DNA from: Cyanophora paradoxa CCMP329
Lineage: Eukaryota > Plantae > Glaucophyta
Reading direction: 5' to 3'
Assembly: GCA_004431415.1 (NCBI GenBank)
Contig: QPMI01000005.1
Location: 372,001 to 436,000 of the forward strand
Length of the DNA stretch: 64,000 bases
Part shown: one piece after another, positions 1 through 64,000 of the stretch
Position numbering within the stretch: position 1 is the first letter of the stretch
How the letters are laid out: every line of letters starts with the position of its first letter
Made by a program: the position numbers and the translations under genes
The notes under the pieces: model-generated
What the model was told of the DNA's origin: nothing
Database searches by the model: none
Seen by the model: only the letters and a program-made list of their open reading frames with translations

Positions 1-377
1 CTCGGCTGCAGAAGGCGCGCCCGGCGCGTCCGTGGTACGGACGGAGCAGCCAGGGCCGTCCAGCGGCGCTGGTGCCGTCGCGGGGCGGGCAGCAGCTGTG
101 CTCGGCGCAGGCGCCGGCTGCTCGGCTGCGTCGGCAGCGAGATTTATTTGATCCCCGGAGGGATTGGTTGGGACTACGTTAGCCCCTTGACGCGCAACGC
201 GCGCCGCGCGGGCGCGGCGGCGTGCGGCGCGCTCGGCGCGGCGGGCCGGCCGGGTTCGTTCACGCTCCTCTGGGAGGTCCAACCCGGGTACCGACGTCGC
301 GCTCGAGCTCCGAGTCGGTGTCGGACGACACCGGCTCATCGTGGAGCGCGAGGCCCTCCATCGTGACGATGGGGACC

Positions 378-1058
378 TCATGGCCCTCGTCGTCGTCGTC
401 GCGCATCATGCGGACAAACAGCGGAGGTGCGCTCGGCGCAGGCTCCTGCCGGTGGCTGCAGTCGCATCGGACTGCCGGGCGGCGGGTGCCGCAAAGATAG
501 GCCCCGGGGCAGGGTGCTGGGCGTCGGCGCGCCCTCAGCTGCCATATAAGCCGCGGCCGTTCGATTGGCCCGGCGACGCATCGAGCGGAAGCCTTGGCCC
601 CGTTTAGGGTAAAAGGCTCGCAGCGTGCGGATGAAAGTATCGGCGACTGCGCGCACGGGCGCATCGTCTGGTGGCGGGTCATACCCGAAGTCGCCGGGCG
701 GCAGGTTGTTAGCCTCCGCCACCGCAACAACGGCCCCTGCTGGCAGCAGGACGGGCTCATTGGCGGGATTTAATAGCCGCACATGCAGGCTGCCGCCCGC
801 GGCTGGGCGCCGGTGCAGCTGGTGGGGCGCGAGTACCCCGAGCGCCGACAAGGAGTCGGGCGCCGGCCCGACGGCGAGCGTCGGAGCCTGGTCCGCAGGC
901 GGCGCAGGGCCGTCAATCACGCAGCGGACCATCCACTCGCGCGCGTCCTTCAGGACGACAGGGCGAAGGACCCGGACAAGGAGAGGCCCCTTCGTTTGTC
1001 CGGGCAGCAAAAAGGGATCACGTGGGGGCGGAATTGCGCGTCGCGCGCGTGCAGGCAC
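378..1058 (-). CDS. Post-protease beta-rich spacer (dUTPase-like fold remnant seen in many Gypsy Pol proteins)
   Basis: LHVRLLNPANEPVLLPAGAVVAVAE (~790-715) resembles the V-x-x-x-N-x6-L-x-x-G-x-x-(I/V)A pattern between PR and RT. Confidence 0.5.
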   Translation of the reverse strand: MPARARRAIPPPRDPFLLPGQTKGPLLVRVLRPVVLKDAREWMVRCVIDGPAPPADQAPTLAVGPAPDSLSALGVLAPHQLHRRPAAGGSLHVRLLNPANEPVLLPAGAVVAVAEANNLPPGDFGYDPPPDDAPVRAVADTFIRTLRAFYPKRGQGFRSMRRRANRTAAAYMAAEGAPTPSTLPRGLSLRHPPPGSPMRLQPPAGACAERTSAVCPHDARRRRRGP

Positions 1059-1453
1059 CAGCCAGAGCTGGTCGTGTCTATCCGCCCCTCGACCATCATG
1101 ATCGTGCCGATGCCCACGAGCAGGTCGGCATTGGGGCCCAGGGAGCCGTCGGGGACGACGTACACGGCCCGCGAGACGTACACGTCACCGAAGCGCAGCA
1201 CGACGTGCGCGATTTCGGCCGTGATCGTGGCGTGGTGCAGGAAGGCCCTCAGGACCTTCACGCCCGTGTACCGGGTGCCCGGGGGCATGTGGCGCTTCTC
1301 GCCAACTTCGCCCATAGCGCCGGTGTCAAAGAGGATTTGGACACGCGTGCTAGCGCCGAGAGTGCCGTCGGCATTCAGGGCGTAGACGAATCCTGGGCAC
1401 TGCAGCTGCAGGCGCCGGAAATCGTGCGGGCGGCCCGAGATCCCATCGATCAC
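950..1453 (-). CDS. Retropepsin-type aspartic protease domain
   Basis: VQILFDTGA active-site motif (1336-1316) and downstream DLLVG motif matching the retropepsin D-h-h-h-G element. Confidence 0.8.
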   Translation of the reverse strand: MIDGISGRPHDFRRLQLQCPGFVYALNADGTLGASTRVQILFDTGAMGEVGEKRHMPPGTRYTGVKVLRAFLHHATITAEIAHVVLRFGDVYVSRAVYVVPDGSLGPNADLLVGIGTIMMVEGRIDTTSSGWCLHARDAQFRPHVIPFCCPDKRRGLSLSGSFALSS

Positions 1454-4400
1454 ATGCGCAATCGGGATAGGGGCGTTGAGGCCGCCGGGCGGGGCGCCTT
1501 CGGGGGACTCCGGGACCGCGAGGTCCGACGGACGGTCCGGGCCGTACCCGGTGAGGTCACCAGGGTCGGCGGCGGCGTGGGGAAGTGCAGCGACGAGCGC
1601 TGCCGGCTGTTGCTGGCGTGCAACGCCGCGGACCGACTCTGCGGGGCTGCAGAGGTTTTCCGGTCCGGCCCGTCCGTGAGGGGCTGCGGCTCCCTGGTCG
1701 CAGCCGCCATGACGCTTTCGGCAATAGACCGCGGCTGCAGTGCAGCGCGCGTCGCGAAGTCGTCCTCGCCTTCATCGTCCCCGTAGACACGGAGGACGGC
1801 ACGGGCGCCAGGACGGCAGCGGCCCTCGGCCTGGCGCGCCTGGGCCTGCCCGATCAGCCGGAGCAGCTCGGATTCGATCCGATCGAACTGTTCCAAGCTG
1901 GAACGGCCGCAGCCCAAATCGTCGCTGCGACGTTAAGGGCCGCCCACGAGGCGCCGCTGGGCAGCGTCGTGCCCGGAAGATTGTGACCGGCGGCGGTCGC
2001 AATCTCGTCCAGGACTTCGGACAGAAGCGGCGGGCTTGCTTCGTTGCCAGCCTCGAGCAGGAGGCGCAAGCGAGCGCGCCAGTTTTTGGCGGCTTGGTAG
2101 TGGGCTGCACCGGCGCTGTCGCCGGGCGCCGGCGCGCCGGGGCCAGCAGGGGCGGTCACGCCCGGCATCGGCGGCCCGTACATCATGCCCGGCGGCCAAT
2201 AGTAGCCGCCGCCTCCGGGCATCTGAGGCATCAGGGCCGGTGGCGGCCCGCCCCAGGTGGGCCGCGGCGGCGGCGGGCCCATGGGAATGGCGGGTACGCC
2301 GCGGCGTCAGCCGGCGGGACACCGCTGGGTGCAACGCGAGCCCGCTTGTTGCGGCGCTCGGCTTCGGCTAGGAGGCGGGCGCGCGTCTCCTCCGGCGTGG
2401 GCGCCGGTGCGGGCGCGTCCTCGAGCTCGAGGCCGTGCTCACGCGCGACGGCAGCGAACGCTGCGTCATCGAGGCCGGCGAAGTCGTCGGCGTCGCTCGC
2501 CGCAGGCGCGGTCGAAGCGGTCACCGTGACGCGGTTGCCGTGCATCACGCGCCGGTCCCGGTGAGTGCCTTCACGGGCACGGCCACCGCGCGCACGGTCG
2601 GCGGGGACCGGGAGGAGGACTCGCGCGGCGGGGCCGAGCGAGCCTCGCGGCGCTCGGCTTCCGGGTGCTGCCGCTTCGCGCCTTGCGGCGTGCGGGACGC
2701 ACGGCGCCGTTCAGGCACCGGCGAGCGGGAGGCGCGGGAGCGGGCTCGGCTCGCGCGACCCGGAGCCCGTTGTGCCCGAGGCAGAGGACGCTTCGTCCTT
2801 TGCCTTCTTGGGCGTCGAGTCACCCCGGACCTGGGCCCGCAGGGTCTTCGGGATGACCTCGGGGCGGCGCCCGCTCCAGTGCATGAGGAGGGCAGCCGAC
2901 ATCCGGTAATGGAACGGCGTGACCGCCATTACCGTGGTGCCCAGGTCGGGCGCATCCGCAGGTGCGGGAAGGGCGCATCCGGCTTAGCGACCGTGTCGAA
3001 AGCCGGCGCCGGCCAAAGGTCGGAGACCAAGAGGCGCGGCGGGCGTGCGCTCGTCATGATGGCCAGAGGACATCATTGATCTTCTGAACCCAGCTCAGGA
3101 GAGCCCGCGAGGTGGCTTCCTGGCCGTGGAGCATGTGATCCTCGCCAGCATGCGAGAGATGCCGGGCGGCCCACGTGTCACGGTCGACGTGACAGAACTC
3201 GCGCATGCCGTGCGCGGTGGTACGGGCGGGCAGGATGCGCTCAAGGAGGCGAACATCCAAGCAGCCGACAGTGTCCTCATGCTTTGCGAGCAGTGCGCGA
3301 AGCTGAGTCGTCGCGGGCAAACCCCAGATCTGCAGCATCGCGTCTGCGAGCTGCTTCTTCGACGCCGGCGCATTGTCGAGCCACGATGTGGCGACAGCGG
3401 TCGGGCGGGGAAGGTCTGGCATGGAGAACCAGAACAGGGTCGCCAGCGGAAGCTGGGAGGCCAGAACGAGGGCCGCGTACTCGTCGACAATGTCCGTAGG
3501 GACTTTGTCTTTGACGGTGTGGTAGACAGCGTAAAGCTCGTCACCATCGACCGTGCGCATGTGGCTACCGCGCTTGTCAGCGCTCAGAGTATTGCGGTCA
3601 CCGCGATAGCAGATATCCCGCAAGAACTCATAGGCCGCGGTCGGCCCCACGACGTGCATCTGCACGTTGTACCCTGCCACCGGCGCCGGGCGCCGGGGCT
3701 CAGGCAGCTCGTGGCCGAGGATCCAGCCGGCCAAGTGGTTCACATACCCCGCAAGCAGGGATGCGACGAACTCACGAGTCGGCAGCGGTGCCCACGTGGC
3801 GCCGTTCTCGGTGACGATGGGGCAGACGAGCGGGTGCATCCGCGTCCCCTTGTGCATCGGGTTCACCGGCGGCCGGCTGGACTCGTACCCCAGCGTAAAG
3901 ACGCGGGGCGGCAAGCGGTCGAGCTGGCGACGCGCCTCCGCCTCGGAGGGTACTGCATCGCGACGTGGGCGGGGCCCAGCGTGACGCGGATGGCGTTCTT
4001 CCCGGCGGCGTCGCCGAGGACGTCGAGGGCGTTCGCATCGAGCTCAGCCGCGAAGGCACGCTCGGAGCTTAGGACCGGCTCGCCGGGACGAGCATGCGCA
4101 CGCGCGAGTCGGCTTGCGCGACTACGCGGATGCCGAACTTGCGGCCGAAGCGCGGGTCCTTGAACGCGACCACGCGACTGCGCGGTGGTGCACGGTTCGG
4201 CCCCGCGTGGGGTTGAACTGGTGCGGCCGGTGCAGGTACGCGTAGGACATGCGACACGTGTGGTGCATGACCGTGTTCAGCGTGGCGTACGCCTTCGTGA
4301 TCGGCCCGTCCTCACGGAGCGGGAGAGCGGGCTCCGAGGAGACCCACTTAGTGATGTGCTCATCGAGCCCCATCATCGCGAGCACGTAGGGCAGGCCCTG

Positions 4401-7400
4401 GACGTCCGCACCCTCGAGGGTGGTCGGAGTCGGCGGGACCGGCGGCCCGTAGAGCAAAATCGCGGCAGGGATGCCGCGGTTATGCCCTTCGACGTTTCCA
4501 AGGACCGTCGAGGCGAGGCTGTGCAGAGCAGCATCGGCGTCGAGCGCGTCCGGGTGGAAGCGCGTTTGCAGGTGTGTGCCCGGGTTAAACACGGGGCCGC
4601 AGTCCCGTGGCCCGTTCTCGCCGTACATGAGAGTACGGAGGCGGGGGATTGCGCCCCAGGGCTGCTGCTCGGGCAACGTGTTGGTTGCGGAGCCCGCCCC
4701 GAGCGGGTCCGGGAGCAGCACGCAGTACTTTTCGCAGTACCGCAGGCGCTCGAGCGTGCCGTCGTACCAAGTGCGCGAGCCCGGAGGGCTTGCGGGTCCG
4801 GAGCCGGGGGCTCGGAGGACCGGCGGCAGCGGCGCTCGAGGCGGAGGCGGCGGCTGTGGCCTCGACCATGGGCGTGTCGCCCGCGGCGTCGCGCTCGTTC
4901 GCGCGAACGGCGCCGGCCCAGTCGTCGATCCACCGCACGAACGGCAGAGAGCGGATGACGACTTCCGCGCCCTCGACGGGGAAGTCGATTTCGCCCAGGT
5001 CCAAGAGGCCCCTTCGACGGCGTTGTCGTACAGCCGAACCTCCTGGCTCAGCCAGGAGTCCGCGTCCATCTTTGCGGCGGCCCGCTGAACAACTTCGGAG
5101 ATGTTCAGGTCCGGGGGTACATGGAGGCGAGCTCGCAGACGAGACCCTCGCAACCCGGGTGCAGCGCGCGGACGCGCCCGTAGAAGAAGCGAACTTCTTC
5201 GGGCAGCTGTTGTTCCGAGTACGGAACAAAGGGCACGGTTCCCGGACCAGTGCGTCCGCTGAACCAGCACGACATCAGCCAGCGTGCGTGGGCAGGCACG
5301 GGCTCGACGACATCAAGACCGGGCCCCGTGTTTTGGGACGCGCGCCAGCGGTCATTGACGTAGTATCCCGGCAGGCGGGAGACGTGGAACTCAAAGCGGT
5401 CCAGGAAAACCGCGTCCCAGTGGGAACAGGTCCACCGGTCCGGCTCCGTCGGGAGCTCAGGGCGCGGGTCAAGAGACCCGAGTTCCAGGCTGCAAGTTCG
5501 AACGACGCAACCGCGCGCCGTAGGAACCGCACGTTGGCGGGGTGCCGCTGGGGCACGCTCAGCTCAAGTCGCTCCCACGCCTCGCGCGAGGCGTCTGCGT
5601 GGAAGTGGCTAAACCGGCGCCACGGGGGCTGCGCGGTTTCTGCTGCGAGCCAGCCCTGGAGTTCGGGGTGGGGCTCGGTTTGCAGCAGGAGCGGGTTCTG
5701 GGCCTGCGTGAGGCCACTGTTCGCGAGCCACATGTGCTCGACCGACGTCGACCAGTTGGACGACGGGGCGGGGCAACCGACGAGCTCGAAGAGCTTTGCG
5801 TCGATGCCGCTTCGGACGAAGAGCGCGTGCCACATGCGCTCACGGGCGTCGGCATCAATACCCGCATGCTCATCGGATTCCATGGCGTCTGGAGGCGGCG
5901 TGGCGGCGCCACCCTCGCCCTCATCCGACGAGCCGGAGCCCGGGTCCGAACTGCCGCTGGCGGCGGCGCGGTCGCCGGGCGGGCGAGCAGGGGCACCGCG
6001 GCGGGCGCGCGAGCCGCCTCGTCCACGGCCCTCGGTGGTGCCGGCGGCTGCCGCAGTCGGCTTGCCGCGGCCACGGCGCGTGGTGGCGACTGTTCGGGCC
6101 AACGCATCGCACGAAGCGATGATTTCGTTATGCTTGTCCCACACCGAACTGTTGGTGTGGGGCCCTTATAGCGCCGGCGCACTTCGCCGTAGACCAACCG
6201 CATGCGGTGGGCCGGCTTATCAAGGAGCGTGGTGGCGTAAACGCCGGACTGCGACATGCAGTAGCAGACCCAGACGAACACACACCACGTGAATTCGCCA
6301 TTGCGAGCGGCGGAATCCATTTCTCCTTGCAGCGCTTTCATGAGCCACAGGAACTCGGGGCTCGTGCGGCGCTCGTTCTTCACCAGGTCCGGCGGACCAA
6401 GGCGCGGGACGGCGCGGGAGGCGAGCAGGTCGAGCACGTCGACCTCGCGATGGTTATCGCGGCGGGGCACCGGATAACGGCGATCGAGGAACGCCTCGAT
6501 GCTAGGCCCGCGCATCAGGGGGTCGGCGTCCGGGTGGTGCCGGAACCGGAGCCCCTCGTCGGGACCGACGGGGCGGTCCACAACGACGGTGGGGCAGCGC
6601 GGTACGTGCCAATCCCCAGGAGCCAGTCAGAGAACAGCAGAGAGCTGAACTCGTCGGGGCGCCGCGGGTCAATGAGCCGGGCCATGCGCTGCACGGCGAC
6701 GCGCTCGGGCACGTAGACAACGCGCCACTTGTCCAAATCGGAGCCGTGCTGGACGAGCTCGGAAAGGTTGACGAGCGGGGCTCGCCCCGCACGCAGCGGG
6801 CGCGGCGCTCGGCCTGTGTGGCCAGGACGCGAGCGGCGACGGTGCCCTCGGAGCTCTTGTCGAAGCAAGCAGCGCCGGCGACCTCACGCAGCCTTGCGGC
6901 ATACGTTTGGTACTGAGTGACGGGCGGAGCCACGTCGTGAGGGGTGATCCACTCAAAGAGGCTGTTCTTGCCAAATCCCAGAGCCCCCGGAACGACCGTG
7001 AGGGTGCGGAAACGGATTATGGCCAGCAGCAACTGCACGCAGTATGCGTGGAAGTCGCAGTCCTCGTGGAGGATCTCGCGGGCTGCGGCGAGTGCCGAGC
7101 GCATCGCGTGATAGCCCGTCAGGGCCGGCGAGACCGGGGTATCGGGCGTCTCGTCCCAGTCCCGCGGGTCAAACGCCACGTCATACCCGGTGGCATTCTC
7201 AGCCAGTATGCGGGGCCACTGCAAGCCCGGCTGGGCGAGCAGGTACGCGGACGCGACGAGAAGGGACAAGATCGGCGAGCGATCAGAGTCGCTAAGCCAA
7301 CTCGCCTCAGATGCGAGGTCCCAGCATGCCGACTTCGGGGCGTGCTGCTCCCAAGCGGCGAGCAGATCGTCCCACGCGCGCGGCGACGCGGTGTCGAACT

Positions 7401-8568
7401 CGAAGGCGAGATCGGGCCAGACGACTTCGGAGTCGTCAGGCGGGGGACCGACCCCAGAGCATGAGCCCGGGTCCTCGGGGTGGGCGAACGCCGCGCGCAG
7501 AATTGCACGCATAGCGCGGCCGGAATCCGGGCCCTCATGCAGGCGGTGGTCCGTGCGGGCGACCACGGCCGCAGTCTCGATCACGCAAGCGAGGTTGTTA
7601 ACCTCGGTGCGCTGAGTCAAGCGACCCAGGAGGAGACGGTCCGCGCGGTTCAGTCCGCAGGCGCCCAGGAAGCGATCGGCAACGATGCCGATCGTACCCT
7701 CGCCGGCAAGTTTGCGCACAAGCGGGATTTGCTTATGCCCCTCCATGCCGTTGGTGAAGAGGAGCCCGACGGCCCTCGACAGCGCGCGAGGCTCCGAGGC
7801 CAGCAGCGCGTACCACTTAGAGAGTGGCATGAGCAGGGGGGCAATGCGGCGGACAATGAAGCGGCTGCCCTCGCGTTGCGAGTCAACGAGCACGCTCTCG
7901 GTGTGGTCGCCGGGCATGTACCGCAGCTTGGTGGGCGCGGACATTGGCTTTTTCTCGACGTATTCGAGACCCGAGCCCTTGCCGCAGGGATCCAGGGGGT
8001 CGGACTCCGAGCGGACGCTCAGTCCGTCGGCGTCGGTCTCGCCGATTTCCGAGTCCCCTGAGCCATCGTCGCTTGCCGGGCTGGCAAAGCGCAGGGCGGC
8101 CTCGAACTCGGTCTCACGCGCGGCGTCGTCAAGGGCACCGGCGGCGAGGGTCGAGGCGGCCGCGTCGAAGGCGGCCTGGTCACGCGCCCGGGCGGCGATG
8201 ACGCTGGCGTCGGCCGGCTGGCGCACGGCGGCGACGGGGACGCTGAGGTCCATGTCCGTCTCAGTGCCCACGGGCATCACGAGGACGGACTTGATCGACG
8301 GGTCGCCGCTCGGGGCGCCTGGGCCGGGCTTGCTGCCTGCCGAGGAGGAGCTCGCGGCACGCGCGGCCTCGTGCAGGGCTTGCTGCTGCGACTGAACCAG
8401 CAGATGCTGGAAGAATTCAGCCATGTGGGCAGCGCCCGGGTTCGGCGGCTCGGAGCGCGGCGGATCGCCTCCGGCGCGAACTTGGTTGAACCGGGGCCGG
8501 GGCCCGCGGTTCTGCTCAGGGCCATAGCCGCGGCCACGGCCGCTCTGGGCGTTGCCCTGGGCGGAGGG
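1454..8568 (-). CDS. Uncharacterised polyprotein segment (~2,300-2,400 codons) between knuckle and protease, broken by frameshifts
   Basis: Overlapping protein-like ORF pieces (6502-8583, 6515-6868, 5559-6581, 5275-6144, 5105-5299, 4585-5229, 4122-5270, 3054-3914, 2711-2929, 2231-2548, 1854-2282) can be chained by single-base shifts, mostly at C/G runs. Confidence 0.6.
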
Positions 8569-10175
8569 GCAATCCCGGCGCATGTGGTCCAGCGAGCCGC
8601 AGGTCCAGCAGCCTCGCTGCTCATCCTGCTCGCTCGTCTCCTTACCCTTCCCCAGCGGGCGCTGGTTCGGGCCGGAGGCCGGGCCACGGCCGGAGCCGCC
8701 GGCGTAGCCGCTGCGGGCGCCGCCGCGGAACCCGCCGCGGGCTTGGAAACCGCCCGGGGGTACGGCTCCTGGCGGTGTCCACCGCGGTGGGCGTAACCGC
8801 CGCGGTTCGGGCCGGGGTCCCCGCGCTCGTCGCGGTCGGGGCCCTCGTCCTCGCGGGTCGCGCGCTCGCGGCGCTTCAAGCCCGCCCGCTTCTCAGCGAT
8901 CCCCTTCACCCAGTCGGCGTACGGGATGCCGGGGAACGGGGCCGTGCCCCACGCGCAATTCCACGTAAAGTGGCAGCGGTCGAGGGCCGGCATCTCCACG
9001 TGCATGCACAGGGGGCATGGCGTCGTGGTGGTGCACGGGTACCCCAGGTTTTCCTCGTCCGGGTGCCGGCGGCTCGAGACGGGGGCGCCCGGCGGCGCCT
9101 TGGTGCCAGGGGCGGCGTGCACCGATTTCGTCGGGACGGCCTCGTCAGGCTCGTCCTCGTCATCGGCCGCCACGGCCATTTTGCGCACGCGGGGGCGCTT
9201 GGTCTCAGGCGCCTCGGGCGCGACCATGGCCTGGGGTGGCAGCACGGTACGGCAGCCGTGCGTCTCGCATGCCTGGAGGAATAGATCGTCCAGCTGGAGT
9301 GGCGACAGGGCGCCGTCCAGAGCGAGAATGCGCTGGTCCAGCGCAGTGAGGAACTCGCGCAGCGTGCGCTCGTTCAGCTTCGCGAACCCGGCCATCCGAA
9401 CATCAAGGTTCTGATATTCCGGGTCCTCGCTCGTCGCGCGGGCCTCAAGCGCAGTGCGCAGGCACTCGGCGTAGTACACGGCGAGGCGCTGGCCCGTCGG
9501 CAGCGTGTGCCGGACGAGAGGCAAGAACCAGTCGTGCCACGAGCGCGGATCCTCGCCCGTGTAGGGCTCAGTGAGGGCCCGGCGGGCCGCGTGCGGGCGC
9601 GCCTTGTGGATCCACGCCGTGATCGTATCAAGCAGCCCGGGGGCACGCAAGTACGCATCGCGAGTGGCCACGATTGAGGCCTCATCACGCGCGCAGCTCT
9701 GCTGCAGCGCGAGGATCATGGCGTCGTCGTCGGCAGAACGCAAGTTCGCCGGGACGAGCTCAAGGCGCCGCAGCGTAGCGCGGTCACGCTCCAGGCCAGC
9801 AATAGAGGCCTCATAGAGGTCGCGCTTACGCTCGATTACGGCGCGGAGGGCGCCGGGGCGGATGCGCCCGACGATCACTCCGGCAAGAGCCTCGGACTTA
9901 GTATACTCCTGGCCGCCGGCAGCGTCGGGGCCAAAGAGATACTTCGTCGGCTGCGCCGACTGATAGTTCCGGACGTCCTTGCGGAACCGGTCACCATCGG
10001 CGAGACGGGGCTGGGCGGGCAAGAATCCGATCCGCGCGGGATCATCATCAGCCACAGCCGAGGCGCCGGGGGCGGCGTACTGCACAGCAAGTTCGGCCTT
10101 CGCAGGCTCAACATGCGCGAGCGCAGACAGCTGGCTCCGGACTTCAGAACTAAGGAGTTCCGAGGAGTTTGACAT
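8569..10175 (-). CDS. gag: Gag-like region with helical/coiled segment, expanded Cys/His motif, RGG-rich tract and CCHC zinc knuckle
   Basis: ORF 8277..10175 shifts frame at a C5 run (8756-8760) into a frame reading PPGGFQARGGFRGG...RG-CWTCGSLDHMRRDC (8610-8569), a perfect CX2CX4HX4C. CPLC-x11-H-x4-C at 9017-8955. Confidence 0.75.
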
Positions 10176-12185
10176 GTTGTTCTCTTTGCAACGTAAAGCC
10201 GCAAGAACAAGATGCCGGGGAGAGCACTAGGCGCGGGATTTGATCTGCAGCTCGCTGCAGAATCCGGCGCGGGGATCTCGCGGTCACGCAAGAGCGCGAC
10301 TCAGGGACACTTAGGGAGCTGCTCGCGGCAGTCTCCGTGGCACGGTTGCTCGCAACCGGCGATGGGACAGGCAATGATGAGACTCTCGAGAGAGAGCTCG
10401 GCGCGTGCGCTTCGGTCTGGGGATGACCCGAAGCCCGCGATAGGCACTAGAGACGTTTCCGGTGCACTACCGTCCAACCGCAAGCGGTACAGGGCGGCGC
10501 ACTCAAACGCAAAGCAACCGTGGGGACGGCGCTCGCGCGGAAAGCAGGTCTCTGGCTCCAATAGACACTGGGCAAGGCGGCGCAGCGATGCGCGCTGCGC
10601 GGCGGGGCTGGGGAGAGCGATACGGACTCAGACCCTTGAAGGTTCGATTCCGGCAGAATGGCGCCTGTCGCGTGCGAGATTAGTGTGTCTAATCGTGCGC
10701 GCGGGATGCCCGTGCGGAGTGCAAGCTCGGCAGGGCAGGGAATGGCGAGTGTCGCTGTAGTTAGTCACCAAGATCCAGACTCTGGGTGTACCCGTCCAGA
10801 TACGGCGTACCCCGACACGAATACAAGTGACCGCGGCGCTCTAACTAGCCTAGGCGCCGTCGGTCCAGCAGCTCGAAGGCTGACATAATCTAGAGCCCTA
10901 GCGGCTCAGAAATATAAATGAGCATCCGATAATGTCGGATGCGACAGGCGGAGGTAGCTGCGGGACGCACCACGGTCCTCGGAACGATTCCCCCGGGAGT
11001 GCAGCGACAGTCCAACTGGTGCCTGCATGTGCATGAAGTCGAAACGTTATTGGGGAAGGACCTCCTTCCCCTTTCCCCACTTGGGGGGTGTCCGGGTGCC
11101 CACCCTAGGCCAAAATGAAATGTCCCGACCTCCCAAAACCCGGGTTTTCTCGCCGGATCCTAGCAAAGCATGTCCCTAGGAGTACGGAAACGTGTTCCGG
11201 GAAATTTGGGCCCCGTCGGGTCGACCAGGAATGGGCAATAACACATTTTCGGAAAATGCAATCTAGCGCCTCACCAAGTGGCGGTATATCTGCCGGACCG
11301 AGTGCTCCTGAATGCGCTTGATGTGCCCGACGAGTCATGTCATACATTCCGAGACCGGAGGAGCACAGGGTAGCCCGCCAGGCCGCCTCAAGTACCTGTT
11401 GTACCGGACGCCGGAAAAAAGAGCTCCTGCGAGTCGGGAGCCGATTGCTGGGTACGCAGTACTACGTTCTCGCCATGGCGCGCCGAGGTGGACGTCGACA
11501 AGCTCGAGGGCGTGGCGCCGACCCGTGACCTGCCGACCAGCAAAGTTCGTTTCGTTCCCAAGCTTCGTTCTCAGCATATCGCGTCCATGTCGCAGATCAG
11601 CGCATCTGCGTCTGCGATCTCTCTGAATGGTTCTAGATCTCCTTCGTGCCAGCCGCATGGTCAGATGCTCGAGCCTCACTCGAGCTCGCTCGTGTGGGCG
11701 CTCGCGCCGCGTCGCGCGGCGCCGGCCGCGGCCGCGGCCGCACCATGGCCAGGTGCGAACGAATGCATGCAGGTGCGCTCGCGCGGCGCCGGCCGCGACC
11801 TTCAGCTGTGCATGCAGGCTTCGAATTCGCGAGAGGCAGCAGCGAGACGCAGCAGCGAGCGTCGCAGCTGGGCATCAACATCGCATCTGTTCCATCGGTA
11901 CCGGTGCGCATGCTGCACAGCTGTGCTCGTCGCTTCCTCTACCTCCGGGTGCATGCTTGCCACCCTCAGCCTTGCACCCGCATACAATCGACCGGGTCGA
12001 GCCGCGAGCAAGCATCACATCGATATCACCTCCAAGACCTCGGCCTCCGCCTCCTTTGACGGCGCGCCCGTCCGCCTTGCTGCGCTCCTCGCCTCCGCCC
12101 GCGCCAACGCCGGCCAACCCCGGCGCGGCGGCGCGGCTCGCTGTACGGGGTGGGGGCTCGGCGGGCGGCGGCGCGGCCTGCCTGG

Positions 12186-12306
12186 CCGGGCGGAGGCGCG
12201 GCGGGCGGCGGCGCGGCTCGCCGGGCGGGGCGGAGGCCGGCGGGCGGCGGCGCGGCTCGCCGGGCGGGGCGGAGGCGCGGCGGGCGGCGGCGCGGCGGGC
12301 GGCGGC
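12186..12306. repeat. GC-rich tandem repeat, ~33-bp unit x3
   Basis: Recurring gggcggaggc..cgggcggcggcgcggctcgccgggcg. Confidence 0.7.
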
Positions 12307-12402
12307 GCTTCTCAAGATCTAGAGCCTCTGAGCTAGATCTTGTCCTCCCCCACTTCTGAAACAAGCAACGAATTCGAACTGCTATCAGAGTCGACGTCCA
12401 CA

Positions 12403-15400
12403 CTATCTCGGCTCAAAGCTAATTATAACATGACCACTGGGCCATGGCCAGGGGTGACCTTTAAATTTCCTGCTCAACCTTAAGAGGTCCTTCCCCTCCA
12501 ACAGGGGCATTGCAACTGCAGTGTCCCTGTTCCGTTCATAATTAACACATTCTGCAAGCTCGAGTGCTAGTGGGCAAGTGGAAATTCTCAACTACCGTTA
12601 ATTCAACACTGCGCGCATTTGCATGCAGCGATTTCCAGGGAAAAGAGGGGGGAGCGGGGGAGGGGAGGGGGAGGGGAAGGAAGGGAAAAGGGGGGAAAGG
12701 GAGGAAGGGGAAGGGGAAGGGGGAGTGGGGGGGGGGGGGGGGGGGGGGCGGTCCGGCTGCCACGGCTCCCCCGGCGGTGCGGGGGGGAGTGGGGGTGGAA
12801 CGCACCTCCAGTAGGTGGGCAGTGCTTTAATCTCGTCCAGGCCGGACACGGACTCCACCTCGCCACCCCTGCCGTTGTTCAAGCGACGAACAGTGAAATA
12901 CCGAGGCTAGCGCCGGCGCCGGCACCTCTCGAGGCTGAAGAAGAGGTGCTTCGCGCCGCCGCGGGGGCGCAGCGCCCCGTCCTTCGGCCACGCAAAGTTC
13001 GAGGCCCCAGGGCGCGAGCCCTGCAGATGCCCCCGCATGACGCTAAGCAAGTTTGCGAGGCCTTGAGGCGCCAACGCCTCGCGATCGTTTGGCCCGCCGA
13101 GCCCGATCGCGAGCTGTCGTTCCGTCAACATTCTGGTGCCCGTGGCCGGCGCCGCTAGCCATATGCATAGCCGCCGGGCACCTGTTTGAAAGCGCGTGTT
13201 GAGTTCGAATTCCGCAGCATACGCAGCGTCTTCGCGAGAACGCCAATGCCTGAGAGGTTTGCGCCGGCGTGCTTCAGCAGCTCGGCGCCCTCCGGCGTCA
13301 TCCTGGTCTCGAGCAGGGCCCGCGAAGGATCCCATCTGCACAAGTACATGCGTGAGGAGCTGCGCTCGTAGAGTGGTCGTTCGTAGGCACCCTGGCACGA
13401 GAAGGGCGGTCATGTCTGGCTTGAGACCCCCTGAGAAGCGAGGGGCGATCTCCATCATCACCGGCGTGCCGTCCTTCCGAACCCGCAGCTGCCAAAATCA
13501 AAGTGCCGGGTTAAATTAAATTTGCGAAATTTGCGTCTAGGCGGCTCTCGCTTGGAAGGTATTGAAATTTAAATTCGGAATTCGAAGGCCTGCCTCGAGG
13601 TGCGCGGGCCCGCGCTCGATGCCGACGGCGCGGGCGACGGAGCTGCCGTAGGCGGAGAGGCGGCGCCAGAGGGGGCTGTCCACATCAGTTTCGAGCGTCG
13701 CTTCTTCGTACTGCCCGAAACGCCGTCATCACTCAGTTAATTGTAAATATAATTACAATGCGCGGCTCACTTAAGGATCGAATATTAATTCAGTGCAAAA
13801 ACTGAAAGCGAAGCACACCAGAACAGTCCCAACTGTTGAATCGAGGCGCTTTTTGTAACGCCACACATCCGTCGTCAACACGCGTTCCTGCAAATGCAAG
13901 CTTAAGCTTAATATATGAGCCGCCTCAAGTTCAAATGTTAACGTTAGTTCTAAATTCATTCGGCGAGGCCGGAACACGCAGGCGCGCATGCAGCGCACAG
14001 GGGTTGTCATCATGTTCACGGAAAATTCCTCTCCCTCGATGTACTCCTGCAGGCCCTCAATATTAATTGCAATTATAAGAATCTAGAGATTGGCACTGCA
14101 AATTAAATTCGAACCTCTACGAGCGCGAAAGTGGGCCGCTGGAAGAAACTGTCCGTCGTAGACAGAACGCGCTCTGGTGTGCATTTATTAATATTGGTCT
14201 TGCGCGTAGGAATTCGAAGGCGGGATAATAGTTTTAGTCCTAGTCATATTCATAATTGTATTATAATTAATGTGATATCGATATAAGCGCCGTGGCCGCG
14301 GCCTATAGAGCGTGGACGCACTGGCGGCCTCCTCAGCTTCTTCCTCCGTTTGAACGACGAAGACCTGCGCGTGTGCGCGCGAGGGCCATATGCATGGCCA
14401 ACGTTAAGAATACCGCGGCACGTGTTTGTGCACGTGCACCGAGCTCGATAACGAGCGGCCGAGGGATGGTAAGGAACACGTCGACTAACCAGATTCGTAC
14501 CCGAACTCGCTGATGTACGTATACGGTTAATATTCAATGATTGCGAATGAAAAGCTATTTATTGTATCAAGCTTAAGCAGCAGATCTAGGAAATACACAA
14601 AAATCAATTCGCAATAAAGCTACTCACAGGGGGTCTTGACGACTGCGGGAAGGCCAGTTTTTCGCAGAGCATCTCTCTGCCGCAGTGCACGCGAAGTCGA
14701 ATACATATATGCATAAAAACATTGGAATGGCCGGCCATAATTATCAGATGCTGGAGATTGGGGGTGCAGACCACATGCTCGCGATCAGCCTTGAGACAGC
14801 GTGAGTAGCCCGCGTGCACAATGCCCGCCCGCTCCAGTGCAGCTTTCATTTCCGCCTGATGTCGATGAGTTTCAGAGGCGAAAGCACGAAACCCAAGGCG
14901 CCGGCGGCGTGCAGGTCCTAGATTTTACAAAAATGAATGACCTTGTCTCGCCGTGCGGGAGCACTCTTGATTGGGTTACATGGGAGCCCGAGAGAGGTCG
15001 CAAGCCTGTGACGTCGGGTCTTACAACTTGGCAATGACGTCGCATGCACAGGGACAGATATCGAAATATTCTGAAGATACCACTCGGCATACTCGGCGCT
15101 TTGCTCCGTCATACAAGCCGCGCCGACGAACTGCAGGTTGTAGCCCTCCTCCGCAAAGGCGTGCTGCGAGTTGCGGAGCACGGAGAGCGCCGACTGGGCG
15201 CTGCGCCGCGGGACGAGTACGATTGCGGAGGGGTCCTCTTCGAGCTCGTCGTCGTCGGACCCGGAGCCGGCAACGAACGGGAGTTTCAGGTTGTCGAGTA
15301 AGGAGTTTAAGGCCCGGAAGTACATGGGGATTATTGTTGGCATTAGTGCTCGCGGAATCCATGGCCACTGCGTGTATATACTCTCGTTCGACGGCAATGA

Positions 15401-15854
15401 TGGCACATCGACTGATGTGGTGAACATAGTGACTGGGCCGGCAGGTACAGGAGGCGAAACATGCACACGATTAGCGTCGAGGCCCTGATCATGAGGCTAG
15501 ATAAAACCCGGAGGAGCGCAAACGCACTCGGAAGAATGCCTGCTTGCTGTAGGATGCGATCAGCCTCTGTCGGTCCCCCCATGCCTGCGCATCCGACCGT
15601 GATAAATAAGCCGAGGCGGCCGCAGCGGGAATGAACCACATGCATAGATCTAGAACCGGTAACGTGAATTATAACTGACCGATAAACAGAAAGGCAGGAA
15701 TGAGTTCTGCCGGATGCGACTCCGAGATCATGATTTGAGGTCGGTCGCTGTGCAGGCCGATGTCCTCTGGAGCCAGATGCAGGAAGGGCTCCGCAAATCT
15801 AGCGTGATTAAGGAAAGCCGACAGCGATGTGCCCAAGGACGCTCCGGCATCCAT
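12403..15854 (-). CDS. Multi-exon hypothetical protein (possibly degraded)
   Basis: Protein-like ORF blocks (15669-15854, 14918-15466, 14604-14849, 13155-13349, 12907-13461, 12403-12591); GT..CAG introns can be traced between the first blocks. No recognisable domain. Confidence 0.4.
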
Positions 15855-16296
15855 CGTGACAGCTGCAGGCGTCCACCCTAGCTATACGTCTGCGCGACTA
15901 CTTCTAGATCTGCGCGTGGGAGATCGAGATCTAATGATCAGCTGCAGATTTAGAGCCAGCCCGCGGACGTTGACCGCGGCCGGTACCGCGGACGTTGACA
16001 GGAAGCTTAAGCTTGAGTATATATATATACATATATATACGTAAACGCTTTAAAGCGCCGCGGTCTACCGTAGTACGTCTGCACTAGTACTGCGGGCAGT
16101 CTGCGGCATATGCATGCGCATGCGCACCAGCACTATAGCTAGCTATAGTACTGGGGCCACAGCGCCGGCACGCGTACGGCCGCGGGTATACGTACCGGTG
16201 CCGGGGAGCTGCACTGCGGCGGACTGGACTGTCTGGACACCGTCGGCGGCGAAACTCGACTAGTACGTATACTCCGCGAGAACTTGAGAACTTGCC

Positions 16297-16386
16297 GAGA
16301 AGCTGCTAACCGGCACGTGCACGCGAGAAGCTGCTAACCGGCACGGCGCGCGGCAAGAAGCGGCTAACCGGCACGCGGTGAACCGG
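16297..16386. repeat. Short tandem repeat, core gaagctgctaaccggcacg x3 plus partial
   Basis: Copies at ~16298, ~16326 and ~16356 with short variable linkers. Confidence 0.75.
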
Positions 16387-16432
16387 CGCGCGCGCGCGGA
16401 GCGCGCGCTGGCGCCGCTGGCCCGCTGGACCA

Positions 16433-16924
16433 GGGCCCTCCTCAAATAATAGTCGCGCCTAGGGCAACGTACCGAGGACCCCTGAGCCGCCACCGGACGC
16501 ACGGGCTTGCGGATCTTCTCCGTCATCGGAGCGACCTGCGGACGCATGTCATTTAGCAGCCGGGCGGGTACAGCACCCCCGCCGGCCGGCCATAAGAAAA
16601 ATTAATTGAAAAATTCGAGATTTTTGCTTTGGAAAATGCACTCCAAAACATGATGGCTGAGAGGAGGGTACAGCAACAGTGGCGAACCTTGGGCGTCTGC
16701 AGGCTCTACCTCGGAAGCCGGCCTCGTCTGGGGCCTGCACGTGCGTGCCTCCTAGTATGAGCCACGCGTACGCTTGCGCTAGACGCTGTAGCTAGCTATA
16801 GCGATAGCGCTGGCATGGAGCAGGGTAATGGCTTGCAAATTGCTGCCGCACCTAGAGCTCGAGCTCGATACCGCGGCCGGTGCTCCTGCGCTGGCCGCCG
16901 GGCCCGGGGCGCCAGGCCGCCGCA
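16433..16924. repeat. Repeat module A, copy 1
   Basis: By eye matches 18717-19200 except one substitution (ctctacc/ctccacc), one homopolymer difference and a 7-bp insertion. Confidence 0.95.
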
Positions 16925-17481
16925 TGCGCAGTGTCTCAGGGTCTGTCGCCGGCGAGCGAGCAGCTCCAGCGCTAGCTATATATAGCTAGCTAGCCTAGCT
17001 ATAGTAGCCTATAGCTAGTAGTGCCGGCAGCTGCGCATGCAGCGCTAGCTATAGCCTAGTAGCGCTCGCTCTCTAGCTATAGCGCTAGCTAGATCTAGCG
17101 TGCGCTAGCGTTAGCTAGCTGTCTGATCATGAAAGCTTGATGCAGCGCTATATATATACATAGCTAGCTAGCACCGTGGCACTATATATATATTGAAGGA
17201 TCGGAGTAGTGCGCAAGCACCGCTTTATATTCTTTCAATTAAAAACGCAGCAAAAATGTTTATGCATCCGTTCCCGGTTTTTTGTATGGGCCAGTTCGCA
17301 ACATTATTGGGCAGCCGCCATAGTAAAAACCGGAAAATTCCCGGTTTTTTTGGTAACAGGTTCGATTCCGAGTAAGCCAGTTTGACTTAGCGAATTCGAG
17401 CCGTTCTTGAGCTCGATACAGTCATCCTATCCATGGAGTCTACCTCCCACACCACACATCGATCTAGTCGACGTCTCTACG

Positions 17482-18288
17482 TCACCTTCGCACTAACCTG
17501 CGTACCTCTATCGAACTAGCCTGCCAGCTGAGAGTGCCGCGGAGCCTGCGCGCGGGGTGATCCTCAGAAAGGGCTGCTGCTGGGCGCAAGGAATTCGAAA
17601 GAGAGGGAGGCAGAGGCATCCGAGGGCGCAGCAGGGCGCAGGGCGATGAGCTTCGGCTGGCGGCGGTCAGCACGACAAAGAGAAGCGAGGCAGGGGCGTG
17701 GTGCCCCAGCAGCCTCTGCCCCAGGAGGCCCCTGCACGGCCTGAGACGCCGGCGTGCCCTGCCAGGAGGAGGTGGGGGTCCGGGGGGGGGGGGTCCGGGG
17801 GGGAGGGAGAGGGCGGGGGAAGGGGGAGGGGGGGGCGCACGGCGGATCCGAGCACGGCGTAGGGACCAGGGCTGCGGGGGCCAGGGCCTGGACCGGAGAA
17901 GGGGCGGGCGTTGGGAGGCGGAGAGGGAGGCGGGGCGTGGGGGGCCCGTGGGGCGCCCGCGGTGGCGTGGCGTGCGGGCGTGGGATAGTGAGCGCGCGTC
18001 GCGGGGCGGGGGCGTGAGCGTGCCGGCTGCCGTGCCCGGCCGCACCCCGGCGGAGAAGGCGAGCGGCGCCGGCGCCGGGATCGCGATCGGAACGCCGGGT
18101 GGAGGGGTAGGGACGGCGGCGGCGCCCAGGCCGCTGCAGCGGCAGGGGCGGGGTTCGGGGCCGCCGGTGAGGAGGTAGGCGGGGTCGGGGCGGGGCCCGA
18201 GAGAAGCGCAAGGGGTGCACCCGCCGGGGCAAGCGGGGGCGGGGCGCAGGGCGTACCCCTCGTAGCAGGCACATAGGGGTACCTGCAC
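17482..18288 (-). CDS. Cargo Y: Cys- and Pro-rich hypothetical protein fragment
   Basis: VPLCACYEGYALRPAPACPGGCTPC...PCRCSG after a tgcag acceptor-like site; the rest is low complexity. Confidence 0.3.
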   Translation of the reverse strand: MQVPLCACYEGYALRPAPACPGGCTPCASLGPRPDPAYLLTGGPEPRPCRCSGLGAAAVPTPPPGVPIAIPAPAPLAFSAGVRPGTAAGTLTPPPRDARSLSHARTPRHRGRPTGPPRPASLSASQRPPLLRSRPWPPQPWSLRRARIRRAPPPPPSPALSLPPGPPPPGPPPPPGRARRRLRPCRGLLGQRLLGHHAPASLLFVVLTAASRSSSPCALLRPRMPLPPSLSNSLRPAAALSEDHPARRLRGTLSWQASSIEVRRLVRR

Positions 18289-18314
18289 AACGAGGTTTGA
18301 CGGGGTACGTGTTC

Positions 18315-18717
18315 ACGATGAGGACCAACGGCGTGACGGGTGACGTGCTATGCCCAGCCGCGCCTTGGCTTGAGGACAGCCGATTCGGGCGTTATGCGAG
18401 GCTCCTCGCAACCGGGGCCCTTAATTTCCAATAAAAGACTTGATAAAAGAATTTGATCGCCGAATTCTTTAAGGGTTTTTTGTAAGAGCCTTTCTCATGC
18501 TATGCAAGGACCTTAATTCCGCCAGTTAAGCGGTATTGCTAATATCATAAGCGTTCCGAAATGCAAGTAAAAATTAAGCAAGTCGCAGGGCGCGACTACG
18601 TTTTGAGGAGGGCCCAGACGCACTGATTCATAGCAAGCAGGCAGAGATAGCGAACCGTTATCTGCGGCTTTCAGTCAGCGTGTTCTACCTCGAGCGTGCA
18701 GCCGGCCGGCCAGCCTG
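18315..18717. repeat. Repeat module B, copy 1 (403 bp)
   Basis: acgatgaggaccaacgg...ggccagcctg; appears identical to 20778-21180. Confidence 0.95.
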
Positions 18718-19200
18718 GGCCCTCCTCAAATAATAGTCGCGCCTAGGGCAACGTACCGAGGACCCTGAGCCGCCACCGGACGCACGGGCTTGCGGATCTT
18801 CTCCGTCATCGGAGCGACCTGCGGACGCATGTCATTTAGCAGCCGGGCGGGTACAGCACCCCCGCCGGCCGGCCATAAGAAAAATTAATTGAAAAATTCG
18901 AGATTTTTGCTTTGGAAAATGCACTCCAAAACATGATGGCTGAGAGGAGGGTACAGCAACAGTGGCGAACCTTGGGCGTCTGCAGGCTCCACCTCGGAAG
19001 CCGGCCTCGTCTGGGGCCTGCACGTGCGTGCCTCCTAGTATGAGCCACGCGTACGCTTGCGCTAGACGCTGTAGCTAGCTATAGCGATAGCGCTGGCATG
19101 GAGCAGGGTAATGGCTTGCAAATTGCTGCCGCACCTAGAGCTCGAGCTCGATACCGCGGCCGGTGCTCCTGCGCTGGCCGCCGGGCGCCAGGCCGCCGCA
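18717..19200. repeat. Repeat module A, copy 2
   Basis: gggccctcctcaaataatag...ggccgccgca, directly fused to the end of B1. Confidence 0.95.
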
Positions 19201-19219
19201 GGTTTAGTTTCTGCCGTCG

Positions 19220-20691
19220 CCATGAGGGGCGAGGCGGGCGCCTCGGGCGTACGGGGACGTGGCGGGGGGGGGGGGGGGGGGGACGGGGGGGGCGGGGGGG
19301 CGGGGGGGGCGGGGGGGGGGGCGGGGGGCGGCGGCGGGGTACGGGGACGTACCGTCGTCGGAGTTGGCGGGGGTCCACTCGTACCCCCGCTAGAAGCGAG
19401 AAATAGGATCGCGGGGCCCGTCACCCCCACCACCTCAATCCGGCCTGCGAGGCGCGCCCCCCCCCCCCCGCCGTGAGGGGGCGAGGCGGGCGCCTCGGTT
19501 GGGGCGGTGGGGGGGTACGGGGACGTACCATCGCGTCGGAGTCGGCGGGTGCTGCCCCCCGCTAAGAGGCCGCCGGTCCGGGAGGGGGCGGGGGCGGGGG
19601 CGGGGGCGGGGGCGGACGGCGAGGTCGCGCTCGAGGGCGGTGTGGTCGCGGGTGAGGCCGTCGTGCGACCGCGCCGCCTCCCCCAGGGCCCCCTTGGCCG
19701 CCCGCGCCTCCTTCTCGGCCGCCCGCAGCCGCCCCTCCAGCTCCTCCTTCTCCCGCCGAGCCCCATCCAGCTTCGTGATCAGCCCGGCCGCCTGCAGCTC
19801 CACGTCCCGCACCCGCCCCTCCGCCTCCCGCAGCTGCCCCTCCAGGCCCCGGTTGCGCGCCTCAACTTGGCAACGCCCTCCAGCGCTCGAGCGCGGGGCG
19901 CCGCGGGGGCGGGGCTAGCCGGGGATCCAGAGCTGGTGGCTGGCAAAGTAGGCCCGCTCCTCCTCCACTGACGGCACGCACACGCACCCGTCCACGTCCA
20001 CCTGCCCCGCGCTCGCCGCCCGTGCCCGGGGCGGGTGGGGTGGGCAGGGCGGGGACGTACCGTCGTTGGGGTCGGCGGGGGCCCACTCGTACCGTCGTCA
20101 GGGTCGGCGGGGGGCGCCGCGGCTCCCGGCCCCCCAGCCGCTCCCGCACCGCCGCCACCGCCCGCCCCTGCTTCACCACCACCCCGCTCACCCGTGCCTG
20201 GCCAGCGGCGTGCCCGGCTCAGTTCAGAAAGCGTGCGGCGGGCGGCAGGCGGCGGGCAGGCGGGTGGGCGGGCGGACCGGCTCGGCCTCGAGGCGGGCGA
20301 TGGCGGCCTCGGAGACGCGGGCGGCGGCGTCCACGCCCTCCACGCGCCCCGCGAGCGCCTCGAGCCGCGTCCGGTACGCCCCGCAAGATCTGTGGCCGCG
20401 GATCAGCGAGGATCGCGCGGCGGCCGGGCAAGCAGGCCTCGGCGAGGATCGCGCGGCGGCAAGCAGCCGTCCGGGAGGAGCTCGTACCTAGACCTCCGGA
20501 ATCCATCGAGGATCGCGACGCCTGGCGCACTGCGGCACTCGGCTGCAGCTGCAGGCCTGCAGTTGCGCATGCTCGTCGCTCGGCGAATCGCTCGGTGGTT
20601 GCAGTCGCCGAGGCAAGTCGCTCGGCCTGCAGTTGCACTCGCAGAGGAAGTCGCGGAGGCGAATATACTGATACCCCCCGGAGCCCAGCAT
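19220..20691 (-). CDS. Cargo X: probable spliced gene with CxC motifs and coiled coil
   Basis: LCECNC / ACSC, RTRLEALAGRVEGVDAAARVSEAAIARLE, VDVDGCVCVPSVEEERAYF, RDVELQAAGLITKLDGARREKEELEGRLRAAEKE, separated by intron-like GT..CAG segments. Confidence 0.4.
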
Positions 20692-20777
20692 AGTTAGGAA
20701 ATCAACTTTTTAAGCGCCGATAGTGGTGCCGAGATCGGCGCCTAATTCCCGCAAGAAAAAAAGATCTGGCGCGCCTA

Positions 20778-21180
20778 ACGATGAGGACCAACGGCGTGAC
20801 GGGTGACGTGCTATGCCCAGCCGCGCCTTGGCTTGAGGACAGCCGATTCGGGCGTTATGCGAGGCTCCTCGCAACCGGGGCCCTTAATTTCCAATAAAAG
20901 ACTTGATAAAAGAATTTGATCGCCGAATTCTTTAAGGGTTTTTTGTAAGAGCCTTTCTCATGCTATGCAAGGACCTTAATTCCGCCAGTTAAGCGGTATT
21001 GCTAATATCATAAGCGTTCCGAAATGCAAGTAAAAATTAAGCAAGTCGCAGGGCGCGACTACGTTTTGAGGAGGGCCCAGACGCACTGATTCATAGCAAG
21101 CAGGCAGAGATAGCGAACCGTTATCTGCGGCTTTCAGTCAGCGTGTTCTACCTCGAGCGTGCAGCCGGCCGGCCAGCCTG
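20778..21180. repeat. Repeat module B, copy 2 (403 bp)
   Basis: Same sequence and length as B1. Confidence 0.95.
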
Positions 21181-22422
21181 TTGCAAGCTGAGAGCTCGAG
21201 CCTCGACTCCCTCGGAGAGTCCGAGTCCCTCGAGGTTGCTGATCATGAGCCTATTGGTGAGCAGAGAGAGCGCTCCATGCCGAGTCCATGGCCATGGCCA
21301 GCCTAGGCCTCCGGCCCGGCTCCGGGATCCATGGCCAGCGTTAACATGTACACTGTACAGTGCCGGAATTCGAACCGCTGCAACTTTCTGGAGTAGACTA
21401 GAGGCTGTGGCCGGTAATTCACCAAAAAAAAAAGTTTCGAAAAAAAAGAAATTAAACTTGAAGTAAGTTCAGAAACTGAAGCGGCGAATTCGAAACGTTA
21501 ACCGAATTCGAAGCGGCGGTTGAGCACTTGGTGTACCCGTCGATCCACACACATTCATGTGCATGCATGCATATGCTCAAATATTTTAATTATCATAAGA
21601 GTCGCAGTATGAATTGCAATTAAGGTCGGCTGGATGCGCAGCCTGGCAGAGCCTGCAGGCTGCAGCCTGCTCAGCGGTTGGCTGCAGGTGCGCAGCAGAT
21701 CTAGACTGGTACTGCCAGCCTGTGCCAGGAGTCCAGGACTCCGCGGGAGTTCGCCGTTCGCCGTCGACGTCGCCCCGCGGGCCCGCGCGCGGGCCGCCGC
21801 GGCGCGACCGCGCGCGCCAGCCCTAGCCTAGTAGTAGGCCTGGCGCCGGCGGCCAAGCTTTTAAGCCCGAGCTCGCGATCGAGCGGCAGCTCATGATCAT
21901 GATCATGATCACTGAGTCAGCGGCTCGAACTTCGGAATTCGAACACGCGGATTCCCGGATCATCGGCGGCAATATTAATGCGACGATGCGCGCGGCCATG
22001 CACACCCCCGCATGCGCCGCGGTCAGGAACAACTGCAGCGCTAGCTGCAGGCCTCCCTGCCTTCTAGATCTCCGTTCCGACGCCCCTCGCGATCGGGGCA
22101 GCGCAGGCATAACGCCCCTCGCGAGCTTTAAAATTTGAGCTAGGGCTGCATAACGAGCTCGAGGGCGAGTTCGTCCCGGCGCCGGCGGCCTCATGATCAG
22201 GGCCTTCGCCACCGGCGCGAAGCTCTGACCTGCGCATGCGCATGAGCATGCGCCCGGCCCCGCCGACTTGGACGCCTCGCATGTTGGCCGACGCGTAGGC
22301 TGTAGGCCGTGTAAATGTGTTGCTTTAATTTCGCGTTGATCACGAGCCGATTAGCATGTGCATGTACATGTGTGCAAGCTTCCGAAAGTTCGACGCACTG
22401 GTGGGAATTTGGAGCCTTATAA

Positions 22423-25400
22423 TTATTCTTGCTCGCCAACAGCGCGCTCTTGGGAGGGGACCCCCTCCCGGAAGAGGGGCAGGAGGGCGGCGGGGGCGGC
22501 CTCCACGGGCCTGAGCCCGCCGGCGTCCCGCAGCTCGAGGGCCGCGGCGGCCCCGGCCCGCCTTACACACCCCAGAAGCGCATTCACGACGTCATCCCGC
22601 CCCCCCTGCGCGCGCGCCGCCCGTGAGGCGGCTAGCCCTCGCCCTGAGATTGGAATTATTTAAAGGGCCTCACCCTGCAGGCGACGTGGAGGGGCGTCGC
22701 CCCGAGCTTGTCCTGCGCGCAGAGCGCCGCGGCCGCCTGCGGGGCCTCCAGCATGGCGCGGAGGAGGGGCCCCGCCCCCGCGCCGCTCGCCGCGACGTGC
22801 AGCTGCGATTGCAAGCGAGGTTGGGCGGTGGCCGAGGCGATCGCAGAAGCTATAATTAAGCAGAAGCTGGACGGGCTCGAATTCGGAGGCGCACCGGCGT
22901 GCGGCCCCCGGCGTTCGAGGCGAGGAGGTCGGAGGCCGCCACGAAGGCGCGGGCCGCCCCCTCGAGCCCCTCCGGCGCCCCTGCCGGCTCCGGCGCAGAC
23001 TCCGACGTCCACGGCTCCCGCGCGGCGTGCACGTGGAGCGGGATGTCCCCCCCGATGTTCTGCGCCCGGGCCGCCGCGGGGCAGGCCGCCAGCACCTCGC
23101 GGAGGAGGGATAGGCCGGCGGCGCCGCGGAGGTCGGCGCTCAGGTGGAGCGCCCCGTTCCCCTCCGCGTCCTGCGCGTGCACCCCACTCGACTCGGCTCG
23201 GCGGCGGGGCGGGGGGAGGGCGGGCAGACGAGCCTGCGCCGCGGCGTCCGAGTGGGGGAGGAGGCCGCTGGCCGCCTCGAAGCGCCCCTCCAGGCACGCG
23301 AGCATGAAGGGGGTCCGCCCTGCTCAGGGAGGAGTGAGGGGCGAGGATGCGAAAATTTAGGAGAAAGGATCCGGAGTTGGGGACGATCCGCGTCGAGGTA
23401 GGAAAGATGGCACTCAGGAAATTTAATTTAATGATTTAATTAATTTATGATCACGAACAAATGGCGCGGACCTTTAGGGTTGCGAGCGGCGCAGGCGGCG
23501 CGCAGGGCGCCAGCATCGGCAGCGCCGGCCTCCACGACGGCCTCCACGAGCGCCGCCCCGTCCAGCGCCGTCACCGCCTGCATGCAGGGCCATGTGAGGC
23601 GCGCGGATGGGCGGGCGCACGGGCCGGGTGGATCTGTCTGCGCATGCTGAGGGCGGCGCCGGCCGGCCGCACGCATCTAGATCTAGATCTAGGGTGCGCG
23701 CGGCGCGCGGGCGGGTGGGCTGGGTGGATCTAGATCTGTCTGCAGGGGACGGCCGGCCGCACGTAGTGGAGGGCGCTCATGCCGAACTCGTCGACGGCGC
23801 CCGCGTACGCGCCCCGCGCGATCAGCCGCGCCGCCACGTCGGCCCCCCGGGGCCCCTCCGCATCCTTCGCGATCAACGTCGACGTCCGCCCCGCGGCGGG
23901 TTTGGCATTGGCGCTAGCGTTGACGGCCGCAGCCGCGGCGCTCGGCGTGGGGCGGAGGGCGAGGAAGACGGGGGCCGGCCGGCCGGGCGGGGCGCGGCGG
24001 ACGTCGAGTCCGCGCGCCTCGGCCAGCAGCACTTCGGCCGCATCCCAGTCCCCGTCGGCGCACGCGCGCCAGAACGCCGTCCTGCGTTCGCGATCGCATC
24101 GCAGGCAGACGGCGCAGGGCCGCGGCTCCGCACGCACTGCCCGTCCTCGGCGGTTGCGTTCACGTCGAGGTCGGGGCGCCCCAGGAGGATCTGCGTTGTG
24201 GGACTCATTCTGGAGCGCGCGGGACGCGGGGCGGTGCGCGGGCGACCTTTATCGGTGTCGCCAGCTGCAGGACCCGCCTTCGGTCGTCCCCGTAGTTGCG
24301 CTTGAGACGGGCGAGCGCCTGCGGCCTGCACTTGATGGCGAGGAAGAGCGGCGTGCAGCCGGAACGGTCCGCAAGGTTCGGATCCAGGTCGGGGCGCTCT
24401 GAAGTAAGATCTCAAGATCAGTTTCCGTTTTACACGGCAGTTCCCGCGCGCCGCACGCGCGCGCACCGACGAGCTTCTTAAGCCTTTCCGCTGTGCTGTC
24501 GCAGACGCTGTCGCTGAAGAGCCGGTGGAGGACCGCCATGCCTTCGCCGTCGACGGCGTTCACGTCGACGGGGTGCCTGAGCAGGGCGAGGAAGTTGTTG
24601 CTGTGGTACCTGACGGCTGCGTGGTGCAGGGCGGTGCGCCCGGCGTCGTCACGGGCGTCGAGGTCGACGCCGGGCACCGCCAGCAGCGCCGCCACGTGCA
24701 GCACCGCGCCCTGGTGCCGGACGTTGACGGCGTCCATGAGGGCAGTGCGGCCCCCCTCGCCGCGGGCGTTCGGGTCCATGCCGGGGAAGGTGAGGCGGGG
24801 GTCGGCCCCCGGGAGAGAGAGGAGGGAGCGGAGAATGCCGAGGACCGTCTCCAAATCCCGCTCACAATTGCTGGATTCGAAGCCGGCGACCAGCAGGCGG
24901 AGCAAAGCCGCCGCGTCCTCTCCCCAGCTGATCGCGCCGGCATCCAAGAGCGCCCCTACGACCTTCGGCCTGCGAACGGCGATGCACTTCCGATCTCCCT
25001 TCTCCGTGCTCGTCACAAGCCTCGCAAGGCTGCGGCCCTGTGCATCTGCGTCCGCGCGATCACAACCCGTTGCATATGCTTGAGTGAAAGGCAACAATGC
25101 CCGGCCGCGGGCACCGGTCGTGTGGACGAGGCCCGGGTGGGTGGTCAGCAGCGCCCTCACGACCTCGTCACACGGATCTTGGGTGCGCAGCGCGGAGAAG
25201 AGCGCGTTGTCACCGGCCCGGTCCTGCGAGGCCCGCGATCACATATATATGCATCCGGAGGCCAAGATCACAATTGCAAGGAAAGGATCGGGAGAGATTG
25301 AATCCGGATCTTGAACACATTTGGATAGTTGATCATGATGTAAATCTCAATCGAAAACGCGCCTGGAGGAATGGGTCCGATCCGAGGGCGAGGAGGGCCG

Positions 25401-27955
25401 AGACTGTGATCGCAGCATTACGGCACATGAACCGAGAGCTGCTGTCGCTGGCGTGGACGTGCAGGGGTGTATTCCCCGTCGGTGACCGCGCGTCTCTGAG
25501 GGGGGCGAGCCCCAGGGCCCGCAGCTCCTGCGGCTGCGGCGTCAGAGGCGGCGCTCCGATTGCGAAGCTCCAATTGCGCGGTTCGAACCTGAGCGACGAC
25601 GCGCGGGTCCTGCTCCGGTTCCTCGCTGCGCTTGTAGTACAACTTGTTCAGCGCGTGCAAGGCCGTGCTGCCACCCTCCACCCGCTCTCTGCAAGAATAA
25701 AATCTGCGCGAGCTAATATTTAGCGCTATTAACGCGGTGCAGGCACTTTAAATGCCAGACGGACGGAGGATCTTTTGGAGGAAAGAAGGGAAACGGGCTC
25801 CCCTGCGCCAGCAAGAATCAGAGCGGAGAAAGGTCCAGAATGCGCATCGGTCGGCACGCATGCGCACCCAGCGCTTGGCGGGGCTGGCGGCGAAGTGCGG
25901 GTAGGGGCGGCACACGGCGCACACGTCCGCACCCGCCTGCTCAAGGTCCCGGGCGAACTTGAAATGGCCGTGCTCCATGGCCGCTGCAGAGGGGCCGCGG
26001 GCCACGTCAGCTGCAGGTTTGCTCTCGCCCAAGGGACTAAGGGGCGGCGCCGCGGCTGACAGAGGAAAGGGGTTCGGCCGTCGAGGTAGGCATCGCCTGT
26101 CCGGGCCTCGATGCCGGCGCAAGCATCCCTAGGGACCCGCGAGAGAGCCGAGACGAGCTCTGCGCCCTTCGCCGGATCCCATTCACCGAACAAGAGTTTT
26201 CCTGCCTGAGCGAGGAAAAGTCATAGCGCGAATGGCGAGCGTTTGAAGGGAAGCGGGGCATACCAGTTGATGGAGCTCGCTGTCAAATATCGTGAGTGCA
26301 GCCCGCCTCTCGAAGGAGGCAAACACGGGAGGGTACGCATCCAGAGACCAAGCGGGCAATTTCAAAAACCTGCATGCAAAATATTCCAAATATAAGCATC
26401 GGGAGACCGTGATGTATATATCATAGTAAAACCGCGAGCGGACCTATCCCATTGGAGGGGTGGCGTCTTCAGCGCGGCCGGCTCCAGTGCCGGCGGGCTC
26501 CTCAACTTCGCCTGCACCGGCGTGAACGGTTCAAGCGACCAGGGCCGGAGTGAAGGAGGGGGGGAGGGGGGGTGGGGGGGCGGGGGGAGGAAGGGGGGGG
26601 GGGCGCACGAGGTAGAGATCGGAGAGGGACGGGTGCGCGTTGACGAACTCGACCAGCGGCCCGGCCTCGACGACCGAGTGCGAGACGTCCAGCGCCCGCA
26701 GCCGCGGCAGTCTACGAGACCGCCGTTGGATCTTAGAAGCTTCTCGCGCCAGAGATAGAAAGAGGATGGCGTGATCATGAAGAGGCTCGGGGGCGCGCGC
26801 GCGCCGCACCTCATCCCGGCGAGAGGCCGCATGACCGACGCGTAGTGCGGGGTGGACCGGTCGCCTTTGTTCCCGGAGCCTTCGATCAGCGTGTTGCTGC
26901 CGAGGACGTAAGGGGGCGCGACATGTACAAGATAGTCCAAGTGGGGTGGGGTGGGGTGGGTGGGGGGGGGGGGGGGGGGGGGGGGGGGGGGCGGCGCACG
27001 AGAGGTAAAGGCACTGGAGGGTGGCAGAGGCGCCCGTGAGGAGGGCGCGGAGCGCGTCCGACGAGACGCGCGTGTCGGACAGGTTGAGCGTGTGGAGGGA
27101 CGGGAGGGGCGGAAGCCTTCGGATGACGACCTGCGCCGTGTTGGACGGGGCCCGGGCGGAGGATCGGATCGGAGGAGAGGCGGGTACGACTGCGCGGCAT
27201 GCATGCGCACCGCCTCCAACCGCGTTAGGTCTTCTCGCCCAGGGTAAGGGGCCAGAATGCACATGTGCGCCAGCGACAGGCGAGTGAGCCCGGGCGTCAG
27301 CGAGAGCAGCTGCGGGCAGGGGACGTCGGCGACAGCAGATTTCGCATCTGGTGAACCAGCGACGCTGACTGGGCACCTTGTGAATTTGTAGGTGGCTCGT
27401 GATCCGCTTCGCGTTGACGCGGCGCAGGAACAGGCCGCTGAGGCAGAGCTTGCGCACGTGCTCGCCCCCGCGCCGCAGACACAGCTCGAGGAGTCGCACG
27501 CTGCACGTGTCAGCGGGCTGCAGGCGCGCCGCGGCGCGCGGCGGCGTCATGATCCGCACAGGCGCACACGCACACGCCGGGCTCCCCGCGCGGCGCGCTC
27601 ACCCCGAGCTCGGGCTCCTCGAACACCGTCTTTTGCCAGCAGAGGCTCCGCAGGCGGCGCGAAGCGGCGCCCAGCGACCGCACCAGCCCGCCGATGCCCT
27701 CCGTCCGCGCGACATCGCGGTAGATGGCAAGCAGGATGTCGTCTGGCGACCCGGCGCGCGCTCATGATCAGTCTCTCAGATGCCGGCGTCGCGCGCGACG
27801 CGCGGGAGCAGCGCATGCGCACCTGGCAGCTGTTCAAGGCCGACAGCGGGCGCCGCGCAAGCCGCCGGATCTGAATCGCTCGCTGGGGACGATCGCGGGC
27901 ACTTCGATGGCGTGTCGGACCCTAGAGGCTCGCTCCGCTTGAGCTTGCGCTTCAT
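22423..27955 (-). CDS. F-box + leucine-rich repeat + ankyrin-repeat protein (multi-exon)
   Basis: Spliced LEQLP|DDILLAIYRDV (F-box). LHTLNLSDTRV and LRALDVSHSVV (LRR). GRTPFL, GSTALH, GRTALMDA, DAGRTALHHA, SGCTPLFLA, GNGALHLSA, LGATPLHVAC (ANK). Could be two genes. Confidence 0.7.
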
Positions 27956-28377
27956 TTCTGCCCAACTGCCGCGGGAAACGAACGGACGGGTAGAGATGAA
28001 TCAAACGGGTCGGGGTACTGCTGAATTCAGTCGGGAGGGATAATATAGATCGAGGCCTAGGTAATTTTACTGGGTGGGGTGCGCTGATGAATGAGGGCGC
28101 TGAGCAGGTTAGAGGCCGGGGCCGGCCCGGCCAGAATTTTCGAATATCGTTAACGTTCGAAGTTCGATATTCAAGATATCGATATCAGCCATCGAATGCG
28201 GGGAAGAAAGCTGGAGGGATTTCAGAAGAAGGGCCGGGTGCGAAATGCTAGTCCCTACTACGCTTAAATCAATTCAAATGTACAGTCCCAAAAAAAACAT
28301 TCATGTTCGTCAGACAGGCTGCAGGCTACAGCCTGCAGGCCGCTGAAGAGCCACAGAAAAAGCAAAAAGCCAAGAAG

Positions 28378-31300
28378 CTACAGGGCGCTGGGCCCCTCGT
28401 GCCGGAAGGTCCGGACCTCGGGCACGAAGTTGGCGGGGTACGCGGCCGCCCACTCCTCCTCGGGCCACCCGATGGCGTTCGCCGGCGGGGTGCGCACCGC
28501 CAGCGCGCCGGCCCCGCCCCGCGGGTCGATGGGGGGCAGGCCGGCCCCCGCCCCCGCCCCCTCCTCCTCGCCCGCCTCTCGGGCCGTGCGGGGCGTGAAT
28601 CGGAGCCCGCCGGCCCCGACGGAGAGAAAGGGGAGCAGCGACTTGGCGGCCGTCTCGAGCCGCAGGACGCGCTGCCGCTCGTGCTGCGCGGCGAGCCGCG
28701 CCGTGGCGCCGTACGTCGTGGGCCGGATCGGCTGCGCGCCGGCCGTCCGTGCCCGCTCCGTCATCGCCTCGCCGCGCCGCGCGAGCTCGTCCGAGGCCGC
28801 GAAGGGCCCCTCCCAGTGGAGCGCGAGGCCCTCGCCGGGGCCGGGGCGGCCCCGCGAGCCGGCCCGCGAGCCGGCGGCCGTCCGCTTCGCCCCGTGCAGC
28901 CCGATCGAGGGCGGGCGCGCCGCCTCCTCGTACCCCGCCGCATCCTCGAAGCTCACGTACCCGGGCCCCTCCGACTCGGAGCCGGAGGCGGCGGCGCCTC
29001 CGGAAGAGCGCCGCCGCGCGCGGGAGGCGGGGGCGACGGGCGGCAGCGGCGAGGCGGGCGGGGGCGAGGCGCGCCCGCCGAGGCCGGGGAGCCCAGGGCG
29101 GGGCCGGGCCGGCGCCGTCGCCGGCGGGAGCCCAGCCGGCCGGGCGCGGGCGGCGGCGGCGGCCGGGGTACCGCCCCAGGGGCCCTCCCGCATCGCAGCC
29201 GCCTCCATCGCCGCCCGCGAGTCCGGCGCAGCGACCTCGCGCTCGTACCCGGGCCTGCGGGGGTACACTTACTCAGGGGGGCGGGGTCTTTGGGGGGTAC
29301 GTGCGCACGCGAAATCGGACGAGAATGATGCCTCGCGGTCCCCCGCGAGGCGCCGCCGCCGCGCAGCAGCCGCCGCGCTCGCCGCGCGCGAGCTGTATCC
29401 CGGTCAGAAGGGCCGGCGGCGGGAGAGGGGCAGGGGCGGCTCGCCTGGCGTCTTCAGAGGCCGACGCAGTGCGGTGCGTCCTGTCGGGGAGGCTGCGGGG
29501 GGATGCAGTTAGGGGCAGGGGTAGAGAAGTCTTTCGAAAGGGGCAGGCGCACTCGAACTCGCCGGGGAGGCCGGCGCCGCCCTGGGCCTCGCTGGGGGCC
29601 GAGGGGGTACGGGAGAGCGGCACGCGGGCGCCGGGGGGTGCGGGGGGGAAATGATCCTCCTCGGGGGGTACTGAAGTGGGCTCGGACCCGGGAGGAAGGC
29701 CGGGCACGGGTGGAGGCGCGGCTGACTGCCCAGCGGGGTCAGGGGTGGCGGCCGCTGGGGGTACGCTTCCAGCGGGGGCCTTGGGGGAGGAGCCTCCGGC
29801 CGGGGCGGGGGTGGGGGAGAGGGCGGGAGCCGGGGCCGGGCTGCGGGCGGGCTTTGATACCGCTGTACCCCCCTTGGCCCCTCCCTTGCCGCCGCCCTTG
29901 CCGCCGCCCTTGCCCTTCGCGCCTCCTTTGGCGCCGCCCTTGCCGCCACCCTTCGCTCCGCCCTTGCCGCCGCCCTTAGCCAGGCCTGACGCTTTCGAGG
30001 GGGTGGCCCCTCCTTTGGAACCCGACGAGGCTTTGGACCTACGACGGGATCAACGGATGACGGGTACGGCATGTCCCGCGGGGTTCGCGCGCACTTGGGC
30101 GTCGTGAGGGCGGACGCGGGGCCGGGGGCCGCAAGCCCCCCGGAGGCCTCCCCCCCCGCCGCCGCTGCCGCCGCCGCCTCGGCCTCGCCGGGCGCCCCCT
30201 CGCCCTTCTCCTTCCCGCCCTCGTCCTCGTCGTCCTCGTCGCTGCTGCTCTCCTCCTCGCTGCTGCTGCGCGCGGGCCGCCGTCAGCGGTCGGCGGGCGG
30301 CAAATCACGCGAAGTCCCCCACTCTGATCCAACCCCGACGCACCTCTCCTCCTCGCTGCTGCTCTCCTCGCTGCTGGTGCTCATCTTCTCCTCCTCGCCC
30401 TCGCCCTCGGCCTTCGTCTCCTTCCCCTCGGCGGCGGCGCCACCGTTCTCGGCCCTGGCCTCTGCGCGGGAGGCGCGCCGGGCGGCCCGCTCCTCCCTGG
30501 CCCGCTCGCGCCGGGCGGCGCCCAGCCCGCCCTTCGCCGCCTTCCGCCACGCCCCATCCCCGTCCCCGGTCTTCGCCCGCGCCTCCTCCTCGATTCCCCC
30601 CTCCTCCCCGTCCTCCTCCTCGTTGAGGAGGGGCTCGGACTGGGCGGCGGCGGCGGCCTCGGAGGGGCGCCCCACGAGCGAGCCCCGCCGCAGCCGCCCC
30701 GCCACCTCTTTGATCGCCTCCGCCGCCCTGCCGGGGGCGCCGCGGTCAACCCGGGCCGAGGGGACGGGGCGGGGCGGGAGGGGCTGGGCGTGCGCACTTC
30801 TCCTTGATGCGGTCGCTGACTGCGGCGGGGAGCGAGCCGCGGCGGTTGCCCCGCGGGGCCGGCCTCTCCCCCGCCCCCGCCCCGCCCTCAGAGAGGAGCG
30901 GCATGGAGGCTCGCCGCCCCCCGCGGGGCCGCGGGGCCGGCACGCCCTCCCCCTGCCCCGGCCCCTGCCCCTGCCCCTCGGGGCCGCCGCCGCCCTCCTC
31001 CTCCTCCTCCTCCTCGCTCTCCTCGTCATCGCCCTCGTCGTCCTCCTCCTCCTCCTCCCCGTCTCCGCTCCTCTTCTTCTTCTTCTGCTTTCGGTGCTGC
31101 TTCTTCTTCCCCTCCGACTTCCGCCGCGGGCCGACGCCGTCGCCGCCATCGCCGGCGGCCGCAGGGCCCTCCTCCCCGCCCTCCGCCGCCGCCTCCTCCT
31201 CGTCCTCGTCCTCCTCCTCGTCCTCGTCCTCGCTCCCCTCCTCCTCCTCGCTGCTGCCGCTTCCCTCCTCCTCGTCGCCGTCCCTTCGCTTCTTCTTCTT

Positions 31301-33732
31301 CTTCTTCGTCTTCTTCTTGGCGGCAGGCTTGCGCCGCGCGGGCTCGTCCCGCGGGCTCTCCTCCCCCTCCTCCTCCGGGCTCTGCGCCGCGCTGCGCCGC
31401 CGGGAGGGGCCGGCGCCCTTGCCGGGCGGGCTCGCCGTGCCGTCGAGCCCGCGCTGGTTCGCGACGGTGGCGGCGCGGCTCGCGATGCGGCGGAAGGCGC
31501 CGGCCGGCACCTGCCCGCGCCCGCGCCCGGCGAGGGCGCCAGCGTTGCCGTTCGCGGGGGCCGCCCCGCCCGGCGGGGGCCCGCCTCAGGATGGAGGCCG
31601 AGGCGACGGTGACGGGCCGCCGCTCCCCGCCGCCCGCGGGGCGCGGCGCCTCGTCCGCGCCGGCGAGGAGGCGGGACATGGGCGGCGTCGGCCGGTTCGG
31701 GGCCGTCCGCACCGACGAGTTTCGGCTCCCCGCGCCCTCCGCCTGCCGCAGAGCTGAGCGCAGAGCTGCGGAGGAGGAGGGCTGGGAGGGGGGTACCGGA
31801 AAGGGGTTCGAGGCCCTCAGCGGGGCGATCACGGCGGCCAGGGGGTCCGAAAAGGTCTGACGCGGGGGTACAGGCCGTCAAGGGGGTACAGGGGCGCGCG
31901 AGCCGCACGCCGCGCGCACCTCGATGAGCGTGGGGCGCCGCTCGAGGGGGTCGAGCCTGGGAAGGGTACCAGCCCCGACCGCGGGGAGCACCGGGGCCGA
32001 CTTGGAGGTCTCCATCGACTGCGGGAGGGGCCGCTTGGGCGGCGGCTGGCCTCGCTGAGTGAGAGAAGAAGGGGAAAGTGATGAGCGGGGGTACAATTCC
32101 AAACCCGGGAGAAAAGCTTGATGGACGCCTTGATGGGTACGTGCGCCGCCTCGTGACCCGAATCGGAGGACGGGCTGCCCCCGGGATCGAATCCGGGCGA
32201 GGAGGAAAAGCGAGGGGTACGGGCGCGTGCCTGGAGGGCGGCTTGGGCGGGGGTAGCCCCAGCGCCTCGCAGGCCTGCGCCCTCCTCTCGTGCTCCTCCC
32301 TGCGGGGGTACGGCGTTCGGAGAGCGTCCCCAGGAGGGGTACGGGCCGTGCCGCACTTGAGCTTGGCCCGCGCGCGGCGCCGCTCGCGGCGCTCCTCCTT
32401 CGACTGTACCTCCTCTGTGAGCCTGGGTACAGGTCTCAGGGGGCGCCGCGAGGGACGGAGCTGTACCCCCCGGGCGCACTTTTTCGCGCGGGCCTCGCGG
32501 TTGTACCGAGCGAGGGCCCGCTTCTCCTCCTCCTCCGGGTCCCCCGTCCAGGCGTCTGGGGAGGGAAGGCACGTTCGTTTCCCCGGGAGGAGGCAGGAGA
32601 GGGGTACAGCCACGCACCGTCGGCACTAGGTAGGAGGGCCTCGAACTTGCGGATGTACGTCGGTACCCCCGTCCTGTCCCAGGCATCTGCCGAGGGGCGT
32701 CGAGGGGGGTACTCGCAGGAGGAAGAGCGCGCAGCGCGCGTACCCTCCATGAGGTCGTCGTCAACTTCGTCCTCGGGGTCGGGGGCCCAGTCGAACATGT
32801 TCGGTATCCCTCCGCTGACCGCCCCCTCCTGCCACCGCTTCGAAGGGCTCCGGGCAAGCATCGCCGCCCTCCCGGGGGATCAGTCAGGCCGGGGTACGGG
32901 TGGCCCGGGGGGGGGAGGCGTGGAGGAGGGTACCGGATGTCGATGTCGCGCTGGAACTCGGCGGCGTCCTGCCACCCGTCGTCGGAGCTGCCGCCGCCGC
33001 CGGGCCCGCCGCGCCGCCGGGGGGCCCCCAGCACGCCCCCGATCCGGTCGTCGACATCCCCGTCGTCGCTTCCCCCGCCCCGCACGCCGTTCACGATGCG
33101 CCGGGCCATGCGCGCCACGCTGCGGGGGCGGGCGCCCGCGTCGGGCCGGGGGGCGCCCAGCGCTCCGCGGGGCTCCGCATCGCGCACTGCGACTTGCGGC
33201 GCTGCTCCTCCTGCCGCTTGATCTCCTCGTCGGTCGGCCGCAGGTACGTCTGCCGCCGGCGTCGGAGCCGGCGCCGGCGCGCGGGAAAGGGGCGCGGCAG
33301 CGGCGCACGAGGGGGTCCTTCCCCGTCCGGTAGAAGGTCTTGAGGGCCAGGGACGCCTGCGCGCCGCGCAAGGGTCGGGGGCGGCTCCGCCGGCGCGGAG
33401 CGCTCAGGTGCGGGGCGGCGCCGCACGTTGGAGGCCTTGCGGCGGCGGTAGCGGAGGTACGCGGCACTGTTCTTCTCGCGCTTACGGGAGTCCTCCTGGC
33501 GCTGCGGGGCGGGGCGCGGTCGGGGCGTGGTCGGAGCGCGGGGCGAGGCGGCGCGCTGTCACCTGTAGCAGCTGCTCGAACTGCGGCGGCGGCGGTTGCG
33601 GGTGAGCGGCGGCGGGCAGGCCGGGCGGGGAGGCAAGCGGACCTGGCGCTCGCGGACTGCGATAACGGCCTGGACGTTCTCCAGGCTCCTGATGAGCGTG
33701 TTCCACCCATCCTGCTCCAGCAGCGTGCTCAT
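28378..33732 (-). CDS. Large multi-exon low-complexity hypothetical protein (acidic, Lys-rich and KGGG tracts)
   Basis: ATG MSTLLEQDGWNTLIRSLENVQAVIAVRERQ, then many short exons with GT/GC..CAG introns. E/D-rich and K-rich blocks at 30.2-31.4 kb. Terminal ORF 28378-29268. May be more than one gene. Confidence 0.5.
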
Positions 33733-34033
33733 GGCTGCAGGCACTGTGCGTAGGCGCTGTCAACCTGGCGCTTTCTGTAGGCGCTATCGGTGCGCCAGTG
33801 CGCTCCTTCGCGCCGCGCGCATGCTCCCGCGCCCGCGGGCACTCGGGCCGCGGACAACTAAAAGGAAGCCCTCTTCCTCAACGCCCCTGCCGAGCTCCTG
33901 GTGCAAGATTGTGTGCTCAGCAGAGCTCCCTCGTGCTGCCGGCTGCTGCTTGCTTGTGCTGGGCAGGGCTCCTCGTACTCGATCGCAAAACACGCGGGTT
34001 CGGCTCCGGGCGGGCACACAAAAGTTCGCCACG

Positions 34034-35393
34034 ATGATGCTCGCGCGTGTTGGTCTCAGGGGCCTCGCGGCCGTCCCGGCGAAGTCGGCGGCACCCGCGA
34101 TGGCGAAGCCGAAAATGATGGACGTGCTCCTGCTCGGCCAGCGGGCCCTTCGGGAGCCGGCCGTCGAGATCAACCCCGCGGAGATTAAGACATCGAAGAT
34201 CCAGGAGCTCGCGCGCAACCTCGTCCACACCATGGTTCGTACAGCGCGGCCGCCGCCCCTCCCCGCGGGCCAATGACGCTTCGCCGGAACCCACCCCGCA
34301 GAAAGAGCTGAACGAGAGCGTCCTGGCTGCCCCGCAAGTGAACAAGGGCATACGCATGTGCGTGCGATGCATCTCCCATCGCGTCACGCCCGCGGGGGCC
34401 GACGCGGCCGCAGGTTCGTCATGGAGAACGCCCCCGAGGACTACGACGAGGAGAAGGGCGGCGAGGTGGCCTCTGCGGGCGCGCGATGCGTCGGCCGGGC
34501 TGACGGGCGCGCCACGGCAGATCCCCACCGTGCTCGCCATCAACCCGCAGATCAAGACTATCGACGAGGAGGACGCTGAGCTCGTGAGCGGCTGGCCCGC
34601 GCCTCCCGTCGTTCTTCGCTGAATCGCTGGCCTGCGCAGGGCTGGGAAACGTCCGCCAGCGCACCCGAGTGCGTCCCCGCGCCTCTCGAACCGGTTCCCG
34701 GTCTCACCGGCGCCTTCCCCGCAGCATCTGCGCCCTGGTCCCCCGCTCGAACAAGATCGAAGTCGAGTGCGCACCCTGACCGCCGCGCCCGCCCGTGTTC
34801 CGGTCCCCGACCAGGCGGCGTGTCCCCAGGTACACGGACCCGAGTGGCAAGGTCGTCAAGACAGAGCTGACCGGCGAGCCCGCGCGGTTGTTCCAGGTAC
34901 CCCTCTCGATGAATCCGGATCTTCTCGACGTGTCTCTGAATGGCGTACCCCCGCAGCACGCCGTGGACCAGCTGGACGGCGTCGGCTTCCTTGAGCGCGT
35001 CATGGACAACCGCCTCATCAGTGCGTACCCCGCCCGTCCCTCCTCCCCCCTCCCCCAGCTACCGGCTTACGAGTCCGTACCCCAGTCATGGCAGAGGAGC
35101 TCGAGGAGTTCGAGAACACTTGCGACGACATCCTCGGTGGGGTACGCCTTTCCCTCATCGTTCTCGGTCGCGCCGCGACGCCCCCTGCTCACTTTTCTCT
35201 GTTCGCAGGAGGACGAGGAGGGCGAGGACGTCAGCGCCCCCTACCCCCCGCCCACTCGCCCCCCCCCATCCCTGATCCCTGTACCCCCGCGCAGTTCGAC
35301 TTCGAGGAGGAGGAGGAGCCGGAGCCGCCGAAGAAGCAGCTGCCGGCGGCGGGCTCCAAGCCGGAGGGCAAGCCGAGCAAGTCCTCCCGCTGA
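34034..35393 (+). CDS. Peptide deformylase-family protein (PDF1A-like), predicted catalytically inactive, putative mitochondrial presequence
   Basis: Spliced product: LLLGQRALREPAVEI...ESVLAAPQVNKGIRMFVME...LAINPQI...GWETSASAPDICALVPRS...GEPARLFQHAVDQLDGVGF; acidic tail; stop at 35393. Confidence 0.85.
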
Positions 35394-35592
35394 GCTGAGG
35401 CGAGCACGAGTCCCCTTCCGCAGCTTCCCTTTCCCTGCCCTTCTCGCCCCCCGCCCTGCACTCTCCTCTGCTAGCAAATAGGACCAACGGCAGTTCACAC
35501 ACGTGCGCGTGGGGAGCGAGAAGGGGCGCGGGGTGGGACGGGCGCAGAGGCAGGGGAAGCAGGGATATGGCGCGGCGGGGGTTGAGAAAGGG

Positions 35593-36793
35593 CTACCGGA
35601 AGAAGCGGAAGTACAGAATGAGGATGCAAATGAGAACGATCACAGCGAGGGGCCCGTACGTGCGGATGAACAGCTGCGGGTCGAGCGCAAACCGTCAGGC
35701 CGGCGAACACGCGAAGAAGCGAGCGAGCGCGCGCGCGTGCTCGCCTGAGTGTTCATGTACTTCGCCTGCTTCGCGTACTTCTTCGCCTCGCCCGCCAGCA
35801 TGCTCGAGCGCTGCGAGACGGCTGCGGAGGATCGGAGGTTGGGGCGGATCAGCGCGCGCGGCGGGCCGGCGGAGGGCAGAAGAGCGCGGCGGGGGTACGC
35901 ACTGTCGAGCTTCTCGCCGCGCCCCAGCACCTCCTCGATGTTCTTCGTCATGATGCGGTGCACTGGGCGCGGCGGCGTTCGCGCAGGGGTACGGCAACGG
36001 GCGCGCGGCCGGCCCCCGGGGGCCCGCACCGTCGCGGAGCTCCTCGTTGAGTTTCTCGAGGTTGCGCTGCGAGCGCGAGTCCTGGTACAGCTTCTTCGAC
36101 TTCTGGATGAACTGCGGGGCACGTGATTACGCGAGCGAGGCGCGCGCGTAGGGGGCGAGGCGGCACGCCTTGTCGAACGAGATGAAGGCTGCGCGAGCGG
36201 GAGCCAAGGGGGTCGGCGCGGTGCGAGGCGCGCGCGGGGCGGTGCGGGCGGGCGGCGCGCTCACCGTACGGGCGCTGCGCGGCCTCGACCTGCTGCCCGT
36301 AGAGGCTGAAGAACTCCCGGCTGAGCTCCTCGAGGTAGGAGAAGGCGAGCTTCCGAGGGTAGACCTTGTCGGTCAGGACCAGGTACGCGACGCCGCCGTC
36401 GATGAGGTAGTGGAACGTGAACTGCCCCGCGTCGATGGTGCAGCGCGGGTCGCTGTAGTTCGACAGGCTCTTGAAGATCTGTGTCCGGGGCAGCGGTCAG
36501 GCCGCTCGGGTCGCCTCGTCCGCAACGAGCAGGGCCCTCGCACCTTCTTCGCCTGCGTCTTGTAGCTCTCCAGGTCGATCTGCACGCCCCTGTGAGCGCG
36601 GAGCGTTCGTTCGAAACGCGACGTGGCCGGCACTCGCCTTGCCCGCTTCCTTCTCGTCGTCCATGGACGCCGCCAGCGGGAGCGCGTCGCTCACGCGGCT
36701 AATGAGCGTGAGGATCTGCGTGTGGGAGCGTCTGAGCCGTGGGTCCGGTCGAACGCAGCGGGCCTGCGCGACGGTATTCTAGCGGACCGGCAT
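35593..36793 (-). CDS. SEC22: Longin R-SNARE SEC22
   Basis: ILTLISRVSDALPLAASMDD; YPRKLAFSYLEEL; RPYAFISFDKFIQKSKKLY; VHRIMTKNIEEVLGRGEKLD (NIE segment, R layer); C-terminal TM. Confidence 0.95.
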
Positions 36794-37665
36794 TGGCTCT
36801 TGTTCCTGTTCTGCTGCTTCTGTCCGCTTAGCGTACGCTGAAGTTGCGGTCTACGATTGACAGGGTACGCGACTCGGCGAAGCTCAAAGCCGCGAGCCAC
36901 GAGGCCGGCGTGCGGCTTGTTGCCAAGCCGGCGTCGGCTTGGCGCCGGCGCCGGCGCCGGCGCCTCGAGCAGAGTCGACGTCGAGCTCGCGCCGGCGGCG
37001 TCAGCTGCCGGCCGGCCCCGGCGGCCCGGCCGGGTCAGATTCGAATGCGAGCTCGAATATTAATTCGAATTCGAATTCGAACGCTTGTGCTGAGTGCTAG
37101 CGCTTGCAAAAATTGCTCGCGCATCCAAACATGGGCCTTCTTTTAGATCTAGCTATAGATCATGTTGCTCTCTTGCTAGCTCAGCAGCTACGTATACAGA
37201 GCTAGAGCTGGATGAAACGAACAGTGACTCGTACGCGTGAGTCTAGATCTGTCAATTGTAATTGCAAGATTGAGTGTATCATACGTAAACTATCTGCAAA
37301 GATAAACAGTTTCTGGGCGTCGCGGCGCTTGAACTGATCATGAGTATATATAAATAATTTTTAAAGCTGCCAGACTGCGATCGAATTCGAAGTGAAATAA
37401 TTAATTGTACAAGCGGAAGAAGCTAAAACTTGTCGACAAAACTTGCTGCTGCAATGTATACAGCCGGAAGCGGAGATCTGAATTCGGAAGAGTCTCTAGC
37501 TATAGTCAGATCTCGCCAAGCTTAAGCTTAAGCTTCCAGGCTGCGAATTCAAAATAATTGTACAAACACATGTGTATACGTACACGTCCGACTATACATT
37601 ATAATATTATGGAATCCTTGAATACGTCTGAGCATATGTCGCGATATCGATCGTTTGCTTCATGA

Positions 37666-40600
37666 TCACGCAACGACGCCGATGGCGATGTCAACGGCCT
37701 CGGAGGGCTGGTTCGGGTGCCGCGGCCCGTCTCTGTCCCTGTCGCCCGCCTGCAGCCGCGGCGGGCGGCGCGCAGCTGCAGGCGCCGGCGCCGCGCGGCC
37801 CCGCCCCACCGCGATCTCCTCGCCGCTGTGGCTGCGCCGGTGCCCGTCGGGGCGCAGCGTGGATCCGGGCGAGGGCCCCGGCGCGAGGACGAGCGACTGG
37901 GCCCGGCTGCGCGGGGCGGGCGGCGGGACCGGAGACCGAGCGCGGGAGGCGGGGGCCGGGCTCAAGCGGGGCTGCCCGCGGCCGGCGGCGGCTGCGGCGT
38001 GGCGGAGGGCGGCCGAGCGCTCGCGCGCCTCCTCGACCGTCGCCTCCAGCAGCGGCTTCCGCAGCGGCTGCACGGCGCGCAGGGGCAGGAAATTAAATCA
38101 AGGCGGAGAAAGACCGAAGTGCAAATTTAAAATACATCGAAAATTATATAAGCCGCTCCTCGAGGCAATCATATCATATTTAAAATTAATTTATTCCATT
38201 TATCAGCCTGGCAGGGGCCGCCTCGAGACCGAAATGAATTTACGCGGACCTTGGTGAGGTAGAGGTCCATGCCGGCGCGGAGGCAGAGGGCCTCGTCCTC
38301 CGTCGAGGCGTGCGCTGCGCGGACGGGGCCGGTCGAGATCGGCCCCAAGTAGATGCACACATCGATTATTTTTATTATTTTGTATCGGAGGGCACCGGTC
38401 AAGGCTGCGATGAGGGTGCGGGGGAGTCCCCTCGCAGTCTCCAGGCGGCGGATGCCCTGCGGAAATTAAAATGTAAAGCTCAGGTGATGCTTTGCTAATC
38501 ACAATTGGTAAACGTTCAACATAAATTCGCCCATGCCCGTCAGGGGAGCGAACCTCGGTCGCCTGGTAGCCGTCGCACACCGGCATGCTGCGCGCACGAG
38601 AGAGTGTGCCGATCACACGCCCGATTCAAATACAGGCCATCGTGAAATTTAAGAATTCGAAGAGGCGGGGTGGGGCGGGGCGGGGCGGGGCGGGGCGCGC
38701 CTGCAGTCCATGAGGACGAGGTCGAAGACGGGGTGCCCCGGAGGCGCCGCCCCCGCCTCCGCTGCAAACGCCTCCAGCGCCTGCCCCATGGGCCAGAATA
38801 TTAAGGAGAGGGCCGGGGCGGAGGAGGGGAGTTCGAAGGGGGGAGAGCGCGCCTGGGCCCCGTCGTGGACGACCCGCACGCTGTGCCCCTCCCGCTGCGC
38901 GCGAGCAGGTCACGGTCTGCTGCAGGAGATTCGAATTCGGATGCAGCTGGAAGTGAATCCAGATCGTGAAGGGGACCGGATTCAGGGCGGAAGCTCGCGG
39001 CGATTGGATGCAAGGGCGCACGCGTGTGCGGGATTTCGAAATTTCGCACCTTGAGCATGCCGAGGACGACGCGGGCGTTGACAAGATTGTCTTCCGCCAC
39101 CAGAATGGAGAGCGGCCCCGCCTCCTCCTCCTCCTCCTCCTCCTCCTCCCCCGCGTCCTCCTCGGTCTCCCTCGGGTCGGCCGGGGCGCCCGGGAGGACC
39201 CCCGCGCCCCCGTCGACGTCGGCGCCGCGCGCCGTCGACGTCGCGCCGGCCCCGGGGCCCTCGATCGCCATCGAGATGGCCGAGACCCGCCGCTCGCTCT
39301 GGCCCCGCGGCCGTCGCTCATGATCAGAGCGCGCGACGCGATGGAGGTCAAAGTCTAGAGCCGAGTGCGCACCAGGGCGATGCTGGGGAGGCGGCCCCGC
39401 GGGTGGAGGTGCGGGGAGGGGGCGCCGGGGGCGGGCCCGGTTGCGGCGAGCGAGTTGGAGCGGGTCTCGCCGCCCGAGCCCGAGGCCGAGGAGGGGCCCG
39501 TCACGCCCAGCATCCCCTCGATGCTCGACTGCGCCCCGGCCCCACGGTCAGAACGGACGGGCGCGGCCGCCTCGAGACATATGCATGGCCCGGCCCATGG
39601 CGCGCCTGCGACAAGACTGAGGAGCGGCGGTCGCTGCTCGTGCCGCCCCGGCCCGTGGGCACTATACACGCGAGGCTGTCTGTCAGGGGCAGAGGGCGGT
39701 GCAGCGCGCGATATATATCGATGGCGGCGTGAGCGGCGCGCGCGCCGACGACGAGGGGTATCGTGAAGAAGAAGGTCGACCCGCGCTGCGGCGCGCTCGA
39801 GACGCCGATGCGGCCCCCCATCCGCACGCAGATCTCCTGCGCGCGCGCCCCGTCGGATTAATATTAAAACCGCCCCGCCCCGGCCCGCGCCGAGCACTCT
39901 CATTTGCGCATGTACAATGAATATTAATATATTGATTTTGCGCTGGCACCTTGCTGATGGCGAGGCCGAGGCCGGTGCCGCCGGGGTCGGCGCCCTCGCC
40001 GGGCCCCCTCCGCACCCTGTAGAAGCGCGAGAAGAGCTGCCGCTGCGCCTCCTCCGCGATCCCCGCCCCTACAATTGCAAAATTCAAACAACAACATCCG
40101 CTCGGTTTGAACTCGGAGAATCCGAATTCAAGCGACGGGGCCCTCGTCAGCGCACCCTCGTCTGTGACGGCGAAGCGGACGTGGGGCGATCCGTCGGGCT
40201 CCCCCCTCTCCACCGACACCCGCACCTGCCGGCCCGGCCAAGAGAGCGCTCCATGTTCAGGCCAGGCCAAGAGACGGGCAGCCGGCGGGGCAGGGCGGGG
40301 GCGGGGGCGGGGGCGCCGGCCACGGCCCCGCGGCCGCGCGCACCGTGACGGTCCCCTTGTCGCTGTACTTGACGGCCTGCGCGAAATCCCGGGCGAAGAG
40401 GTGCCGGTTAGAAGAGGTGGGCGACAATTGGGTTTACGTCCGAAATAGACTCATAAGCTACAGGTGATATTCAGCGCGCGCTCGAGACGGCGCACGTTGC
40501 CGGCCAGGTTGAGGAGGACCTGTTAGAAATTAAATTCGTATTAGCTCGCAGAAAATCCAAATTAACATGCACATCCGGAAAAAGGTGAATACGAAAGAAG

Positions 40601-43600
40601 GGCGGGGACCTGGCGGACGCGGTCGGGGTCGGCGAGGACGATCGGGGGCACGCCCTCGCCGATCTCCACCCGGACGGCCATCCCCTTCCCGTCCGCCTGC
40701 GCGTGCCCGCCGCCGCCGCTGTCAGCTCAATTCAAATCGATGTGATACGGTATGATCATGATGTGGTGTGATTGCAGGGCGGGCCGGGGCGGGGCGGGCC
40801 TTGGGCTTGACGATGCGGACGGCGGAGGCGACGGCCTCGGCGACCGAGGTCGGCACGTACTGCAGCTCGATCAGCCCCGCCTCCACCTGCCCGACCCGAC
40901 CGAGAGGAGTTGGCCGGCGGTGCGACGAGGCGCGCGCGGGGGGAATGAATTCAAAGCTCGAGGCGCGCGCCTTCTGGATGTCGAGGACGTCGTTGACGAG
41001 CGCCAGGAGGTGCTCCCCCGACGAGAGCGCCTGCCCCGCACAATGAGTACTAGTAGTGGAAGCCTCGAGCTCGCCACACGACGTGGGGTCCCAAGCCATC
41101 GCGAAGGACGCGCGCGGCTTAGAAAAACGCTTCGAATTCTATAATTATATAAGCGCGAAACTATGATGCAGTCCGGGGCCGCAAAATTAAATCTTACGGG
41201 TTCTAGCTTCTAGTAGCGCGAAACTATGCCGCGATATTTGAAGTGTTCAGCGCCGCATGGGGGTCGCGATCGGGGCGCGCGCGCACCATCTCGACGTACT
41301 CGGCGGCCTCGGGCGGGAGCTCGCACTCGCGCGCCAGGTGCAGCATCCCCAGCACCCCGTTCAGCGGCGTCCGCACTGCGGAGGCAAGGGCCCCGGGTCA
41401 GTTTCCCCTCTTCGCAAAGGCCTGCCGCAGTGCGCCAGGACGGACTCTCGTGGCTCATCGTCTGGAGGAACTTGCGCGTCTCGTCCGCCCTGCGCGGCCG
41501 GTAACGCTAAGATAAGCTTAAGCTTGACGTCGGCCGGGATCCGGATCCTCGGGCCGGGGCTCTCTCGAACTCAATGAGGGGCGATTAAATATTCAGCTTC
41601 GAATTCGCGCGCACCGGACCTCCATCTCGAGCTTGGTCTTGCGCTCGGAGAGGACCGTCTTCAGCAGCGCCATCTCCGTCTCGCTCAGCTGCCGCGCAGA
41701 GCACAAATTAAATTAAAGCGAGCTCGAGACTCTCCTAGGCTCGGGCTAAGGAAGTTCAACATAGACATGAAAGAGGGCCGGGCGAGGGGACCTTCTGGAA
41801 CTGGAGGAAGCGGGAGCGGACGAGGCGGAGGAGGGAGCCGAAGGCGGAGAGCTCCGCGAGGCCCGTCCGGATCGCCGCCGACCGCCGCCCCTGCCGCCCC
41901 ATAACCGTAAGCCCCCCTCGAGCTCCCACCTCGATCTCTCTGGTCGTAACGTTATTTTCTATATTGTTCGGCGCGGCGCGCGCACCGCCGTGGAGTGGAC
42001 GCTCCAGTCCGACTCCTCCGACTGGAAGCTGCGGCGACCGCGAGCGGCGCCAGCTCGGATGGAGGCGGGGCGGGGCGGCGATCGCGAGCGGGAGGGGCCG
42101 GCTCGCCTGGAGGGCCGCTGCGCGCGCTCCTGGTCGCGGTCGGCGGCCGAGGGAGGCCTCGGGCCCGCCTCGGTCAGCGCCCCCGCCCGGAGCTGCAGCT
42201 CGACCTCGAGCGCCTCCGACGCCCGCTGGGCAAGCCCCGAGGGGCCTGCCGGCGCGCGGGCCGTCAGACGAAAACGAAGAAGTACGTCGGTGTCGCTCTT
42301 AAGAGCCAGGGCATGCGCAGGGCGGGGGTGGCCGGCACCGTTGCCGCCCGCGATTTCGGAGCGGGAGGGCCGCCGGCCGCCTTCGAGGTCGCGGGAGGCG
42401 CGGCGCGAGCCCGGGAGGAAGCGGCTCCAGCGGCGCCCGCGCTCGCGATCGCGCCGCGCCGGGCTCGGCGGGCCGTACCCCTCCGTGTCGGTCTCCGACT
42501 GGGACGAGCCGTGCCGCTCCGGCGCGAGGCGCATCGCCTCGTTCAGCTGCGGAAACGCCGTCGGGAAATGTTATTTAATGTGAGGTCGGGGACGCGGGAT
42601 CTCCTGGAGCGCTGGCGCCGGCGGGCGATCACCTTCTCGTCGATGCTGGGCGATCCGCTCGTCCGCAGCTCCGCCGAGACAGACTCCATCGTCTGCGGCC
42701 GCGCGCAGGGGCGCCCCCGAGTCAGCGGTGTCCGGATCCGCAGCATGTATATGCTCAGGACTGGGTTTTTAAATTCCTAAAAATATTGATCCGGGCCCCA
42801 GCACGGAAGGCGAGCCCTTGATCGAATGGCGAGGAAGAGGAGGAGAGGGGGGTAGGTTGGGGGGGGGAGGAGGGGGGGGGGGGGTAGGGAGGGGGCATGC
42901 GCACGCGGGCGAGCTGGAGCATGGAGGCGCGGAGCTTGGCGAGCGGGCGCGTGATGAGGTAGCCCGCTAGCGCCGACACCCCGATGCTCGCCACCAGCCT
43001 GTGTGTCCAAGCGCGGCGCCGACGTCATGGTCAGAGCAATTTTAGTCTGAAGCTGGCGGGCCCCTCGGATTGAACGAAGGCCGAATTCGAATTCTTCTGG
43101 CTGTATTGACGGCTGGGGCTGGGGCTGGGGCGGGGGTGGGCGGGGGGGGGGGGGGGGGGGGGGGGAGGGGGGCGGGGCGGAGGGGGGGGGGGGGGGCAGG
43201 GGCCGGACCAGGCGGCGTTGGTGAGGGCGACGATGAGGGCGCTGCGGTAGAGGTCCGCCAGCACCTCGTCCCGCGGCACCGCCACGAGCACTGCCCGCCC
43301 CGCCCCGGCAGCTCAGGCGGGCGGTTCGGAGGGACAGGCTGAGGGGCGATCTCGAGCTCTCGCCCTGGACTGGAGACGCACGCACCGCGCCAGGGAGGCC
43401 GCTGCCGAGGCTGACGGGGGCGCAGGCGGCGAGGTACGTGTGCGCGCCGCTGCCGACGGTGCCCGAGGCGCGCGCCGCGCACCAGCCGCCGGCGGCCGCG
43501 GCGCGGTGCACGTCGCGCACGAGCGGCGAGGCGACCTCCCCCACGGTCAGCGGCCGGTCCAGGTCGGCCCCGGAGGCGGAGGCGTACGACCCCGCCGCCT

Positions 43601-45835
43601 CCGTCGAGCTCACCATGCGGCCTGCCGGGCGCCGGCGCGCCGCGCCGTGAGGCGTGAGGCGTGGATCAGATCTAGAGGCACGCGGGGTCCGACGGTCGCG
43701 CGCGCACCGTCATCGGTGGTGAGGAAGATGAGGGAGCCGGGCATGGGCAGGGCGGCCCGCAGGGTCCCCGAGAGCGAGGAGAGCACGATCGAGGCGCTCA
43801 CCCGCCCCGCCGGCGAGGCCCGCCCCGCGGGGCCGGCGGGCCGGCGGGATCCGGGCGAGTCGGGGGGAGCTGCGGCGCCGCCGCCGGCGCCTGCTGCCGG
43901 ACCTTGGCGCCGATGCTGCCCGCGGCCGGGGCGGGGCGTCGGGAGGGGGCGCGAGGGGCGGAGGGGGTAGCGGCGCGGGCTCACAGGAACATGAGACGGT
44001 CGAGGGGGTTGTGCTGCGCACGGCCGCCGGGGCGAGGCTGTGAGCTCGAGGGCCCCACGCACAAGCACAGAAAATCGCTCGAGGGCGGGAGGGGGAAGGA
44101 GGGAGGGCGGGCGGGGGGAGGGCGGGCGGGGGAGGAGGGGGGGGGAAGGGGGGGGCGGAATGGGGCCACCGTGTCTGAGACACTCCCGGGGAGGCGGGGG
44201 CGGACGATGATGTCGAGGAGCGCGGTCCGTCCCGGCGACTCCCGTATCCTCGCCAGGCGCTCCTCGTGAACGCCGGCGTCGGGGTACGCCCCTCCGAACT
44301 GGGCCGAACCTCAAAATCAGCGCCGCGGCGGCTCGAGCTCGAGCTCGCCGGGGGAAGCTCAAGCGCCACCCGCACCAGCAGCGCGGTCGGCTGGCCGTTC
44401 TCGTCCGCCGAGTAGACGTACAAGTGCGTCTCTGCGCGCGCGCGGCCCCGAGGCTCGCGATCAGAAGCCCGCGCCGATCGTGATCATGAGAGATCTAGAG
44501 ACCGAGGCGAGCACAAGCTTAAGGCTCCCGGCGGACCGTTGCCGAGGGTGGAGCGGCGGCCCGTGGGGCAGGAGCCCTCCGTCTCGAGCTCGGTCGCGAG
44601 GCAGCTCTGCCGGTGTGATCAGCCATGTTCATGGGCCAGGCCTAGGGGGGAGCGAGGGCAAGGCCTAGGGGAGAAGGGAGGAAGGAGGAAGCTTAAGGGC
44701 GGAGTGGGGGGAGGGGCAGGCCTAGGGGAGAGGGGGCGGGGGCGTGAAAAAAGAGGGTTAAGGGGGGGGTGCGATTGGGGGGGCAAGGGCCGGAAGCGTG
44801 GGGGCGGGGGGGGGGGGGGGGGGGGGCAAGGGCCGGACGGGGGAGGGGGACTGGAGGAGCTCGAGGGGAGGGCAGGGGCCGGGGCTTACGTAGGCAACCA
44901 AGACGGACCCCTCGAACTCAGTGGTGAGCGACTGAACCTGTCGAAAATATTATGAAACGTTCAGTTGAATTTACCGAATTCTAGCAGTGGCGTACGTGAG
45001 GGAAGGTCCTCAGGTGGTCGTGAAGGGACTGTAGGACGCCCCGCCAGTTTTCGGGGTGCGTGCGGCCCTGCAAGGTCGCAGCAGAGCGCGCGTGAGGGGC
45101 CGGGGCCGGGCCGGCCGCGGGCGGGGCGCGCTGGCGCGTGCGGGGCGGCACCGCCTCGAAGTCGGCGGCGGTGCGGGCGACGACGCCGACGGCGGCGGAG
45201 AGGTGCGCGGAGACGGCGGCGTCGGCGGCGGCGCCCGTCTCGCGGAGGAGCTGCCCCGCGAGGCGCTCCGCCGTGCTCACGCCGAACCACCACGTCACGC
45301 TCCACGAGAAGGCGACGGCCCCGCACACGCTCACCACGATGATCCCGATCAGCAGCGCCCCGATCGAGAGGCGCGGCTTCCGGCGAGACTTCCGCGATCG
45401 CGAGCGCCCGCCGCGCCCGCCATCGCTCTCCTGCGGGAGCCACCGGGCGGCTGCCGCGGCCGCCTCCGGATCGTCCGAGTCCGGATCCATCTCCCTCCGG
45501 CCGCGGCGCCCCGCCATGGTTTCTGGGCTGTCGAGCTTCGAATTCATGATCAGGGGAGCGCGGGGCGTCGGCGGCCGCGAGATGCGCTGCTGTGGCTGCT
45601 GCGCATGCTCTCCAAACGCATTCGATTTCGAATTCTCCTCGACGCTCGAGCTCGCCGAGGGGCGGGGCTGCGGACTGCGCCGCGCCTGCTGGGTTCGCGA
45701 TGGCTGTACGCGCACGTGTACATGTGGCGCCGCGTGAGCTCCTCCAAATCCCGCGCCCGCGGCTGCAGCTGTCGGTCCGCCGCCGGCGTCCGGCACGAGG
45801 CCTAGGGAGGATGGCAGATGCATATGCATATGCAT
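37666..45835 (-). CDS. Membrane hybrid sensor histidine kinase (TM - extracellular sensor - TM/HAMP - HisKA - HATPase - receiver); start uncertain
   Basis: FLQTMSHE|VRTPLNGVLGML (H-box); VLLNLAGN|AVKY (N); VTDEGAGI (G1); LFSRFYR (F); GGTGLGLAISK (G2); ILVAEDNLVN, FDLVLMDCSMP, AGMDLYLTKP (receiver); TM LLIGIIVVSVCGAVAF; ITRPLAKL HAMP start. Confidence 0.9.
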
Positions 45836-47148
45836 CCACGCGTACGAGGGCTCGCGTATGTCCGCGGCGTCGCGCCGGCGCCGGTCCTAACAATGCGCTA
45901 ACACGTTCACGCGACCTCGAAGATGCGCCTCAGCTGCAGCAAATTAAAGCTTCAAGAGCGGCTCCGAGCCTCCGACTCCGCCACGCGTACGCCGGCCGGG
46001 CCGCCGATCGATTGCGAATTTCGAAGGCGTTACACTGCAGCTGCCTAAAGCTTGGCACGCGGGCGCACGCGGCACACCTTGCAATTGGCAGTGAAAGTTG
46101 GCACGCGTACGCGTACGCTTGCCCGGGCCGGGCGCTGCTCCGCGCGCTAGCTATGGGCCATGCGCATGATCAGCGCACGCGATCCGATGGTCGCCATTCG
46201 CGATGGCAGGCTGCTCGCACGCTGCAGCGCTAGCCTGCCAGCTGGCGTCGACGTCGACTCGGCGACCGTCGGACGTCCGGCGGTCGCGAATTTGGCCGCA
46301 AATTTGTCTGTTAATTCGTCCGACCGGACGGTCTGCGTCGACTCTAGATCTGCGACATCACTCATGATCAGTGACTGCAGCTGACGTCGAGTCGTCGACA
46401 TGGTCGCCGCGTCGATGCCATGAAGGCCCATGATCAGTGATGGCGATACCGAAGTCTGCAATTCGCAAGTTAAGCTTAAGACCGTCGGACCGTGCACGTA
46501 TACGTACGCGTGGACGCAAGTCACGCAACTTCTCACGCAAGCGATCGCGCGAAATAATAAAGCTCCGCTGGGCCCGCGGCTGGGGTGACTGGGCCAGCTG
46601 GCGCGCGGCCGCGGCCGGGCGCGCGCAGGCTGGCGGCGCTTGCGGCTTGCCATGGCCAGCCTGGCAGCTGCAGGCCTGGCGGACTCCGGGAAGTTGGCGC
46701 CCGGCGCCCGCGGCCGCCGCGGCGCCGCGGCACCCGGACCGTGACCCGGTGCACGTGACCGCGGCCACCGCCCAAGCCGCTGAGCAGCCGCGTCGATCGG
46801 TCACCGGGTTTCGAAGCTTCAGCCTTCATGACCAGCATCTCAGCTTAGGAACATTAACTTTTAATGGTAAGTCTCATTGAGTTTGGGATCTGAATGCTCA
46901 TTTTGGTTCTTAACGTTCTTTTTTAATTTATCAGAAACCTGAATCGGCGAAAAAGTCCAACTTGGCAAAAAAGACCTGAATGCCTGAATCATGAATGCTT
47001 GCTATGGCTGACAATGCCGGGGGGCCGGCGGCCCGGCGGCGGGGCGCCCGCGGGCGGCGCGGGGGGCCCGGGGGGCACTGGGCAGCCCGCCGGGCCGGGG
47101 GCTGAGGCCGCCGCCGGCCCGCCGGGCGGGAGCTGACTCAGTGACATA

Positions 47149-47446
47149 CCGTCGGGCACTAAATTACTGCGGCGTTAATTAACGCGGTTTCAAAAATGGC
47201 CCGGCCCTCCTCTGCATGAGCGAAATACCGCTGTAACAAATTAACGCGGGTTAAAAAATTTGAGGCTTGTATGGGGCAGTAATTTCAGGGGGTACTGTAT
47301 GGGGCGACTTCGAAATTCTCAGGAATCTCGAGCTCAGCAGCAAATTACCGCGGCACCAAATTACCGCGTTTAATTTTAACAAACTTTTGGCGCGTTAATT
47401 TGGTACCGCGTTAGTTAAGTGCCCGCGGTACTTAAGTGCCCTACGG
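47149..47446. mobile_element. MITE, Tc1/mariner-pogo type
   Basis: TA|ccgtcgggcactaaattac ... gtacttaagtgccctacgg|TA; imperfect TIRs with internal aattaccgcg/aattaacgcg repeats. Confidence 0.8.
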
Positions 47447-47925
47447 TATTCACTGAGTCAAGTATTAGCTGTACAGCCTGTACTGTACACATATCATATT
47501 ACCAGGTATCATAGTATGTGACTAATGTGATCCGGATCCTGTCACAGTGTATACAGTATACGTACGTATATACACGGTACCGGTACATCATGATCACAAT
47601 TTTGCAAACTTAAAATTCACGATGATCGCAGTACATGTGCCACGGTGCACGTGGCCATGCATATGGGCCTGTAGGCTGTGGCAGGCTCTGGCAGCTAGCG
47701 CTGCTGTGCACGTGTGCCACACTGCCACGTGCATCGTGACTGCCATGGCGCCGGCGCCTACATGCAAGGCTCGACAATAGCATGTATGCATTGGCATAAC
47801 ATTTGTAAGCATTGTCATGCATATGATCATCTATGAACGGGAGCTGATCACTGCCAGGCTGTACTAGTCCTCGCCTTTCCACTGTCTTAATATAAAAAAA
47901 GCTTGCGCGGGAGCCTACCCGGTGA

Positions 47926-48350
47926 CCGTAAGACAGAATATAAATATATATATATTAGCCTAGGAGTGCCGACTGTGCCGCTGAGTGCGCGCATAATATT
48001 AGTGCGGCACCAAATTAGTGCGTTTTTCGCCATGAAAACGTACTAATTTGAGACCGCACCACTGCGGTTACAGTGCGGTACGTCCTGGAAGCAACTCCAC
48101 GATCGCGACAGCTAGCTCTACGATCGCCACAGCCATGCGGCCCATGCATTGCATACTTGCACTTCTAAAAGGAGACTAAGAAAATACCGTAGGAGTACAT
48201 ATACAGCGTTTACCCCCGCCTCATACGCTGAAATCGTAAAACGTTAACGGCACTAAAACCGCACTAATTTGAGACCGAACTAATTACCATGGACGGGGTC
48301 CGGGTCTATAAACGCACTAATATCGTGCGCACTAATATTGTGTTCTACGG
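47926..48350. mobile_element. Second, more decayed pogo-like MITE
   Basis: Left ccgtaagacagaatat..attagtgcg; right cgcactaatattgtgttctacgg|TA; repeated gcactaa/ttagtgc subterminal motifs. Confidence 0.6.
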
Positions 48351-48462
48351 TACGCCTACGAGTCGGCTACGACGGGAGCCCTCCTTGGCTGATCGTGATC
48401 ACCATTCACTGACGACTCCGGAAAGAGCGCGCTGGTGCTCGTGTGGGGGAGGGGTCCGACGG

Positions 48463-50445
48463 TCACGGTCCCCGCGGATTCCAGGAGGGGCCTGAGGTCC
48501 CCAACGGGGCAGATCTGGCGGATCGGAAGCGATCAGCAGCCCGGCGAGCTCGAGGGGCCGGTGCAGGCGCGAGGGACCGGGCACGCCTTCCCCAGCACGG
48601 CGGGGCCGGCGGCGCCCGTCACGGAGGGCACGTTGGCAGGCGCCCCGCACAGCGTCGCGTACCCCAGCAGGGCGAACCTGGGGGGAGGGGAAAGTGAGCG
48701 AGGCCGGCGCTGGCGGGGGGGCGCTGGCGGGGGGGCGGGGGAGGGGTACGGGGGGGCACCCGAGGGCCTCCTTGGCGTCGGAGGGGACGCCGCGCTCGTC
48801 GGAGGGGACGAAGGCGAGGTCGGGGGCCCCCAGCGCCCCCAGCCGCGACATCAGGTGCCCGTTCCTCGCCCCTGCCGCCCCCGTCAGACCCGCCGGCGAG
48901 GGCGAGGCCGGCGCAGGGGCCCCTCACCGCCCCCGGAGACCACCACCTCGACGGGCCCCGTACCCCTCCACGCCACCGGAAGGAAGCGGCGTACCCCGTC
49001 CACGATGCAGCGCGCCGTCAGCTCGGCGGCCACCGCAAGGACATCCTCGAGCCTGGCGGGGTTACAGCGTTTCCAGGGGGTACAGCCCCTTCGGGGGTAC
49101 CGCGCACCGGACCTCGGGTTGGAGCTCCCGCGCGCGGCGCAGAAGCCCCTCCGCAAACGCCACGCCAAAGGTCTCGTGCCCTGCGCAGAACCCGGTCAGA
49201 TTCGATGGTCCGAAAAGGGCCCCGCAGGGATCGAACCCGTGCTCTTGGGAGGGGACCAGGCGAAGTAGGGGTGCGTAAGCAGCTCCTCCAGCAGCGGGAC
49301 GATCACCGTACCCCGGGCCGCCAAGCGCCCGCCCTCGTCGAAGCGCTCTGCGGAGCCCCACGCGGACAGGAGCAGGTCCATCACCTGCCGGAGCCTCGTA
49401 CCCCCGAAGGGCGGCGTCCGGGGGGGGGGGGGGGGGGGGGGGGCACGGACCATGTTCCCGGGGCCCTCGTCGAAGGCCACGACGGAGGCGTCCCCGCTGG
49501 AGGAAGGGGGGAGAATCGTGCAGTTCGCGATGCCCTGGGGGTACGGGTGAGGCTCTAGGGCCCAGGCCCCGGGCAGGCGGGGGCTGGGGTACATGCACGC
49601 ACTCCTATGTTCTGGCACACGACGGGCCGGTCTGCGCAAGGGGCGTCGCGCGGGGAACGCGATTGGAGGGGGAGGGGTGCAGTCGGCCGGGGCGGACCGG
49701 GGCGAGAGAGGAGGATGCGGTCCACGAAGGGGATGAGGGGCGCCCCGCTGCCCCCCGCCGCCACGTCTGCACGGCCCCCGCGCGTCGGCGCGGCGGAGGC
49801 CGGGAAAGGGAGGGGCGCGCCGGCGGTGCGGAAGTCGGAGACGCAGGGGACGCCGAGCCGCACGGCGATCGTCGAGCCATCCCCGACCTGCAGTGTCGAG
49901 GGCGGTTCGCCCCGCGGCGCGTGGTGCACCTGCCGCCCCGCGGCCGCCGTGAGCGACGCGGCGGAGCGGCGGGGCGCGCGGGGGCCGCCGGGCGCGCCGT
50001 CTGCCCGTGCGATGCGACGAAGTCGAGGCGGGGCAGGGGCCCGGGCGGCGCCCGGCCGGCGAGGGCGCGCTGCACGGCGGCCGCGAACGCCTCGGCGATC
50101 TCCCGGTTCAGCGCGCAGATTGCGTCCACGCCCGAAGAGGCTGGGTCCATCGCTCGGCGGATGCGCCTCCGCAGCTCGTCCTCGATCGCTGCGCATGCGC
50201 GGCCTCGTGGGGCGGCGTCCTCGCGCGCGGCGCAGCTTGTCGCGCACGGAACTCTTCGTACGCCATGAGCGTGAGGAGCGGCTGCGTGGGATCGGCGTTG
50301 AAGCGCACCAGCGCCACGTCGATTCTGCCCGCTCCGTTCGAAATTGGCCGGCGACGGAAGGGGCGCGCGCGCAAGCGCACCCGTCGACGCTCGTGCCGCT
50401 CATGAGGCCCGCGGCGAGCAGGTCCCGCCGCGGCCTCGGCAGCAT
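48463..50445 (-). CDS. anmK: Anhydro-N-acetylmuramic acid kinase family protein (AnmK / levoglucosan kinase family), multi-exon
   Basis: GLMSGTSVDG-IDVALV; FVASHGQTVHH; STLQVGDG; SDFRTADVAAGGSGAPL; QNIGGIAN; AFDEGPGN; PPKSTG; VSGGG; SDAKEALGFALL; NVPSVTGA..VLGK. Confidence 0.92.
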
Positions 50446-51145
50446 CGTGCCGGCGCCACAGTGCATGTTCAAATTCGTGTACGCGTCCAGCTGCAGTGGC
50501 CATAGTGGCCAGCTCCCTCGGGCCTGGCACTACGTCGTGGCTAGCCTGGTTCGTGAATCAAACGATTCCGTGTTGCTGCGGCGCCGGCCGGTCCGGGCCC
50601 GCGGCCGCGGAGCGCAAGCTTAAGCTAAGTTTTAATCTAATTTCGGGATCCAGGCCGCCGGGCTGAGCTCCGAGGCTCGCCGAGTTGTGGGTCGTCAGAC
50701 TAGCTCATGATCATGAAAGAGAAAGCCAACATATCTAGCGCGCGCGACACTGCCAGTCTGTCGGTCCCGCGGCCCTGCCGCGGCCCCCGTCCTGCCGGCG
50801 CCCTGCCCCGCGCGCAGTGGGACGGACTGAATACCGCATTTTCTGTAATGAATACGTATACCGCGTTAAGCGAAGAAGGGGGGGGGGGGGGGGGCGAGCT
50901 AAGCAATGGAAAGCTGCAGGGGCCGGGGCGCGCCAGCAGGGGCCAGGGCGGAAGGAGGGCGGCGCGCTGGACGCTGGAAGAGAGGAGCGGGAGCGCTGCG
51001 CGCGGCCCGAGAGGCGAGGTGCCGGAGGATGTGGCGCCACAGGCGAGGGGCGCCGAGGGGGCCGGAGGGGCGCGGGGCGGGGGCTGGGCGAAGAGGCCCG
51101 GCAGGGGCGGGGCGCGGGCCTTGGGCGATGGCGGGCGGGGCAGGA

Positions 51146-51892
51146 TCAGAAGCGGAGGTACGTGTAGAGGAGGTGAACGTAGGGGAAGCCGACGTGGTTG
51201 GGGACCTTCGTGCACTTGGGCCGCAGGTCCGTCGGGAACTGGTAGATCGAATCCTCGATCGGGCCCGCCTTGAACTCCAGGATGTCGTAATCCATGCCGT
51301 CGGTGTGGATGAGCACCGGCTGCGGGCTGGGCCCCGTCGTCTCGTAGTAGTCCACCTTGTAGAACCCGTTGTCCTCCTGCCAGTGGTTGCACTGCTTGCC
51401 GCGCATGGTCTTCGTGCCGAGCAGCGTCATGTTCGCCGGCCACTCAGGCAGCGGCATCTTCTCGCGCATCTTGCTGAACTGGCACGTCTTGTCGCGGCCC
51501 TGGATGTGGAGGATCTCGAACTCCATGCCCTGCGACGGATCGGGAGCGGCGTAAGCAGAGAGCGTGCATGCTAAACGTTCGAACGCGTCGGACGGCGCGC
51601 GGACCTTGTCATAGCGGCGGTACAACGCCCGCCACGGCTGGCCCTTTGCCTCGAACTCCGCCCGTATCCTCCCGTTCGTGAGATCGTACCAGACTGTCGT
51701 CTTCTTGATCGGCGGCGGGTAGTCGAGGTCCTTGTCGAGGTACAACGCGGTGGTCTGGACGACGGCGTAGAACTGTGGGGGCAGCTGCGGGACACTCTCC
51801 GCCGCACCCATCTCGGGCATCTTGCCATCCGGGGCAGTCTGGGCGGCCGCCAGGGCCAGCACGGCGGCCAGGAGAACCACGGCCGGCCTCAT
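51146..51892 (-). CDS. Secreted ependymin-related (EPDR/LolA-fold-like) protein
   Basis: Signal peptide MRPAVVLLAAVLALAAA; PQLPPQF, VWYD..NGR, LLG..TMRG..C.HW, F.AGP..DS.Y..P...C pattern; one in-frame intron (~51530-51604). Confidence 0.55.
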   Translation of the reverse strand: MRPAVVLLAAVLALAAAQTAPDGKMPEMGAAESVPQLPPQFYAVVQTTALYLDKDLDYPPPIKKTTVWYDLTNGRIRAEFEAKGQPWRALYRRYDKVRAPSDAFERLACTLSAYAAPDPSQGMEFEILHIQGRDKTCQFSKMREKMPLPEWPANMTLLGTKTMRGKQCNHWQEDNGFYKVDYYETTGPSPQPVLIHTDGMDYDILEFKAGPIEDSIYQFPTDLRPKCTKVPNHVGFPYVHLLYTYLRF

Positions 51893-52055
51893 TGCTGGAA
51901 ATGTCCCCCCGCTCGGAGTCGACCAGGGGTCTGCAGCTGAAAGGACGACTTGCACCGGTACCTGCGCCGGAGTTTTGAGCCAGCGCGAGCGGATGCTCTA
52001 GCGTGCTGTGGCATTGCGTAGCATCGATCCGGACCGGTCAGCTCCGGCCAGCGCG

Positions 52056-54266
52056 ATGGCGGCGCTAGGCTCGGTGCTTCACGAGCCCGAGACGCCGTCA
52101 GCGGAGCGAGCCGCGGCTCTGATGTGCCGATCTCTGTCGCTGCAAGTACCTAGTCCCGATAGCTCCAGAGCATCGCCGAGCGGCAAGCATCGAGATTCGT
52201 TGGGGCGGACCCTGTCGCTGAACGCCGGCTCTGTGGTGGACGAGACGTCTGCATCGGGATCAATATACAGCGGGGATGTCGCGGCAGACATCGACATCCT
52301 CGTTAGCTTCTTCTGCTCCGCGGTGCCCGCGAGTCCTTTGAGTTCCCTTCATGCAGCTCTGACGTGGTGCGTCCTGTAGAAGCGCTTCATACACGACGGG
52401 TGCAAGCTCTACGTTCTGGGCTCCCTGGACTGGTGCGTCGCCTCCCGGGGGCCGCGGCGGCGCGCGCAGCCACCGACGGTTCATGTCTCACGCTTGGCTC
52501 CTTTGCAGCTTAGGAAAGGTTCGCGGTGCCGGCGGCACATCCTCCGATTGCCTCTGGGGTCGCCGGCGCGCGTTCGAACCGCGCCGCGCAGTGGGACGTA
52601 GCGAAGGCGCTGCCCCTCTCGGAGGAAGGGAGCCTGCACTTGGTCTTGCACAGGGACCAGGTCTGACTGCCAGCTCCGGCGCCCGCCGCACCGCGCCGAC
52701 GCTCGCCCCCGGCGCCGCTCGGCAGCTGCCGTTCGAGTTCAAGTTCATCGTGAGGAGAGGGGACAAGCTAATCTGGCAGAAGGGTGCACGCGCCTCGCCT
52801 CCCCGAGCCTCGCGCGCGCCCGCCGACCCCGCGCCGCGCCCTCGCAGGCGCCAACTACGCGATTCACGCGCTGCCGATGCGGGTCAGTCAGAGCGTGCAG
52901 TTCTACGGAGGTTCCTGCCCGCTCCCGCCCGGCCCCGCGCCTACCTCCGGGGGCCGACGGGGCCCCGGGCGCAGGGGAGGTGACGACGGAGGAGAAGGTG
53001 CCGCTGACCTTCCGCAACTACGACTGGAGCAACTACCAGGCGCCGCCGGCCCCGCGCTCGGGCGAGGAGGGGGCGCTGACTGGGGGCGGGGGCGGGGCGG
53101 GGCAGGGCCTGCTGCGGACGACGGAGGACGCGCAGGTGGTGTGGGAGGCGACGGGGAACGTGTGCATCGACGCGGAGAGCCGCCTGGGGCGCATGGTGCA
53201 GGAGGCCCTCGCCCGGGAGGGCGAGGCACGCCAGCGCGAGGGCAACACCCGCTTCGACCTCCGCCTCGTCCGCCCTCCCCGCCGCTGTCGCGCGCCGCGC
53301 GTCGAGCCGATGGCGGGCAGGCGCTGATGGAGAGCGAGACGGAGCGGGAGGAGATCCGGCGCTCGGAGCGCAAGCTCGTGGGGGCGCTGGGGCGGGCGCG
53401 GGGGCAGCTCTCGGGCCTGCTGGGCGCCTTCGACTCGCTGCGGGCGAGCTGCGAGGAGCTCGCGCGCGCGCGCGCCGCCGACGCCGAGGAGATGGCCGTC
53501 CTCCGCGCCGCCCTCGCCCGCGCCGAGGCCGCCGCCGCCGGCGCCGCCGCGGCGGCCCCGGGCAGCGGGGGCGCGCGGGGCGGAGAGGAGGCGGGCAGGC
53601 GGTGGCGCCGGAGCAGACGGAGGGGGGCGCCCTCGTCGCGCGGCGCGCCTCGCTGCGCGCCGTGCTCGAGCGCGCCAGCGGCGGCAGCGTGCGCCTCCGC
53701 CTCCCCTGCCCCCAGTGCCCCGAGGAGGCCCCCGCCGTCGCCGTCACCCCGCCCGGCACGCCCCCGCCGGAGCCGGAGGCCCTGGCGGGGCCGTCCGCTG
53801 CCGGCGAGGGGTCAGCGGGGCCGTCGGCGCCGGCGGCGTGCGAGGCGGCGCCGCTTCGGGAAGCGCGGGAGGAGGCGGCGGGGGCGGGCGAGGTCGAGGA
53901 GGGGCGGGGGAGCGGCCCTCGCTCGAGACCGGCTGGGCGGCGGGGGCGAGCCCGGGGAGCGCCGCGCGGTCGCCGCGACGACGCTCGGCGGAGGGGGCGG
54001 AGGCGGCGGCGGAGGCGGCGATGCGAGCCTCCCGCGAGCACGAGACCGTCCGCATCCGCAGCTCCCCCTCCATGGCCTCCCCGCCCGCCCCCTCCCCGCC
54101 CGCCCCGCCCCCGGCCCCTGGCCCCCTCCCGGGCCCGGGCCCAGGCACCGCCACCTGCCCCGCCACCGCGCTCCTCCCGGCGGCGGGGCGCCCGCCGGCC
54201 CGGCGCGCCCTCCTGCCCCCCGAGTTCTTCGCGCCCCCCGACCTCGCCGCCCGCCTCCTCAACTAG
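52056..54266 (+). CDS. CBM20 (starch/glycogen-binding) domain + coiled-coil protein
   Basis: Spliced KLYVLGSLD-CLGK-WDVAKALPL...LPFEFKFIVRRGDKLIWQKG-ANY; then heptad-rich EREEIRRSERKLVGALGRARGQLSGLL..LRASCEELAR; Pro-rich tail. Confidence 0.7.
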
Positions 54267-54805
54267 GGAAGTTTGAAAGGCCCTAGCCCGTCGCACCTAG
54301 CTGCAGGCTAGTCGTTCGCTCAGATGTATCGACGACAGCTCTTTATGCTGTCCATGTGCGGATCCATGCGGAATGTATTGTAAGTTTCCGTGCGATTCGC
54401 GCCCCTGGGCGCTCCCTGGCCTTTGGCAGTGGACCCTAGGCCTCGGCCGCGGGCGCCGGCCTCATCACCGTTGGGCGCGCGACGATCATCATGGCATCGG
54501 ATATCGATATCGATATCGATATATATCCCTGGCGCGAGTCCACGAGATCATAATCGAGCATATCAGTGATTATGATGCATGCGCAGATGCGCTACATACG
54601 CCGCATACGCACTTCAATGCGTCCACCCCGGCCGACTCCGGATCCACCGTACGCGTTGGAGTTGCATCTGCTGCTGAAATTTTAAATTTTGTGATGAAAT
54701 TTTCTATCGCTCAGCGGCTTCAAAGCTTAGGTACCGGTAGGGCTGCTAGGTTCCTTGTACATGATCAGAAGCTTACTTTGGCTAGTTATATATATTGCGC
54801 TGCAT

Positions 54806-55229
54806 GCAGCTGCATGGGAGCGCGAGCTCGAGCGTACGCGTACGCGTACGGCCGCGGCGCCGGCGGCCGGCGCGCGCCGGCCGCGGCCGCGGGTTCCGCC
54901 GCTTCCGCGCGCGGGAAAAGCTTAGCTGGCCGCGCGCGTGGCCCCGCGGCGATTTGCTTCTGCCTGGCTGCCTTGGAGATCTAGACGCGCGTTGCGCGCG
55001 GTCGCTCAAGGCCTGACCGAACCAGGTGCCAACTGTCAGCAGCTTACTCCGGCTAGATGCAGCTGCATGGCCATGGGTGCATGGGAGCGCGAGCGTATAC
55101 GTATACGTACGTATACGTATACGGGTTCCGCGGCCGCGGGCCGCGCGCGCGGATCCGGCCCGAAATCCCGCCGCGGATCGGAGGCCTTGACCTTAGCTGG
55201 CCGCGCGCGTGCACGTGCGGCACCGCGGC
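54806..55229. repeat. Diverged ~250-bp tandem duplication upstream of VPS13
   Basis: Shared anchors gcagctgcatgg / gagcgcgagc / gggttccgc / cttagctggccgcgcgcgtg / ccgcggc in 54806-54950 and 55059-55229. Confidence 0.7.
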
Positions 55230-55631
55230 CACGGATCGGTTTGCCGCTAGCGCTTCGGGATGCAGCGATTACATTACAGCGCTGCAGCGATGCTGGGGGT
55301 ACGCCGCTTTGCGTCCGCTTCGTGCCGGGTACAGTTGCCGGCAAGGTTCCGGCTTGCGGCGGCGAGGGCGAGCCGGCAGCCGCGTTTTCTGGCGCGGCGT
55401 GGCAAGGTGGATGCCCGGAGGGCCTCTTCCAGCGAGACCCAAGTCGCAGCAATACGTTAGCGGGGACTTGCGGAGCGGTGTCCTCGGCGCGCCGGCGACG
55501 AGCTAGCGGCTTCGATAGCGAGTATCCGGGAGTCGCGAATCACGACTAGCTAGACCCGTCGCGTTTCGCTACACCCTCCGCGACGACCGTCTCTTCACCC
55601 CCTTCACGTCCCTTCTGGACCGCTCTACAAC

Positions 55632-58600
55632 ATGTTTGAGAAGCTTATCGGTAAGGATAGCTCGTCGTGGTTGTTGCGCACCGTTCGACCAAGCCCGTGC
55701 AGGCAAGATTATCGAGGAGAAGCTCGGGCAGTACCTGCTCGACTTCAACCGAAAGCAGCTGCGCGTAGCGGCTTTCAAGGGTGCGCTGGAGCGAGTTTGG
55801 GATCGTCCCCAGCCCCGAGTCCGATGATCCGTTCGCAGGCGACATCCAGCTCGAGAACCTGAAGCTTAACCCCAATGCCTTCGATGAGCTGGATCTTCCC
55901 GTTCAAATCAAGGCCGGTTCGCGAAGCTGCGACTCGCGTCGCCGGTCGCCGACCACAAACGCCGACCCGGACCTCGCAGGCTACCTGGGCAAGCTCCGCC
56001 TCAAGCTCTCCATCGCGAAGCTCATCCGGGCGCCCGTCATCGTGAACATCGAGGACCTGTATTTCGTCTGCGCGCCGTACGACGCGTACGACGGGGAGCG
56101 CGAGGCGCAGCGCAAGCGCCGCGTGCAGCGCGTCCGCCTCAAGCAGGACGAGGCCACGCGCCAGATCCTGCGCGGTCCGCGGGTCCCGGACAGTCCGCCG
56201 CCCGTGCCCCCGATCAACCCCTCGCCCGCCCGCGCAGATGGTCGGCGCGAGGAGAAGGCGTACGGGGGAGGGAAGAAGAAGCACGGGAAGATCCTGCGGC
56301 GCATCATGGACAACCTGCAGGCGCGCCGCGCCCGCCTCCCTCCCGCGCGCCGGCGCAGGCCCGAGCCGGGACCGGCAGGTTACCGTGCGGAACCTGCACA
56401 TGGTCTTCGAGGACAGGGTGACGGACCCGGAGGCGAGCCCGGGAGCCCTCCCGGGAGGCCCCGCGCCGCCGCCCGCCCGCCCGCTCACGCGCGGAGGCGC
56501 TGCGCAGAGGCCGTACACGCTGGGCATCGTGATGGAGAGCTTCCGCACCGTCACGACCAACGAGAAGTGGGAGGTGCCGCCGCCCCCGCCCCGCTCCGCC
56601 CCGCCCCGCCCCGGCCCCGCCCGACGCCGCCTGCAGGACTACTACGACAACGACGACGACGAGTGGAACTACCGCGTCGCATACGTGAGCTCCCACCGCG
56701 CCCGCGCCGCCGGACTCCCGCCGAGCCGGCCCGACGCCGCGCGCAGCTCGAGAACTTCGGCATGTACTGGAACGCGGACAAGTTCTACCGGCCGCTGGTG
56801 CGCTTCGGCCGGCCCTGCGCCTGCGCTGCGCGGGGCCGCGGTCCGAGCGCGCGCGCGCGCGCGCGGCGGGGCGCAGGTGGGCCTGCCACTGGACCAGCTG
56901 GTCCCGTACCTCGCCCGCACCCTCGTCCGCGGCAAGAACCCCGAAGATCCCATCCGCGTGCGCCCCCGCCCCCGCCCCGGTACGTCCGGGCCGGCGCGGG
57001 GCCGACGGGCGGGGCGCAGCGGATGCACCGGTTCCTGCTGCACCCGGTCTCGCTGCGCGTCGAGCTCACCTTCAACAGCGACGAGGCGAACCTCAGGTGC
57101 GGCGGCCCTCCCGCCCCGCCCCCGCCCCGCCCCGCTCCGCCCCGCCGCGCCCCGGGGCCGACGGGGCGGGCAGGGTGCCGCGGACGAAGGCGGACGCGCG
57201 CATCACGGGCGAGCGCTTCGCGGTCGACATGGACTCCACGCAGCTCGTGCGCCCCGCCGGCCCCCCTGCCCCGGCACTTCCCCGGGCTCGGCTGAGCGGC
57301 GCTTCCCCGGGGGCGCGCGGCGCAGGTGGGGGTCTTCACGGTGCAGGATTACATGAAGGACAACAACGCCTTCCTCAAGCGCCGGGGCTTCCGGCCGCGG
57401 CGGAGGCCGGTGTACCGCGACCCCCGCACGGGGAGCTGGATGGGCGACCTCGAGGCCGTCGCCGCCTGGTGGGAGTACGCCTACCAGGTGCGAGGCGACG
57501 GCAGCGTCGGGCGGCGCGGGGGCGGCGCGGGGGCGGAGGCACGGCCGGTGCTGAGCGGCCCGGACCCCCCCGCAGATGGTGCTGGAGGCGGTGCGGAAGC
57601 GGCGGGCGACGATGTCCATCGCCTCCATCGTCCGCGCCAAGTGCGCGGGGGGCGCGGCGGGGCGGCGGGCGCGGCGGGGCGGCGGGGCGGGGGCAGGGGG
57701 CGGGGCGCTGAGGCGGGGCGGGCGGGGGCAGGGTGGACCTGAAGGCGTACATCGCGCTGTACAAGAAGCTGCTGTGCGAGGAGGAGCGGGGGATGTCGGG
57801 GGCGTTCGCGTACACGGACGCCCAGGAGCTGGCGAAGGAGGAGATCGAGAACCGCTTCCCCGTGGACGTCGTCAAGTACTTCCGCGACGTCGCCGAGGCC
57901 GAGTTCGACCGCCTCAAGCCCACCAAGGTGCGGGAGGGCCCAGCGGCCCGGGGGCCCGCGCCGCGGGGCGCGCCCGACGGGTTCCGGGGCCGATCGCCGG
58001 GCTCTGCGCAGAGCCTGGAGGAGATCGCGGCGCAGGCGGACCAGGTCATCGTGCAGGTCTTCGAGGAGGGGCGCATGGACCGGCCCCTCTCCCCGCCCGA
58101 GATCGCCCAGCGCCGCCAGGCCCTCGAGGAGTACCAGGTGCCGCCCCGCCCCGCCGGCCGCCGCCGCCGCCGGGGCGCGGGGCCGACCGGGGCCGGGGCG
58201 CGCGCGTGCGCAGGACAAGGTGCGGGAGGCGCACCTGAAGATGTCGGGGTCGGCGAACTACGCCGGGTACAACTCGGACGTCGGCGGGGGGCCGCGAACG
58301 CCGGCCCCGCCCAAGAGCCCCGTCCTCTCGCTCCTGCCGGACCTGCCCGATCCCCTCAAGAAGAAGAAGAAGGGCCTGTGGAAGCGCCTGTTCGGCGGCT
58401 TCAAGAAGAAGTCGTCGAGCAAGCAGCAGGCGGCCGGCGCGGTGGGGCCGCCCCCGCCCCAGGACTGGGAGCTGCCGCCCGTCTACCAGCCGCCCCCGGA
58501 GGCCCCCGACCTGCCGCTCAGCCCGGCGACTTCGCGCCCGTCGGCCGGCATCTACGGCCTGCAGGCGCCCCCGGCGCTCGTAGTGCAGATCGCGATCAAC

Positions 58601-61600
58601 ACGCGGGCGCCCTCGGCGACGCCGAACGCGCTGCAGCAGCTGGGGCAGCTGGTGGGCGTGAAGGGCGCCGGCGGCTCGTCGCACCCGAAGAAGAAGAAGG
58701 CGAAGGGGAAGCGGCTGATGGACCCGGAGGTGCAGCGGCAGATCATCGCCTCGGCCAAGTCCAAGGAGGAGCTCTTCAACGTCATCAAGGCGCGCCTGGA
58801 GGAGGACGACGTGCCCCCGGAGCGCATCGAGGAGTACCTGCAGGACGAGGTCTACCCCGAGTTCTTCATGATGCAGCGCGCCCAGCAGGCCGCCGCCAAG
58901 ATCGACCCCGAGGCCGAGCGCTACAAGACCTACGTCAAGACCGCCGTCACCCTTCTCGTCCCCCTCATGCAGGCGAGCCGCGCCCCGCGCGGGTCGCCGG
59001 GCGCGGGGCCGGGGCAATGGTTGACGGCGGGGCCGGGGCGCGCAGGTGACGCTCTTCAAGGCGCCGCCACGGATCAAGGCGGCGACGGGGCCGCCGCGGC
59101 CGCCGCGGCAGCGCCCGCCCTACAACGGCGTCGCGCAGGCCCGCGGCTGGCGCGCCCTCTTCCGCCTCCTCCCCAAGCTCATCGAGAGCGACAAGTACCG
59201 GGACCCGCGGGACCGCTACGCGCGGCTCGAGTTCAACCAGAGCCGCATCGAGGTCCAGCAGCGGGGCCGCAAGGGCGAGACGGTGGCGATGACGATGCGC
59301 GTCCTGGAGGTCGAGCTGACGGACTGCGACTACCGGACGCGGTACCCGCGGATCATGTCGCGGGACGCGGCGCTCGTGACGAGCCCGGAGCGCCCGCACC
59401 TCGTCCTCAGCGTCGAGATGGCGCGCCCCGCCCCGCCCTGCCCCTCGCCCCGGCCCGCCCCCCCGCCCCGCCCCTGACGGCCGCGCGCGCGCGCGTAGAC
59501 GGGGGGCGTGCAGTTCAACTCGATCCAGCTGGCCCCCTCCACCCTCGTCTTCTCCCGTGCGCCCCGCGCCCCGCGCCCCGCGCCGGGGCGAGCCGGGAGT
59601 GACGCCGGGGCGCGGGGGGCGCAGGCTTCGTGAGCACGATGATCGTGTTCATGAACCCGCCCAAGGCGACGACGAAGCTGGACATCTGGGAGGAGAAGCG
59701 GGGGGAGGTGCGGGAGCGGATGCGGACGATGCACACGCGGAGCGTGGAGGAGCTGGTGGCGATCGCGCGGCGGACGATGTTCCGCGGCGTCAACGTCGTC
59801 GCCGAGGAGCTCGCCCTCCTCATCCCCGAGGCCCGCCCCCGCCCCCGCCCCCGCCGGCCCCCTGCCGCCCCGCGGCCGGCGCCTGACGGGCCGCCGCCGC
59901 CGCCGCCCCGCAGGAGTCGTACCTGGAGGTGTCGCGGGCCTCGCACACCAAGCTCTTCAACGTCAACGGCTTCGTGCAGGCCCCCATGCTCGCCGTCAAG
60001 GCCAACCGCGCCGAGGCGCGTCCGCCCCCGCTCGTCCCCGCTCGCGGCGGCGGCCGCCGCTGAAGCGGCTGCGCGGGGCTGCAGGTGCGGATGCTGCAGA
60101 CGTCGCCGGCGGTGAAGGCGCGGTTCGCGAAGACGGCGGGGCGGGCGCTCACGATGGCCGAGGAGCACGAGGAGGTCTACGACTCCATCGAGGCCCAGGT
60201 CCGCCCCGCCCCGCCGCCGCGCGCGCCGCGGGGGCCCGGGCGGGGCCCGACCGGCGGGCGGGGCGGGGCGCAGCTGAGCGACGCGAGCATGTACTTCTGC
60301 CGCGAGTACGAGATGCCGCCGGCGGCGGCGGCGCGCTCCTTCCTGCCCCTGCCGACGCCGCGGAGCCCGAACCCGGCGCTCACGGGGCGGGCCTTCCCGA
60401 TCGCGATGGCGTCGGGCCTGGAGCTCTCGGTGACGATGATGCGGGCGGTGCAGTTCAAGGCGGAGACGATCCGCATGGTCCTCGGGCCGGCCCGCGCCAC
60501 CGTGCGCCTCGGCGCCGACTTCACCAAGATGATCCAGGCCCTCGTCCGCTCCATCCAGCTCGGCCAGAAGATGGCCAAGACGGGCGACTTCAACATCTCC
60601 AACTCGTGGGACAAGCAGCTGATGGGGCAGGTCGCCCAGCAGCGGACGACGGAGATCCCGCAGATGCGCGTCGTGCGCATCGAGATGCCGGCGGGGGCCG
60701 ACCTCGAGTTCCGCGCCTGGGTGGAGTACGGCTTCGCGGCCCTCTCGGGGGACTCGCTGGCGTGCATCCGGAGCGCGCCGGGCATGTTCGTGCACGTCGA
60801 GCAGGGCGCCGAGCGCGAGACCCTCGTCGACGTCGAGGCCGAGCCCAGCCCCGTCAAGAAGGTCCGCCCCGGCCCGCCCCCGCCGCCCCCGCCGCCCCCG
60901 ACGCCGGGCCGGCGCGCAGGCGTCGTCGGGGGCGGCTCGTCGGGGCGGCGCCTCGCCGTGCGGACGCTGACCATCGCGGGGACGGCCTGACGCCCCGCGA
61001 CGGCGACGCCGCCGGCGCCGGGGAGCGCATCGGGCGCCGCTGGGTGAAGTACACGCCCTACCAGAAGATCGAGGTCCACCCGGGCCCCTCCCGCATCGAC
61101 CTCTGGGCCGCCAAGCTCGGCACCTGGGAGCCCTGGGTGGAGAACCTCAACGGGGTGCGCCGCGCCGGCCCGCCCCGCCCGCTCGCCCGGCCGGGGCCCG
61201 AGCCGGGGCCGCGCGCAGGTGATCAAGGTGTTCCGGGACCCGCACGCGGCGGGGACGGACCAGCACGTGACGATCGAGGCGTCGGAGGAGGTCCCGATGA
61301 CCCTCTGCCTGCGCTCGCTCCCCGTCGTCAAGCGCTTCATCGACCAGATGCGGACGGCCACGAAGCGGACGGCGCTCCCCAACCCCGACCTCCTCCCGGG
61401 CCTCCTCCAGGCCGCCGCCCAGGCCCAGGCGGGGGCCGCCGCGGGGCCGCGCCGGGGCACGCGGCGGGGGCGGCGGGGGCGCCGGCGGCGACGCCGGCGA
61501 CGCGGAAGGCGCGGGACGCGGGGGCGGGGGCGCGCTTCTACGTCGTGCGCAACGACACGCCGCACATGGTCACCTTCTCCTTCCTCGTCGACGGCGCGCC

Positions 61601-64000
61601 CGTCCAGCAGCCCTCCAACCGCGCCCTCGGCGCCCCCCAGCAGCAGCAGCAGTACCAGCAGCAGGGGCAGGGGCAGCGCGCGGGGGCGGGGGCGCCGGAG
61701 AGCCTGGCGCCGGGCGAGCAGACGTTCAGCATGGCGGTGCAGGGGCGCTCGATGGTCGCCCGCTCCTCGTCGCTCGCCATGTCGCCCGAGCAGGTGGCCG
61801 GGGCGGAGCACCCCGTGCAGGTCGAGCTCACCGTCCAGGACCGCGGTGCGCCCGCTCGCGCTGCCCCGCCCCGCCCCGCCCCGCCGCGGCATCTGAGCGG
61901 GGCCTGGCGCGGGGCGCAGAGGCGGGGACGCAGGGGACGTGCCGGGTGCCGGTGGCGCGGATCGGGACGTACGTGGTGCCGCTGGCAGACGGGGCGGGGT
62001 ACAACCTCGGGGACGTCGCCTGCGAGGTCTCCCACGACGCCGACCGCAACGAGTTCCGCGTCTCCGTCCAGACCGCCCTCCTCTTCCGCGTGCGCTGGGA
62101 CCCAGCGAGCCGTCGCGGGCACTTGGCGGGGGCTGACGCGGCGGGGCGTCAGAACCACATGCCGGTCCCGCTGGAGATCGCGGCGGTGCCGGGGACGGTG
62201 GATGACCCGCGGGCCGCCCCGCAGCGCGTCTGCGTCGCCCCGGCGGGCGGCGTCGCCGCCGTCCCGCTCAGCTGCTGCGACCGCGGCCGCTTCGCGATCC
62301 GGCCGGCCGGGGACCCGCGGGGGGCCCGCTTCGAGTGGAGCGAGGCGGTGATCGCGGTTGAGCGGGGCGGCAAGGCGCCGGCCAAGTTCGACGCGGCGCG
62401 CCTCTCCTGCCCCGCCTCGGGGGGCGCCGGCCAGGCCACCTTCGCCTTTGCCCTCCAGGCCCGCCCGCCCGCCCCCCGCCGCCGCCCCCGTCCCCGCCCG
62501 CGCCTGACGGGGCGGCTCTAGGTGCGGCCGGTGGAGCGCTACGCGTTCGCGGCCGGCAAGCGCCCCGCGCACGCGCCGCTCCTCCTCGAGGTGCTGCCGC
62601 CGCTGACGGTGGAGAACCTGACGGCGTCGGCGGTGGCGCTGCGGCTCGTCTCCGCGGCGGACGGCCGCTCGCTGCTCGCCGCCGACCACGTGGAGGCGGC
62701 GGCGGGGGACAAGCCGGTGCCGTGCACGGCGGTGCTCCCGCAGCGGGCGGCGGGGCCGCTCCAGCTCTCCGTCGCCCTCCTCGAGGGCGGCCGCCCGGGC
62801 GCCTGGTCGGAGCCCGTCGACGTCGGGGGCGCCGAGGCGCGCCTCAAGAAGGGCCTCTGGCTCGTCGTGCCGCCAGCCGGCCTCCGCGTCCGCGTCGACC
62901 TCGACACGGCCCCCTCGGCCCTCGACCTCTCCGCGTCGCCCTCGCACGGCATCGCCGCCTCCGTGGGGCCCAACCCCTCGCGCCGCCTCCTCCTCTCTGT
63001 TCCCTACTTCGTCGTCAACAAGCTCCCCGTCGCCCTCCGCCTCTTCCCCGACACCAAGGCGCGCCCGCCCGCCGCCGGCCCTCCCCGCCGGCGCTGCGCG
63101 ACCTGACGGTGCGGGGGCGGCGTGCAGGACGAGCGGGCGCTGCAGGCGGCGGCGTCGGGCGGGGCGGGGGCGCTGCACCTGCCGCCCCACCGCGCCGGCG
63201 CCCGCGACAGCATCGCGATGTACGGCGGCGCCGAGGAGAAGTCCCTCTTCGGGGCCGACCCCGACAAGGCCCGCCCCGCCCCGTTCCGCCCCGCCGCCGC
63301 GCCGCGCCGGGCGCCGCCCTGACGCCCCGCGTGCAGGTGCGGATCGCGCTCGCGGACGCCGGCCCGGTGCCCATCGACGAGGACCCGACGGACGGGACGG
63401 AGGACCCGCGCGCCGACGGCCAGGCCGCCCCCGCTGGGTCTCCAGGTCCGACCCGCCTCCGCCCCGCAGCGGCGCGGCGGCGGCGCGGCGCCGACGGGGG
63501 CGGCTCGGGGCAGGGCGCTGGACGTGGCGAAGCCGACGCCGTCGACGGACGGGTTCGTGGTGCCGCTGCGGACGCGGGCCGGGGGCCTGCACGAGGTCTC
63601 CGTGGTGGTCGCCAAGGGCGCCGGCAAGCTCGAGAAGCGCACGCGGGTCGTCACCCTCGCCCCGCGCCTCGTCCTCGTCAACCTCCTCGACCGCGCCGTC
63701 GAGGCCTGCCAGGCGCGCCCCGGCCCCGCCCCGCCCCGCCCCGCGCCCCGCCGCTCGCCGCCCGGCGCGCCCGGCTGACGGGGGCGGCAGACGGCGACGA
63801 ACTCGGTCTTCCGGGTGGAGCGGGGCGAGACGGTGCCGATCTCGTGGCCCTCGGCGGAGACGCCGCGGCTGGCGCGCGTGCGGCTCGCCATGGAGGGCTG
63901 GCACTGGTCGGGGCCCTTCCACGTCGACCGCCCCGGCATGACCGCCGTCCGCATCGTCCGCTCCCAGGCCGCCGCCGCCGGCGGGGGCGCCCCGCAGCCC
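55632..64000 (+). CDS. VPS13: VPS13-family bridge-like lipid transfer protein, 3'-partial
   Basis: Chorein_N: MFEKLI..LGQYL..GDIQLENLKL..LDLPVQIKAGYLGKLRL..PVIVNIEDLY; IMDNLQVTVRNLHMVFED; LENFGMYWN; AWWEYA. VAB-like repeats: VPYFVVNKLPV, TRVVTLAPRLVLVN, WSGPF. Confidence 0.9.

What the first reader, a model, noticed from the sequence alone, without database searches (positions are those of the whole stretch)
16433..21180. A-Y-B|A-X-B: two similar-sized cassettes with identical ends but different cargo, fused head-to-tail
Seen: unit 1 (16433-18717, ~2.29 kb) and unit 2 (18717-21180, ~2.46 kb) share a ~490-bp left module and a 403-bp right module at near identity, have apparently unrelated middles, and join with no spacer. 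No transposase, RT or recombinase is inside. Known: A...BA...B is the split-direct-repeat topology of PAT/TOC1/Ngaro-type tyrosine-recombinase retrotransposons, where BA is the circle junction. Alternative inferences: (i) a non-autonomous split-repeat element; (ii) two cargo-swapping (Pack-type) or differently deleted DNA elements that target their own end; (iii) integrated segments of a multipartite circular replicon with a ~890-bp common region. Model (iii), or a larger cassette family, would be a new system.
Basis: partly seen in the sequence, partly recalled or inferred. Interest (0 to 1): 0.8.

Follow-up and report, generated by a model that had tools for sequence, protein, structure and literature searches.

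The report
Joined-end transposon array with asymmetric repeats
In the alga Cyanophora paradoxa, two 2.3-2.5-kb DNA units with the same ends but different gene-like cargo sit head to tail, and their ends carry an off-centre inverted repeat, so they are likely non-autonomous jumping elements that a rolling-circle enzyme made elsewhere in the genome would copy: a likely variant of a known transposon type rather than a multipartite replicon.

Summary
The A-Y-B|A-X-B structure is real: A copies are 98% identical, B copies 100%. Five of six junctions recur in short-read contigs; B2-to-right-flank was not seen. The host is Cyanophora paradoxa.

A diverged relative (83-92%) keeps its two boxes and also has B joined to A. 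A spliced minus-strand RNA of that relative crosses the junction through a 95-nt intron.

Contig depths suggest about 4 A, 5 B, 3 Y and 2 X copies, one visible left flank, and A-to-Y about four times A-to-X. A...B is therefore the likely repeat unit and the array is probably longer than assembled. Only two cargos appear and most depth ratios are stable between runs, so a multipartite replicon is unsupported.

Best reading (0.4): a non-autonomous rolling-circle element working like Helitron2/Helentron. It fails their size and T-rich-end criteria, and no partner enzyme was found. Recombinase and TIR models remain open. The scan holds no earlier look-alike.

The parts
16433..16924 (+). A1: left module of unit 1; starts with the terminal arm of the inverted repeat
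   Evidence: left flank enters A at 16433 in contigs
16433..16459 (+). Terminal inverted-repeat arm at the outer left end; flank ends CCAG where the internal junction has CCTG
16925..18314 (.). Y cargo, 1390 bp, about 3 copies by depth; 17422-17746 covered by RNA?-run contigs; eight 1-bp assembly deletions
   Evidence: tables 4 and 8
18315..18717 (+). B1: right module of unit 1
   Evidence: contig 18345-18742/18746
18589..18617 (+). Subterminal inverted-repeat arm in B1: 10-bp box, 3-bp variable spacer, 16-bp box
   Evidence: 0 of 200 shuffles reach 26/29
18618..18714 (+). 97-nt tail between the arms at the junction; holds a splice acceptor (minus strand, 18663-18662), a weak hairpin and a 10-bp palindrome at 18701-18710
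18715..18743 (+). B|A junction and A-side arm; pairs with 18589-18617 in single-stranded DNA
   Evidence: -38.5 kcal/mol, z -4.5, 0 of 200 shuffles
18662..18756 (-). 95-nt GT-AG intron containing the B|A junction; spliced in an RNA?-run contig of the diverged relative and in gene models P0002 and P0003
18717..19200 (+). A2: left module of unit 2; minus-strand exons at about 18757-18818 and 18971-19017
19201..20777 (-). X cargo, 1577 bp, about 2 copies by depth; spliced minus-strand exons (intron 20277-20198 removed in a contig with 0 differences); coiled-coil exon 19627-19875; gene model P0001
20778..21180 (+). B2: right module of unit 2, identical to B1; ends CCTG before the right flank
21052..21080 (+). 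Subterminal inverted-repeat arm in B2, 100 nt from the array's right end

Best explanation
The stretch is a head-to-tail array of units that share A and B ends and an off-centre 29-bp inverted repeat but differ in cargo; each unit is likely a non-autonomous rolling-circle (HUH-type) transposon that would work like Helitron2/Helentron. Shown: the repeats, the inverted repeat, five of six junctions in contigs, two cargos, spliced exons, and a diverged relative with the same joined ends. Inferred: an enzyme encoded elsewhere binds the two conserved boxes, nicks at the start of A, displaces one strand through the cargo and ends about 100 nt past the second arm, where the paired arms mark the stop. 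End-to-start joining gives the B|A junction; read-through or insertion at its own end gives tandems. Cargo differs because internal sequence was captured or deleted between unchanged ends. Unequal crossing-over could have added A-Y-B copies later.
For: Asymmetric inverted repeat, one arm at the 5' end and one subterminal, is the qualitative hallmark of Helitron2/Helentron (PMC3627910, PMC4067079, passages). In the diverged relative, 1 of 31 testable box positions is changed against 15 of 84 outside (Fisher p=0.035), and 3 of the 4 changes in the repeat fall in the 6 spacer positions (p=0.010) (from table 3; boxes were defined from the window, not from the relative). A third contig keeps both boxes with a longer spacer (table 7, X8) and by depth subtraction runs about 21 nt into the tail, so the tail is likely part of the element. 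No target-site duplication of 4 bp or more at the array ends; one shared G. Introns are retained in X and A although the RNA is spliced, which favours a DNA intermediate. Tandem arrays and gene-fragment capture are described for Helitrons. Depths point to A...B as the unit.
Against: The repeat is 29 bp and lies 100 nt from the end; Helitron2 has 8-15 bp at 20-30 nt, HINEs 12-15 bp at 38-60 nt. No T-rich ends or TT target. The 5' hairpin is weak (-2.9 kcal/mol) and the 97-100-nt tail folds no better than shuffles (z 0.35, 125 of 200). No autonomous partner was found or could be sought genome-wide. Only one left flank is visible, so transposition to new sites is not shown. In the relative, junction depth (117) is about equal to B' (125) and A' (131), so nearly all its copies are joined, with no free ends visible; a simple tandem of two units would give half. 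CWG sits at the outer edge of every repeat arm and at the array's right end, which suits other enzymes too.
Confidence: 0.4

Rival explanations
1. A TIR DNA transposon (NuwaI/Harbinger-like, CWG target) ends at the two arms; the 100-nt tail is old flank carried along by one-ended or sister-chromatid insertion, giving tandems of element plus tail.
For: Read from 16434 to 18614, unit 1 is flanked by CAG on both sides; unit 2 starts after CTG and the array ends at CTG. NuwaI elements make CWG duplications and most PIF/Harbinger TIRs are under 60 bp (PMC4482050 passages).
Against: The B contig never breaks at the inner arm in 3 of 3 DNA runs laid, so no near-identical copy is seen ending there. 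The tail follows the arm in the relative and probably in a third lineage. NuwaI is reported mainly from animals.
Confidence: 0.15
2. A tyrosine-recombinase DNA element (Crypton-like) excises A...B as a circle; B|A is the circle junction and integration uses a short CCWG core.
For: The empty site and the junction share CC(A/T)G with one overlapping G. Cryptons recombine a short terminal motif with a near-identical target (PMC9977147 passages). Unchecked earlier notes report joined-end and head-to-tail recombinase elements in this genome.
Against: YR sites are two 11-13-bp arms 6-8 bp apart, and Cryptons have 4-6-bp terminal direct repeats and no TIRs (PMC3212892 passages). Here the arms are 97 nt apart and the ends share one identical base.
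Confidence: 0.13
3. A non-autonomous PAT/TOC1-type split-direct-repeat retroelement (A-Y-BA-X-B) whose A-Y-B part later expanded by unequal crossing-over.
For: The topology matches split direct repeats (PMC3266345 passages; the A...BA...B order of PAT/TOC1 is recalled). Gene model P0002 on another contig reads X, then A, then B on the minus strand, so B-A-X occurs twice in the assembly.
Against: A>Y 0.77 vs A>X 0.20 of A, and one visible left flank. Introns are retained. No RT/YR remnant. An inverted repeat of this kind is not a PAT feature I recall. Both unique parts are 1.4-1.6 kb, whereas in TOC1 the second is short (recalled).
Confidence: 0.12
4. B-A is a natural contiguous module (the 5' region of a gene or an LTR-like repeat with an old 155-bp inverted-repeat insert), and the array arose by breakage at the cruciform and ordinary duplication, not by a transposase of its own.
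For: The relative has B' and A' joined in nearly all copies and its RNA is spliced across the junction with a conserved acceptor. Only one left flank is visible.
Against: The array starts 2-3 bp inside the loop-side end of one arm and stops at the same point. The boxes are conserved while the spliced peptide is not (11 of 42 residues differ). Two cargos with identical ends need several independent rearrangements.
Confidence: 0.12
5. Integrated segments of a multipartite circular replicon with an 890-bp common region.
For: B-A behaves as one conserved module with a strong single-strand stem-loop and two cargos.
Against: Only two cargos seen; B/relative-B is 2.62 and 2.58, Y/X 1.46 and 1.46, B/flank 4.8 and 4.4 in different runs (B/relative-junction varies more, 2.76-3.25), as expected of chromosomal copies. 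No Rep gene. The box motif has 0 hits in viral and metagenome contigs.
Confidence: 0.04
6. The two-unit order and right end are an assembly artefact of a collapsed repeat.
For: Depths exceed the two assembled copies, and B2|right-flank is not among the listed contigs.
Against: The other junctions recur in independent runs. A short single-copy path between a 5-copy node and a very high-copy repeat at 21388 is the kind of path contig builders drop (recalled, not tested). Collapse would change the unit number, not the anatomy.
Confidence: 0.04

Closest known systems
Helitron2 / Helentron and their non-autonomous HINE/DINE-1 derivatives (PMC3627910, PMC4067079, PMC5148889; passages)
   Same: Asymmetric inverted repeats (5' terminal, 3' subterminal) conserved between diverged relatives; no target duplication; 3' palindrome; tandem joins; gene-like cargo.
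   Different: Repeat 29 bp with two boxes, 100 nt from the end; GC-rich ends and CCWG context instead of T-rich ends and TT target; weak hairpins; no RepHel partner shown.
PAT / TOC1 / kangaroo split-direct-repeat retroelements (PMC3266345 passages; structure partly recalled) and Ngaro (A1-ORFs-B1A2B2, PMC8547959 passages)
   Same: A...BA...B topology in the assembled window; no target duplication.
   Different: No RT/YR; both unique parts long; unequal A>Y and A>X counts; retained introns; inverted repeat around the junction. Ngaro order is not met.
NuwaI / PIF-Harbinger (PHIS) TIR elements (PMC4482050 passages)
   Same: G-starting inverted repeats under 60 bp; CWG at the outer edge of each arm.
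   Different: A fixed 100-nt tail beyond the right arm in all copies seen; no copy ending at the arm.
Cryptons (PMC3212892, PMC9977147 passages)
   Same: Junction and empty site share a short near-identical core; joined ends.
   Different: Arms 97 nt apart, no 4-6-bp terminal direct repeat.
Replitrons (PMC10288648 passages)
   Same: HUH copy-and-paste without a fixed duplication; an AG dinucleotide lies at the left junction.
   Different: No short terminal direct repeats here; the paper found none in glaucophytes.

Membership tests
Helitron2/Helentron | Asymmetric inverted repeats: 5' arm 0-4 nt from the start, 3' arm subterminal | tested here: met
Helitron2/Helentron | Arms 8-15 bp; 3' arm 20-60 nt from the 3' end | tested here: not met
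   29 bp, 100 nt
Helitron2/Helentron | 5' terminal T, T-rich ends, TT/TTTT target | tested here: not met
   ends and flanks printed
Helitron2/Helentron | Hairpins at both ends | tested here: inconclusive
   5' 5-bp stem -2.9 kcal/mol; tail z 0.35; 10-bp palindrome 7 nt from the 3' end
Helitron2/Helentron | No target-site duplication | tested here: inconclusive
   none of 4 bp or more at the ends, but no empty site seen and the right junction is unverified
Helitron2/Helentron | RepHel-encoding autonomous partner with the same ends | not testable with these tools
   no genome held
PAT/TOC1 split-repeat retroelements | A...BA...B repeat topology | tested here: met
PAT/TOC1 split-repeat retroelements | Dispersed copies of one fixed order (equal X, Y, junction and flank counts) | tested here: not met
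   A>Y 0.77, A>X 0.20, B|A 0.64, one visible left flank in X1; contig depths, 13 of 25 loose-end rows hidden
PAT/TOC1 split-repeat retroelements | RT, RNase H and YR in the element or a partner | tested here: inconclusive
   none inside; partner not testable
NuwaI/PIF-Harbinger | Element ends at TIRs with a 3-bp CWG duplication | tested here: inconclusive
   CAG...CAG around unit 1 read arm-to-arm, CTG...CAG around unit 2; no copy seen ending at the arm
Crypton | 4-6-bp terminal direct repeats; arms 6-8 bp apart at the junction | tested here: not met
   one identical base, CCWG core with a mismatch, arms 97 nt apart
Replitron | Short direct terminal repeats | tested here: not met
   ends printed
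Multipartite circular replicon | Several cargos, a Rep segment, free circles with variable copy number | tested here: inconclusive
   two cargos, mostly stable ratios; free circles not testable from contigs

The most novel reading that the evidence does not exclude
A new class of circle-forming eukaryotic element in glaucophytes: a two-box 29-bp inverted repeat around a 97-nt loop is its origin, cut at one edge of the loop; units with that origin exchange cargo; and a spliced transcript is complete only when the two ends are joined, so excision or tandem formation would switch the element's gene on.
Probability: 0.15. Interest if true: 0.72.

Novelty: new variant of a known kind. Interest (0 to 1): 0.38.

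Why it matters
Glaucophyte mobile DNA is barely classified (11.5% of this species' genome is unknown repeats, PMC6704402 passages). The conserved two-box motif is a precise probe for finding the missing enzyme. If the partner is an HUH protein, the element extends asymmetric-repeat rolling-circle transposons to much longer repeats and GC-rich targets. If the transcript exists only across joined ends, it would be a eukaryotic case of junction-dependent expression. As it stands it is a low-copy, non-coding array with no shown activity.

Tried and rejected
No whole genome was held, so the genome-wide catalogue could not be made. Rfam: 0 hits. Box motif in metagenome and viral contigs: 0 and 0. 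No RNA holder was listed as such by the look-up of sequencing runs; X15 and X16 are guessed RNA runs, judged so here by GT-AG skips. No contig for B2|right-flank or for an empty site among listed rows (15 of 29 joints shown; 12 of 25 loose ends and 16 of 40 pieces shown); a hole proves nothing. A longer parent gene for the X exons: none among 7994 candidates scored (weak evidence), so host-gene capture is not proven; only diverged X-like exons in contigs point that way. The junction peptide has one real relative (P0003) among 4 hits (the other three are repetitive proteins, rejected) and 2 candidates; it is probably non-coding (11 of 42 residues differ). ESM Atlas for P0003: best score 0.80, a lead only. 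Whether A-Y or A-X is the ancestral join: inconclusive, scores 50 vs 60. Restoring the read-supported single bases in Y gave no recognisable protein by eye; three uncorrected Y frames had no Pfam hit. Helitron1 (TC...CTRR at A|T) rejected. Earlier-findings look-ups by sequence, near place and words gave nothing. Literature: one search gave 0 papers; others (2 papers; 8 papers) were seen as listings only and none concerns such an element; Repbase and paper supplements were not seen and may already hold this family.
Full report
Observation. A1 (16433-16924) and A2 (18717-19200) are 98.0% identical, B1 (18315-18717) and B2 (20778-21180) are identical over 403 bp, Y and X do not match each other, and the units share one G. 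Nothing inside encodes a known mobility protein in the 7 array frames and 3 gene models scanned against Pfam; the X exon gives only sub-threshold coiled-coil hits.

Host. The X exon 19627-19875 is 100% identical to a Cyanophora paradoxa gene model, P0001, and 85% to a second, P0002, on another contig. The species is reported as more likely haploid (PMC6704402, passages). I laid 5 of the 24: X1, X11, X8 (DNA) and X15, X16 (guessed RNA). The tool warns that contig depth is no true copy number, and its tables are cut (32 pieces shown, 2159 hidden; 16 of 40 pieces, 12 of 25 loose ends).

Junctions. Contigs cross left-flank|A, A|Y, Y|B, X|B and B|A with no other letters at the joints; most overlap by 25-30 letters, below the tool's 31-letter rule. 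A|X is inferred from depth subtraction (56.6 in X1). B2|right-flank is not among the listed rows. It may have been dropped as a short single-copy path into the very high-copy repeat at 21388 (recalled assembler behaviour, untested), or the right end may be misassembled.

A 29-bp inverted repeat pairs 18589-18617 with 18715-18743 at 26 of 29 positions: a 10-bp box, a 3-bp mismatched spacer and a 16-bp box. None of 200 shuffles exceeded 19; the 14-bp core occurs exactly four times in the window. One arm therefore starts each unit and the other lies 100 nt inside its right end. At the junction they close a stem around a 97-nt loop (-38.5 kcal/mol, z -4.5), and the array's left end falls 2-3 bp inside the loop-side end of that stem. 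The loop itself folds no better than chance. The left flank ends CCAG where the junction has CCTG; there is no duplication of 4 bp or more at the array ends.

A diverged relative. Both DNA runs hold contigs 83-92% identical to B, to B|A and to A at depths 125, 117 and 131 in X1 (about two copies). Its listed changes avoid the boxes (1 of 31 positions vs 15 of 84 outside, p=0.035) and fall in the spacers (3 of 6, p=0.010) (positions within 31 nt of contig ends are not listed by the tool and were left out). A third contig keeps both boxes with a longer spacer and by subtraction reaches 18638. The boxes thus look like binding sites and the tail looks like part of the element. Against a simple tandem, the relative's junction is as deep as its B' and A', so free ends are not visible.

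Transcription. In X15 a contig with no other letters skips 20197-20276, a GT-AG intron on the minus strand of X. In X16 a 1045-nt contig of the relative skips a 152-nt GT-AG intron in A. Its loose end matches the B tail best in the window (20 of 30), and its last five letters carry the relative's two DNA variants at 18759 and 18761. It is therefore spliced across B|A through a 95-nt intron (18756-18662) that contains the junction and one arm. Gene models P0002 and P0003 use the same splice. The peptide is probably not selected (11 of 42 residues differ), so these are likely untranslated exons. Contigs cannot show strand; it is inferred from GT-AG.

Copy structure. In X1, with single-copy flanks at 52-68: A 282-291, B 326, B|A 210, A>Y 218, A>X 57, left flank 68, Y 133-155, X 91-153. 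This fits about 4 A, 5 B, 3 Y and 2 X. With one visible left flank and three or four A>Y joins, B-A-Y must occur, so A...B repeats as a unit and the array is probably longer than assembled, for example three A-Y-B and one A-X-B. P0002 shows B-A-X on another contig and differs from the window's X by seven residues and a frameshift, so it may be a separate copy; that sits uneasily with A>X at one copy. Ratios are stable between runs (B/relative-B 2.62 and 2.58; Y/X 1.46 twice), except B/relative-junction (2.76-3.25).

Mechanism. I favour a non-autonomous rolling-circle element (0.4). Asymmetric inverted repeats, conserved between diverged families, with no duplication, tandem joins and captured fragments are described for Helitron2/Helentron (PMC3627910, PMC5148889, PMC4067079; passages). 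Inferred steps: binding at the boxes, nicking at the start of A, strand displacement, termination 100 nt past the second arm, end-to-start joining. It is not filed as a member: arm length, distance and T-rich ends are not met and no partner is known. Rivals: a CWG-targeting TIR element with a carried flank (0.15; PMC4482050 passages); a Crypton-like circle (0.13; PMC3212892, PMC9977147 passages); a PAT/TOC1-type element with later expansion (0.12; PMC3266345, PMC8547959 passages, structure partly recalled); a natural B-A module rearranged without a transposase (0.12); multipartite replicon (0.04); misassembly (0.04). Replitrons were considered (PMC10288648 passages) and fail on terminal direct repeats.

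Novelty. No earlier finding of this scan matches the sequence. Searches (listings only) show no paper on such an element in Cyanophora; supplements and Repbase were not seen. Unchecked earlier notes report recombinase elements with joined ends and HUH-encoding virus-like elements in this genome, so either enzyme class may be available in trans.

Verdict. A real, low-copy array of likely non-autonomous elements with an unusual long asymmetric inverted repeat and a junction-crossing spliced RNA. New variant of a known kind; interest 0.38. The multipartite-replicon reading is unsupported.

Noticed in passing
window 275-10151 (-): Chain of long minus-strand frames with a Gag-like start (CxxC..H..C, recalled motif) and a DTG protease-like motif about 8 kb downstream; no Pfam hit in 7 frames. 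Resembles the giant-Gag retrotransposon noted elsewhere in this genome (e1-10595350).
   Followed up: partly
window 21388-21433: A ~45-bp sequence with very high summed contig depth (bin means 32,559 and 54,691) and many different flanks: a very abundant short repeat.
   Followed up: no
window 17623-18186: Eight single-base insertions relative to the window in contigs of both DNA runs, several at full depth: likely assembly errors in G/C runs (table 4).
   Followed up: partly
window ~17270-17360: Part of Y with two T-rich direct motifs has further copies elsewhere (variants at 17303 at several-copy depth): possibly a small repeat nested in Y.
   Followed up: no
window 19318-19385, 19477-19549, 20028-20093: Three related short exon/splice-donor units inside X, 81-84% alike.
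   Followed up: partly
window 19885-19994 and 19628-19863: Diverged X-like exons (10 of 110 and 11 of 236 differences) in guessed-RNA contigs, one also at single-copy depth in DNA: a possible parent gene or the relative's cargo.
   Followed up: partly
window 18713-18742: An unlisted contig of depth 38 (X1) / 57 (X8) appears to share 30 nt around the junction and then diverge (by subtraction): a further copy of the arm or a truncated unit.
   Followed up: no
window 22656-25238 (-): Ankyrin-repeat gene region right of the array (for 24444-25238).
   Followed up: no
window 16296-16377: Three copies of a ~28-bp unit in the left flank just before A1.
   Followed up: no
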